NCBI GenBank assembly: GCA_964016885.1
Contig: OZ024742.1
Coordinates: 309,132,001-309,196,000, forward strand
Direction of reading: 5' to 3'
Origin: Eledone cirrhosa
Lineage: Eukaryota
Length of the DNA stretch: 64,000 nt
The translations under genes and the position numbers were made by a program. The notes under the pieces were generated by a model. The model made no database searches and was not told where the DNA came from. It saw only the letters and a program-made list of their open reading frames with translations. Below, one piece after another: positions 1 through 64,000 of this stretch. How positions within the stretch are numbered: the first letter of the stretch is position 1; each line of letters opens with the position of its first letter.

Positions 1-139
1 TTGGTATCAACCTTTTTGATACTGTGTCTATTTCTCTAATATAAAACTGTCCCTTAAAAATTGTTCCAATTTGTTCATAATTTTATATATGAATTTTTTT
101 TCAAATATCAGCTTAATAACAAAGAAGTTAGTTGTTCTT

Positions 140-600
140 CTTTGACCACTTATTCCTGAGAGGGCCATTGGAGCAGTCCTCAAACACTCCTTCCATCTCC
201 AACTGATTCAGCTGGATCCCCAAGCGAAACCACCCAAGCTCATGGATATTGCTCAGTGTCTACCTCTGGGTCTCCTGCCAGTTGGTTTTGCCCTTAAAAT
301 CTGTCCAGTGATTCTTTCCTAAGACATTCAACCACATGGCCATCATGTCAGTGCTGTGATCTCTCAATTTGGAAAAGTAGCAGCTCTATCTTAAGTGACT
401 CTCTGATCTCCAAGCTACGTACTTTATAGAGTAACATTACTCCAAAGACCCCTCAGAGGAACCACATTTTGGCTGCTTGTATACGCAATAGAACACTTTC
501 GGTCATTACCCAACATTCATGACCATAGGTAAGGGTTGGCACGAATACCAAATTGAAGATAGCAAATTTGGCTTTTACACCTACCTCCCTTCTTCTGATC
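140..600 (-). mobile_element. Old RTE-clade LINE 3' fragment (RT thumb region), decayed
   Basis: The minus-strand frame reads VFVPTLTYGHECWVMT...IQAAKMWFL...VRSLEIRESLKIELLLFQIERSQ, typical of the RTE C-terminal region. Related fragments occur at about 12480-12815, 21225-21370 and 32560-32800. Confidence 0.65.
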
Positions 601-2289
601 ACTGAATGCTGAAGCTGTAAAGTTGGTTAATTTACTAAATCCATCCAAATTGTTAATTATTTTCAAAACATAGATGGTATATTTTATGAGGAATATGATT
701 AATGAATGAATGAATGAATAGCCTACAAAATGACAAAGTTGCTTGTTATTGCTTTTGCATGTCTTCATATTTACATAAATGTTCATGTTTGTGTGTACAT
801 ATATGTACAGATCTAAACCATACACTTCTATACTTTCACACTTATAAATTTTAGATATATTATATTCATTATCATTGTTTAACAGCAATTTTTCATGATT
901 GCATGGTTTAGATGGGCTGTCATGTTCTGAGAATAGACAGATCAGATGACTGTCTCACTCATACGTTCCATTCTGCCATGGTATCTACAGACGGATGCCC
1001 TTCCTAACACAAGCCACTATAAGCCAGGCTGAAAAGGCAGTAATGCAAGTAGAGGCAGTTACTTCTAATAAAAGTTTTGCCTATGTGGTTTGGTCACAAA
1101 ATACGAGTGTGTATGTGAGTGTATATATACACAAACACACACACATATATGTATCTATATATGTGTGTGTATATAGATAGATAAATATATATTCACATAT
1201 CAACATTTTACATTCACTTTCTTCCATATTGGCAAGGGTTGGACAGATTATCACGGTCTAAAACTTGACTAGTCAGGAATCTGTCTTACTCATATGTCCT
1301 ATATTTTGACATGGCTTTTGTAGCTACATGTTTTTCCTAACTGCAACCACTTTACAGAGTACACTGTGTATTTTTTATTACAGTACCACCACTACCACTT
1401 TACAGAGTGTACAGGGTGCATTTTTTCATGTCACCAGCACTAGAGAGGTTGTCATATTTTCAGCCAAACTGAAGAGTCCTGGGTAATTTTTGCTGATATT
1501 CTCTCTTCAAATTCTATTCATTGTCTATACATTCTATACAAAGATCTTTGAATTCAATTAACAGTTGCCAATTTGAAACAATGGATTCACTTTGTTTATC
1601 ATTAAGTGTTGATCAGGCCGTTTCAGATATATCGACTCTAGTTGCTTTCGTGTAACGATGTCGAAGATTCATGTATGTATATATATTAGATTACTTCAAT
1701 AGTTGTAATAATTGGACCAATCATTTATTGAGAAAATTCAGAGAGAGAAAGACAGAGTAGTGAGGGAGAGGATGAGGAGAGAATGAACAAGACGAGAGAA
1801 ACAGACAGAAAGAGAGAGAGAGAGAAGTGTAATAGAAAGAGGAGGAAATTAAAAGGATCAGATTAATTTTCCACCACCATCAACACTAACAGCAACAACA
1901 TCACTGTCATCACTGCCACCAACAACAACACCATCATCATCATCATCATCATGGACCTCTTCACCATCACCACCACATCAAGTAGGTCACAAACTAATAA
2001 ATGTTATACAAAGGAGGGGCAGTGGTGCAGTATCTAATATATAACTGGGGGAATTGAGATTAAATCTTACTAGAATGTAAACTCAATAACAGATAGATGG
2101 TGGAGTAGTAGGTTGACGGGATGTAATGAGATGTTGTAAGAGAGAGGAAATGTTATTGGAGAAATGTATTGATCCTGTCACAGACCCTGTCACAATTAAA
2201 TCATACATTTCCTCTAACCACCAGTAAATATATGACAAAGAACAGAAGAAAAAACAAAAACAAAAAAAAACAGGAAAATTAAATACAAA

Positions 2290-2379
2290 TATATATATAT
2301 ATGTGTGTGTATATATATATGTGTGTGTGTATATATATATGTGTGTGTGTATATATATATGTGTGTGTGTATATATGTG

Positions 2380-2436
<57 letters not shown>

Positions 2437-2455
2437 ATAAGTGTGTGTATATATA

Positions 2456-2490
<35 letters not shown>

Positions 2491-2600
2491 ATGTATATAT
2501 GTATGTATATATATATATATACATTATATATGTATATATAATGTATACATGTATATATATATAATGTATATATGTGTATATAATGTATACGAGTGTGTGT
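2290..2600. repeat. Compound (TA)n/(TG)n microsatellite
   Basis: Directly visible. Confidence 0.95.
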
Positions 2601-2877
2601 AAAGAACAGGCAAAATGAAAGGGAACAAATTATATAAAAATAAGAAAAAAGAAAGAGGAAAAATAAATTCAGGAAAAAAAAATAAAGAAAATTTTTAAAA
2701 CAAACTTAAAGAATTTGATGTAAAAATATGCAAAAACCAAACAAAAATCAATTAAATGAAAAAAGTTAAGAACTGAGAGAGCAGCAACAATTACTATAGA
2801 AACAGCAGAATGGCATAAAAACAGCATTTCCAATATGAAATGTGTACGTGTGCTTGTGCGTGTATACCTATACCTCA

Positions 2878-3460
2878 ACAGTGCTCGGCAACCATCATCG
2901 CCCTTTTGTTCAACACTGACACAGGAACAATGTACTAGTTTCAAGCTTATTAGCTATCATATACATACTTATATTTAAGTAACAGCCGTACTAAGAGTGA
3001 GAAATGAAATTTCGTTTCATTCTTTTCCATTTATCGTTTCGGTATACCCGGCCGACTCACTCACTCGATATGCAAATAAGGCTGCTCAGCCGTTAATATG
3101 CATAAGGAAAGTATATACTTTCAGACGTTCAACCATCTGGCAGGAAGGTATACGATGCTGACGATAGCTAATTAGCTTGAAACTAGTAAATCTTTCTCGT
3201 GTCAGTGTTAAACAAAAGGGCGACGATGGTTGCCGAGCACTGTACGGCATAATTCGGGATGTTTGTTTACGAACAAACCGAACATTATAATAAATGTTCG
3301 GTAAACCCATACGTACATATATATATGTGTGCACGTATGTATATATATACATACTGGTGTGCGTCTGTACACACTTAAATGTATGTACGTATACATACAT
3401 ACATTTAAGTATCAGCCGTACTAAGAGTGAGAAATGAAATTTTGTTTCATTCTTTTCCAT
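2878..3460 (+). mobile_element. Small non-coding hammerhead-bearing repeat (Penelope pseudo-LTR- or retrozyme-like)
   Basis: Direct repeat 2973-3030 = 3403-3460 (430-bp period). 2878-2959 is an inverted copy of 3162-3243. Hammerhead core at 3158-3188. Confidence 0.6.
3153..3193 (+). ncRNA. Minimal type I hammerhead ribozyme motif (stem I partly decayed in this copy)
   Basis: cgatg-CTGACGA-t agct aatt agct t-GAAA-CTAGT-A, with a palindromic ACTAGT stem III. The inverted copy has cattg after the cleavage triplet, which can pair with cgatg. Confidence 0.6.
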
Positions 3461-3477
3461 ATATATATATATATATA

Positions 3478-5556
3478 GGGTAGGTAAAATTCCTGAGATC
3501 CATGGACGAGTTCTCTCCAGCAGTCTCTGTCTTTCATCATCGCTGCCATGTCCTGCGTCTCCAACAGACCAGTGTCTGTCCTTAGGGCATCAATATATGT
3601 CAACCTCGGTCTCCCTCCTCTAGTGTGTCCGTGTAGGGGCGCCCATAGGAGCACTAAGTGCAGTGTCGACTCTGAATTTCGGTCAGCATGTCTAGCTAAC
3701 CTCAGTCTCCTCTGTGTTACTTTTGAGCTGACTTTTAGGAGGCTCCCATACAGCTCTGAATTCTTCATCCTCAGTGTATACTGATTAATATGCAGAGCCA
3801 TCCTCAGCATTCTCGTAGCACCCATCCATCATCTGAGTGAGTTTCTTGGTCAGTGCCCAAGTCTCAGACCCGTACAGTAGCACAGACTCCACTGTAGCAA
3901 TGAAGAGTCAGATCTTCAGGTCCTTACAAAGGTCCGACTTCCACACTGATCTTAAACTGTGGCATTCCATCCAGGCTTTGCTCTTAACCACATCATCCTC
4001 TGCGTCCCCAATCTTTGCTCCCAGATACAGGAAGTCCTCAACCAACTCTAGCAGCTTCCCACCTACATTCATAATCTTCTCTGGCTTCTTAATGTTCTCT
4101 ACCAGATACTTCATCTTAATCTCATCCCCACTCATCAACACTGCCTCCTTCACTGTGTTTGTCCCCAGAACTATGTCGTCAGTAAATTCAGCATCTGATA
4201 TCTTTTTAGTCTTAACTCTGAGCCCGTGCTACAGTAAAGCCAGAGTTCTGGTGTTTCTCCGGCACAAGGTGCATACAATAGTCCACTGCAATGATAAAAA
4301 GGTGGGGAGCCAATGTATCTCCCTGGAGCAATCCAGCCAATATCTCAAAGAACTCCGTCATCCCGTCAGGTGTAATGACTTGGGCTCTGGTGTTGGTGTA
4401 GAGTAGTGATATCAGGTCCACTATCTTTCTGGGGATTCCATAAGCCTGTAAGATCATCAGGCAGTGATGGTCCAGGCAGGCTCTTTGTTCTAGCTCCCTC
4501 TTATATCCACCTCAGCATCAGGATGTGACTGGTGGTTGATCTTCCCTCTCTGAAGCTGTTCTGGTTGTCCCTGAGTTTCTTCTCCATCTCGGGCTGGATC
4601 CTGTTGAGTGTCTTTGCCACAAGTGACGTCAGTGAGATCCCCCTGTAGTTGTTGGTCTTAGATCTCTCTTCTTTGGCACTAGAACAATGTTACTGACTGA
4701 CCCTCCACTGATTCAAGGCACCTCCTTTCTCCAGTGCCTGGTTACAGAACTCCAGGATATCATCAAAATCACACCTCTTCATCGTCTCTGATGCCACTCC
4801 ATCTTCTCCATGTGCCTTTCCCTCCTTGATCTTCTTGGCTCTCTGAATCTCTCTCTGGCGAAGGGTCCTGTCTCAATATCCAGTTCCTCAAACAGCTACC
4901 TGATATCCCCAGTGTTCTGGGCTGTGGAAGGCGGCTCTCCTAGTAGGGTCTTAAAATGGTCCAGCCATTTCCTCTTCCTATCCTCAAGCCCTGTGCCCTG
5001 GATCTAATTCAAACTCCCTCTCTTCCTCCATATGATCTTGTTGATGATCGTCCAGCTCTCTTTACACCTATACCTGTCAACCGCTCTCTCTCCCCACATC
5101 TGATCTCTATCAGCGCCTCCTCTCTGCCCTCAGTGTAAATGGTACAGAGTTCTTCCTTCATCACCTCCATATTCTCCTTCCTCTCCTCCGTAGGATCAGC
5201 ATGGAATTGGTCCTTGGCAGCTTTCAGGTGTTCTCTGGCTGCACACACTTTTGTGTCTGCAGAGCTGATTCCTCTTCTCCAGGGCCTCACTGCATTGGTG
5301 AAGTACTCTTACCTCCTAATCACACTCTCCTCAGCCCCATCAATCTCTCTCTCCTTTGCCTCTCCACACAGAGCACTGAACCGGTTCCTCACTTCTACTG
5401 TGTACATCTCCTGAGGCTTATCTTCCTTGAAAGCTCTCCAGTCATAGATTGCTTTCCAGGGCTGAGCCTTACTCTTTCTTAAGCTCACCCAGACCTCACT
5501 CAAAACAAGCCAATGGTCACTGCCCAGTGTACTGAAATAATTGTATGGCTCAGATG
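3478..5556 (-). mobile_element. 5'-truncated, frameshifted RTE-like non-LTR retrotransposon (RT and thumb)
   Basis: ORF fragments ILQAYGIPRKIVDLISLLY...GLLQGDTLAPHLFIIAVDY, LELVEDFLYLG and RRLRLARH...GGRPRLTYID. The 3' end abuts (TA)n. Confidence 0.9.
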
Positions 5557-5829
5557 TGAGGAAATTGAAAACACTCGGTCGCTCACTCCAACGTGCCAGG
5601 TGAAATTCACTGTATGTCCAAGTTGGCGTTCAACCAATGTATCGCACCGCATACAACTGTACCACAGTAAATACAAATCGTGATGGCAATCCCGTTACAT
5701 ATAGAGAAAAAGTGTATATATGAAACTCCGCTTCCAGAATCACATGTGGCAGAATGAGCATATATTGATATAATAATAGGCGAGTTTATTATAGTGAGTG
5801 CAAATTTCTGTAGAATATATAGATATATA

Positions 5830-7225
5830 TAGAAGGGAGAACTCACAACCAAACCCGTCAATGACAGCTATGTTATTTATATTTCCGCCACATGGTTTTC
5901 GTTTAGATTATTGACTCCGGAGGTTGCAATCCATTCACAGTCGGGTGTGACCCCTCCTGGGTCGGCGGGAGTTCAATATCCAGTGCTGCATTTTGCCTTG
6001 AGTGTGGTTCTATAATTCATCAAAGCTGGATCACAATTCATATTCAACTAACTCCAAGTTTCAAAGATTAGCCTCTTGCTAGTAACACACAACGGTAGTC
6101 TGAATATAAACACAGGAAGTCGTAGTGTACGTATGAAAGGTATGGGAGGCAATTTGCGTCTTAAAGGGCGCATTCATTTGATATCCAATGGGATGCTGCG
6201 AGTCTTTTGTTTGATTCAAAGCCCTCGGCGATCAACATTCCCTTGGGAGTGTTTTCAATTTCCTCACATCTGTATATGTGCCATACATTTCTTTAACTCG
6301 TCGTACTTTCTTTTATTTTTTATTGTAGATTTTAGGTGTATATCCCAGACCGCCTATGGTGATAAATCCCCTGGGTATAGGTTTTGGAAAAATAGTGTTA
6401 TCTCACTTAACAATCAGGACTGGAACATATCGATGTGGTTCATAGGGTGCGGATATGATAAGGAGAATCGACCTGTTACAAGGCGATATAATTGGAGTAC
6501 ACCATCCCTCATATGGACTATCATACATGTAAGGCTGCACCACTGCTAACCAACTATTCTTTTCACAGACTCATGTTTGCAAACTCTCTTGATTTGCCTG
6601 TACATCCTCTTTTTGCACTGCTTGTGCTTTGAAGCATCTATGCTTTGCTTTGTCTTATATTGTTTTTTGGAGTTTCCGGGCTTTTTGTTCCTTTATTGTT
6701 TTCTATTTTTATATTTATCTCTTTTCTTATCCCTGTATTTTTGTATTATTTTCTTATTGTTTCTGATCATGCTGAGTAATACCCTCACTCATCCCTTGCT
6801 ACCCTCTCCCAACCTCTTTATCATCTATTGCACCATTTAAGTGATACATTTTTGGTGTAATTTTTAATTTTTTAATTCTTAAGGCATTTTATGACATTAT
6901 GTGCATCATGTATTCTGTCTTTTTCCATATAGCGCTGGCCTCGGGACCCCCCTGCTGGTCATTTTACCTTGTTCTGGTGACGCAGCTCGATGGAGCATGC
7001 AACTACTGATATACTCATGTTTATAGGCTCTGAAGATTCCTGCCATGGTGTATGGATGAAACACTGTTAGCTAATGAAACAATGTATTTCTAAGCAGTCT
7101 ATGGTTATTCCTATAACTATAACGGCTCTGTAGTATACTAGTTATCCTACATTGAGCTAAAACCACACTGTCATACCAACGGCAATATATCTACATGTCT
7201 GGGCATATTGATATATTTGTCAACG

Positions 7226-7228
<3 letters not shown>
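5830..7228 (+). mobile_element. Unclassified CpG-containing repeat ending in a hammerhead motif (possible Penelope-like 3' UTR/pLTR)
   Basis: Composition differs from the flanks, TA-rich runs bound it, and a hammerhead motif lies near its right end. No recognisable protein domain. Confidence 0.3.
7026..7072 (+). ncRNA. Type I hammerhead ribozyme motif
   Basis: ggct-CTGAAGA-ttcc...ggat-GAAAC-act-GTT-agct: intact catalytic core, 4-bp stem I, 2-bp stem III, GUU cleavage triplet. Confidence 0.55.
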
Positions 7229-7260
<32 letters not shown>

Positions 7261-7319
7261 CACACACACAGCAAGATGATTGCTTAAGAAAAAAAAGAAG
7301 AAAAGGAGGAGTAAAAGGA

Positions 7320-7361
<42 letters not shown>

Positions 7362-7423
7362 TCTTACCAACTTCAACTGTTGTGGTAGGTGAGCTATTTG
7401 TTTTTTATTCTGTTAAAGTTTAA

Positions 7424-7432
7424 AAAGGATAC
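7424..7432 (-). other. U12-type (minor spliceosome) 5' splice site, GT subtype
   Basis: The minus strand reads CGGATCA|GTATCCTTT, a perfect match to the U12 consensus RTATCCTTT. It lies exactly where PP2C similarity stops (GWRI, with N-MEDAH expected next). Confidence 0.85.
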
Positions 7433-7535
7433 TGATCCGCCATCCTTGCATGCAAGATGAACCAACTTTAACGTAATGATTTTCACAACTGGACGTGTTC
7501 TTTGAAGTAACTGGTTCTGACAATGTATGACCCAT
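7433..7535 (-). CDS. ppm-2: First conserved coding exon of a protein phosphatase 2C (PPM family; Ptc2/Ptc3-like, C. elegans T23F11.1/ppm-2-like); the remaining exons lie outside the window, below coordinate 1
   Basis: Translates to MGHTLSEPVTSKNTSSCENHYVKVGSSCMQGWRI, matching the MGxTLSEPV...GSSCMQGWR(xxMED) N-terminus of this PP2C subfamily. The exon (7433-7537) has a pyrimidine-rich acceptor tttttctccttctgttgcag (AG at 7539-7538) and a phase-1 donor at 7432. MGxxxS is an N-myristoylation consensus. Confidence 0.9.
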
Positions 7536-8650
7536 TTCTGCAACAGAAGGAGAAAAAATAACAGGTAAAATTAAGCTATCAATACATGATGGTTTCTGAT
7601 TTAGGCACAAGGCCAACAATTTTGGTTCTTTATTTTATAAACCCTGTAAGGATGAAAGGCAAAGCTAACCTCGATGGGATTTTGACTCAGAACATAAAGG
7701 GCCACATGTGTAATGTGCAAACAAAGGAAAAACAAAATGTAGTAGAAAACATAAATCCTGACTAATGATTATTTATTTAAATTATTTGCTTTTAAAAATA
7801 AAGTAAAGCAGTTTGTGTTTTCATAATTTTACACAAGTAGTTAAAAAAAAAATGTTTCAAAGCCCATTTATTTCTCTTGGGCCAACTTCAGGTCCATCTT
7901 TAAAATTTCTCAAGCCCACATTGAGAATAACTGAAATAAAACCCTTCTAGGACAGGACAACACTGATACCTCAAAGATCAATGAGAGATCATCTAATGTT
8001 AATCAGATCTAATAATGCAACACAGCAGCTAAATGTTCTTTCATATATCTTAATGATCAAGACAATATGTTCCAAATGTACAATCTTATATATAGAACAA
8101 AAGATTTTATCCATTTTCTAAACTAACTGTTCAGTTCTGGGAAGCACATAATAAAAATGCATTACTGTATTAACTTGATAAATTGAGGAAACAAGTAAAG
8201 ACAAAATATCTAATGCAACACTAGAAATATAAAAGCAAGTAACCAGCTTCATAAATTAACTAATTCAGTGGTAGACAAAATATGACAAGCTGTTAATGGT
8301 AGTACTAACTGAGGTTAGCAACTGACCAAGTTGACATTTTACAATTCTCAGGGATGGAGGAGTCCAAAAAACTAATTGTCTATAGGCTACTAGAATAAAT
8401 TGTACAATTCCTGATCATATCTATTTGAATTTGACTGTCACAAATAAGTATTCAATTTTTTCCGTGTTATAAATTTGCTTCATTAGAAGACACCAGGACT
8501 ATCTAAATAATAGTCATATATAGCTCAGTTGATGGTGTATTAAGGTTTGTACCTAGTCACAAGTATTACACTTTGCATTCTTACTTAAAATAGTAAATTT
8601 AGTATTTAATTATATCAAAGACACCATTATTTAATCTGTCCTTTCCTTAT

Positions 8651-8877
8651 TTAACCCTTTAGCATTTAAACAGGCCATATCCGGCACAAATTGTCTCACC
8701 TTTCTGTTCAAACCAGCCATAACTGGCTGTGCATACTGATATTAAGGTATTGTTCTCAAAATATATAATATCAAAATCTCGTGGATTCGATATTATGTAA
8801 TATAATTATGTAAGATAAAGCCTTTACCACAAAAATACAATAGTATATATAGAGTAATGTAAATGCTAAAGGATTAA
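8651..8877. mobile_element. piggyBac-type MITE family A (~225 bp)
   Basis: Termini TTAA-CCCTTTAGCATTTA ... TAAATGCTAAAGG(G/A)-TTAA. Other copies lie at 11659, 16875, 20501, 49709 and 61034. Confidence 0.8.
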
Positions 8878-9287
8878 GATGGTTGGTTGCTATTTCAGGG
8901 AGATTTTGGTCACTATTTCTAACAGCTTGAGTAACCAAAAAAGAGTTCCTTTGTAAGCTTACATTGAGAGTTTTCTTAGATTAGATTAGCTAAACACTAA
9001 CATACACGCCAGCTCATCTACATCAGAACTGTCTGAATTTAGTTTTGTCCTTTTCTGTTCAAATCCTGCTGAGAACAACTTTGCCTTTCATCTTCCCAGA
9101 GTCAATAAATTAAGTACCAATCATGTAATGAGGTTGCTTTAATCAACTATATCTTCCACAAATAGATTTACGCCCTTTTACCTATGAAATAAACAATTAT
9201 TATTGCATCACATTAAGTTAATATTACTGACACAAATATCTCCTTAAATGGTACTTAACAGAGGAGTTTCTTTTCTATTTTTTTTAT

Positions 9288-9380
9288 ATACACCAGATGT
9301 TCTGATAGTATATACACCAGATGTCCTGATCAAATATACACCAGATGTCCTGATCGTATATACACCAGATATTCTGATAT
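9288..9380. repeat. ~24-bp tandem repeat, about 4 copies (tatacaccagatgtcctgat..)
   Basis: Directly visible. Confidence 0.85.
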
Positions 9381-11269
9381 GCTTGCCATCTTTTCACAAA
9401 TCTTAACATATTTTTAAAGGCTACTGATGATAGAACAAATCAAAATACACACACACCCACAATGTTTATGAAGTGCTTTATGCTAAAAATAGTTATTGGT
9501 GTTGTCTTTTTCTTAGATTTTTTAGATATGAGCCAAATCCATGCCAACATGGAAGGCAGGCATAAAATGATGATAACCCATTCAGAGTGATAATGGTCCA
9601 GCTACTTCACTATGAAAAAGCAAAAATGCATTTACACACACACATCATCACCGTTTAATATCTATTTTTCTATGCTTGCATAGGTTAGACAGGTTGTCAT
9701 ATGAGGCTAGCCAGGTCAGGTGATTATGTCTTGCTCATATTGATTTGCTTTTGGCTCAGTTTTCTATGATTAGATGCCCTTCCTAATGCCAACCACATTA
9801 CAGTATACACTGGGAGCTTTGATTGTAGTGCTACCACTACCACTTTACAGCGTCAATTAAGTGCTTTTTTTGTGGCACCAATACGACCACTTAAAGGACG
9901 GACTGGGTGATTTTTGTTGTGGAGGCAACATTACCCCCCATACAGAGTGGACTAGGTGTATTTTGTCATGGGATTAGCAGTGTTGGAGACACAGGTGTGG
10001 AGTATATCTGGCTTTCTGTGCATGCATGCATTGAGTGGACAGGAAAGGTGTATCAGGAGTGTGGAAAGAAGAGGGGAGTACAAAATCATCATCATTAGAC
10101 ATCTGCTTACCTGTGCTAGACAGGCTGTCATGCACACATATATTTAAAAGATGTAAGTAGACCTACCTAGCCTTTGCTAACAGGGAAAGCGGACATTAAA
10201 CAATGAAGATGATGATCTTATACTTAAATTGATTGGCCATACACAATGACCGACCAACTGAGTGACATGCTAGTGTTGCTTATTTTTCAGACACCCTGAA
10301 AGATAACCAACACTAGCAAGTATATACTGTCTTTATGACCTATGCTAGATTAAGCTTTGAAACCTTAAGAAGCAAGTAACTGTTTCTGGTACCAAGCTCT
10401 AGTAGTAGGTGAAATAAAACAATTGGAGCTTCATCAAAGGCAGTCTTTAACTGAATGTAAACTAAAGACATTAAAATAATGAGAGAGGCAATGAAACTTC
10501 CATCACCACATATCTAATGAATGACATTGCCTGTAATTTTGAAATCATTTTGAAAATAAAAAAAATTTGGAGTTATTAAGTGTAACAACTAACTTTCTTA
10601 TTATCTATCTGGTGTTAGGAACATAACTTGAAGGTTCTGCCATAAAATTATAGTGTTTTAGATAAATATAAACTGTTTTGTATCAAAACCAGGAGCAGTT
10701 TCTGGTGGTTTCATATCAAAAGTGTTAAACAAAATGCCCATTTTAACCACAACCAGATGAAGTTGTAAACCTTATATACAAAGAAGAGTCAAATTTCAAA
10801 ATTAACCAATAAAAACTATATGACCTTAAAATATGTTTTTATAACTTATTCCCTTTATAAATGGAACTGAAATATAACATTCTTAATACTATTTTTATTT
10901 TGCCCTATAATTTCAGTAAATGTACTTTCAATGTTTATCACAGTTATAATCCTATCAACACCATGTAGAAAACATGTGATAACAAGAACAACATAGATCA
11001 AGTAGCGAACATGATAAGGATCAGGTAATTTAAGGCCTTTCTTAGCCAACACCTAATTATTGTTTGATAGCCTGTGTGATAGGATACATATGTAATTACA
11101 GCCATGGAATGATCTTAGAGTTATTCTAGTAGATGCCAGTTGTTGCTGCTGCTACTGTTATTGTTTAATCCCAAGTTAGCTCTGATGGAGTAGATCTATT
11201 ATGAAAGGTATATGAGCATTGGTCATAGCTGAAGCATATATATAGGATGCACCACCCCACCCACTCCCA

Positions 11270-11590
11270 TACATCCCCCATGAGGACAAGCTGAAGTATA
11301 CATCCAGTGAAACCTCCATCCCACACTGTAAAGTGGTTATGATGGCGACACAGCAAAAAGCGCCCAGCCCACACTGTAAAGTAGTCATGTAGGCATCATG
11401 ACAAAAAGCACCCAGTACTCACTGTAAATCAGGTTGGCACGAGGAAAGGCATCTAGCTGTAGAAATCAAGCCAAAATCAGCTCTATATTAGCAAGACACA
11501 GCCACCTGACCTGGCATTGCTCACAACAGGATAACTCGTCTAACCCATGCCAGTGTAGAAAAAGTGGACATTAAACGGTGATGATGATGG
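11270..11590 (+). mobile_element. RTE LINE 3' UTR fragment with (GAT)n tail
   Basis: Similar to the LINE 3' end at about 62030-62340. Confidence 0.7.
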
Positions 11591-11658
11591 TACAAGTTGT
11601 GATCATTCTGTCTTTTGGATTTTTATTTATTTGATCAGCTGTTGACTCCCAACAACAT

Positions 11659-11876
11659 TTAACTCTTTAGCATTTAAACCAACCATATCTGGCCAGAATT
11701 ATCTCATCTCTTTCCATTCAAACCGACCATAACTGGCTACTCATACTTAGGTTAAGGTATGGTATTGTTCTCAAAATAAATATCAAAATCTTGTAGATTC
11801 GATATTATGTGAGATAAAGTGTTTACCATGAAAATACAATAGTAAATATAGAGTAATGTAAATGGTAAAGGGTTAA
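11659..11876. mobile_element. piggyBac-type MITE family A
   Basis: TTAA-flanked, with the same terminal inverted repeats and body as 8651-8877. Confidence 0.8.
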
Positions 11877-12139
11877 ATAAGAACCACCATGGAATGCTGC
11901 TTAACTATCTAAAACAGTACTGCTGCTACTCATACACAAACACATATCCAAAATATGTTATTTAACTTATGAGCAAAACTTCACTCCCCAACACACTACA
12001 TCAGGTTCACAGATTTCCTGTGTCTTTTCTATCTCTACTTCAATTACCTCTATCTATCTAAACTAGTCAGCCATATACCACCAACATCCTGTCCCAGCCA
12101 TCTCATCTACTTTCATCACCCATACTGTGATTTATGCAG

Positions 12140-12400
12140 CAGGCTACCCACACTACTATATTGAGAAACCTTCCTCAACAGACTTACCCACCAGGCTATC
12201 CCACATGTCCAAAAACCTTCCTCCCCAGATTTAGCCATTACTCTACCCACACTAACTACTATATCTAGAAACCTTCCTCTAAAGATTTACCCAGTAAGCT
12301 ACCCACATTAACCTCTATGTCAAGAAACCTTCCTCCACAGATTTACCTATCACTCTACGCCCATTAACCACTATACTCACAAACCTTCCTCCACAGAATC
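12140..12400. repeat. Degenerate ~55-bp minisatellite (ctacccacactaac...gaaaccttcctccacagattta)
   Basis: About 5 recurrences of aaaccttcctc. Confidence 0.7.
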
Positions 12401-13789
12401 CAATGCCCCAGAAATGTCCTCTCCCACATTCTTCAAAACTGATGTTCAATACTGAACATCCACCATATCATATCAATTACCCCAGCCCAGGAAGGCCGGT
12501 GGGGTCATGGACATTGTTCCTTACTCTCATCTAAACTATTCAGCTTCTTCTTTGCCCATATTCCTAGGAGGGTTGTAGAGGCAAAGTCTTCAAACACTCC
12601 GTCCAGCAGGTCCTATCAGAAGGAACCATCTCCAATTGATCCAGCTGGATCCCCAAATGAGACCAGCCAAGCTCATTGATGCTATCCAACCATCTTTTTC
12701 AGAGTCTACCCCTGGGTATCTTGCCAGTTGTTTTGCCTGTGAAATCTGTCCAGCAATTATTTCCTGAGACAATCTAACCACATTCCTGAATTATCAGAGC
12801 TGTGATTTCTCAAATCATACCAAAAATAAAAATACTAACTATTGGCAATTAAGCAGATTGAAATGCACAGCCCAATGCCTGAAATAAGTTCTGAAAACCA
12901 AGTAGTTGGTAGTATAGTATCATAATCATCATTTAACATATGATTTCCCTGCTAGAAAGAGTGTGTGGGTGTGTGCATGTGTGTGTGTGTGTGTGTGTGT
13001 GTGTACGTGCATTTGTAGTGTTGGTGCAGTGATAAAATGCGTGCACCCAATGCACTGTAAAGTGGTTAGCAATAGGAAGAGTATTTAGTCACAGAAAAAA
13101 TTCCAGACAAAGGAGAGGACTCTTCAGGTATTTTAAAGACATCATAACCTTCCCTAGAGCTGGTGCCATGATAAAAAGTGCACCCAAAACACACTGTGAA
13201 GTGTGGAAATATATGTAAGCGACATGCAACCCCTGAACCATCTGAGAGGCCAGTAGCCCCCATTTAAGTACTGATTTGGTTTGTGATGACCCGTCCAAAA
13301 TTGCTAGCAGCGAAAACGTTAAATGGTGTTGATGATCACACACACACACAAAGTTGATTCTATCAAAAGTGAGGTGTTTAGGCTCATATAAATATTTGAA
13401 ACATCTGTATTACGGAATTTAAAAATTACATATCTTCTAGCCTTAAGTTAAATAAAAATGTGTACACAGACTATTATATGGGAGAAAAGTATACAGATAA
13501 GTCACAAACTAAAAGACAGATCAAGAAGTCCTCAGGCTAATATAAAAGGGGATTATACGATTTCTTTTATTTATATATATAATCTGTGTGTGTGTGTATA
13601 ATGTATGTATGTCTGTATACATTCTTTTCCCTTCTCATTGAAATTTTCTCTAAGTTCAGGCAGTTACATGAATAATTAGATTGGGTATGTTATACTCTAT
13701 AAACAGATTCCCTAGTGATATTCAGAACTGGTTTATATATTTATATGCCTTTACAAAGAATTGAAATAGGAATTACAGCAAAGGGTGAA

Positions 13790-14110
13790 TAATCTATGGC
13801 CTGGTGGTCACAGGAAAATATAAATCTATTACCTTGGAGTCACTGTAAAAGGTCTATGAACTAGGTGTCACAACAACAAGTGACTATGAGCTAGGTGTCA
13901 CACAAAAAGGTGACTGTGACCTAGATATCACAGTAAATGATGAATCTATGACCTATGGTTTACAGCAGAAGATGACTGTGATCTAGTTGTCACAACAAAA
14001 TGTGTATCTATGATCTAGGTGTCACACCAAAATATTAATCTATAACCTAGAGGTCACACCAGAATGACTATGACCTAGGGTTCACAGCAAAACATGACTA
14101 TGACCAAGTT
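13790..14110. repeat. Degenerate ~30-bp minisatellite (ctatgacctaggtgtcacaacaaaa..)
   Basis: About 10 recurrences are visible. Confidence 0.8.
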
Positions 14111-15352
14111 TAGATTCCTAGCTGTTTCACTTCATGTGCTACTGGAATGGAATGGATCTCCAATTTGGATGATGAGTGTTCCAGTTGTTGGATCAATAAG
14201 GCAGCCTGCTATAGCTGAGCATTCCACAAATATATGTACCCTTAATGTAATTCTTGAGAAGATTCAGAGTGACACAATGTGTGGCAAGGCTGGTCCTTTG
14301 AATTTCAGGTACAATCCATCTGAAAAGCTTCCAAACAGTTTCTGTCGACTCAATTTCACTCACATGGCTTAGGTCAATCTAATTCTAATGTAAATGACAC
14401 TTGCTTAATCTTTTCATGACTGCATTTCCAATAAAATATATTCTATTTAAATTAATTAAGGAATAATTTTGAGGGATTTACTAAAATTATTAATTATTTT
14501 ATTACAAAGACAATAACAATGTAAGGTTCTTATATAAAATTGTTGGAAGATTTTAATTTAAATTGGAAACCTTTAAAATGGGTGGTTTTATTTCATAAAT
14601 CCAAAGCCAGTTTTGGCCAGGTTGGTAACTGAAGGGTTAGGATGCCATGCAGTAGAAATGAAACCGGGACCTAATGATTGTGAAGTGAACTCATTAACCA
14701 TTTTGCCATGCTGTGACCAGTCCTGTTACTAATTCTGTTAGATAAACCACAGACATTACACCTCCTGATATCATTACCACCCATATTTATTGGGGCAGGT
14801 GGTTATATTACTTAGTGTCACATTACTTTTGGTAAGACAAGGTATTCAAATTCGTTAGGGTCTATATAAGAAAAAGAGAAAAGGGTAACAAATAAAGATA
14901 AAGAAAACTCTGAATCTTTTTTATTATTTAGAGGAGGGGAAAGTACAATGCATATAACTCTTTTCAGTACCTCTATGGTTAGTGGGATGAAGGGAGGAAG
15001 TTATTGTTAGACCAGATACCTAGTTTTAAAACTTGCAACAACAGTCAATTATGCTAAAGGCACTCAAGGACAAATCAGTTGTGGTAAATATGCTAATAGA
15101 TTAAGTTTACAATCGAAAACAAAAAGAAAAATTGTTTCTCCAATGGGCTTCCACACAGTTTCTGTCTATAAAATTCCACTTGTGCACAATGCAATAAAAT
15201 CTGAAACCACATAACTATACTGTAAACTTCCTAACTACACAGCAGTAGGTAAATGCCTTTTCATGTTTCTGGGATCAAGTACTGACAGGTTCAGTCTGGA
15301 TTGTCATTATTCAATAGTTGATGAAATTAGTGCCAATAACATACTGAGGCAG

Positions 15353-15664
15353 TTTGAAATGTGTGTGTCCCAACACAAATGACCAAAATAATAGTCAATC
15401 ACTATAAATAGTTGAGAAAATCAGGTAAAGTATCTCTGGTGAAGGGAAAAAAGAAAGACAGAAGCAGCTTTGTCCACCTTATTTCACTTCCAGGAGTACT
15501 TTCCTCAATTTTCTCAACTATTTATAGTGATTGACTATTTGCCTTTCATCCTTATGGGGTCGATAAAATAAAGTACCAGTAATGTACTGGTTAATTTGCT
15601 GGCCTTGTGCCTAGAGTAGAAACAATTATTAAGGTCATTTGTGTTGGGATGCACACATTTCAAA
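15353..15664. mobile_element. Long-TIR fold-back MITE whose right arm is split by a SINE fragment (15539-15630)
   Basis: 15353-15439 is the reverse complement of 15490-15539 plus about 15626-15664. Confidence 0.7.
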
Positions 15665-16187
15665 TTTCCCCAATGCTTCTTAAATCAACTGCATTGTTTA
15701 CTCATTTCAGGATAAATGTGGTATTTAGTTGATATGAATGACATAATAATGCTCCACATCATTTTCATTTAACAGAAGGCCTTCTTACTGAGGAGTGAAA
15801 AACTCCCATAATCTGTGGACACTTAAGTTTTACTATATCTCATCTCAGCTTGAAATCTGTATATTTGTTTTCCATTTAACTCTAGCACAGAGTTAATAGA
15901 GAATATATCAATGGGTTTTCTCTGGAAGTGAGAACAAACACTTGTGAAAGTGATATCTATTGTTCTCATTGTGAGCATCATGCCACAGAATAAAATTGAA
16001 ATTAGAGTATCATTAGAAACACAGTGCTTGATTGCTTGATTAATAATAACTTGAATTGTCTTGGGTTAACAATTGTTGTGTCTATTGTAATGAAATATTA
16101 TCCTCAGCTGCTCTTTACTTGCCTTACTTTGGTTTTAGTATCATTTCAAACCTTTTCAGTACAAACTTTCTATTGTAAACTCTAGAG

Positions 16188-16370
16188 CAGTGGTTCCCAA
16201 AGTGGGTTCCACAAAGGAGTGTCTGGGGTCCTGTGAAAAAAGGTAGAAGAGCGTATTTATATTACAACCATATAACAGTATTAGACTTTGGTGTTCCCCC
16301 AAAAATTTCTGAACCTCAAGGTTTCTGAACCAAAAAAGGTTCTGCATTTGAAAAAGTTTAGGAAACTCTG
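16188..16370. mobile_element. hAT (Charlie/MER5-like) MITE
   Basis: Termini CAGTGGTTCCCAAA ... TTTAGGAAACTCTG with an 8-bp target duplication ctctagag/ctctacag. Confidence 0.75.
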
Positions 16371-16477
16371 CTCTACAGTAATTCATTTCACAAAACACAA
16401 GTCCAAGTCAAACTCACTTTTTTAAGGATTAGGTTGCAATATAACCTTAAATTGGCCACAATACACTTATTGATATT

Positions 16478-16706
16478 TAACCCTTTCATAACCCTATTCG
16501 AATTAAATACATTGTATTTCAATTAATTAATGAAGAATTTTGAAGGACTTACTAACATTATTAATTATTTCATTACTAAGAGAGTAACTTAACATATTGT
16601 TCTTATATAAAATTATTTTGGAAGATTTAAATTTATATAGGAAATGGGTCACTTTTGTTTCAAAGAACCAGTGGTGGTTTTGGCTAGGCTAGTATCAAAA
16701 CAGTTA
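16478..16706. mobile_element. TTAA-flanked AT-rich MITE family B
   Basis: TTAACCCTTTC...AGTTAA. Related copies at about 14405-14640, 23303-23575 and 10520-10727. Confidence 0.55.
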
Positions 16707-16874
16707 ATCTATCAATCCTGGAGAAATAAAGGCAACTTCAATTGCAAGTGGGATCTGAATTTAGAAATGAGAGGCACCATGAGAGAGAGCATAAAACATA
16801 TCTTGAATTTCTACTATCTTAGTCAACTACATTACCCTGGTAATAGAATAATGGTGATCATTATTTATTGAGGT

Positions 16875-17443
16875 TTAACCGTTTAGCATTAAACAGACCA
16901 TATCTGGCCAGAATTCTCTGACCTTTTTCTGTTAAAACTGGCCACTCATACTGATGCTAAGGTATTGTTCTCAAAATAAATATCAAAATCTCGTAGATTC
17001 AATATTATGTGAGATAATTATGTGAGGTAAAGCTTTTACCATGGAAATACAATAGTAAATATAGAGTAATCATCATCATCATCATCATTTCATTTTACGT
17101 CCACTTTTTCCCTGCTTGCAAGGGTGGGACGGGAACTGATTCTGGCATGATTTCTACAGCTGGATGCCCTTCCTAACACCAACCTCATTTACAGTGAGTG
17201 CTGGGTGCTTTTTTGCCGTGGCACCTCCACGACCACTTTGCAGTGGAATGATAGAGACCCCAGTCCCTATCATCTCATTTCTACAGCTGAGTAAACTGGA
17301 GCAATGTGAAATAAAGTCTCTTGCTCAAGGAAACAACACATCACCCGGTCTGAGAATTGAACTCACAACCTTTCGATTGCAAGGCCAATGTTCTAACCAC
17401 TAAGCCATATGCCTCCATAGTAATGTAAATGCTAAAGGGTTAA
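16875..17443. mobile_element. piggyBac-type MITE family A interrupted by a SINE
   Basis: The MITE body 16875-17070 resumes at 17419-17443; agtaat is duplicated at the insertion site. Confidence 0.8.
17071..17417 (-). mobile_element. tRNA-derived SINE with an RTE-derived 3' tail
   Basis: A-box/B-box-like head (TGGCTTAGTGGTTAG...GAGTTCAATTCTC), central ccttgagcaagagactttatttcacattgctcc, a tail matching the LINE at 62070-62340, and a (GAT)n end. Confidence 0.85.
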
Positions 17444-17889
17444 AGTCAGATAGAAGACTAATCTAGCCTCATCGCCATGTGGTGGGTCTTGGGAAAGCAT
17501 TTGTTATGGTTTGCTAATGAAGTTCTATGTATGAAAAAATATGTTGATGAATGATAATGAACTGTTCATAGCATATTTGCCAACCATCAGACATGTAGCG
17601 TAAAAAGAAGACTGAAAGAATAAGGTCAAATATTTATTGAAGAAGAGATAGCAATTATGATATTCATAACTTTCTTGATTTCATATTAACAACAATTTCT
17701 TAAATACTTAGCAGGGGTTACATATGGAAGTCCAAGTAACAACAATAGTTTGACAATACTTGTTTCTCTATATCATACCAGATGAAATGGTTCATCTTCC
17801 ACAGAAAAAACAATTGGAATAACTAACACACAACCATGAAAATAAAAGTACTAAAGTACAAATTGAGAAATTATAGTTAGAATGTTTTT

Positions 17890-18225
17890 AAACATAGGAC
17901 TGCTCAATCAAAAAACAACAGTTAAGTCTCTTTTGAGCATAAGCCTGCTCAATCAAGACCAACCTGGGGCTAAACAATGGTTAAATCTCTTTTGATCATA
18001 GGCCTGCTCAATCATGGCTAACCTGTGGCTAAACAACAGTTAAACCTCTTTGATCATAGGTTCACTCAATCAAAGTTGACCAGTGGCTAAACAACAGCAA
18101 CAGTTAAGTCTCTTTTGATCATAGGTTTGCTCAATCAAGACCGACCTGAGGCTAAACAATAATGGTTAAGCCTCTGTTGATCATAGGTCTGCTCAATCAA
18201 AGTTGACCTGGAGCTAAACAACAAC
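17890..18225. repeat. ~58-bp minisatellite, about 6 copies
   Basis: Unit is approximately aacaacagttaagtctcttttgatcataggcctgctcaatcaagaccgacctggggctaa. Confidence 0.85.
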
Positions 18226-18729
18226 CCAGTACACTCTGTAAAGTGGTTGGTGTTAGGGAGGGTAAATGGCTATAGAATATAGGCCAAAAAATGAAACATT
18301 GGACAAAACATGATTCTGCGACCTGTCTAGGAGAACAGTAGCTCAAATTAAGTACTGACAGTCTGTAGCAACCCATCCAACCAATGACTGCATTGAAACA
18401 TGTGATGGTTACAAAACACAGAACACATCACATACAACAATGATGGTAAACCATATAATTTATCACTAATTAATACAGCCAATATTACAGTAAAATTATA
18501 CAAAATATATGTATGATATAGGAAGACAATTTAAAACAAGAAAAATAATAGTGCACATTATTATGCTAAATAAAACTCAACAAAAGTCCTTCACCTAAAA
18601 GTAAAAGTGGAGTAAAATTTGTTTTGGACAAAGATTTCTATACCTTTAATTCACAGCTAACAATGTTGGTTTTAATATTTTAATTTAATTACTCTTCTAC
18701 ATTAAGTTAAAGAGAATTAATTACATTTA

Positions 18730-19485
18730 GTTGCTTATTAGCAGATCCAGTGTTATTACAATTACTTAGACAATTACTAATTAAAAGAGCCATCGTTATT
18801 ACAATTACTAATTAGAAAAGTCAGAGTTATTATAAATACTTATTAGGATAGTTCGTGTTATTACAGTTATTTGAACAATTATTAATTAGAAGAGCTAATG
18901 TGATTACAATTACTAATTTGAAGAGCCATCGTTATTACAATTATTTAGACAATTTCTAATTAGAAGAGCCATCATTATTTGGCAGTATCGGTAGAGGGTC
19001 GGACACCATGCTTTGACGCATAGAGTTACGGTCCTTGCCATTCTGAGTTCAAATCCCGTCGAGGTTTACTTTGCCTTTCATCCTTACGGGGTCGATAAAA
19101 TAAAGTACCAGTAATGCACTGGGTAATTGCTGGCCTTGTGCCAAAAGTAGAAACAATTATTGGGTTAACTTTGCCTTTCATCCTTACGGGGTCGATAAAA
19201 TAAAGTACCAGTAATACACTGGGATAATTGCTGGCCTTGTGCCTATAAAGTAGAAACAATTATTACAATTACTAATTAGAAGAGCCAGTGTCATTACAAT
19301 CACTAATTAGCAGAGTCCACTGTTATCGCAGTTATTTACACAATTACTTATTAGCAGCGGCCAGTGTTACAGTTATTTACACAGTTACTAATTAACAGAG
19401 GCCCAGATTACTTATTAAGCAGAGGCCACTGTTATTGCAGTTATTAACACAATTACTTAATAGCAGAGTCCAGTGTTATTACATT
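18730..19485. repeat. AT-rich degenerate minisatellite (agagccatcgttattacaattactaatt) containing a SINE insertion
   Basis: Recurring motif on both sides of the SINE at 18979-19264. Confidence 0.8.
18979..19264 (+). mobile_element. tRNA-derived SINE (core GCCTTTCATCC..GGGGTCGATAAAATAAAGTACCAG) with a tandemly duplicated 3' half
   Basis: B-box GAGTTCAAATCCC. Near-identical copies at 50838-51013 and 63411-63597; older copies at about 19490, 22715, 31735, 48710, 52620 and 63705. Confidence 0.85.
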
Positions 19486-19827
19486 TAGGTGGATTAGTAG
19501 TATCAGTGGAACGTCGGACCCCATGCTTTGTGGCAGAGTTATGGCCCTTTTACGTTCTGAGTACAAATCTTTCATCCTTGGTGGGTCGATGAAATAAAGC
19601 ACCAGTTATGAACTGGGGTTGATTTAATCGACTTTCCCCTCCCTTTCAAATTGCTGGCCTTGTGCCTAAAATAGAAACAATTATTACAATTGTTTGCACA
19701 AAAGAAAAAGTATCTAGATGAAGACTTTAAACAAAAAAGCAAACAAATAAACTGCCTGGCATTAAATTCTCAAATGGAAACATGTATGAAAATTTAAAAG
19801 ATTAATGAAAACAACGATTTGGATGGA

Positions 19828-20130
19828 AATTTCATCACACAAGTAACACAGTGTTGTCTCCTAGCAACCCAAATTTCATCACACAAATACAATCACCAGT
19901 GTTGGTTCCTAGCAACCTAAATTTCATCACACAAATACAATCACCACAGTGTTGGTCTCCTAGCAACCCAAATTTCAGCAAACAAGTACAATCATCATAC
20001 TACAATGTTGGTCTCCTAGCAACCCAAATTTCATCACACAAATACAAACACCACAGTGTTGGTCTCCTAGCAACCCAAATTTCATCACACAAATACAAAC
20101 ACCACATCACAGTCGGTCTCCAAACAACCA
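19828..20130. repeat. ~50-bp minisatellite, about 6 copies (aaatttcatcacacaaatacaa..gttggtctcctagcaaccc)
   Basis: Directly visible; accounts for ORF 19851-20222. Confidence 0.9.
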
Positions 20131-20500
20131 AATGTACAATTCTGGTCATTCATTTCACAACACATCTGAATAAACTTCTGTCAGTTTCGGCAAGTGTTCC
20201 AGTTGTTCGATCAATGGGATAGCTAATTCCTGAAATTAATGTGTAAGAGGGTGAGTATTTGACAGACATGTGCACCCTCAGGGAGATTTAGCATGATACA
20301 GTGCGTGACAAGGCTGGCCCTCTGAATTACAAGTACAGTCCATCCAACAAGCTTTCAAAAAAGTTTTCAGCTACCCAATTTCACTCATATAATGAAGTAC
20401 TAAAGTGTCAAAATCTAAGACAAGTTCATTAGACCCTATCAAAGAGAGAAAACTAAAATATTTTTGGACATATAATCAGAATAAAATGGTTTATAGAGAC

Positions 20501-20730
20501 TTACTCCTTTAGCATTTAAACTGGACATAGCCGGCCAGAATTCTCTCACCTCTTTCTGTTCAAACCGGTCATAACCGGCTGCTCGTATGTATTGTTAATA
20601 GGTATTGTTTTCAAAATAAATAACATCAAAATCTCGTAGAATCAATTTCATGAGATAATTATCTAAGATAAAGCCTTTACCACAGAAATACAATAGTATA
20701 TATAGAGTAATGTAAATGCTAAAGGGTTAA
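20501..20730. mobile_element. piggyBac-type MITE family A inserted in an old RTE/BovB-like 3' fragment (about 20400-20890)
   Basis: Same TIRs as the other family A copies. The flanks translate to IKERKLKY..GHIIR and RIMWINNI. Confidence 0.75.
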
Positions 20731-21929
20731 TACAAAACAAAAGAAGCAGGGAGTGTGGAAAAGCAAAGTCAAGAATTATGTGGATCAATAATATTGAGAA
20801 TTAGACACTTAAAACACAGTGAATGTATAAGGACAGCACAAGAATGATGCTCTGCTCAGAGCAGATGATACATGATGATGATGATGATAATGAATCTACA
20901 AGAAATCACACCATTGTATTTTACGGGAGTCAGTAAAATCACTAAGTTCATTCTCTTCTTAGCACACTGAATAGTATCAAGCAGTTAAAATGACAAGAAA
21001 AGACAAAAATGAATAAATAAATAAATAAAGCGTACTCTAAACAGTTGGGCCACAAGATGTCATAGCATGGAAAGTTACGATTATTAATAAGAATTTGTTT
21101 TTCTCAAAGAAGGTTTCAATGGGTGTAATTTGTATCTAACTTGAACTGAGGTGAAAATCTAATATGAAACCCAAAGATATCAAACTTTCACTACCAAAGT
21201 AGTATGATATGACATGCAGTCTCCAATTGGCAGGGGCATAACATCCATGAACTCAGCTGGTCTCACTTGAGGATCTGGCCAGATTAATTAGGGATGGTTG
21301 CTTCAGGCAGGACCTGCTGGAAGGAGTGCTTGAGGACTCTGCCCCACTACCCTCCCAAGGAGAAGAGGAGAAAGAAAATAAAATTAAATAGTTACTATTT
21401 AACTTTACCCCTACACAGACATAAGGAAGTGTTCCACTATCACTCCATAATAACTTTTATGTAGCTAGGTTGTATTACCTACATTTGTTAACCTTTGATG
21501 CAATAGTAACAATGATATTATAAAAGGCTTGGTGTATAATATTTTTAAGTTTCTGCTTCACAGGCTTAAATAAACATTTTAAGGACTATCCAAAGCCTGT
21601 TAATGCAATTCAATGCACTTTTTAAAAGACCTGATCTTTATTTAGTACAGAGTACCCATGTATTTACATATCTTAGATTATTTTTACATGGAGGGATATA
21701 AATTGACTGAGACATTGCAATGCTGACTAACTGACTGACAAGTCTATAGTTCAGTCACATCACCAACATTGTACTGGATCCCATAAAAAGAAGCAACATT
21801 CAATGACCTAGTCAACTTAACTGAAAAGGAACCGACTGCTGCCAAGAATAGCACATTATATAAGTAACAAGTACTCAAGCTTTCAATCCAAACTCAATTC
21901 TCCCAATGGGTAAAGCCTATAATATTCAA

Positions 21930-22178
21930 CAGGGTGACCACAAAAACATTCCTTGATTTCAAATACTTATAATATGAAAACTTAAATGAATATTCTTACA
22001 ATATTGGTGGCTACCGTTGCATAAACTAACAAAGTTTCATGTTGTATAGGTTAGTGTCATAGACACTTGATGTGTGCCCCTTTTGTTGCTCGGCAAACAT
22101 CAATGTGATAATCAAGCTCAGTCCAGACTCTGATATTATAAGTATTTGAAATCAAGGAGTGTTTTTGTGGTGACCCTG
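21930..22178. mobile_element. Tc1/mariner-type MITE
   Basis: ~46-bp TIRs CAGGGTGACCACAAAAACATTCCTTGATTTCAAATACTTATAATAT, with TA on the right side. Confidence 0.85.
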
Positions 22179-23234
22179 TATTTGGGAAAGGGGGATGTTT
22201 CACTACTGTTCAACACAGATATGAGGGTCAACAGAAAAATTCATAGGTTGATCAAGATACTCTCATGGAATGACCCAATGAGGTATATTTTTCAGCATAG
22301 TCCCTGGAAAGAAACAATGCAATTATTAATAAGAAGAGTTGAAATTAATGCATGCTAGATTTCATAGCTTTAGCATCATTCCTTCATAGTCAGCCTATGA
22401 TCTTTTCAGCTGACACCTCATAAGTGCCATCAAACCTAAAACTCATATTTGGTTGAGGCAGTTGACACCTACCAATATTTCATAATCCAACACAAAAATA
22501 CTTCATCTATATAAACTATAATATTTATCTAGACATTAACGGGTTATTGCAGGAATATGACAGAAGTTAATCCAAAGACCAAGTACGTGTGAATGGACCC
22601 TTAACAGTTGATTTCTTCCAGAGTGTGGGTGCTTGTGGATACAGACTGCCTGTGAAAACCCTATATTCAATGAAACCCCATCATGCATCCATCTAATACA
22701 AATAATTGTTTCTGATTCAAGCGCAAGGCCAACTGTTTGGGGGGAGAGGAAAGTCAATTAAATCAACCACAGTGCATTACTGGTACTTTATTTTAACAAA
22801 ACCGTAAGGATGAAAGGCAAAGCTAACCTTGGTGGGATTTGAACCCAGAACGGAAAAGGCCGAAACTATATGCTGCAAAATATGTTGTCCAACAAAAAAT
22901 GTTACAAGATCCACAGGAGCTAACATTGCTTGTTCTCCCAGACAAGTGAGTGATATTTAATCAGTGGAATGCTGTTGTCTAGTAAATAAACAACATATTT
23001 ACTATAAACATATCAGGTTTTTAATGTCAGCTTTGATGTTTATGAAAGTTTACATACACAATATCTAAAGTAAAAGTCATGATGGTCATGGCTGGAATGC
23101 TATTGATCATATGTCTGTTTGATCAGAACTGATTGGGTGTTAAACAACAACAGTTAAAACATATTTTGATAAACTGCCTGCCTTCGTTTCCTCAATCCCT
23201 TGGCGCTGCAGCTTTGGTACTACATCTCTCTCAC

Positions 23235-23281
<47 letters not shown>

Positions 23282-24888
23282 TATATATATATATGTAAAT
23301 ATTTAAACCTTTCATTACTGTATTTCTAATGAAGTACATAGTAATATTTATGACAGGATTTATCACTACACTACTTATGATTTTCAATTAAATTTGAAAA
23401 TAATCAAGATTCTTGAGAGATTTAGTATAATAAAATAACTTTGTAATTTTTAATCAGGTGTTTGAAACATAAAAAAATGTTCTTACATAACATTATAAAT
23501 GGAAGGTTAAAATTTAAATATAATCATTTTAAAGCACAGCTTGATCTAATAGAACCAGGGGCAGTTTCAAAGTTAAAATTATTTTTACATGTGGCCTGTA
23601 CATTTCTTGATTAAGGCAACATAACCTTGGGTGTTTTGTGAGTTGTGTATTTCTATTTGGGTTGATGTTATAGATCTATAGAGCTAACAACTTTCAATTA
23701 TAATTATAGATTCAGCCATATAATTACATACTATGAGATGTTTGGCTGTTGAGTAGATAAAACATTGACACTTCTTAAATGGACAGCCTGCAGTGTTTCC
23801 ACATTCATTACACGCTACAAAAGCTAACCGTTCATCAATAACAGACCACACACACGGTTCACAGGTGATGTTAGGTCACAGGTCATATACAGGTCAGCTA
23901 TAATGTATATATTACATTCAAGTCACCCACTTTCTCTCTCTTTCCATAAATAAGTACATTTTATGAAGAGCGTACATAAATTTAAATAAACAAGTAAAAT
24001 TCTCTATTAATGAATATGCATATGTATGTTAAACGATGATGATGATGTATGTACATCTTTATGAAATTATCCACACCATACACATAGTAAAATACACATA
24101 GCCAAACTCAGACACATATATACACACACATATCAAAATAAAAACAAACTCACACACGCAAGCATATACAGATACACACACGCATATAGACACACTTATA
24201 CAGACATATATTTCAGACAACTATACATACAAGTGCTAATGATATCCAAGAGTCTGAAGAAGGTACTAATTGTGTTCTATAGAAACATTACAAAAATCTA
24301 GAAGCAAGCTAAGTTGTTCTTACAAGATCATGTTAACCCACTGAGAAGACTAGGAGACCAGTTATGAAAGATATTAGATAAAGAAGATTTAAACTATCTA
24401 TCAGTCAATATTGATCAAGTGATCAAGCAGTGTAATTTAATCAAAACACTGTAGACTCTGAACATATCTTACAATCCAATAGGTTTCCATAAAAAAAGTA
24501 ATGCTTTTCCAAATCATCATCATTTTACATCTGCTTTTCTATGCTTGCATGGTTTAGACATATTTTCCAGCACCACAACCATCCATTCTTTTAACATAAT
24601 CAAACAGTTATTATTATTAAAATTAGAGCATCCCAAATGCTTTATTTAAAATGAATTAAACATTCTGTTAATTAGAATCAAAGATCTCACTACTGTTATA
24701 TCCTCAGCTTAATGTTATCAGCCAGATATTCTTATTGAAAATGTTTCATCTCAAACTGGTGTCAATAAAGTGACTGCTATTATATTTAAGAATCAATGTT
24801 GTTTATATTATTATTATTATTATTAGGGTGCTGGGTAAATAGAAATGAGAGAGAGCCAGACTTGAGAACAGATTGGCGAGTCTAGCAC

Positions 24889-25677
24889 TACGAGGTCTGA
24901 CCTTAGACTGGGAAAGAAAATTAGGTGGGGTTTGATTGCTAATTAAAGTAGGCCCCTTGTGCATCCATACAGCCTAGTGATTCTTCTACTGTTCGAAGCA
25001 TGTCAGTAATGCTTATTCCATAATGGCTCACTGCTCCACTGTCATTGTCTGCCTCATGTCCTTCCAGCTCCCAAACAGGAAGCCTTTCAGCGGCATCTTT
25101 ATGTTGGGAAACAACCAGAAGTTAGAAACCATGTCTGGAGAGTAGGGAACCTGGCAAATGAGCAAAATGTCTTGCTTTGTCAAGAAACCTTCAATTAGCA
25201 ATGATGAATGAGTCAGGGTGTGTTGTCATGATGCAGTTGCCAGTTTTGTGAGACCCACCAATCCAGTCTCTTGCACCTTAGTGCATCACAGACACCAGAT
25301 GACTTCCTGATAGTACACACTGCTTCTCCTGGTGCATATTTGTGATGCACAACACTTTGGTAGTTGAAGAAAACAGTCAGTATCTTCATGATTTTGTTCC
25401 TCACTTGATGTGCTTTTTGGAGCCTTGGTGATGTCGGATGTTTACCAGCATCTCACCTCCAGTTATCACAGGGCTCAGGAACTCAGGAGCCTTGTTGGCA
25501 GTATCGAGTAAAATGAAAATCTGACAAGTAAGTAGTACAGCGCCCATGACAGGAATTGACACATCCAGCAAGCTTTTAAAAAAACTATACATGCACATAA
25601 ATGTATTCTCTCGTACGTCATTACTTCCTATGGGGAAAAAAAAAATGATGCTGGTTAGTTTTTTCACAGATCTTGTA
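24889..25677 (-). mobile_element. Decayed, internally deleted mariner (Mos1-like) transposon
   Basis: Fragments VFFNYQSVVHHKYAP, DALRCKRLDWWVSQNWQLHHDNTP and C-terminal CMDAQGAYF. Ends TACGAGGTCTG and TACAAGATCTG. Confidence 0.75.
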
Positions 25678-25932
25678 TTTAGTTATGCCCCTTTATTTTC
25701 TAGGATTAAATCCTACTGAAATGAATTTTGAATTTCTTATATTTATTTATTTTTGCACATCACGTTGTTGTAAACAATAGTATCATTGTTTACGTGTCTC
25801 TAATGAGCTAATTACTAGTGCATACATTTACAATGGAATTATTTTTGAAAGCAGTTTTAATAGTTTTCTCACCAATACATACACATCATCATCATCATCT
25901 TCGTTTAACGTCCATCTTCCACACTAACATGG

Positions 25933-26040
<108 letters not shown>

Positions 26041-26366
26041 ATATATGTATGTCACTGAAAGACACACACATGCACATATATCAAATGTCTTTATTAATTC
26101 CATTAATAAAGACATTCAATATCTATACTAAGCTGGTTTATTAATGATTCCACATATTTATGTGTTACAAGTTCTATTTGCATACTGGTGTGCTTTGAAA
26201 AGTGTGTGCAGGTGTGTGTATTATTCATCACATATAAGCTCATTAGTTAAGTAATGGTCTCATTAGTCATTTCACTAGTAACATCTTATACATATAATCA
26301 TTGTCATTTTAACGTCTGCTTTCCATGTTAACAATGGTGGGACATTATATATATATATATATATAT

Positions 26367-28434
26367 AGTCTACCTCAAATCGATCCAATAGAAGGACCAG
26401 CGGTGCAAGTTAAAGGTAGTATAATAAGTAAGGCAATCAAAGATATGAAGACAGGCAAGGCAGCTGGGCCTTCGGAGATAGTTGCTGAGATGTTGAAGGC
26501 ATCTGGAACGGTGGGACATACTATGGTCACCCGTATAGTTAACCAAGTAATACAGAATGGGGTCATACCCGTATAGTTAACCAAGTAATACAGAATGGGG
26601 TCATACCAAAAGACTGGCGTAGCAGCATCATCATTAACTGCTACAAGGGTAAAGGGGATGCTCTAGATAGGGGAAACTATAGAGGCATTAAGTTAGTTGA
26701 CCAGGTCATGAAGGTCACAGAGAGTTATAGCGCAACTAATCAGAGAGCCAATTGATCTAGATGAAATGCAGTTTGGGTTTGTGACAGGTAAAAGTACCAC
26801 AGACGCTCTTTTCCTTGTATGACAACTACACGAGAAGTACCTAGCTAAAAGTAAACCCCTCTACTTAGCTTTTGTAGACCTGGAGAAAGCCTTTGACAGA
26901 GTCCCCCGCTCCATTATCTGGTGGGCTCTTAGAAAACTAGGTGTAGATTTATGGCTTGTGAGAGCTATACAAGCTATGTATAAAGAAACAGTCAGTAAAG
27001 TTAGAATTAACAATGAATATTGTGAACAATTTAGTGCAAACTTTGGTGTTCATCAAGGCTGTCCTTAGCCCTCTCCTATTTATTATTGCCCTTCAGGCTA
27101 TAACAGGAGTTCAAAACCGGCTGCCCATGGTAACTCCTATACGCAGATGATCTAACGCTCATAGCTGAATCAATGGCTGAACTAGAGAAGAAATTCCAAA
27201 CATGGAAGCATGGCCTAGAATCAAAATCCTTAAAGTTAACTTGTCTAAGACTAAAGTTCTAGTTTGTAGAAAGGAAAATAGGGCACAGGTGCCCTCAGGG
27301 AAATGGCCATGCTCAGTGTGTAGGAAAGGAGTAGGCAGAAATTCCATTTTATGTCCCAAATGCAAAATATGGGTACATAAAAGATGTAGCGGGATCACAG
27401 GTAAATTATCTAAGAACGTAGACTTTATATGTGGCCGATGCTCAGGTGCAATAAGTAGCAAGTGTCCACAGGATACTAGCTCCTTCTATTGCCCAGATGG
27501 TTCTATAGAAATAGTGGACACTTTCCATTACCTGGGTGACGAAATCAGCAGTGGTGGAGGGTGTTCTGAAAGTACAGTAGCCAGAGTCAGAACAGGATGG
27601 AAAAAGTTCAGAGAGCTTATACCGATGTTGGCGACAAAAGGTTTCTCTCTAAAAATGAAAGGCAGATTGTATGATGCCTGTATATGAACAGCAATGCTAC
27701 ATGGTAGTGAGACATGGGCATTACGTGCAGAGGACCTGCGCAGACTGGAAAGGAACGAAGTATGCATGCTCCGTTGGATGTGTAATAGTAATACACGTGA
27801 ATAGCAAAGCATAAATGAACTAAGTGAGATCAGATGCTGTTTACTTGAGAGAAGACCACGTGATGTGCATGAAAGACAACAGCTGTATAAAAAAGTGCAG
27901 AGCGATCAAATTTGATGGTAGTTACAGAGTAGGTAGACCCAGAAAAACCTGGGACAATCTGATAAATTCCAACCTTACACACTTGCACCTCTCTAAGACA
28001 ATCTCACTGGACCGAGATCTTTCGTGCTACGCAGTAATACAAAGCGAAACCTAGTTATTAGGCACCTCCTAACCAAATATACACCCCAATCCACTACCCC
28101 ATCCTCCCACCAACCTCTCTCTGTAAAGTTGGTACCACAACATCCAGTCCAAATAAATGAGATAATGAGATCGAGATTGTGTAGGTGTCACGACAAAAAA
28201 AAAAAAAAACAGTCCACGCTGTAATGTGGCCGTGTAGGTAACACGGTAAAAAGTTCCCAGTTACACACTGTAAATGTGGTTGGTGTTAGGAAGGGCATCC
28301 AGCCCTAGAAAACCTGCCAGATAGTCCTATATGAGCGAGACACGGTCACCCGACCAACCTTGCCTGAAGTGGGACAACTCCCGTCTAACCCATGCTAGCG
28401 TGGAAGATGGACGTTAAATGAAGATGATGATGAT
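26367..28434 (+). mobile_element. 5'-truncated RTE-clade LINE with RT and an internal PHD-type finger; inactive
   Basis: KAIKDMKTGKAAGPSEIVAEMLK, AFVDLEKAFD, YADDL, CSVC..CPKC..HKRC..CGRC, LHGSETW and a (GAT)n tail. A 38-bp internal tandem duplication (26529-26604) and stop codons disrupt it; (TA)n flanks both sides. Confidence 0.95.
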
Positions 28435-29417
28435 ATATATATATATACACACACACATACATATATCACTGTTTTACATGTTTTTCATGCTGGCATGGGT
28501 TGGATCAGTCAGGTTGTCACATTCTGAAATTAGACAGGTCAGATACCCATATCCTGCTTATACATTCCAGTTTGACATGGTTTCTATGGCTGAATGCTCT
28601 CCCTAATGCCAACTCCTTTACAGCATGTACTGGGTGAATTTTATCATGGCACCAGCTCTATCACTTTATAGCCTGCACTGGTGCATTCCACTATGGTATT
28701 ATCCCTAGGGTGATTGTATCCTCACACAGGCAGAGAGAGATGGTGAGAGGAGTGAGGATTTTGCAAGCATGATAGAAATGGTATTGTTGGAACAATAGCA
28801 GTTACATGTTGCTTGTTCTGAGAGCCATCACCACAGGATGAGTATGTGACAACCTCTCTACTGCTAATGCCATAAAAAATGCATCCAGTACACTCTGTTA
28901 AGTAGTAGTGGTGTTGCCATGAAAAAATGCGCCTAGTACAGCCTGTAAAGTGGATAGCATTAGGAAGGGTATCCAGCCATGGAATGGAGTGTATCCAGTC
29001 AAACATGGAGTGTATGAAAAAGATGAGTTGATCCAACCCATCTAGTCATAGACTGTGACAACTCGTGCTATCCATGCCAGCAGAGAAAGAAGACATATAA
29101 TGATAATGATGAATAGAACACTGAAGTAAATCCATTACAAATATGGAGCTGTATTTCTCTATGTTCACACCATGGCCTTAACTGATCAATAAAAGAGACC
29201 AATAAAATTAACAATCATTGATATAATCCTCCAAGTATTATTCTATATGGCATTGTACCAAAGTGTAAGATATCACATACTATCTATCTATAAATATATA
29301 TCACCATCATCATCATCATTGTTTAATGGTCACTTTCCAGTTGATGATGATATATATTTATATATAGATAGTGTGTATATGCTGTAATAATATATATATA
29401 TATATATATATATACCC

Positions 29418-29727
29418 CATCCACACCACCCCTTTCAATGTAAAGTTATGTTGGTACCACAACATCCAGCCCAAAACAAACGAGGTTGTGTAGGTGTCAC
29501 GACAAAAAAACACAGTCCACGCTGTAATGTGGCCGTGTAGCTAACACGGTAAAAACCTCCCATTTCCACATTGTAAATGTGGTTGGTGTTAGGAAGGGCA
29601 TCCAGCCGTAGAAAACCCGCCAGACAGTCCTATGCGAGCAAGACAACCACTCTTGCCTCAAGTGGGAAAACTCCCGTCCAAACCCATGCAAGCGTGGAAT
29701 ATGGACGTTAAACGATGATGATGATGA

Positions 29728-29731
<4 letters not shown>
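29418..29731 (+). mobile_element. RTE LINE 3' UTR-only copy
   Basis: Matches 28085-28434 and lies between (TA)n runs. Confidence 0.85.
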
Positions 29732-29761
<30 letters not shown>

Positions 29762-29839
29762 CAAGTGTTGCATTGATCTGTAATGGTGATAGGTAATCTT
29801 GAAATTGATCCATGTTTTAACAGACAAGCAATATTAGTA

Positions 29840-29880
<41 letters not shown>

Positions 29881-29959
29881 ACATCATAAAAGGTTATAGA
29901 GGTCAAATAGTTGGGAGGTGGGTATACTATGTGTTTGACAAGAATAAGAGAGATGAATG

Positions 29960-30215
29960 TTGAGCTGGCTTGGCTAGTGGTTATATGTAACTAGCTGGCT
30001 TTGGTGGTGGTTTTATATAACTATCAGGCTTTGATCTGGCTTTGGCAAAGGTTTTATATAACTAGCAGGCTTTGAGCTGGCTTGACTAGAGGTTATATGT
30101 AACTAGGTGGCTTTGATGGAAGTTTTATATAATTAACCAGTTTTGAGGGGAGGTTTTATATAACTAGCAGGCTTTGAGCTGGCTTGACTAGAGGTTATAT
30201 GTAACTAGCTAACTT
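29960..30215. repeat. Degenerate minisatellite (ggttttatataactagcaggctttgagctggcttgactag)
   Basis: About 7 recurrences of ggtt(t)atat(g)taact. Confidence 0.8.
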
Positions 30216-30812
30216 GAGTGGATCTTCTGTTGGTTTCAACAATGAGCATTTGGTTGTTCAATCAGCAGTATATCCAAGTCACTACAATAATGTGTAGGCA
30301 GTTGAGTATTCCATAGACACATGTACTCTTAACATAATTCCCAAGCCAAATCAGCATGATATATGTGACAAGACTGGACCTTTAAGTTACAAGTACAATC
30401 CATCTGATGGGCTTCCAAACAGTTTCAGTCTAACTAGTTTTAATAACTTCATATATATGTCATTAATAATCTAGAATATTGAATAACATTCAGTGGTAGT
30501 TCTCAGCAGCACTGTAGTTCATAAGAGAAGCATTAGCTTATAATGTTCATCATCATTTAACATCATTTTCCATGTTTGCATGGATTAGATGGGTCACCCA
30601 TGTCACGAGACAAATCTGGCCAGTTGACCATGCCGTACATTGCTCGGACGGAACTAAATATAGCTGAGATTTTTACAACTGGATGTCCTTCCTAACACCA
30701 ACCACTGAACAAAATCTTTTGACAAGCTAAAAATATTTCCTATCTAAAAAGAGAGATATCAATTCATCCACTTAAAAACATGACAGCAGCAACACACTCG
30801 AATGATATTTAC

Positions 30813-30855
30813 CTGTAGTACAGGACAACTCAAAATACCTCAAAATGTGGCACAT
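30813..30855 (-). CDS. Possible N-terminal extension of PP2C (MCHILRYFELSCTT+E), in frame with the 7535 ATG if spliced directly to 7537
   Basis: ATG at 30855-30853 is followed by 14 codons plus 1 nt; G|AA gives Glu and then ATG GGT of the next exon. Confidence 0.35.
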
Positions 30856-30997
30856 TAAATGGAATCTATATTGCCTTCAAGTATTACAGATTCACCATAT
30901 TCATGACAAGACTGGGACCTGTATCATTAAAACACCCAAGTGAGCTCCTATGAGAAGCAGCCTCATGTGAGGCCAGTGAAACATGCACAGGAATGAG
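30813..30997 (-). other. Probable upstream (5' UTR/alternative N-terminal) exon of the PP2C gene
   Basis: Non-repetitive 185-nt island with acceptor ttgttgtttctgttgcag (AG at 30999-30998) and donor CAG|GTAAAT at 30812, on the same strand as the PP2C exon. All three frames contain stops in the 5' part. There is no transcript evidence. Confidence 0.5.
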
Positions 30998-31734
30998 CTG
31001 CAACAGAAACAACAATATTTACTCTCTTCTATCAATATTAAAGAGAAAATCAGTCACAAGCCAATGGGGAAGCATCTATGTGGTAGCTTGATCTGCTAGA
31101 AATAGCACCCAAGTACCTCAGAAATGTCAGTCTTCAAAAAAAGAGGCTTACTCTTGATAATGTACATCTCTAGAAAACATTACGTCTGGAAGACAGAGAC
31201 AGGATATTCATGACTGAAACACCTGTGATCATTGGTTTGTTCAGTCAGAGATGAATTAGGGCTAGGTAACAACACAAAATCAGTGAAACTATATATTAAA
31301 GGACAAACAAGAAATAAGTAAACCCAAGAGATAATCAAGAGGTGTAAGTTGCAACTTACTAACGTATTTTTCATGAAAAACCATGTCAAGGTGCTTGTAT
31401 TAGTATATACGTGTATATTGAAGTGTAAGCATGTATATACACAACATATAACTAGACATATACATAGAAATATGTGAAAATACATATTACATAGAAATGC
31501 GAGTATACATATACATACAAATGTGTAAATATATATATATATATACACATATATGTATGGTCCTGTAACTCCTGATAGTGTCGTAGGGGCACTGTATTGA
31601 CATACTGCGTTTCTTGGGTATTTTAAGCCTGGCGGAGTTCATCCCTCTCCAGGCCTGAGTACAGCAGATTTCTCCCAGAGTAAGATAGAAAGTGAGAGAG
31701 AGGAAAATGAGAAAGAGATATAGAGGAAGAATTG

Positions 31735-31888
31735 ACCCCAATATCTAGACTGGTACTTTTTTATCGACCTTGAAAGAACGAAAGAAAGTTGACCTCGGCG
31801 GGATTTAAACTCGGAAAGCAGAGAGCCGGAACAAATACCATAAAGCATTCTATCCAATGTTCTAATGCCTCTGCCAATTCACTGCCTG
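31735..31888 (-). mobile_element. tRNA-derived SINE (same core as 18979)
   Basis: The reverse complement contains GAGTTTAAATCCCGCCGAGGTCAAC...GGTCGATAAAAAAGTACCAG. Confidence 0.75.
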
Positions 31889-32959
31889 ATATATACATAC
31901 GTGTGAGTATACAAATACATACATGTGAGTATACATGTACATACAAATGTATGTGTGTGTATACATAACATAGATAAAAATGTGCACATATACCTGAGTA
32001 TGTATATATGTGTGTATGCATACATATTACAATAGCATAGTGTTGCTTGCAGAATTTCCTGTCACGTATAATTGACATCTGGTTTTCCTATAGGCAGTTG
32101 ATTATGTAGACATTTCTAGCACAAATCACAATGATTTTTCTGTATGTGTTGGGGTGGGAGAGATTTCACAGGTGGACACCTCTTTTTTAGATTCATCTTT
32201 CATTATTCTTTACTTCATGTTCGTATTGATATTCACAAGCAGATGTGCACATGTTCTACCTAACTTCTCGACTCTACTCCATCTGCTTTCTTCTAACTTC
32301 CCTACTCCAACTCCACCTTCTATATAATTCAGTAAAATATTCACATCTGACATTTTTAATATGACAGAGTACACCTAGAGCAGTCAAGTACATGGTTAAA
32401 TACTGTGCAATATTTAGTATGTAGGGAGCTCAAACCCTACTAGATATAACTTTGCTTTCAACTCTTCGGGATCAATGAGAGAAATAATTAAATGTATTGG
32501 CAATTATCCTAATTGCTTTGACTATTTAGCTCTGAATTGAGAGACTACAGCTCTGATATTACAGACGTGTGGTTAGAATGTCTCAGGAAAAAAAAAACAC
32601 TGGAAATATTTTACGAGCAAAACCAACTGGTAGGAAACTAGGGGTAGACCCCAAGCAAGAAGCTTGGATAACATCCATGAACTCAGCTGGATCCAGCTAG
32701 ATCAACTGGAAATGGTTGCTTCTGACAGGACCAGCTGGAAGGAGTACTTGGACTCTGCCCCCATGACCCTCCCAGGAATAAGTGGTGAGGAGGAGGGGTA
32801 GAAGAAGATCCTCTATAAAAATGATCCCAAATGTCTAGTAAACAGTGGATATAAATAAACCAGCAAAATTATTTATTACACTTCAATGAGTTAAAACACA
32901 TACACACAATTACGGGGAATGCAATATTTTAAAAGATCAGAACACAAACCCAAGCACTG

Positions 32960-33200
32960 TCACCCATAATGTGGAAGACATCCAAATACTAGGGCATGAT
33001 TGGCTATTTCTTTTTCATGTCAGTCAAGACCTTCAATATACTCAGTCCTGGACTAATGTTTTATTCTTCAAAACTGGGAGGAATGCATCTCACCTAATGA
33101 AGGAACACCATGAGGTAGAATGGCTGATACAATGGGTGTTGCTGGCTGTTTTCCATGGCAATGCTTTTGCCATCTTGTCCACAGGGTGCAGCTGAGATAT
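32960..33200 (+). mobile_element. Remnant C-terminus of a restriction-like-endonuclease (CRE-like) non-LTR retrotransposon
   Basis: WLIQWVLLAVFHGNAFAILST resembles the WLFQRLSLAVQRGNAASILGT-type C-terminal motif. Confidence 0.4.
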
Positions 33201-36200
33201 ACCACCCACTATGGATATAGAGTTTGTCCTTCCCTTCCCCATTTTATTTTCTCCAACATTTCTTCTCTCTTTATTATTTTAATTCAATTTTTTTTCAAAT
33301 ACTTTCAACAATACATTACAGAAAAATAATCACTGCGATGTGAAGGTAGTCAGCAACTGAGAACAAAGGAGTTCAAAACTTGCTAAAACCACTAAGATTC
33401 ATTTCTAGCTAAGTTATACTAATCTTTCTAGCAGAAAATTGGTATATTTTTAGGAATGAATAGTTAGTTGCATAAGTGGCCTATATCTAGCTAGAAAAAT
33501 GTTGGCTCCCAAAATGTTTATACAAATATTTAAACTTGTAAAATCTCTCTCACATGTGCTAGCTTGGTAGATAAAATGAATGATAATCAATTTATAAAAT
33601 CAAAATGGCTGAGATGATGAGACTTAACAACCAACATACTAATTTGTGATTTCAAATCAGTTACAGTTACTGTGTTATGTCTGTGAACATGACACGTTAT
33701 TTTGGTGACCTCTTCATCTCTTCAGGAATTGCAATGGTAGGAGCACATGTGTGTTAAGAAAAATAATAAATCCTTAATTCTCCAAATCCTGAGATATGCA
33801 ACTTATAAATTGTTTCGGTCTTATCCCTTTTGTTACCCTATTTCTAATGAATAAACACTCCCTATACATTTCAAATGATTTTAAGAATAACCAAGATATT
33901 GGAGGGATTAAGTAAAATAACTGATTGAATTGATCTCTGTATAATATTATTGGCATTTATTTTATAGAAGCTGGAAATGGGGAAATACAAAGTTCTTAGT
34001 CTACGTCAGTGAAATATATACATATACACCAGGTCTGAACACAAAGGATCCAAACTCCCATTGTCACTGCCTCGCCAGTTTTGCCAATCTCTCACTATTA
34101 TGAGCAAATGGGGGGGCGCCTACACGGTGGCTGCCCCATGGCCCCGGCGGACAGAATAGAGAAAGTGTTTCCCCCGAGGATGGTGAGCGACATGCTGGAA
34201 GAACCATTCCAGCTCGTGAAACAAACTTTGACATTATATTAAGTTGGTGTTTGAAAAATATTTTAATAAAGGTTTTTAGATAAAACTAAGATGGAAGATT
34301 TTTAGATAAATATAAACAAATGAAAATGATTTGTATCAAAGAATCATGAGCGCTTTCAGGAGGTTTGGTATTAAAAGTATTTCATATAACTTTCTCAGTG
34401 GGTGGTTTCAAATTTGCATGCAGGTGAAATTTTATCTTTATGTGAAGAGTTTCCTCACCCAGTCTTATTGTATCATCTGATAGCTCATTGAACTGAAGGA
34501 TAGAGATTTCAGTGTGCAGCTCAGATAGATATACGAGACATCTACAATGAATATTAACTCAGGACCTTAAATACCATATCCACTTATTTATTTACCTTAG
34601 ACCAGGCCTTCCCAAACTTTGGAAATCATAACCATCTTTTTAAAAAGAAATGGCACCAAACTCCTGCTTCCTTTCGGTAAAATACATTTATTGTGTCATC
34701 ACTTTAACAGAATTTTTCCACATGGTTATTAATTTTTTACAATTTGGGGGTTTGATTTTTGAATGTACAATGGCAAAGTTTTATTTTTTGCTGAAATTAT
34801 TCAATAACTAACAAATAATTATCCTATAGCTCAAATATAGAATAAAAACAAATTTCTCAATTGCACTCATGACTCCCACGATGGGAAGGGGTGTCAGTGG
34901 AATGTATGTCATTGTAAATATTATCAGAAAAGACAGAGAGGTGACACAGTTTGATAGTGGTTCTGTAGTTGGTCATTTTGTCTGGGTGAAGGTGACTAGT
35001 CTATCTTGCAGATGGACCATTATAACTCTTCAGCTGTTATGAAGCCCACATTTTACCTTCTCATTTTACTATACTAACCAGACAATCTTTTCAAAAAACA
35101 CACCTGACATACACAACCAAACATACACTTTCTCTTTCTCTCTCAACACACGGAAACACAAACTCCAAGAAACTGAAGCTATATCACATTACACACACAT
35201 TGTTAAACAATGAAAAAATACGAAAACAAAAGGTAGTAATGCATACATGCATGCATAAACACACACACCCATACATACATACATACATACATACATACAT
35301 ACATACATACATACGGAGGGAGGGGAGGGGTATCTACATATTAGGTTCAATAAAACATCAGAAAACCTATAATGATAGAAAGATTAACTGGGGTAATTTA
35401 ATGAGCAATTCAGCCTTGACTGTTTTCTCTTTTTCCATTGAAGTTGTTTGTGATAAAAAGCCAGAATTTTGAACAATCATACAATAGACAGTTAGGATTT
35501 CCTATCTCATTGTCATAAAACTAATGAAGACAATAAACACCTGTAACAACACACGCCCACACATACATACATAGAGCTTCAGCTGGATGTTTAGCCCCAG
35601 GTCAGGTCTGGTCAAGCAGACAAATGATTAAACGAGTGTCAAAGTAAAGTACAAGTATAGTATTGGGATTTATATAATTGACTCCCTTCCTCTAAATTGC
35701 TGGCCTTGTGCTGAAATTAGAAATCATTATTCTTATTGTTATTGGATGGATTATGTGAAGGCACGTGGCTTAGTGGTTAGAGAGTTGGATTCACAATCAT
35801 GAGGTTGTGAGTTCAATTCTTGGATCGGGTGATGTGCTGTCTCCTTCAGCAAGACACTTTATTTCATGTTTCTCCTTCTGCCAGGAGTTGCGACCAGTAG
35901 ATAGTATCAGCAATGGAAAGACTAATGGAAACATTGTTTCCTTGGTCTGATTTGATGAGATCCACCCCACTCGGCAAGCGAATAAGGTCTGGAATCTTGA
36001 CGATCGATCAGAGCAAGGATTGACAGAATCATTAGAGCATTTGACAGAATCATTAGAGAATTGGACAAAATGCATTGCAGGATTTATTAATGACATTTCA
36101 TGTTCTAGTTTCAAATACTTTTGAGGTCAACTTTGCGTTTCATCCTCCTGTGTTTGATCAAATAATGTACCAGTCAAGAACTGGGATCAGTATAACCAAC

Positions 36201-36779
36201 ATATCTCTTCCTCGCAAAATGGAAACCATTATCTTGGTAAAGTAATATCTAGTGAAAATAAGGAATACATGGGGATCATAAAGACTACAAATGCCACTGT
36301 ACACACATAGCTATACATAAAACAGCAACACTTTTCATCACATAGGCCAGTAAAACATAAGTTTATCTTAGGACTAATATGAACATGCTATCTAATAGAT
36401 AGCATATTTGTCTTGTTACATAGGTGTACCTATACAGAGGCCTGCTATGTTTTGTTTTTTTTCTTAATTACAAGGGGCATTAGATACCTTTCTCAGTCTG
36501 TCATGGCTTACCAGCTCTACACAGACACTTGAATTCATAAAATAAATAATATATAGAAGAGAGACTAACACACACACATACATTACATTCTATGTGTGTG
36601 TGTGTGTGCATGTCTATAGTGGACACTGTATGAAGGTTGTAGTGTACATAGGACCATGACTTTATTTGAGAGGTATTCTGTATATACATACATGTGTTTG
36701 TGTATACACATACATATGTGAATGTATATATGCATTTTTGTGGGCATATATATATATATGTGTGTGTATATGTAACCCA

Positions 36780-37030
36780 TGCGTTGAGCAAGGCACTTTA
36801 TTTTACGTTACTCCAGTTCATTCAGCTGTAGAAATGACTTGCAACGTCACTGGTGCCAAGCTGTATCGGTCCATTCCCTTTCCCTTGGACAACATCGGTG
36901 GCATGGAGAGGGGAGACTGATATGCATGGGTGACTGCTGGTCTTCCACAAGACAAACCTTGCCCAGGCTTGTGCCTCAGAGGGAAACTCTAGGTGCAAAA
37001 CCATGGTCATTTGTGACCGAGTGGGGCTTT
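36780..37030 (+). mobile_element. SINE fragment (central domain plus a different 3' tail)
   Basis: ttgagcaaggcactttattttacgttactccagt core, shared with the SINE at 17071. Confidence 0.65.
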
Positions 37031-37831
37031 CATATGTAACCCAACAAAAGAAGGAGAGAGAGAGAGAGAGAATTTTCATTTTATATCTACTTTTCCATTC
37101 AGATATAGGTTGATATAGACAGATAAAAAGGATGTGTGGTTCTGCTCTCTTACCATTGTGCATGTTTATCCGGAAGCTTTGAGGCTTCGGGCAAAGAGAA
37201 TTCCTTTTATATATAGAGATATATATGGTCACTGAAACTGAATAAACATGTTAACACGCATACAGCAACAATAACACAACAACTATACACTCAGTCATGA
37301 ATGTCTAGAAAATAAATGCTATGAAAATGTCAATCATGTTCTTCTGATTAAGAGAAAAACATTTATTAACAACAACCTCTTCTTTCGGCACACAAAACGC
37401 CTGCTATACACAACACACCAGCTTCTCTATTACACTGATTAATAGAAGTAGAATACAACTGTAAACATATGTGCACTAAAAACAGAAGTGTCAATCATAG
37501 AACCTGTTAAAACTTGCACCAGAGTTGCAAAACTATGCAATCTGCAAAACAGAAATATAACACCTGCTGCAGCAGCTGTATGAGATTCTTTACAAAATGT
37601 AAGAATTGCTTCACAAATGTTAACATAATATTTATTTCTCAAAACCTTAACCAAAATGGTAAAATGTCAACAAGTCGACCATGACAGTGCATCATCATCA
37701 TCATCATCGTTTTTTGTTTGTTTGTATTTTTCATTGACTTCTCCATGCTGGATTGAGTTAGATTGGATTTTTTGAGGCCATGTTTTTCCAATCAGATACC
37801 CTTCCTGTCATCAACCCTTTTAGTTGCTTCT

Positions 37832-39040
37832 ATCTTGTAATAACCACCAATCAGAGACATAAACATGATATTAACAGTGGCAGGATATCTTGTAATAACC
37901 ACCAATCAGAAAGGTTTACATGACAATGGCAGGCCATCTTGTAATAAACACCAATCAGAAAGGTTTACATGACAATGGCAGGCCATCTTGTAATAAACAC
38001 CAATCAGAAAGGTTAACATGACAATGGCAGGCCATCTTGTAATAAACACCAATCAGAAAGGTTAACATGACAATGGCAGGACATCTTGTAATAAACACCA
38101 ATCAGAAAGGTTAACATGACAATGGCAGGACATCTTGTAATAAACACCAATCAGAAAGGTTAACATGACAATGGCAGGACATCTTGTAATAAACACCAAT
38201 CAGAAAGGTTAACATGACAATGGCAGGACATCTTGTAATAAACACCAATCAGAAAGGTTTACATGACAATGGCAGGCCATCTTGTAATAACCACCAATCA
38301 GAAAGGTTAACATGACAATGGCAGGACATCTTGTAATAACCACCAATCAGAAAGGTTAACATGACAATGGCAGGACATGTTGTAATAACCACCAATCAGA
38401 AAGGTTAACATGACAATGGCAGGACATCTTGTAATAAACACCAATCAGAAAGGTTTACATGACAATGGCAGGACATCTTGTAATAACCACCAATCAGAAA
38501 GGTTAACATGACAATGGCAGGCCATCTTGTAATAACCACCAATCAGAAAGGTTAACATGACAATGGCAGGACATCTTGTAATAACCACCAATCAGAAAGG
38601 TTAACATGACAATGGCAGGACATCTTGTAATAACCACCAATCAGAAAGGTTAACATGACAATGGCAGGACATCTTGTAATAACCACCAATCAGAAAGGTT
38701 AACATGACAATGGCAGGACATCTTGTAATAACCACCAATCAGAAAGGTTTACATGACAATGACAGGACATCTTGTAATAACCACCAATCAAAGGTTTAGA
38801 TGACAATGGCAGGACGTCTTGTAATAACCACCAATCAGAGAAATAAACATGATAGTGACAGGACATCTTGTAATAACCACCAATCAGAGAGGTTAAAATA
38901 ATAATAATGGCAGGATATCCTGTAATAACCACCAATCAGAGAGGTTTACATGACAATGACAGGACTTCTTGTAATAACCACCAATCAGAAAGGTTTACAT
39001 GACAATGACAGGACGTCTTGTTTATAACCACCAATCAGAG
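37832..39040. repeat. 49-bp minisatellite, about 24-25 copies, homogeneous centre
   Basis: Unit atcttgtaataaccaccaatcagaaaggttaacatgacaatggcaggac. Confidence 0.97.
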
Positions 39041-39497
39041 AAGCAAACAATACCAAGACCCAAGTCTCTAACAGATTTTTTTATTTTGTTCAAATGAAAG
39101 AAAGAATTACAATAATGCCATGAACTAATTATCATATATATGGATTATAAGCCGAACCCACTCCCTTGTTTTATGTCCAAAAAATGAGAAACATGAGAAT
39201 AAGTGAAGGCGGTTTATCAACACTATATTTAGATGGCATGGTTTTATAAATTCCCATGAGTGGAGAATATTTTTATGAAATTTTGATATTAAATGTTTCA
39301 AGTGTTTACATTATAGTTTATTTTTGTTTCACAACTCCATTACATAATGATTTTTTACCATTTCATCAATTTTATAAGATTTCAACCGGTTTCTCAAATT
39401 TTTATTTACTCCCTCTTAGTATACAAGAATATCACCATCTTCTGAATGTTAACATTCAAATTGAATGAAATGTGTTTGTATACAATAATGAAATAAA

Positions 39498-39619
<122 letters not shown>

Positions 39620-40208
39620 TTTATGTTTATGTGGTTATAAGTGTATGAATGTTCCTGTCTATACATGATTATAAATTTGATGTGTCCATGTGTGTCAATA
39701 TTTTAGTATAGTCATAAAAGTATGTTTGTATATATATTTATCATAACTGTTACAACAGACAAGATACATATACATATCTACATGACTATAATATACTGCT
39801 CCCACCTCAAGTGTTTTCCCCACAACTTCTGTAAAATTGTATATTTTGCAGATATATTTTCCAAATGTGTGCATTACGAATATGATAACATTTTTTTTTA
39901 AAATTGTCATTTTCACACACGGAAATTACTGGAAGCATCAGTATGTATCACACCAGATGTTTTGGTGCCTTTTTACATAGATGTTGAAGTTGGTGAAAAT
40001 TAGTGCAAAATATTGACTTTGAATATAAATTGACACCCCTGCCCATTTATCATTACATTTTTTTTTGTCACATATTTCTCGGTTTATACAGGAGTATATA
40101 TCAAAACTGCAGGTATTTGACACAACAAAGATCTCAAACTTTGGAGAAAGTCAAAACACAAACACCACAAAGAAAGAAATACAACTTATACAACTTTAGC
40201 TCACAGAT

Positions 40209-41224
40209 ATGATGATGATGACAATGGTGATGATGACAATGGTGATGACAATGGTGATGATGACAATGGTGATGATGACAACAATGGTGATGACGACAAT
40301 GGTGATGACAATGGTGATGACGACAACGACAATGACAATAACGATGATGATGACAATGACAATGATGATGATAATGACAATGATGATGATAATGACAATG
40401 ATGACGATGACAATGATGACGGTGATAATGGCAATGACGGTGATAATGACAATGACGGTGATAATGACAATGACGGCGATAATGATGACGATGATGATGA
40501 TGATGACGATGATGACAATGATGACAATGACGATGACGACAATGATGACAATGACGATGATGACAATGACGATGACAATGATGACGATGACGACGATGAC
40601 AATGATGACAATGACGATGATGACAATGACGATGACAATGATGACGATGACGACGATGACAATGATGACAATGACGATGACAATGACGACAATGACGACA
40701 ATGACGACGATGATGACTATGACAATGACGACAATGACGACGATGACGACGATGATGATGATAATGACAATGATAATGACAATGATGATGACAATGATGA
40801 TGATGACAATGATGATGATGACAATGATGATGATGATAATGACAATGACGATGATGATGACAATGACAATGATGATGACAATGACAATGATGATGACAAT
40901 GACAATGATGATGACAATGATGATGATGACAATGATGATGATGACAATAATGATGATGACAATGATGATGACAATGATGATGACGATGTTGACAATGATG
41001 ATGACAATGATGATAATGATGATGACAATGATGATGACAATGATGATGACAATGATGACAATGATGATGACAATGGTGATGATGGCATTGATTATGATGG
41101 CATTGATGATGATGGCAATGATGATGGCAATGATGATGACAATGATGACAATGATGATGATGACAATGATGATGACAATGAAGATGACAATGATGATGAC
41201 AATGATGATGACAATGATGATGAT
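40209..41224. repeat. 1-kb cryptic trinucleotide array (GAT/GAC/AAT/GGT)
   Basis: Directly visible; generates the His/Cys, Ile/Val, Ser/Leu and Met/Thr pseudo-ORFs. Confidence 0.95.
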
Positions 41225-42178
41225 CACAGTAATGTTGTAAACAATTCAATTGACATAAAATACAATTAAAATGTTCTTTCAGTACATTCTGGAAACTAAT
41301 ATCAATGTTTCCTAAGATACTGCCAGTGTTAAAAACCTAATGTTAATAACAAAACAGCTAAATGTCGACTATCTCCTGAATTGGAACTGATTGTGTGTAG
41401 CTTCATTTAGCTCTAATCAAATCGACTGTGTTGCAGATTTAATAGAGATAAAGAGTCTGACCACTTATAACATCATAAATACTTTTACTTGTTTAAATCT
41501 TAAATGGTCAAAGACAAAATCAATATAATTATTGAAACAAAATTACAATAAAGAACATAAAGCTTCATGACAAAACACATAACAAAATTTACAACAGTAC
41601 ACTAAACAAAAATAAATATTTTCCTCCTCTACATTTTCATGATAGAATTTGTTGCATAAGCTTCAATTGTTGAAAAAATTTATTTTAAATAAATGTCACA
41701 TGTCATATTACTGGATGTTCAATCAATGAGAATTAAGTTAAAGAATGGAATGTGCCCCCTACCCCACCCCATCATGTAATGACATTAGTTAACTCAATGT
41801 CCTACACCAAATGATACCATATTAGCAAGACATTCTTGAATAGTACTATGGTTGCATCAGATTAAAAATTAAAAATTAAAATGTCATCAGATTAAAAATT
41901 CAAGTCCTCCCATGTTGGATATTTTTCGTCTAAGGAGGAACATTTTGTGGGACATTGTTACAGGAAAAAAAAACGAGTGTCAGCTGTGTTTTTTTATGAA
42001 AGCCTACACAGGATCATAGAAGTAGAGGTCATCCTGCAACAAAGTATTTGGATATGCTATATGCTGGCATGGGAGTAAATTTAACAGATCTTGGAGTGAT
42101 AATGTTAGATCAAGACAAACGGAAAGAGTTCTGTTCATTGATTTGAGGAAACTCAACTCATGAGTGAGTGAGTAATGT

Positions 42179-42453
42179 CTTGGAAGCCTCCACAATACAA
42201 GTGGGGTTGTGGGGTTGTAAATATTGAGGTAACAAAATAAAATACAGAATGGAGAAGAAAAACAAGAATCGGAGATTATGTTACCTTGGTATTATTTATT
42301 AATCCCAATATATTTCAGATGTACTATCCCTTACTAAGGTAATCTGTTGGGAACTTCAGAGAAGCCACTGTTTGGCTCACCTTTTTCATTCCTTATCTGA
42401 TTTGTTGTTACCTCAATATTTACAACACCACCTGTATTGTAGCGGCTTTCAAG
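42179..42453. mobile_element. Small element with imperfect ~50-bp terminal inverted repeats
   Basis: 42179-42236 is approximately the reverse complement of 42405-42453 (tgtaaatattgaggtaacaa / ttgttacctcaatatttaca). Confidence 0.6.
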
Positions 42454-43010
42454 GTATAACCACTTTTCATATTCCCCACTGCTTCAAGCAAACTACAGCA
42501 CTCTTAAAATCTTTAGTTTAATGCAATTTTTAACAAGTTTTCTACAAAGTGGTTGGTAAAAGGAAGAGCACCAAGCCATAGAAAACCTGCCAAATAAAGG
42601 TTTGAGAATAGGCACTTCAGCTATCAAAGACATAACAACCTCACTAGTGCTATAGCCATAAAATGCACCTGGTGCACTCTGTAGAGTGTAGGGATATATG
42701 TGAGAAGCAGAGTCCCCAGCCTATATGAGAATCAATAGCTTTGATTAAGTATTGACTTGGCTTGTGATGAATGTCCAGATTTTGCTAGCAAGGAAAATAG
42801 ATGTTAAATAATGCCTGATAGCTGGGTAATATGCAGGAAACACTCCAAAGTAACAGGCCACTGACTATGTCTTAATAAACTATTAATCCCTACCATGGTA
42901 TTGAATACTCATTCTCACATTCATCAAAACTAAACTGATTTTATATGATACATACATACTTATATACACATACATACATTATATATATATACATGTGTGT
43001 GTGTGTGTAC

Positions 43011-43044
<34 letters not shown>

Positions 43045-43047
<3 letters not shown>

Positions 43048-43348
43048 TCATCATCATCATCATCATCATCAACGTTTAACGTCCGTGTTCCATGCTTGCA
43101 TGGGTTTGGACGGAGGTAGTCCCACTTGAGGCAAGAGTGATTGTCTTGCTCGCATAGGACTGTCTGGCAGGTTTTCTACAGTTGGATGCCCTTCCTAACA
43201 CCAACCACATTTACAGTGTGGGTCTGGGAGGTTTTTACCGTGTTGCCTACACGGCCACATTACAGCGTGGACTGTGTGTTTTTTTGTCGTGACACCTACA
43301 CGATCTCATTTGTTTCGGCCTGGATGGCGCGGCACCAACATAACTTTA
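43045..43348 (-). mobile_element. RTE LINE 3' UTR-only copy
   Basis: Reverse complement of the 28120-28434/29440-29731 sequence, with a (CAT)n tail next to (TA)n. Confidence 0.85.
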
Positions 43349-44183
43349 CATATATAATAATATTAGTGTTTTAGCTACTGAGAAGGGGGATTTTAGCCGC
43401 GATCAATGAAAAGCTAAGAAACACCAGTCAATTATATAGTGCCCTCAGTGTAACATCCCCACAACCCTCACACCATGGAACCAGTTCAGAGCCAAGTGCT
43501 CTCTGGACATGGAATAATTGAGTATATTTGCCAGATATACTTTACAGTGCTACTAGTGATAAAATAATAGACCTTCATTCTTCAGCTAGTACAACCACAC
43601 TCTCTGATAACTTGGTTAACTGAAAACTGTCCAGTGATATAAATAAATAAATAAAGAAAGAAAAAGTAATCTCTTTATGGATATAATTGCTTTCGAGCAT
43701 AAAATAGAAATGGCAAATTGAGTTCATTTGGAAAGGATTTTGGTCTGTCTGTTAAAAGATTGGCCAAGTTTAAAACAAGATAATCTCTACATAACAGGAC
43801 ACTGCATGTTAAGAATAATCATATGACTGGGACTATATTTATTATATTATTTAGTTAATTAAATCTTGTTGCACATTATGAGCAGGTTGGAAGATGGAAG
43901 AACATTATGAGTGTGAAGAGTGGTTCGACATACTATAAAATCACTCACTCTCGTGTGTGTGTGGGGGGGGGGAGCGTGTGCGCGTGCGTGTGCGTGTGCG
44001 TGCGTGCGTACGCGCATGATAGTGTACATGCATGTGTGTGTACCTTACATTATATTTATAAATTATTTCTCCAGAGTTAAAATTTACACACCACTGTCAG
44101 TAACCAAGTCACAGTGTTACAAAAATTATAATAGACTTTCTCTTTCCCCCACTTTCTCTTTCCCCCAAAATTATTGCAGGCCT

Positions 44184-44784
<601 letters not shown>

Positions 44785-44948
44785 AGGTGTATTATTGGTT
44801 GTGTAAAACAGTCCAATAAATTTATGTTAGCAATATTAAGTTCTCCACGCTTTTGTATATCTCCAATTCCATTCAAGGGAACAGCTAGATGATGTAAAAC
44901 AGAGTATAAGTATCAAAATGAAAATCTGAAGGCAAGGTAAAATTCCAA

Positions 44949-45036
44949 TCATTTAATCACGACACATGTTTCAATAAGAGATAGATCGATCGTAAAGCCA
45001 TGATCAATTATCACTGATCTCATCAGGTGAAAATGA
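44949..45036 (-). ncRNA. Type I hammerhead ribozyme motif in the left pLTR (intact core, enlarged stem II)
   Basis: The minus strand reads tcattttcac-CTGATGA-[47 nt]-GAAAC-ATGT-GTC-gtga(tt)aaatga: a 10-bp stem I with a 2-nt bulge and a palindromic ACATGT stem III. Confidence 0.6.
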
Positions 45037-45202
45037 ATTGTCTTCAAATTCTTGAGATGAGGGAGAAAATTAGCAATGTTCACTCACAGAGTTTATTCCC
45101 TTATATGAAGATCCAGTAGTCATAAATACAGTGACTGCTATCAGCTTCAGTTAGGGTCATAAAACTGTCAAATCTCCATAGCTGCAAAGGATGCTGAAGA
45201 TA

Positions 45203-46074
45203 GATAATTTTCTAGATGTTACACTTAACCTCAATTCAGGACTTTTCCAACCCTACCACAAACCCAACGAGAATCTGAACTATGTCAACGCAAAATCAAA
45301 CCACCCTAGAATAGTTACTAACGGTATTAGCAGAATTTCAGGACTATCTTCCAATGAAGATACCTTTAATAAGATCTCGAATTACTATAATAGTGCCCTG
45401 GAACGGGCGGGGCATAGCGAGGGAATCTCATTCTAACGTCCATTAAATAGTAGTAGCAACACTGCCTGCGATAGCTTAGGCCAAGATAGTGACACTTTAG
45501 TTAACAGCAGGTGGGATACGAGGAAGGATTTATATAGACTTCATGTTGTATTGCCTCCTAGTCCCAATGTTGATGGTACCAACGGAAACAACCACCCAGG
45601 TACTAACACGGGGTCTGAGTACCGTAACGCCAGCGGAAACTCTAATTGTAACCTTAATGGTAAAACAACCGTTGAACGTAATATGGAACGAGGGTCGAGT
45701 AAAGGGAATAGGGATAGGTGTAGCAGACGCATAGTGGATTTAATCTCGGCTATCGAGGGTAATCCCAATGGCTGCACGGGGGGGGGGGGTACACCGCCCC
45801 GGAGACTTGGGACGATTCAGAACACAATCGTGACACCCCAGGACACCATCGACCCACAGGCATTTTCCAGTTATAATAGACCAGTAGCTACTAAGGAGAC
45901 AGGTATCACTAATATAGTTAGTAAGAACAAGAGGCATCGGACCAGAAAAATCCTGTGGTATAACCCCCCCCCCCCCCCTTACTCCACTGGCCTGACCACT
46001 AGTATAGCTAAGCTTTTCTTTAGGGCCTTAGACAAATGCTTCCCTATATGTATATATATATATATGTATATATG

Positions 46075-46108
<34 letters not shown>

Positions 46109-46766
46109 GTATATATATATGTACCCACTCTACTACCCTAAGTATTCAGTACTTTGGTGCGTTTTGGCCCACCTGGTTCCTTACCACATAATGGCAGCTC
46201 TATGGAGGAATGGACTCATACACGTGAGGCGAGTCGGGTCTCCCCAACCCCAGGGAACATACCCATAGAGCAGACAGGAATTGAGACCCGACTCCAAAGG
46301 TACCGTGGTTCATCTGGAACTATCCAGGTTGATAACAAAAAATGTAACTGCAGGAGCACCGCCACCTGCCCCATGGCTGGGAAATGCCTCACCAAAAACA
46401 GTCTACGACTGTAAGGTCTCCACTCCTGATAGAACCTTCAGGTATGTTGGGGAAACTGCCACTGAATTTAAGGATGGATGGTATAATCACCGCCATACCT
46501 TTAATAGATTAGATTAAAAAAATAGCACAGCGCTTTCTGAATTAGTCTGGAAGCTTAAACATCAGAATATAGAGCACTCCTTATCCTGGTCCATAATTTG
46601 CTCAGCCCAACCTTATAACGGCAGCACTGGCGTTTGCAATTTATGTGTAGCTGAAACCTTTAATATTATTAGAGGCGGCCCCTATTAATTAATAGGAGAG
46701 CTGATTTTTTTTAGCAATTGCCAACATAGAACCTTGAAAACCTTCCGCAGGATTTTTGGAAAGTAA
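45203..46766 (+). pseudogene. Disrupted Penelope ORF: RT thumb, linker and GIY-YIG endonuclease
   Basis: ORF fragments 45191-45436, 45551-46075, 46154-46414 and 46281-46517, with frameshifts, stops and a (TA)n interruption at about 46046-46123. Confidence 0.88.
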
Positions 46767-47590
46767 CCTACCACTAACTCCCTCTCTACGTTAACCATAG
46801 AATTCTCTCAATAAACAGACAGCCTTCTAACTACCTGAGTGTGCGACTAAGATTTTTTCACACTTACAAACGGTACCTGACTTGTTTCCACAGAGTTCTC
46901 ACGGCTGAGTGCACTTTTAGAATACCTAGCTAGTAAATAGTTAGAATTGATTACACACTCAGGCAAGACCGATTACGCACATCTACCTTTACTTGAAGAT
47001 ACCCTAACCATTGAGTTCTCTCGGTTGGGATATAGCTAGTCGTATTGCACACTCAGTTGGGACCAATTACGCTCTCTATACATAACTCTACACACAGTAC
47101 CCGTTTTCTTTAGACATTGAGTTCCCACAGTTGCGACTGGTCACGTTCCTACCGATTGAACACCACACTAGGTTTTGATCCGTGATCATCTAACCACAGA
47201 GTGCTCAGTTACGGATTGAACAATAATACTTACACACCATTAAGGGCCTACACACATCCACTGGGTTTTGCTATCCTTTGTTATTTACTTTACCTTTTGT
47301 GTTGGATAACACACCTCCACCACTCAAACACCTATCTTAAAAGCCCAAGGGCCCATTTGACCGGAAATCGCACTTACTGACACATTAACCCAAATACCCA
47401 ACCCTACACGGAGCCCCTTGCTGGCCTACAATGCAGTTGCTTGCACGCACGGTTTTGGCGATTCAGACTCTCAATGGGACAGCGGTACATACTGAGTTCG
47501 ATATGAGCTGATTGCTTGCTCTTCACATGGATGTGTATATACTTGACATACACTTTTTCGGACGATACGGATGTGTATATACCATAACAT

Positions 47591-47729
47591 ACACTTGAAG
47601 ATACGGATGTTACAATTCAATCTATACATGTATAATAGAACACTGAACTGAACGGAACGTACGTAAGTTCAGTTCAGTGTTCTATTATACATGTATAGAT
47701 TGAATTGTAACATCCGTATCTTCAAGTGT
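47591..47729. repeat. Perfect 63-bp-arm inverted repeat with a 13-nt loop
   Basis: 47591-47653 is the exact reverse complement of 47667-47729. Confidence 0.95.
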
Positions 47730-48133
47730 CACAATTAGTGTGAGTGGGTACACACACACACACACACACTCACACACACACCGAAGCGATGTCATAGAAA
47801 AAAACACCAAATATAAGAATAAGAATATACCAACACAGCATTCACCGAAAGTTCGTTTACAAAACAACAAATGCTACATTGGTCAAATCTCAATTTGACG
47901 ATGTATGTGTATATGTATGGGGCTGTGGTTAACCCAATATTTCCAATTTACATCGTCAAATTGAGATTTGACCAATGTAGCATTTGTTGTTTTGTCAACG
48001 AACTTTCGGTGAATGCTGTGTTGGTATATTTCGGTGAATGCTGTGTTCTTATTCTTATATTTGTTGTTTTTTTCTATGACATCGCTTCGGTGTGTGTGAG
48101 AGTGTGTGTGTACCCACTCACACTAATTGTGAC
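47728..48133. repeat. ~180-bp-arm inverted repeat with a 43-nt loop
   Basis: 47728-47905 versus 47949-48133; near-identical apart from small indels. Confidence 0.93.
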
Positions 48134-48458
48134 CTTCTATGGTTCTACAGGTTTGATGCTGTGTTGATATGTGTGTATATATATATATATTTTTTTTTTT
48201 CTTTGACCTCGAGCCAGTGTGTATAGGTGTTGAGTGTGTGTGTGTACCCACTCACATTAACTGTGACCAACTGTATTTCTACAGATCTGATTAGTGTCCA
48301 GTGTCCTTTGCAGTTATGGAGATTTGACAGTTTTATGACCCTAACTGAAGCTGATAGCAGTCACTGTATTTATGACTACTGGATCTTCATATGAGGGAAT
48401 AAACTCTGTGAGTGAACATTGCTAATTTTCTCCCTCATATCAAGAATTTGAAGACAAT

Positions 48459-48546
48459 TCATTTTCACCTGATAAGATCAGTGATAATTGATCATGGTTT
48501 TATGATCGATCTATCTCTTATTGAAACATGTGTCGTGATTAAATGA
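48459..48546 (+). ncRNA. Hammerhead motif in the right pLTR (core mutated to CTGATAA)
   Basis: Same fold as 44949-45036, but with G8 changed to A. Confidence 0.5.
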
Positions 48547-48581
48547 TTGGAATTTTATCTTGCCTTCAGATTTTCATTTTG

Positions 48582-48615
<34 letters not shown>

Positions 48616-49708
48616 TTTTTTTTGTAAGTTGTACATAAGTTGATATATATACATATATATATATATTTATATTTTTTTTTATAAGTTTTTATTATAATAC
48701 TTTTGAACATTGGCATGAGGTCTGCAATTTGGAGGAAGGAGAAATTCTATTATATGACTTCAGGACTTATCTGGTACTTTATTTTATCTACCCTGGTAGT
48801 ATGAAAAGCAAAGTTGACTTTGGCAGGATTTGAAATCAGAACATAGAGAGTTGTAACTAAATACTACAAAACATTTCGTCCAATGCCCTATCCACATCTA
48901 CCAACCCACGACCCTTGTATTGTTTTTGATAATGAGCAACATAAAATATAAAGACATCTTTCTCAATCAAAATTAATGTTTGAAGTTTAAACAAGCCAAG
49001 ATGAAAGCCAATATTAATGAAGCTTCAATTTCCTAAAGGTTTTGCTGACAGACTGCAGAGTTAGGTATTTATGGGGTATTTATAGAGGCAGCAGTAGTAA
49101 CAACAGTAGCAGGTAGTAATTGCAGCCTTCCATGAAGATACAACTATTTCTTTTGTTATATTATTATTTAATACAGCAGTATTGACATAAAATTATTGTC
49201 ATTCAATAGCAGAATTGGACTAAAATGCTTCCTTCTGGGATCAATAAAATAAAGTACCAGTAACGTACTAGAGTTGGTCTAATCAACTTCCTGTCACTTA
49301 AAATTTCTGGCACTCTGCCATATCAAAGAATAAAACATCTGATCATCATAAATGAAGTTAAAATCATGTAGATTTACCTCTTAATATCCTCTAACAATTT
49401 AGCAGAAAGTATCTAAAAATAGGTTTGTTAATTCAAATGCTTATAATATCTTTACTATTGAACAGATCACTGACAATTTGCAGTATTAAATCAAAAACTT
49501 ATAGTGCTGCTTTGTACACTGCAAGAATACCTTGCTAATGTGGTTTCATGCAGTACAGATTGTTAAGTTAAATATGAAAAAGAGTTTTTTTGGTGGTACA
49601 CTTAAAAGGTCACCCACTTTAACAACACCACTTAACCTTTTGGCTTCCTTTAGCAGAGTCTAGTCTGTTGCTGTCATTTGAACCAGGGCACCAGTTTGGA
49701 GGTAGCCC

Positions 49709-49904
49709 TTAACCAGCCAGAACTCTTTCACCTCTTTCTATTCAAATAGGCTGTAACTGGCCACTCATACCTACGTTAAGGTATTGTTCTCAAAATAAAT
49801 AACATCAAAATCTCGTAGATTCGACATTATATGAAATAATTATGCAAGATAAAGCCTTTACTGCGAAAATACAATAGTAAATATAGAATAATGTAACGGG
49901 TTAA
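49709..49904. mobile_element. piggyBac-type MITE family A variant with shortened ends
   Basis: TTAACC...GGGTTAA termini with the same body as 8651-8877. Confidence 0.7.
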
Positions 49905-50837
49905 GTTGCAGTTTATTCCTCGCTTTTTACCACCAGCACCAGTTTTGGAAACTCTTCAATAACAACATGGGAACAGTTTTTCTTCTTCTGACTAAGCCAT
50001 TTAAAGAAGTATTTTTTAAATCCTTCTAGCATTGATGAAGTAATACACAAAGCCAATTAATCAATGAAATTAGGCACTATACCTGATTAGAAAGGAAATT
50101 GATAAAAATAAAATGTAAAAAATTCAATTTCACTTTTAAAAGAAAATATTAATCCACCATCATTATTTTACATCTATTTATCATGCTGGCATTGATTGGA
50201 CAGGTCATCACAATTGAAATCAGTTCTTATTTGGAGCTATTGCTCTTTTAAACAGTTTAGGAGATAGATAACATGTCATTCATACATTTCCTTTTGGCAT
50301 TATTCTACAGTGAAAACATGTGGCCTAATGGTTACAGTGTTGCATTTATGATCATAATGTCATGGGTTTCATTTCCCAGGACAATGCAACATGTTTTGTT
50401 CTTGAACAAAATACAGTATTTTCACATTGCTCCTTTTGTCACGAGTTGCAACCAGCAGATAGAATCTGCAATGAATAGACTAATGGAAAAAACAAAACTA
50501 AAGAATCCTTTCTTTCCTAGTTCTTTCCTCTTTATTTGTTCATGAACCACTTTACAGAGTTAACTACCGCATTTGCCAGCGTACAGGTTGATCTTGTGCA
50601 TAGGTCAACCCCTACAATTCTGAGGGGTAATTCAGGTTTAAGCCTATATTCGCCAGATAAGACGACCCCAAAAAAATATGGCAGTACCATCTCCCCAGCC
50701 CTAGATGTGCTTGCCATGAAACACTTCAGTCGCAAGTGAGTTCTAACTCACTGAGTAAACCAGCCTAGCCTAACCTTAAACTTATGGTAACCTTCTCTAT
50801 GAGCTACTGCAAGTTATTGATATTATTATAATCTCTA

Positions 50838-51013
50838 TCGGTAGAGTGTCGAACACCATGCTTTGACGCATAGAGTTACGGCCCTTGCTATTCTGAGTTC
50901 AAATCCCGCCGATTTTAACTTTGCCTTTCATCCTTACGGGGTCGATAAAATAAAGTACCAGTAATGCACTGGGGTAATTGCTGGCCTTGTGCCAAAAGTA
51001 GAAACAATTATTA
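50838..51013 (+). mobile_element. tRNA-derived SINE (young copy of the 18979 family)
   Basis: Near-identical to 18986-19161. Confidence 0.85.
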
Positions 51014-51459
51014 TAGTCTCTACGTTAAATAGACTTAACAAATATGAGATGCAGTAGGAAATAATTGTCGTGGGCTGTTAGAGTTGTGGTAAGTGATGTA
51101 CAATGAGTGTTAGGCAGGCAGTTTCACTGTTTACCCCTCAGTGGTAAAGGTTCACATTTTATATTCTGCAGCTAAGTTGACCTCTGGTTTAGGAGAGATA
51201 TTTTTAGGCTCCAAATGTTGACTTGTACACCAGCAGCTGGCATATATGTAGTTGCATTTTATTAAAAACCAAAAAAGAATGATAATGTTTCATATTTTTC
51301 ATCTTTGTAAAGCTTTCATGTTAACTGGTTAGAATCATTACTGGTATATATAATACAAGACCAGGAAGTTTGGTTCTACTTAACACTTGACAGTGAAAGT
51401 TGACAACTGACAGATCCAAACATGATAGCTTGTAATGAACTTCATGTATATCTGCAGCA

Positions 51460-52440
51460 TGTGTGAGTGTATGACGTGTGTGTGTGTGTGTTTGTGTGAG
51501 AGAGTGAGAGCATGACATGTATGTATGTGTGAGAGCGCGACATGCATGTGTATGTGTGAGCATGACATGTTTGTGTGTATGTGTGAGTGCATGATGTGCA
51601 TGTGTGAGTGTGCCATGAATGTATATGCGAGTGTATAACATGTATATGTGAGAGAATTAAGTGAATCTGAGTGTGACATGAATGTATGTGTGAGAGCATG
51701 ACATGTATGTGTGTGTGAGAGCATGACATGTATGTGTGTGTGAGAGCATGACATGTATGTGTGTGTGAGAGCATGACATGTATGTGTGTGTGAGAGCATG
51801 ACATGTATGTGTGTGTGAGAGCATGACATGTATGTGTGTGTGAGAGCATAACATGTATGTGTGTGTGAGAGCATGACCTGTATGTGTGCGTGAGAGCATG
51901 ACATGTCTGTGTGAGAGCATGACATGTATGTATGTATGCGTGAGAGCATGACCTGTATGTGTGCGTGAGAGCAACACATGTCTGTGTGAGAGCATGACAT
52001 GTATGTATGCGTGAGAGCATGAGATGTATATGTGAGAGTATGACATGTATGTCTAAAAACGTGACAATGTGTGAGTGTATGACATATATATATGTGTATG
52101 TGAGAGCATGATATGTATGTGTGAGTGTATGACATAAATGCATGTGAGTGTATGACATGTATCTATGTATGTAAGTATATGACATGAATGTGTATAACAT
52201 GTATGTATGTGAGTATGACGTGTGTGAGTGTATGGCATGTATGTATGTGTGTATGACATGTATGTGTGTGAATGTATAACATGTATGTGTATGAGAGCAT
52301 GACTTGTATGTGTGAGTGTATGACATGTTTACATGTATGTGTGTGTGTGAGATCATGACATATATATGTATGTGTATGATGTGCATGTGTGAGAGCATGT
52401 GTGTATGAGTGAGTGTACGATATGCATGTGTGAGAGCATG
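51460..52440. repeat. 25-bp minisatellite (gagagcatgacatgtatgtgtgtgt) with degenerate flanks
   Basis: The 25-bp period is visible from 51692 to about 51870. Confidence 0.93.
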
Positions 52441-52929
52441 AGTGAAAAACTAGAACTCCATCTATATTTTAACAATTGGACATCAATCAACAAGTCCAAA
52501 CTTTCAAACTGTGTATAAAATGAATCCTTCACTGGACTCATTCAATGAAAACATTTGGTACACAAGTTAAGCAAAAAAGCTACTACCACTATTATTTATG
52601 GTGATTGGGAGGAGACAGAGAGGGGTGATTGACCCCAGTACTAGACTGGTACTTTATTTATTGACCTTGAAATGATGAAAGGCAAAGTTGACCATGGCAG
52701 GATTTGAACTCAAAGCATTCTATCTAACATCCTAACAACTGTCAATCTGCCATCTTACCAAGGTTGAATGACCTCCATAGAAGTAAACTTCATCTCCAAT
52801 GCAAAATATACAATATTTGTATCAGTTTTGAATTCAAAACCTCTTTTGTCTACCTGAATTTTTAACTCCCCAGATATATCTTTCAAGTGTGCCAACAGTA
52901 ATTTCATCTGGTCAGTAATATTTCCATAG

Positions 52930-53090
52930 ACAGTTGACAGAAGGGTTGTCCAACACTAACATTAAATCACACAGTTGACATAAGGAGTGTCCAACACTAA
53001 CCTTACATCAAACAGTTGACAGAACAGATGCCCAACATTAATCCACACTGCACATTTGACAGAAGGGGTTTGTCCAACACTAACCTACAT
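52930..53090. repeat. ~41-bp tandem repeat, about 4 copies (cagttgacagaagggttgtccaacactaac)
   Basis: Directly visible. Confidence 0.8.
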
Positions 53091-54144
53091 CTCTAGACTA
53101 CAATGTGATCTATTCTAAAATCTACAGTCCCAAATAACCACGCCTAAAAACAGAGATTATAAACAAAGGAGATTTTCTTTAGGAAGTAAATAATTTACTC
53201 CAATGCATTTCAAATAATTATACAACTTAACATTGGGGTGTTGAACTCTTAACATCCTGTAATGATTTAGCTAAAAATATTTATAAATGGGTTTGGTAAT
53301 TCAAATGATTATAGTATCTTTAACACTGCAAATGTTCACAATGATTTGTCCAGAGTAAAGATTATTATTCTTAATGTGATGCAATATCTTACTAATGTGG
53401 TACAGGGAATTAAGAGTTAAATAAAATATACCCCAAATAGTCTTTTCGTAACAATTCACCGTTTTAAATTGCATTATTTATCTGTGAAAAATGAGAGCAC
53501 TTAGGTATTTAAGTACATCGGTAACACAGCCTATTCATCAGCTTAGATATCACTTCTTTGTGTATTTAGTAAGTTTAGTATTTGTCCTGGTAAGTAGAAA
53601 ACTTACCAGAACAAAACTCTGCAACACTCTGATGGCAGGGTAAACAAATAATGAATTAAGGTCTATTTCCAAAATGCCTTATGTTTAAAAATACAGAATC
53701 TACATAACAAAAGATTTCAACTAAATGTAAATATAATATTCTTATGGTCATCTATAAATTATTAAAGATATGATAAAAGTTACAGGATATTTAACTAATC
53801 GTGTTTGTCAACTCCAAATCTTTGTTCCTTTATACTTTTATGGGGAAATAAAAAACCGTTGATCCTGATTTATTAGTTGCTATACTGAAAGAAGAGATAA
53901 AAAATACAGAATGCTCAACAGGTTTTCAATAATTAATCAGACAAGAGAACAGGTGTGAGGGACACTTATTACCTTTATAGGCACTCCCAGATTGGTGCGA
54001 TCAATGTTTGAACTTCTACAGGTCAATGATCATAATCATCATCATCTAATGTTCATTTTCTCTATTATGGGCTGGGGGACCTGCATTTCACTTATATATG
54101 ATCCTGCACTTTACTGAGACCGTTTTATCATGAGATGAGCACTG

Positions 54145-54442
54145 ATGGTGCGTGGTTTTGTGGTAAGAGTATTCGGTTCATGATCATAAATAAGGTCATG
54201 GGTTCGAAGCCTGGTGGCGCGCTGTCTTTGAACAAGACTTTATTTCACATTGCTCCAGTCCACTCAGCTAGCAAAAGTGAGTTGTACCAGTAATTCGAAG
54301 GACCAGCCTTGTCACATTCTGTACCATGCTGAATCTCCCTGATAACTACATTATGGGTGAGTGTGTTTGAGGAAAGATCAGCCACTTGCATATCGTATCA
54401 ATTGAAACACTTATCGTTGTAAGTGATGGAGTTCCATCACAG
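54145..54442 (+). mobile_element. tRNA-derived SINE (third family; body gaccagccttgtcacattctgt..gctgaatctccctga)
   Basis: A-box/B-box-like head. Reverse fragments at about 14140-14330, 20170-20340 and 30220-30400. Confidence 0.7.
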
Positions 54443-55502
54443 CACTTGAGAGGTGTTATATCTTTGACACAGCTAAAGGGTCCTCCTGATACTTTGTTTG
54501 GCATATTTTCTATGGCTGGATTCTCTTCCTATCACCAACCACTTCACACTGTTGGAGGAAAAGCATGGATTAGACTGGAATTCCCAATGGTTGTAATTCT
54601 GGTATTATCTCCAGAACTACAATTACCGAGTAAGATGTTTTGTGTAAAATCTAGGAAGAACATCATAGTTGTTATTTAACCCCACGTTACTTATGATTGA
54701 GCAAACCTATGATCAAAGTCATTCCAATCATGACCACCGTGTTTGTGTGATTTCTTTTTCAGGCATAGAATATGTAGGACTACATTTCCAATGTATCCTT
54801 TCATCCTTTATTCTATTTTATTTATTCATTTATTTATGGAGACAGTAGGATGTGATTTAACTGAGATTTGGTTGTTATTTCTAACAGGTCAAGCAGGAAA
54901 GGATCCTTTATTGGTAGTGACACAATGGAAGTGGTGAGAGAAGGAGGAATAGAAAATTCATGGATTGGTGCCAAAGTGCAATGCAGTTTACAAGAAACAT
55001 GTAATTAGTAACATTATTACTCAGCAAGTTATAGATACACGATTCAAGTCCCATCACTGGGTTTGTTCTTTTTCTCCCCTGAACTAGCAATTTACATACC
55101 ACATATTAGACTATAAAACAGCTTGTAGATCATGAGTTACCTTCAAGTTAGCATGATTAGCAATAAGAAAAAAAGCATCAAGCTGTAAAAATATTTTCTC
55201 AAACAAGCTAACCAAATGGAATATTGCTCCCACGTCTAAGACAATGCTACAACTAAACATATAGACATCCAAGATTACATCAAAAGAAAAAAGAAAGCCA
55301 TTTGTCTAATCACCATGAAATCACCAACCACTACACTCCAGTTTCTGGTCTAAAGATATGCCATCTCTTCATTCTGCTTTTTCTACTGCTATTACAGTAG
55401 CTTCTGCTATTTGGAGCTAACTCTTCTCATGGTCAACAAGACTGAGAAAGCTGTTCTCATAGCACCAGGACTAACGTATGCGTGTGCATGTGCGCACGCG
55501 CG

Positions 55503-58500
55503 TCATCAACAACATTTAATGTCTATCTTCCACGCTAGCATGGGTTTAGACGGGAATTGTCCCACTTGAGGCAAGGTTGGTCGTCTCGCTCGTATAGGAC
55601 TGTCTGGCAGGTTTTCTACGGCTGGATGCCCTTCCTAACACCAACCACGTTTACAGTGTGGACTGGGAGGTTTTTACAGTGTTACCTACACGGCCACATT
55701 ACAGCGTGGCCTGTGTTTTTTTTGTCGTGACACCTACATGACCTCTTATTTAGGACTGGATGTTGTGGTACCAACATAACATTACAGAGAAAGGGGTGGT
55801 GTTGATGGGGGTGGGGGTGAGGGAGTTGGGGTAGTGGGATGGGGTGTATATTTGATTAAGAGGTACCTACTGACTGTAGGTTTTGCTTTGTACTTAGGCA
55901 AGGCAGGTCTTCTGTATTACTGCGTAGCGCCAAAGATCTCGGTCCAGTGACAATGTCTTAGAGATGTAAGAGTGTAAGGTCAGAATTTATCAAATCATCC
56001 CAGGTTTTTCTGGGTCTGCCTACTCCGTAACTTCCATCAATTTTGATCGCCCTACCCATTTTTATACAGTTGTCTTTCATGCGCATCACGTGGTCATGCC
56101 AATGTAATCTTCTCGAGTAAACAGTATCTGATCCCTCTCATACCTAATTTCTCACTTAGTTCATTTATGCTTTGCTATTACACATCCAACGGAGCATGCA
56201 TGCTTCGTTCCTCCCCAGTCTGCGCAGATCCTCTGCACACAATGCCCATGTCTCACTGCCATGTAACATTGCTGTTCGTATGCAGGCATCATAAAGTCTG
56301 CCTTTCATTTTTAGAGAGAAACCTTTAGTGGCCAATAATGGTATAAGCTCTCTGAACTTTTTCCATCCCGTTCTGACTGGCTTCTGTACTTTCAGAGCAC
56401 CCTCCACCACTGCTGATTTTGTCACCCAGGTAACGGAAGGTGTCCACTATTTCTATAGAGCCATCTGGGCAATAGAAGGAGCTAGTGTCCTGTGGGCACT
56501 TGCTACTTATTGCACCTGAGCACTGGTCACATATAAAATCTACGTTCTTAGATAGCTTACCTGTGATCCTACTACATCTTTTATGCACCCATACTTTGCA
56601 TTTGGGAGATAAAATGGAATTTCTGCCTACTCCTTTCCTACACACTGAGCATGGCCATTTCCCAGAGGGGACCTGTGCCCTATTTTCCTTCCTACATACT
56701 AGAAGTTTAGTCTTAGACAAGTTAACTTTAAGGCCTTTTAATTCTAGGAATGCTTCCATGTTTGGAATTTCTTCTCTAGTTCAGCCATCGATTCAGCTAT
56801 GAGCGTTAGATTGTCTGCATAGAGAAGTTCCCATGGGCAGCCAGTCTTGAACTCCTCTGTTATGGCCTGAAGGGCAATAATAAATAGGAGGGGGCTAAGG
56901 ACAGAGCCCTGATGGACACCAACTTTTACGCTAAATTCTTCACTATATACGTTGTTAATTCTAACCTTGCTGACCGTTTCTTTATATATGGCTTGTATGG
57001 CTCGCACAAGCCATTCATCAACCATTAGTTTTCTAAAGGGCCTACCAGATAATGGCGCAGGGGACTGTCAAAGGGTTTCTCCAAGTCAACAAAAGCTAAG
57101 TACAGGGGTTTACTTTTAGCTAGGTACTTCTCCTGTAGTTGTCGTACAAGGAAAAAGGTGTCTGTAGTACTTTTACCTGACACAAACCCAAACTGCATAT
57201 CATCTAGATCAATTCGCTCTGATTAGTTGCGCTATTACTCTTTCTCTGACCTTCATGATCTGGTCAATTAATTTAATGCCTCTATAGTTTCCCCTATCTA
57301 GGGCATCTCCTTTACCCTTGTAGCAGTTAATGATGATGCTGCTACGCAAGTCATTTGGTATGACCCCATTCTGTATGACTTGATTTACTATCCGGGTGAC
57401 CATAACGTGTCCCACCGTTGCAGATGCTTTCAGCATTTCAGCAACTATCTCCGAAGGCCCGGCTGCCTTGCCTGTCTTCATATCTTTGATTGCCTTACTT
57501 ATACTACCTTCAACTTGCACTGCTGGTCCCTCTATTGGATCGATGTGGGGCAGACTATCTTTTTCCCATTTATTCTTCTCATTTAGTAGCCTCTTGTAGC
57601 TTCCTTCTTATCAGCATCAGTGATGGCAAGTACACCATCATTATTACAGACACACTTCTCGCCGACAATATCACGGTTTTCCTTGACACATTGCCTAGCA
57701 ATCCTGAACACCTTACATTTTTGGTCCTGGCGTTGTAGAACATGCTTGAACTTTCTTTCCTCTGCTTCTCTTCTTGCAAAGTACACTTGTCTCCTAGCTT
57801 CCCTCCTGGCCACTTGATAGTGTTCTCCACTTCCCCCCATCCCGCCCAACTTTCCAAGCCTGCTTTTTGGCCTTGATTGACTCCTCCATCTTACTATTCC
57901 ACCACCACGTTACTCTCCTCCTGCCTATAGGTCTGCTCTAGCCACAGATTTCATCTGTCACATTCAGCAGGTTAACTCTCAGGAATTCCCACTGTTCCTC
58001 TATATTGTACGTCTTTAATTGCTCTTCCTTACTGTCAAAAGCATCAGGTAATATGCTTTTAAATTTGTTACTGGCTGTAGGGTCCTTTAACTTCCATATT
58101 CTTCTCCTTAGGGTAGTCCTCCTCTGTTGTCGAGTACGTCTCGTCCTGACTATGAGGTCACTAACTATGAGGCTATGTTGGGAGGTGCATTCTTCACGGG
58201 AGGGAGGGATTTAGTGTTTACAACAGACACTGTGTCACATCTTCTGGTAAGGATATAATCTATTTGACTGGTGTGTTCCCTTGATCTATAGGTGATCAAG
58301 TGATTGTCTCGTTTTTTGAAGTTTGTGTTACAGATAGTTAAGTTATTAGCGTCACAGAATTCCAGGATTCTGAAGCCTTCCTCATTTCTAGTACCAAACC
58401 CATAGCCTCCATGGATTCCGTCATAGCCGTTACAGTGTTGTCCAACATGACCATTTAGGTCGCCAGCAATAATTATGTAGGCACTGTCGGTTATTTGGGA

Positions 58501-59122
58501 GGTAGTGAGCATTAGTGACTCATAGAATCTGACTTTTATAATGCCAGGCAGTCCAGATTGGGGTGCATACACGGATATTATTGTCACAGTAGTTCTATTT
58601 AGGACAAGTCTTATTTTAATAATCCTGTCGTTCACTCTATTTACGTCTATTACCTTATCTACCCATTTTTCTGTTAATATAATTTCTACTCCACCCAGCC
58701 CATTGTCATTTCCCACCCAGAAAAGTTTATAGCATCGTTTTCTACCCACAATGAATCTAGCAGACCCACCCCTCCAACTGGTCTCTTGAACACAGCAAAC
58801 ATCAACTTCCTTACATTCAAGCATCTCTACAAGCTCGTTAGAGCGACCTTTTAAAGTGCCTACATTCATAGTACCAACTCTGAAGTTTTGGATTGTGTTT
58901 GGTGGATGGGAAGGATGGGTTGCAGGCGCAGGGAGGGGTGAAGGAGATGTTAGCCGTCCACGGCCGAAATAAAGAGGAGTCCTTGCAACATGAGGTGAAT
59001 TTATCTTTATCATTGGCATTGTCATTGAGTCTCCAAATTCTTCAGACGCTCCAGAATTCTATAGTCCATCTAGCATATCGAAAAGCAACCAAGTCTAAAC
59101 TTAAGGAGTGATAGCCGAGGCG
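55503..59122 (-). mobile_element. Near full-length RTE-clade LINE (APE endonuclease, RT and PHD-type finger), inactivated by frameshifts
   Basis: APE motifs GTMNVGTL, CCVQETSW, SVYAPQ, AGDLNGHVG and SQIDYIL. RT motifs GNYRGIKL, GVHQGSVLSPLLF and LLYADNL. Same family as 26367-28434, with a (GAT/GTT)n tail. Confidence 0.96.
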
Positions 59123-59152
59123 GTGTGTGTGGTGTGTGTGTATGTGTATATA

Positions 59153-59950
59153 CAGGATGCGGACGATATTTGTTCGCAATTTTCAACTGCTAATTTTATG
59201 CAAATTTTTTTACTTTGGTTGTCACTCTTGTCTTCATAAAAACAGTGACTATATTTCCATTATTTATTTTCAGAATAATTGATTATGAATAATTTTGAAC
59301 CTCCAAATTTGTGGAAGAGACACAGAGTTCTTCTTGGAATCCGCACCGGGAGGACAAATAAGACCAGAAGATCAACTCCCAGAACAACAGGTGGCTCGCT
59401 GTCTCATCCAAAGACGTGCCCAGAGTCATGCAGACAAAGTTTCCAGTGACAACATTGGTCTTAGGTGTCGTCAGCAGTGAAGGTGACGTCATGCCATCTC
59501 ACTTCTCCCCTGAGGGCCTCAAGCTGAACACCAATGGCTACATCTGCGTTCTGAGTGAGGTAGTAAAGCCCTGGATCGACCAGGTAGCTGCAGGTAGGCC
59601 GTACATGTGGCAGCAAGACTCAGCGCCCTGCCATACCAGCCGAAAGACCCAAGCCTGGCTGTCAGAGAACTTCGTCAACCACACTTCACCTGACATCTGG
59701 CCTCCCAGCTCGCCTGACTGCAACTCCCTCGTCTTCTTTGTGTGGGGTGCAGTTGAACGAGACACCAACAGTTCTAGCTGCAATATGAAAGACGATCTGA
59801 AGGCCAGGATCACAAGTGCCTGTAGGGGCCTAAGTCGGAGGACAGTGACGAAGGCCTGTAGCCGGTTCCGAGGCTGCTTTGAGGCTGTCATTAAAGCCAA
59901 TGGCAGGTTTATCGAGTGAGATCGAAAGAACAAGCCATGAAGACAAACTG
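59153..59950 (+). mobile_element. Internally deleted Tc1/mariner transposon of the DD37D (maT) type
   Basis: Left end TA-CAGGATGCGGAC and ATG at 59285. ORF 59416-59919 contains WQQDSAPCH...WPPSSPDCNSLV, with 37 residues between the second Asp and the third position (here Val). Confidence 0.85.
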
Positions 59951-60112
59951 TCAATTCCGTGCTGCTAAAAATAGCAGCCGTTCAAACAGCCAAAGGTTTC
60001 TCCACCATTGGGGAGAATAATAATAAAAGTATGTGTTCCTACATGTAATTAATACACACAGGAACACAAGTATAGTCCAACCGTATGCATATATATATAT
60101 ATATGTGATTTT

Positions 60113-60493
60113 CTTAGCGGTTAGAGCATTGGCCTTGCAATCGAAAGGTTGTGAGTTCAATTCTCAGACCAGGTGATGTGTTGTTTCTTTGAGCAAGACA
60201 CTTTATTTCACATTGCTCCAGTTTATTCAGCTGTAGAAATGAGATGATAGGACTGGGGTCCCTATCATTCCACTGCAAAGTGGTCATGGAGGTGCCACGA
60301 CAAAAAAAGCACCCAGCCCACACTGTAAAGTGTATGTGTAGGCGCCACGGAAAAAAAGCACCCAGCACTCACTGTAAATGAATTTGGTGTTAGGAAGGGC
60401 ATCCAGCTGTAGAAATCAAGCCAGAATCCCCGTCCCACCCTTGCAAGCAGGGAAAAGCGGACGTAAAATGATGATGATGATGATGATGATGAT
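60113..60493 (+). mobile_element. tRNA-derived SINE with RTE tail (same family as 17071-17417)
   Basis: Near-identical to the reverse complement of 17071-17405, with a (GAT)n tail. Confidence 0.88.
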
Positions 60494-61033
60494 AATGTGT
60501 GTGTGTGTATGTATATATATATGTATGTATATGTGTGTGTGTGTATATGTATATGTGTACATAGTGCAAAGTCATCAATGAAAAACAAAGAACAATTACA
60601 ATGTGTGTTATTAGGTTCACACTTGTTTGAAATGGAAAAATAAGTGTCTTCAATGTATTAGATATTAGTCCTTCATCCAGTTTAACATATTTTATTTGTA
60701 ATCATGCATAACAGGTATTGCCAATACTAGTTCAGAGCTTTAGTTTATTACAATCCGCTCAACTCTAGGATCAATTTCCTCATCAGAAGCAATGGAGATT
60801 AGAATCGGAATATGTTTGTCTCTGAATTATAATTGATTAAAGCTCTGAGTTGCTGGTCCTGTACATTCCCAGATTAAATACCTCCTGTCTCTGGTAAATT
60901 AGTGATATGATAGGGCTAGGGTCCCTATCATTAAATCAATGTCATTAAAACCCCAAAGAAACCTCCTACGAAATGCAACTTTATAGGAGTCCAATTAAAC
61001 CATCACAGGTGTGAATGGTAACAACAAAAAAAG

Positions 61034-62529
61034 TAACCCTTTAGCATTTACATGACCGGATGCCCATGGGAACTCCTGTATGCTGATGACCTCGCACTTA
61101 TAGCTGAATCTATGGTAGAACTAGAGAAGAAATTCCAAACTTGGAAGCAGGGACTAGAAAGAAAGGGTCTCAAAGTCAACATGACAAAGACTAAGGTCCT
61201 TGTAAGTAGTCGAGAAAACAGAACCCAGATCCCCTCAGGAAAATGGCCTTGCTCAGTATGTAGGAAAGGTGTAGGTAGGAACTCCATTCTCTGCTCCAAA
61301 TGCAAACAATGGGTACACAAGAGATGTAGCAGGATCTCAGGAAGCTTAATTAAGAATGTAGGCTTCACATGCAGCAGCTGTGCTGGGACAGTAAGCAGCA
61401 AACAGCCACAGGAAACAAGTACCACCAATCTCTGGGAGGGCTCTGTAGAAACAGTAGACAGCTTCTGCTACCTAGGTGACCGAATTAGCAGCGAAGGTGG
61501 GTGTTCAGAAAGTACAATAACTAGGGTAAGAACGGGATGGAAGAAGTTCAGGGAACTACTGCCACTGCTAGCTGCAAAAGGCTTCTCCCACAAATTGAAA
61601 GGCAGACTGTATGATGTGTGTATCCGAACAGCAATGTTACATGGTAGTGAGACCTGGGCGCTGAAGGAGGAAGACTTTCGTAGATTAGAAAGAAACGAAG
61701 CCTGCATGCTCCGATGGATGTGTAATAGTAATATACACGAACGACAAAGCATAAATGAATTGAGAGAGAGACTGAGCATAAGAGGAATCAAATGCTGTGT
61801 GCAGGAGAGGCGGATGCATTGGTATGGACATGTGATGCGTATGAAGGATGACAGCTGCATAAAAAGGTGCAGATCACTAGAAGTCAATGGAAACCGGAGT
61901 GGAGAGACCCAAGAAGACCTGGGATGAGGTGATAAAAGCCGACCTTACCCAATTACACCTCTCAAAGGCGATGACACACGACCGTGACCTCTGGCGTCAC
62001 GCAGTAATACAGAGTACCCGACCTCCCATGGGTACAAGCTGAAGCATATAGACAATATGCCCCCACACCCTCCCACTGCAAGGTGGTCGTGGAGGTGCCA
62101 CGGCAAAAAAGCACCCAGCCCACACTGTAAAGTGGACGTGTAGGCGCCACGGAAAAAGCACCCAGCACTCACTGTAAATGAGGTTGGTGTTAGGAAGGGC
62201 ATCCAGCTGTAGAAATCAAGCCAAATCAGTTCCCGTATGAGCAAGGCATGGTCAGCCGACCAGACACTGCCCACAACAGGACAACCCGTCTAACCCATGT
62301 TAGCATGGAAGAACGAACGTAAAATGATGATGATGATGATTACTCTAAATTTATTATTGTATTTTCATGGTAAACACTTTATCTCACATAATATTGAATC
62401 TATGAGATTTTGATATTTATTTTGAGAACAATACCTTATCAGTATGAGTGGCCAATTCCAGCCGGTTTGAGCAGAAAGAGATGAGAGAATTCTGGCTGGA
62501 TATGGCTGGTTTAAATGTTAAAGGGTTAA
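61034..62529. mobile_element. piggyBac-type MITE family A (reverse orientation) interrupted by an RTE LINE
   Basis: taaccctttagcatttacat at 61034-61053; the body resumes at 62341 (tactct...) and ends at aaagggttaa, 62529. Confidence 0.8.
61054..62340 (+). mobile_element. 5'-truncated young RTE LINE (second subfamily) with the RT end and an intact PHD-type finger
   Basis: Open 291-aa frame TGCPWELLYADDL...CSVC..CSKC..HKRC..CSSC..FCYLG..LHGSETW..WYGHVMRM, followed by a (GAT)n tail. Confidence 0.95.
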
Positions 62530-63164
62530 TCACACGAGTAGTATGGAAACCACTGACACAAAATATCTTAGGTTATTGTACCTTAAACATTTGATAAAAA
62601 TCTTTAAGTATATTATTCATCTATCAAATATGTTGTTGAAACTATAGTTTTTGTGCTTTACAAAGTAGACGTCAATTCACAGAAATATCTTCGGCAGTGA
62701 ATTAGAGCATTAAACATTAGCACTAGCACTTTATGCTCTGAATTCAAATCACGCCAAGATCACCTTCACTTTTCATACTTTGAGGATACCCTCCTCTCTT
62801 CCTCCCAACAGTCTTGGGGGCCCTAAAAAGAGTGAGAGTATTGGCCTTCCTGGCATCATTTGCATTGATAATATATAAATGTTGCTAAAACAAAAATTCA
62901 CTTTTTAAGTAAGGTTATGAATGAAAATGGAGTTCTTTATTTTATATACACCAAAGTAAGTTTACAACTGACAGTGAAGTTCTGAAGTACTTTATAGGCA
63001 CCAATAACTTAAATCTTATTGCTCAGTCTTTCTAGAACTCTACAAAATGTTCCAGACTTGAAAAAATGAGCTACAGTACAAAGACAAACAGGTAAAAAGA
63101 CCAAAATATAAGTTGCTAGCAGAGCAATCTGGGGAGGAAATCGAAAGATGATACTAATACGACA

Positions 63165-63705
63165 CCATAACTATATTACTTATAAATATATTTCATAAGT
63201 ATAAAATATATAACACTACATATCATAAGTATATTACATAATATTATAATATATAAGACTATATCATAACTATATAACATACAGTGTTTTATATCATAGC
63301 TATATTACATATACTGCTATAAAATAACACTATATACCATAAATATATGTTATATAACACTATATCTACTATTTAACATACAGTGCTATATATCATAACT
63401 ATATTATATATAATTGTTTCTACTTTTGGCACAAGGCCAGCAATTACCCAGTGCATTACTGGTACTTTATTTTATCGACCCCGTAAGGATGAAAGGCAAA
63501 GTTAACCTCGGCGGGATTTTAACTCAGAATGGCAAGGGCCGAAACTATGCGTCAAAGCATGGTGTCCGACCCTCTACCGATACTGCCAATTCACCGTTCC
63601 TTATAGCTATATTACATATAATGCTATATAATAACTGTATAATATATAACACTATATCATAACTACATTACATACAGAGCTATATATCATAGCTATATAA
63701 TATAT
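63165..63705. repeat. AT-rich degenerate minisatellite (tatatcataactatattacatata) interrupted by a SINE
   Basis: Recurring motif on both sides of 63411-63597. Confidence 0.75.
63411..63597 (-). mobile_element. tRNA-derived SINE (18979 family)
   Basis: Reverse complement of 18979-19161. Confidence 0.88.
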
Positions 63706-63924
63706 AATTGTTTCTACTTTAGGCACAAGGCCAGCAATTTGAAGGGAAGGGGAAAGTCGAGTAAATCGTTCCTAGTTCATTACTGGTGCTTTATTTTATC
63801 GATCCTCTAAGGATAAAAGGCAAAGCTAACCTCAACAGGATTTGAACTCAGAACGTAAAGGGCTATAACTAAATAATGCAAACCATTTTATCCGACGATC
63901 TACCAATTCTGCCAATCCACCACC
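63705..63924 (-). mobile_element. tRNA-derived SINE (related subfamily)
   Basis: Same core and tail, plus an extra gatttactcgactttcccc segment like that at 19490-19685. Confidence 0.8.
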
Positions 63925-64000
63925 ATTATATATAATATATAATACACTAATATAACTTTATTGTATATAGAAAGTGATATGAAATCAGTTATATAGCACC

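What the first reader, a model, noticed from the sequence alone, without database searches (positions are those of the whole stretch)
17061..17443. A SINE and a LINE inserted at the identical nucleotide of two copies of the same piggyBac-type MITE
Seen: at 17061-17080 the MITE reads AGAGTA|ATCATCATC, the reversed SINE tail. At 62330-62346 the LINE tail joins as GATGATGAT|TACTCT, the same junction in the same relative orientation, about 20 bp from the MITE end. The 5' junctions differ (a 6-bp agtaat duplication versus 0-2 bp) and the inserts differ (SINE versus LINE), so these are independent events. Two of the six MITE copies here are hit at this site. Inference: the RTE machinery may prefer this subterminal MITE site, possibly through endonuclease specificity plus tail microhomology. 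That would be a transposon-targeting-transposon relationship in which the MITE could also carry its passengers.
Basis: partly seen in the sequence, partly recalled or inferred. Interest (0 to 1): 0.75.

Follow-up and report, generated by a model that had tools for sequence, protein, structure and literature searches.

The report
Retrotransposon landing hot spot in MITE
One nucleotide just inside the end of a small cut-and-paste transposon has been hit independently by copy-and-paste retrotransposons at least 143 times in this genome (about 1% of copies), likely because the transposon's end happens to supply the short T-run and AT that the retrotransposon enzyme favours anywhere, and no case was found of the transposon carrying such passengers to new sites.

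Summary
Both window inserts end in an (ATG)n tail joined to ATTACT at position 16 of a 221-bp piggyBac-type MITE. The exact junction occurs 143 times genome-wide, in about 1.0% of comparable copies and 70-280 times the background. The inserts are independent SINEs and RTE-type LINEs.

It is the strongest of several hot spots in the MITE, not a dedicated target. It fits the published RTE signature: a T-run about 10 nt upstream of the cut, plus tail microhomology. The terminal repeat supplies TTT at -12..-10.
- Tandem-array units lacking that TTT are spared (at most 5 of 75 events, against 30,565 array versus 7,342 terminal units).
- Non-MITE sites carry TT there (9 of 17).
- The rule predicted a hot nucleotide in an unrelated SINE (57 of 107 junctions), though about 20-fold weaker per copy.
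- The mirror site at the other end is cold (0 of 27).

An unrelated ATT-tailed SINE hits the same base by its own microhomology. No transposed composite was found: hosts are 84% alike, passengers 96%. Earlier notes of this scan found the same MITE's arrays to be a shared landing spot.

The parts
16879..17439 (-). piggyBac-type MITE copy 1, interrupted at its position 16; TTAA at 16875-16878 and 17440-17443
   Evidence: terminal repeat shared with PF13843-encoding elements
17071..17418 (-). full-length young SINE with a tRNA-like head, a 3' part shared with the RTE-type LINE, and an (ATG)n tail
   Evidence: other copies 98-100% identical; A/B-box-like head read from the sequence, motif recalled
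17065..17070 (-). 3' copy of the 6-bp target duplication (ATTACT on the minus strand), MITE positions 16-21
17419..17424 (-). 5' copy of the 6-bp target duplication
17434..17436 (-). TTT of the terminal inverted repeat, at -12..-10 from the insertion point (inferred upstream determinant)
61037..62525 (+). piggyBac-type MITE copy 2, interrupted at its position 16; left GTAA at 61033-61036, right TTAA at 62526-62529
61054..62338 (+). 5'-truncated RTE-type LINE: end of the reverse transcriptase, PHD finger, C-terminal part, 3' UTR and (ATG)n tail; AT duplicated at 61052-61053 and 62339-62340
   Evidence: full-length relative L471 has one 1040-aa ORF
61040..61042 (+). TTT of the terminal inverted repeat, at -12..-10 from the insertion point
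8651..8875 (-). uninterrupted MITE copy (approximate ends)
11659..11875 (-). uninterrupted MITE copy (approximate ends)
20506..20729 (-). uninterrupted MITE copy (approximate ends)
49707..49903 (-). degenerate MITE copy with damaged ends

Best explanation
Position 16 of this old piggyBac-derived MITE is a single-nucleotide insertion hot spot for (ATG)n-tailed LINEs and their SINE, likely because it happens to match the general, two-part target preference of the RTE-type enzyme rather than because the LINE seeks out the MITE. Shown: the hot spot, the independence of the events, the need for the terminal-repeat context upstream, and the TT at -11/-10 at targets outside the MITE. Inferred: the LINE protein binds the T-run supplied by the terminal repeat (TTT at -12..-10) and nicks the bottom strand one helical turn away, between C15 and A16. 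The freed ...AT-3' end would pair with the RNA's (AUG)n tail to prime reverse transcription, and the second-strand cut falls 0-8 nt downstream. A second, unrelated ATT-tailed SINE lands on the same base through its own C|ATTATT microhomology. Insertions came after the host copies had stopped moving, so the composites are dead nested fossils.
For: Rate. 143 exact junctions; 7,342 intact comparable terminal units; 39 of 75 events with a visible left end match the same string, giving 1.0%. Independence. 97 junction rows hold 17 full-length SINEs and truncated pieces of several LINE subfamilies, with duplications from -1 to 12 nt, mode 6. Natural mutation of context. 72-bp array inner units keep ACATTTAC|ATTACT but lack TTT at -12..-10; they number 30,565 yet hold at most 5 of 75 position-16 events, while position 28 is hit in arrays 8 times against 6 in terminal units (hand-sorted; Fisher p=4e-5). 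Host point mutations. TT is broken in 0 of 65 hit hosts and 4 of 48 intact hosts (p=0.03). Outside the MITE. TT at -11/-10 in 9 of 17 SINE target sites against 16% background (p=6e-4). Other MITE hot spots. Positions F28, F67, F80, F126, F140, R70 and R199 also have TT at -11/-10. Prediction. The same motif in the unrelated ATT-tailed SINE takes 57 of 107 junctions in a 40-nt scan, and all 9 hosts with the site fully visible have TT (base rate 71 of 112). Mirror position at the other terminal repeat: 0 of 27. Published match: PMC6007223.
Against: The short motif does not account for the whole effect. The predicted site in the other SINE is hit in only 57 of 195,147 copies (0.03%), about 20-fold below 1.0% after allowing for hosts without TT, and by my rough estimate about 9-fold for the young SINE alone; host age and region explain only part. 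The full motif TT-N6-TAY|AT matched 0 of 27 non-microsatellite and 1 of 65 microsatellite SINE sites. ATTAC is not generally favoured downstream (1 of 174), and A at -2 was not enriched (4 of 9). Some hot sites (R23-R29, F95, F103-108) lack TT at -11/-10 in the consensus. Duplications here (mostly 0-6) are shorter than the 7-15 bp quoted for RTE elements. An automated all-LINE reconstruction gave only a weak T excess (0.44 and 0.48 in 25 noisy sites). The outside sample is small (17), and many of its sites come from loci selected for ATT/ATC junctions.
Confidence: 0.75

Rival explanations
1. The LINE family is partly specialised on this MITE (a weak Tx1L/Tx1D-like relation), through longer sequence recognition, a protein bound to the left end, or its PHD finger reading chromatin at MITEs.
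For: Per-copy rate is about 20-34 times that of a look-alike site in another repeat. The full short motif is rare among outside targets. The ORF carries a PHD finger.
Against: 0 of 57 random junctions and 4 of 287 listed ATT/ATC junctions are at this site; 110 of 275 unselected junctions are in microsatellite-like DNA. The mirror end is cold. Several LINE subfamilies and an unrelated SINE use the site. Summed over all scanned positions the MITE carries about 3 insertions per 100 copies, close to the genome average per base (my estimate).
Confidence: 0.12
2. The site is hot mainly because of regional accessibility, DNA structure (cruciform or bend at the terminal repeat) or preferential survival of insertions that spare the terminal repeat, not because of enzyme sequence preference.
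For: MITE-containing loci have about twice the tail-junction density of random DNA (135 vs 71 per Mb). Two unrelated retroposon systems use the same base.
Against: Neighbouring AT positions 10, 24 and 26 of the same copies are almost unused (at most 2 of 39). The mirror stem-loop edge is cold. The second SINE's use tracks a host point variant: about 58 ATTATT vs 14 ATTACT events against 17 vs 131 hosts, which is microhomology, and it shows no TT signal (8 of 56).
Confidence: 0.07
3. The recurring junction reflects one or a few composite MITE-plus-passenger elements that were spread by a piggyBac transposase.
For: 51 of 75 composites keep both terminal repeats. piggyBac elements with open transposase frames and a near-identical terminal repeat exist in the genome. 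Three composites (L299, L328, L331) share the same 5' junction.
Against: Those three have host identity 0.83-0.87 against SINE identity 0.95-0.97. Across 17 full-length SINEs the means are 0.83 and 0.96. The most alike host pair among 66 (0.946) carries different inserts. The only true duplicate (L289) arose by tandem-array expansion.
Confidence: 0.03
4. The two window junctions coincide by chance.
For: The co-occurrence of two hits in one window is itself a chance draw (P about 0.0015).
Against: 143 exact junctions, reversed-pattern control 0; 20 of 39 listed events in the first 31 positions are at this base.
Confidence: 0.01

Closest known systems
RTE-clade insertion signature (Nishiyama and Ohshima 2018, PMC6007223; abstract, Results and the integration section of the Discussion read)
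   Same: A T-run about 10 nt upstream of the duplication start; first duplicated base matches the microsatellite tail (A in animal RTEs); SINE shares the LINE 3' end.
   Different: Duplications here are shorter (mostly 0-6 vs 7-15 bp). The paper shows the signal as a genome average; here it is resolved at single sites with natural context changes. The sections read cover plants and vertebrates, not invertebrates.
Single-nucleotide hot spots of nested insertion in human TEs, e.g. AluSx in MER5A1 and MER45A, Alu in Alu (Levy et al. 2010, PMC2836564; abstract and hot-spot section read)
   Same: Non-LTR retroposons piling up at one position and orientation inside DNA-transposon fossils; 82% of insertion types there are non-uniform.
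   Different: L1 machinery and poly(A) tails there; RTE-type machinery with (ATG)n tails and a piggyBac-type host here.
Xenopus Tx1L targeting the DNA transposon Tx1D (passages in PMC1950540)
   Same: A non-LTR element found at a fixed site in a DNA transposon.
   Different: Tx1L has a highly specific endonuclease and integrates at a unique target; here the site takes around 1% or less of the family's insertions and several families share it.
Octopus RTE-2_OV (Petrosino et al. 2022, PMC9115989; passages read)
   Same: Single ORF with endonuclease, reverse transcriptase and a zinc-binding module, in what is probably a related animal (organism inferred, not tested).
   Different: 1109 aa with a finger called C2H2 there; 1040 aa with a Pfam PHD match here. 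Sequences were not compared.

Membership tests
piggyBac-derived MITE | TTAA target duplication | tested here: met
   TTAA on both sides in 5 of 6 full random copies; window copies (one side mutated to GTAA)
piggyBac-derived MITE | short terminal inverted repeats starting CCC, no coding capacity, high copy number | tested here: met
   14-bp repeat, 221-bp consensus; 13,217 exact left ends and 25,122 exact internal anchors
piggyBac-derived MITE | ends shared with a piggyBac transposase-encoding element | tested here: met
   4 of 7 PF13843 loci examined (L473-475, L477) show the terminal repeat at both ends (17 of 18 nt or 17 of 19 at one end) and subterminal similarity; L478 shows one end
RTE-clade LINE | single ORF with APE-type endonuclease then reverse transcriptase, no separate ORF1 | tested here: met
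   L471: one ORF of 1040 aa, PF03372/PF14529 + PF00078; window piece is 91-94% identical to the family
RTE-clade LINE | 3' microsatellite tail shared with a SINE | tested here: met
   (ATG)n tail; SINE 175-291 is 93% identical to the LINE 3' UTR
RTE-clade LINE | T-run near -10 and first duplicated base matching the tail | tested here: met
   9 of 17 SINE sites with TT at -11/-10, p=6e-4; AT follows the tail in 174 of 275 junctions
RTE-clade LINE | target duplication of about 7-15 bp | tested here: not met
   -1 to 8 nt in 74 of 75, mode 6; range quoted in PMC6007223
RTE-clade LINE | reverse transcriptase groups with named RTE elements in a tree | not tested
   no named RTE reference came back; the clade label rests on architecture and recall
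Tx1L/Tx1D-type site-specific nesting | most insertions of the family lie at the one target | tested here: not met
   0 of 57; 4 of 287
Tx1L/Tx1D-type site-specific nesting | sequence-specific endonuclease in vitro | not testable with these tools
   needs a nicking assay
composite (passenger-carrying) DNA transposon | same host-plus-insert at different TTAA flanks with equal host and insert divergence | tested here: not met
   0 among 75 events with a visible left end; 96 of 143 loci fetched
nested-TE insertion hot spot (Levy et al.) | non-uniform, orientation-specific insertion positions along the host consensus | tested here: met
   with denominators

The most novel reading that the evidence does not exclude
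The left end of this piggyBac MITE is recognised by the PHD-bearing RTE-type LINEs through more than the generic motif (longer sequence, DNA shape, bound transposase or chromatin mark). That would make it an incipient safe-harbour target placed 1 bp inside the terminal repeat, which leaves both ends intact so that a related, still intact transposase could occasionally move the composite.
Probability: 0.1. Interest if true: 0.7.

Novelty: new member of a known kind. Interest (0 to 1): 0.38.

Why it matters
The hot spot gives a natural mutagenesis series for RTE-type target choice. Terminal units, array units, point-mutant hosts and a look-alike site in another repeat all point to the T-run one helical turn upstream of the cut, which makes the Nishiyama-Ohshima binding model directly testable with a 30-bp substrate. 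RTE-type enzymes are of interest as insertion tools (my own knowledge). For repeat annotation, identical junctions in this MITE are not evidence of shared descent or of a composite element. It is not a new transposon-on-transposon system unless the unexplained few-fold excess proves MITE-specific.

Tried and rejected
Unfiltered self-BLAST of the window was swamped by microsatellites.

The first MITE consensus collapsed onto the 72-bp array unit and was replaced.

The 800-kb random sample held too few MITE copies (28 BLAST pieces) to map breakpoints, so exact genome-wide pattern counts were used instead.

Automated target-site reconstruction for all LINE copies was noisy: several 'other' rows were mis-assigned MITE sites, and it was not used as support.

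A downstream ATTAC or ATAC preference as an extra determinant was not supported, nor was A at -2.

A cruciform or generic terminal-repeat-edge effect was rejected. Composite mobilisation was rejected for the loci seen.

ARAGORN found no tRNA gene in the window, so the tRNA origin of the SINE heads rests on motif recall. PDB and protein searches gave no named RTE relative.

Rows dropped: 22 of 97 position-16 rows had no left end within reach or inserts over 1.5 kb. Five more with doubtful left ends were left out. 72 microsatellite and 21 MITE copies of 121 SINEs, and 11 with duplications under 3 nt, were left out of the 17-site set. No denominator was measured for the right-end forward scan. 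The denominator is inflated by 44-bp arrays.

Literature: eight searches showed no paper describing this MITE hot spot; the library lacks most subscription papers. No supplements were read, and those of PMC6007223 (sequence logos, duplication lengths) bear on the comparison.

Full report
Observation. The window lies on contig C3 of a 3.0-Gb animal genome; an octopus is likely, from recall of the repeats and from earlier notes, and was not tested. It holds six copies of a 221-bp MITE with 14-bp terminal inverted repeats and TTAA duplications. Copy 1 (16879-17439, minus strand) contains a SINE at 17071-17418 with a 6-bp duplication. Copy 2 (61037-62525, plus strand) contains a truncated LINE at 61054-62338 with a 2-bp or zero duplication. 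In both, an (ATG)n tail joins ATTACTCT at MITE position 16, one base inside the left terminal repeat.

The elements. Of seven piggyBac transposase (PF13843) loci examined, four show the same terminal repeat at both ends plus subterminal similarity to the MITE, so 'piggyBac-type' holds. The LINE piece encodes the end of a reverse transcriptase and a PHD finger. A full-length relative has one 1040-aa ORF with APE-type endonuclease, reverse transcriptase and PHD. That architecture, the microsatellite tail and the SINE sharing its 3' UTR at 93% fit the RTE clade; no tree with named references was possible, and the duplications are shorter than published for RTEs.

Is it a hot spot? The exact tail-plus-site string occurs 143 times, with 0 for the reversed control. 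I fetched 96 of these loci (97 rows). Of 75 with a visible left end, 70 are terminal units and 39 match the exact left string, against 7,342 intact copies of that string. That gives 1.0% per copy, 70-280 times the background of 3.6e-5 to 1.5e-4 per strand-position. Inserts range from bare tails to pieces over 1.5 kb, from 17 full-length SINEs and several LINE subfamilies, with duplications of -1 to 12 nt. They are independent events.

Is it the only one? No. Gap scans along both strands, tallied by hand from the listed rows, gave the following. Positions 1-31 forward: 20 of 39 listed events at 16, 17 at 28, 2 elsewhere (about 276 events in all). Positions 47-112 forward: 109 events, about 23 of 100 at 80, 19 at 103-108, 8 at 67 (25,122 anchors). 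Reverse strand near the left end: 93 events, 26 at 23, 14 at 29, 11 at 70 (13,217 anchors). Right half: 39 and 31 events. Position 16 is the strongest site (1.0%), ahead of 28 (roughly 0.4%), R23 (0.2%) and 80 (0.1%).

Is the MITE a dedicated target? No. Position 16 takes 0 of 57 junctions in 800 kb of evenly spaced DNA and 4 of 287 listed ATT/ATC junctions. Of 275 unselected non-MITE junctions, 174 continue with AT and 110 lie in microsatellite-like DNA. The mirror position at the right terminal repeat has 0 of 27 events.

Why this base? PMC6007223 reports that RTE-related retroposons insert about 10 nt downstream of a T-stretch, with the first duplicated base matching the tail. At position 16 the terminal repeat puts TTT at -12..-10 and the target starts with AT. 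Four tests agree. (1) Inner units of the MITE's 72-bp tandem arrays keep the seven bases before and everything after the site but lack the TTT. They outnumber terminal units 30,565 to 7,342 yet hold at most 5 of 75 events, whereas position 28, whose TT is internal, is hit 8 times in arrays and 6 in terminal units (p=4e-5). (2) TT is broken in 0 of 65 hit hosts and 4 of 48 intact hosts (p=0.03). (3) Outside the MITE, 9 of 17 SINE target sites have TT at -11/-10 against 16% (p=6e-4). (4) The motif was found in an unrelated high-copy SINE and predicted to be hot there: 57 of 107 junctions in a 40-nt scan fall on the predicted base. Of 20 such loci fetched, 12 showed the left side; all 9 with the complete site have TT, against 71 of 112 hosts in general.

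What is not explained. That outside site is hit in only 57 of 195,147 copies, about 20-fold less than position 16 after allowing for hosts without TT. The host is younger (0.93 vs 0.85 identity to majority) and MITE loci have twice the junction density, but a few-fold excess remains, about 9-fold for the young SINE alone before the regional factor, by my rough estimate. The full motif TT-N6-TAY|AT matched 0 of 27 non-microsatellite SINE sites, ATTAC is not generally favoured, and some hot sites lack the TT. A longer T-run and the second T-run at -5..-3 are candidate causes; MITE-specific recognition is not excluded.

A second system at the same base. The ATT-tailed SINE has 221 junctions in positions 1-31, about three quarters at position 16 (hand count of 100 rows), with longer duplications (8-21 bp at most sites genome-wide). 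It favours hosts reading ATTATT: about 58 versus 14 events, against 17 versus 131 hosts, and in most loci with a visible 5' copy the variant is on both sides. It shows no TT signal (8 of 56). So two machineries converge on one base for different reasons, and this case shows directly that tail-target microhomology sets insertion frequency.

Passenger transport. 51 of 75 composites keep both terminal repeats, and piggyBac elements with open 561-aa frames and a near-identical repeat exist, so movement is conceivable. None was found: among 66 hosts the mean pair identity is 0.84 and the closest pair carries different inserts; full-length SINE passengers are 0.96 alike in hosts 0.83 alike; three composites with the same 5' junction have hosts only 0.83-0.87 alike. 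The one duplicate arose by array expansion.

Comparison and verdict. Single-base hot spots of retroposons in DNA-transposon fossils are the rule in the human genome (PMC2836564). True nesting specificity, as of Tx1L in Tx1D (PMC1950540), is not met. Eight literature searches showed no description of this site. Earlier notes of this scan on other DNA read the same MITE's arrays as a shared landing spot. This is a real, well-supported hot spot and a new example of a known phenomenon, with an unusually clean natural test of the RTE target model. Interest 0.38.

Noticed in passing
window 61250-61381 (+); L471: A PHD finger sits directly after the reverse-transcriptase core of the LINE ORF (Pfam E 4e-7); many unnamed relatives in the protein database carry it too. 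It could read chromatin and bias insertion.
   Followed up: partly
L008, L014, L016, L018, L027, L189-L200: The MITE's 5' part forms 69-72-bp tandem arrays with 30,565 exact inner units genome-wide, more than the terminal units.
   Followed up: partly
G000:C1:11994840-12004081: A second array type with a 44-bp period built from the MITE's 3' part.
   Followed up: no
window 63405-63600 and L341-L370: A very high-copy ATT-tailed SINE (at least 195,147 copies) inserts at C|ATTATT with long duplications and hits MITE position 16; its partner LINE was not identified.
   Followed up: partly
L473, L474, L475, L477: piggyBac elements whose terminal repeats nearly match the MITE's; at least seven places have a 561-aa open frame, suggesting a young family.
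   Followed up: partly
L289:1880-2420: A truncated SINE inside an array unit was duplicated with the array expansion, the only repeated composite seen.
   Followed up: yes
window 59340-59920 (+): A stretch that looks like a Tc1/mariner transposase fragment (motifs recalled, not tested).
   Followed up: no
window 60113-60492 (+): A second SINE copy with an internal duplication of about 50 nt, inserted in TA/TG microsatellite; the 3' UTRs of the LINEs show the same tandem module.
   Followed up: no
L141-L170: Most of the 30 youngest SINE copies sit in (TA)n microsatellites, the family's main target class.
   Followed up: partly
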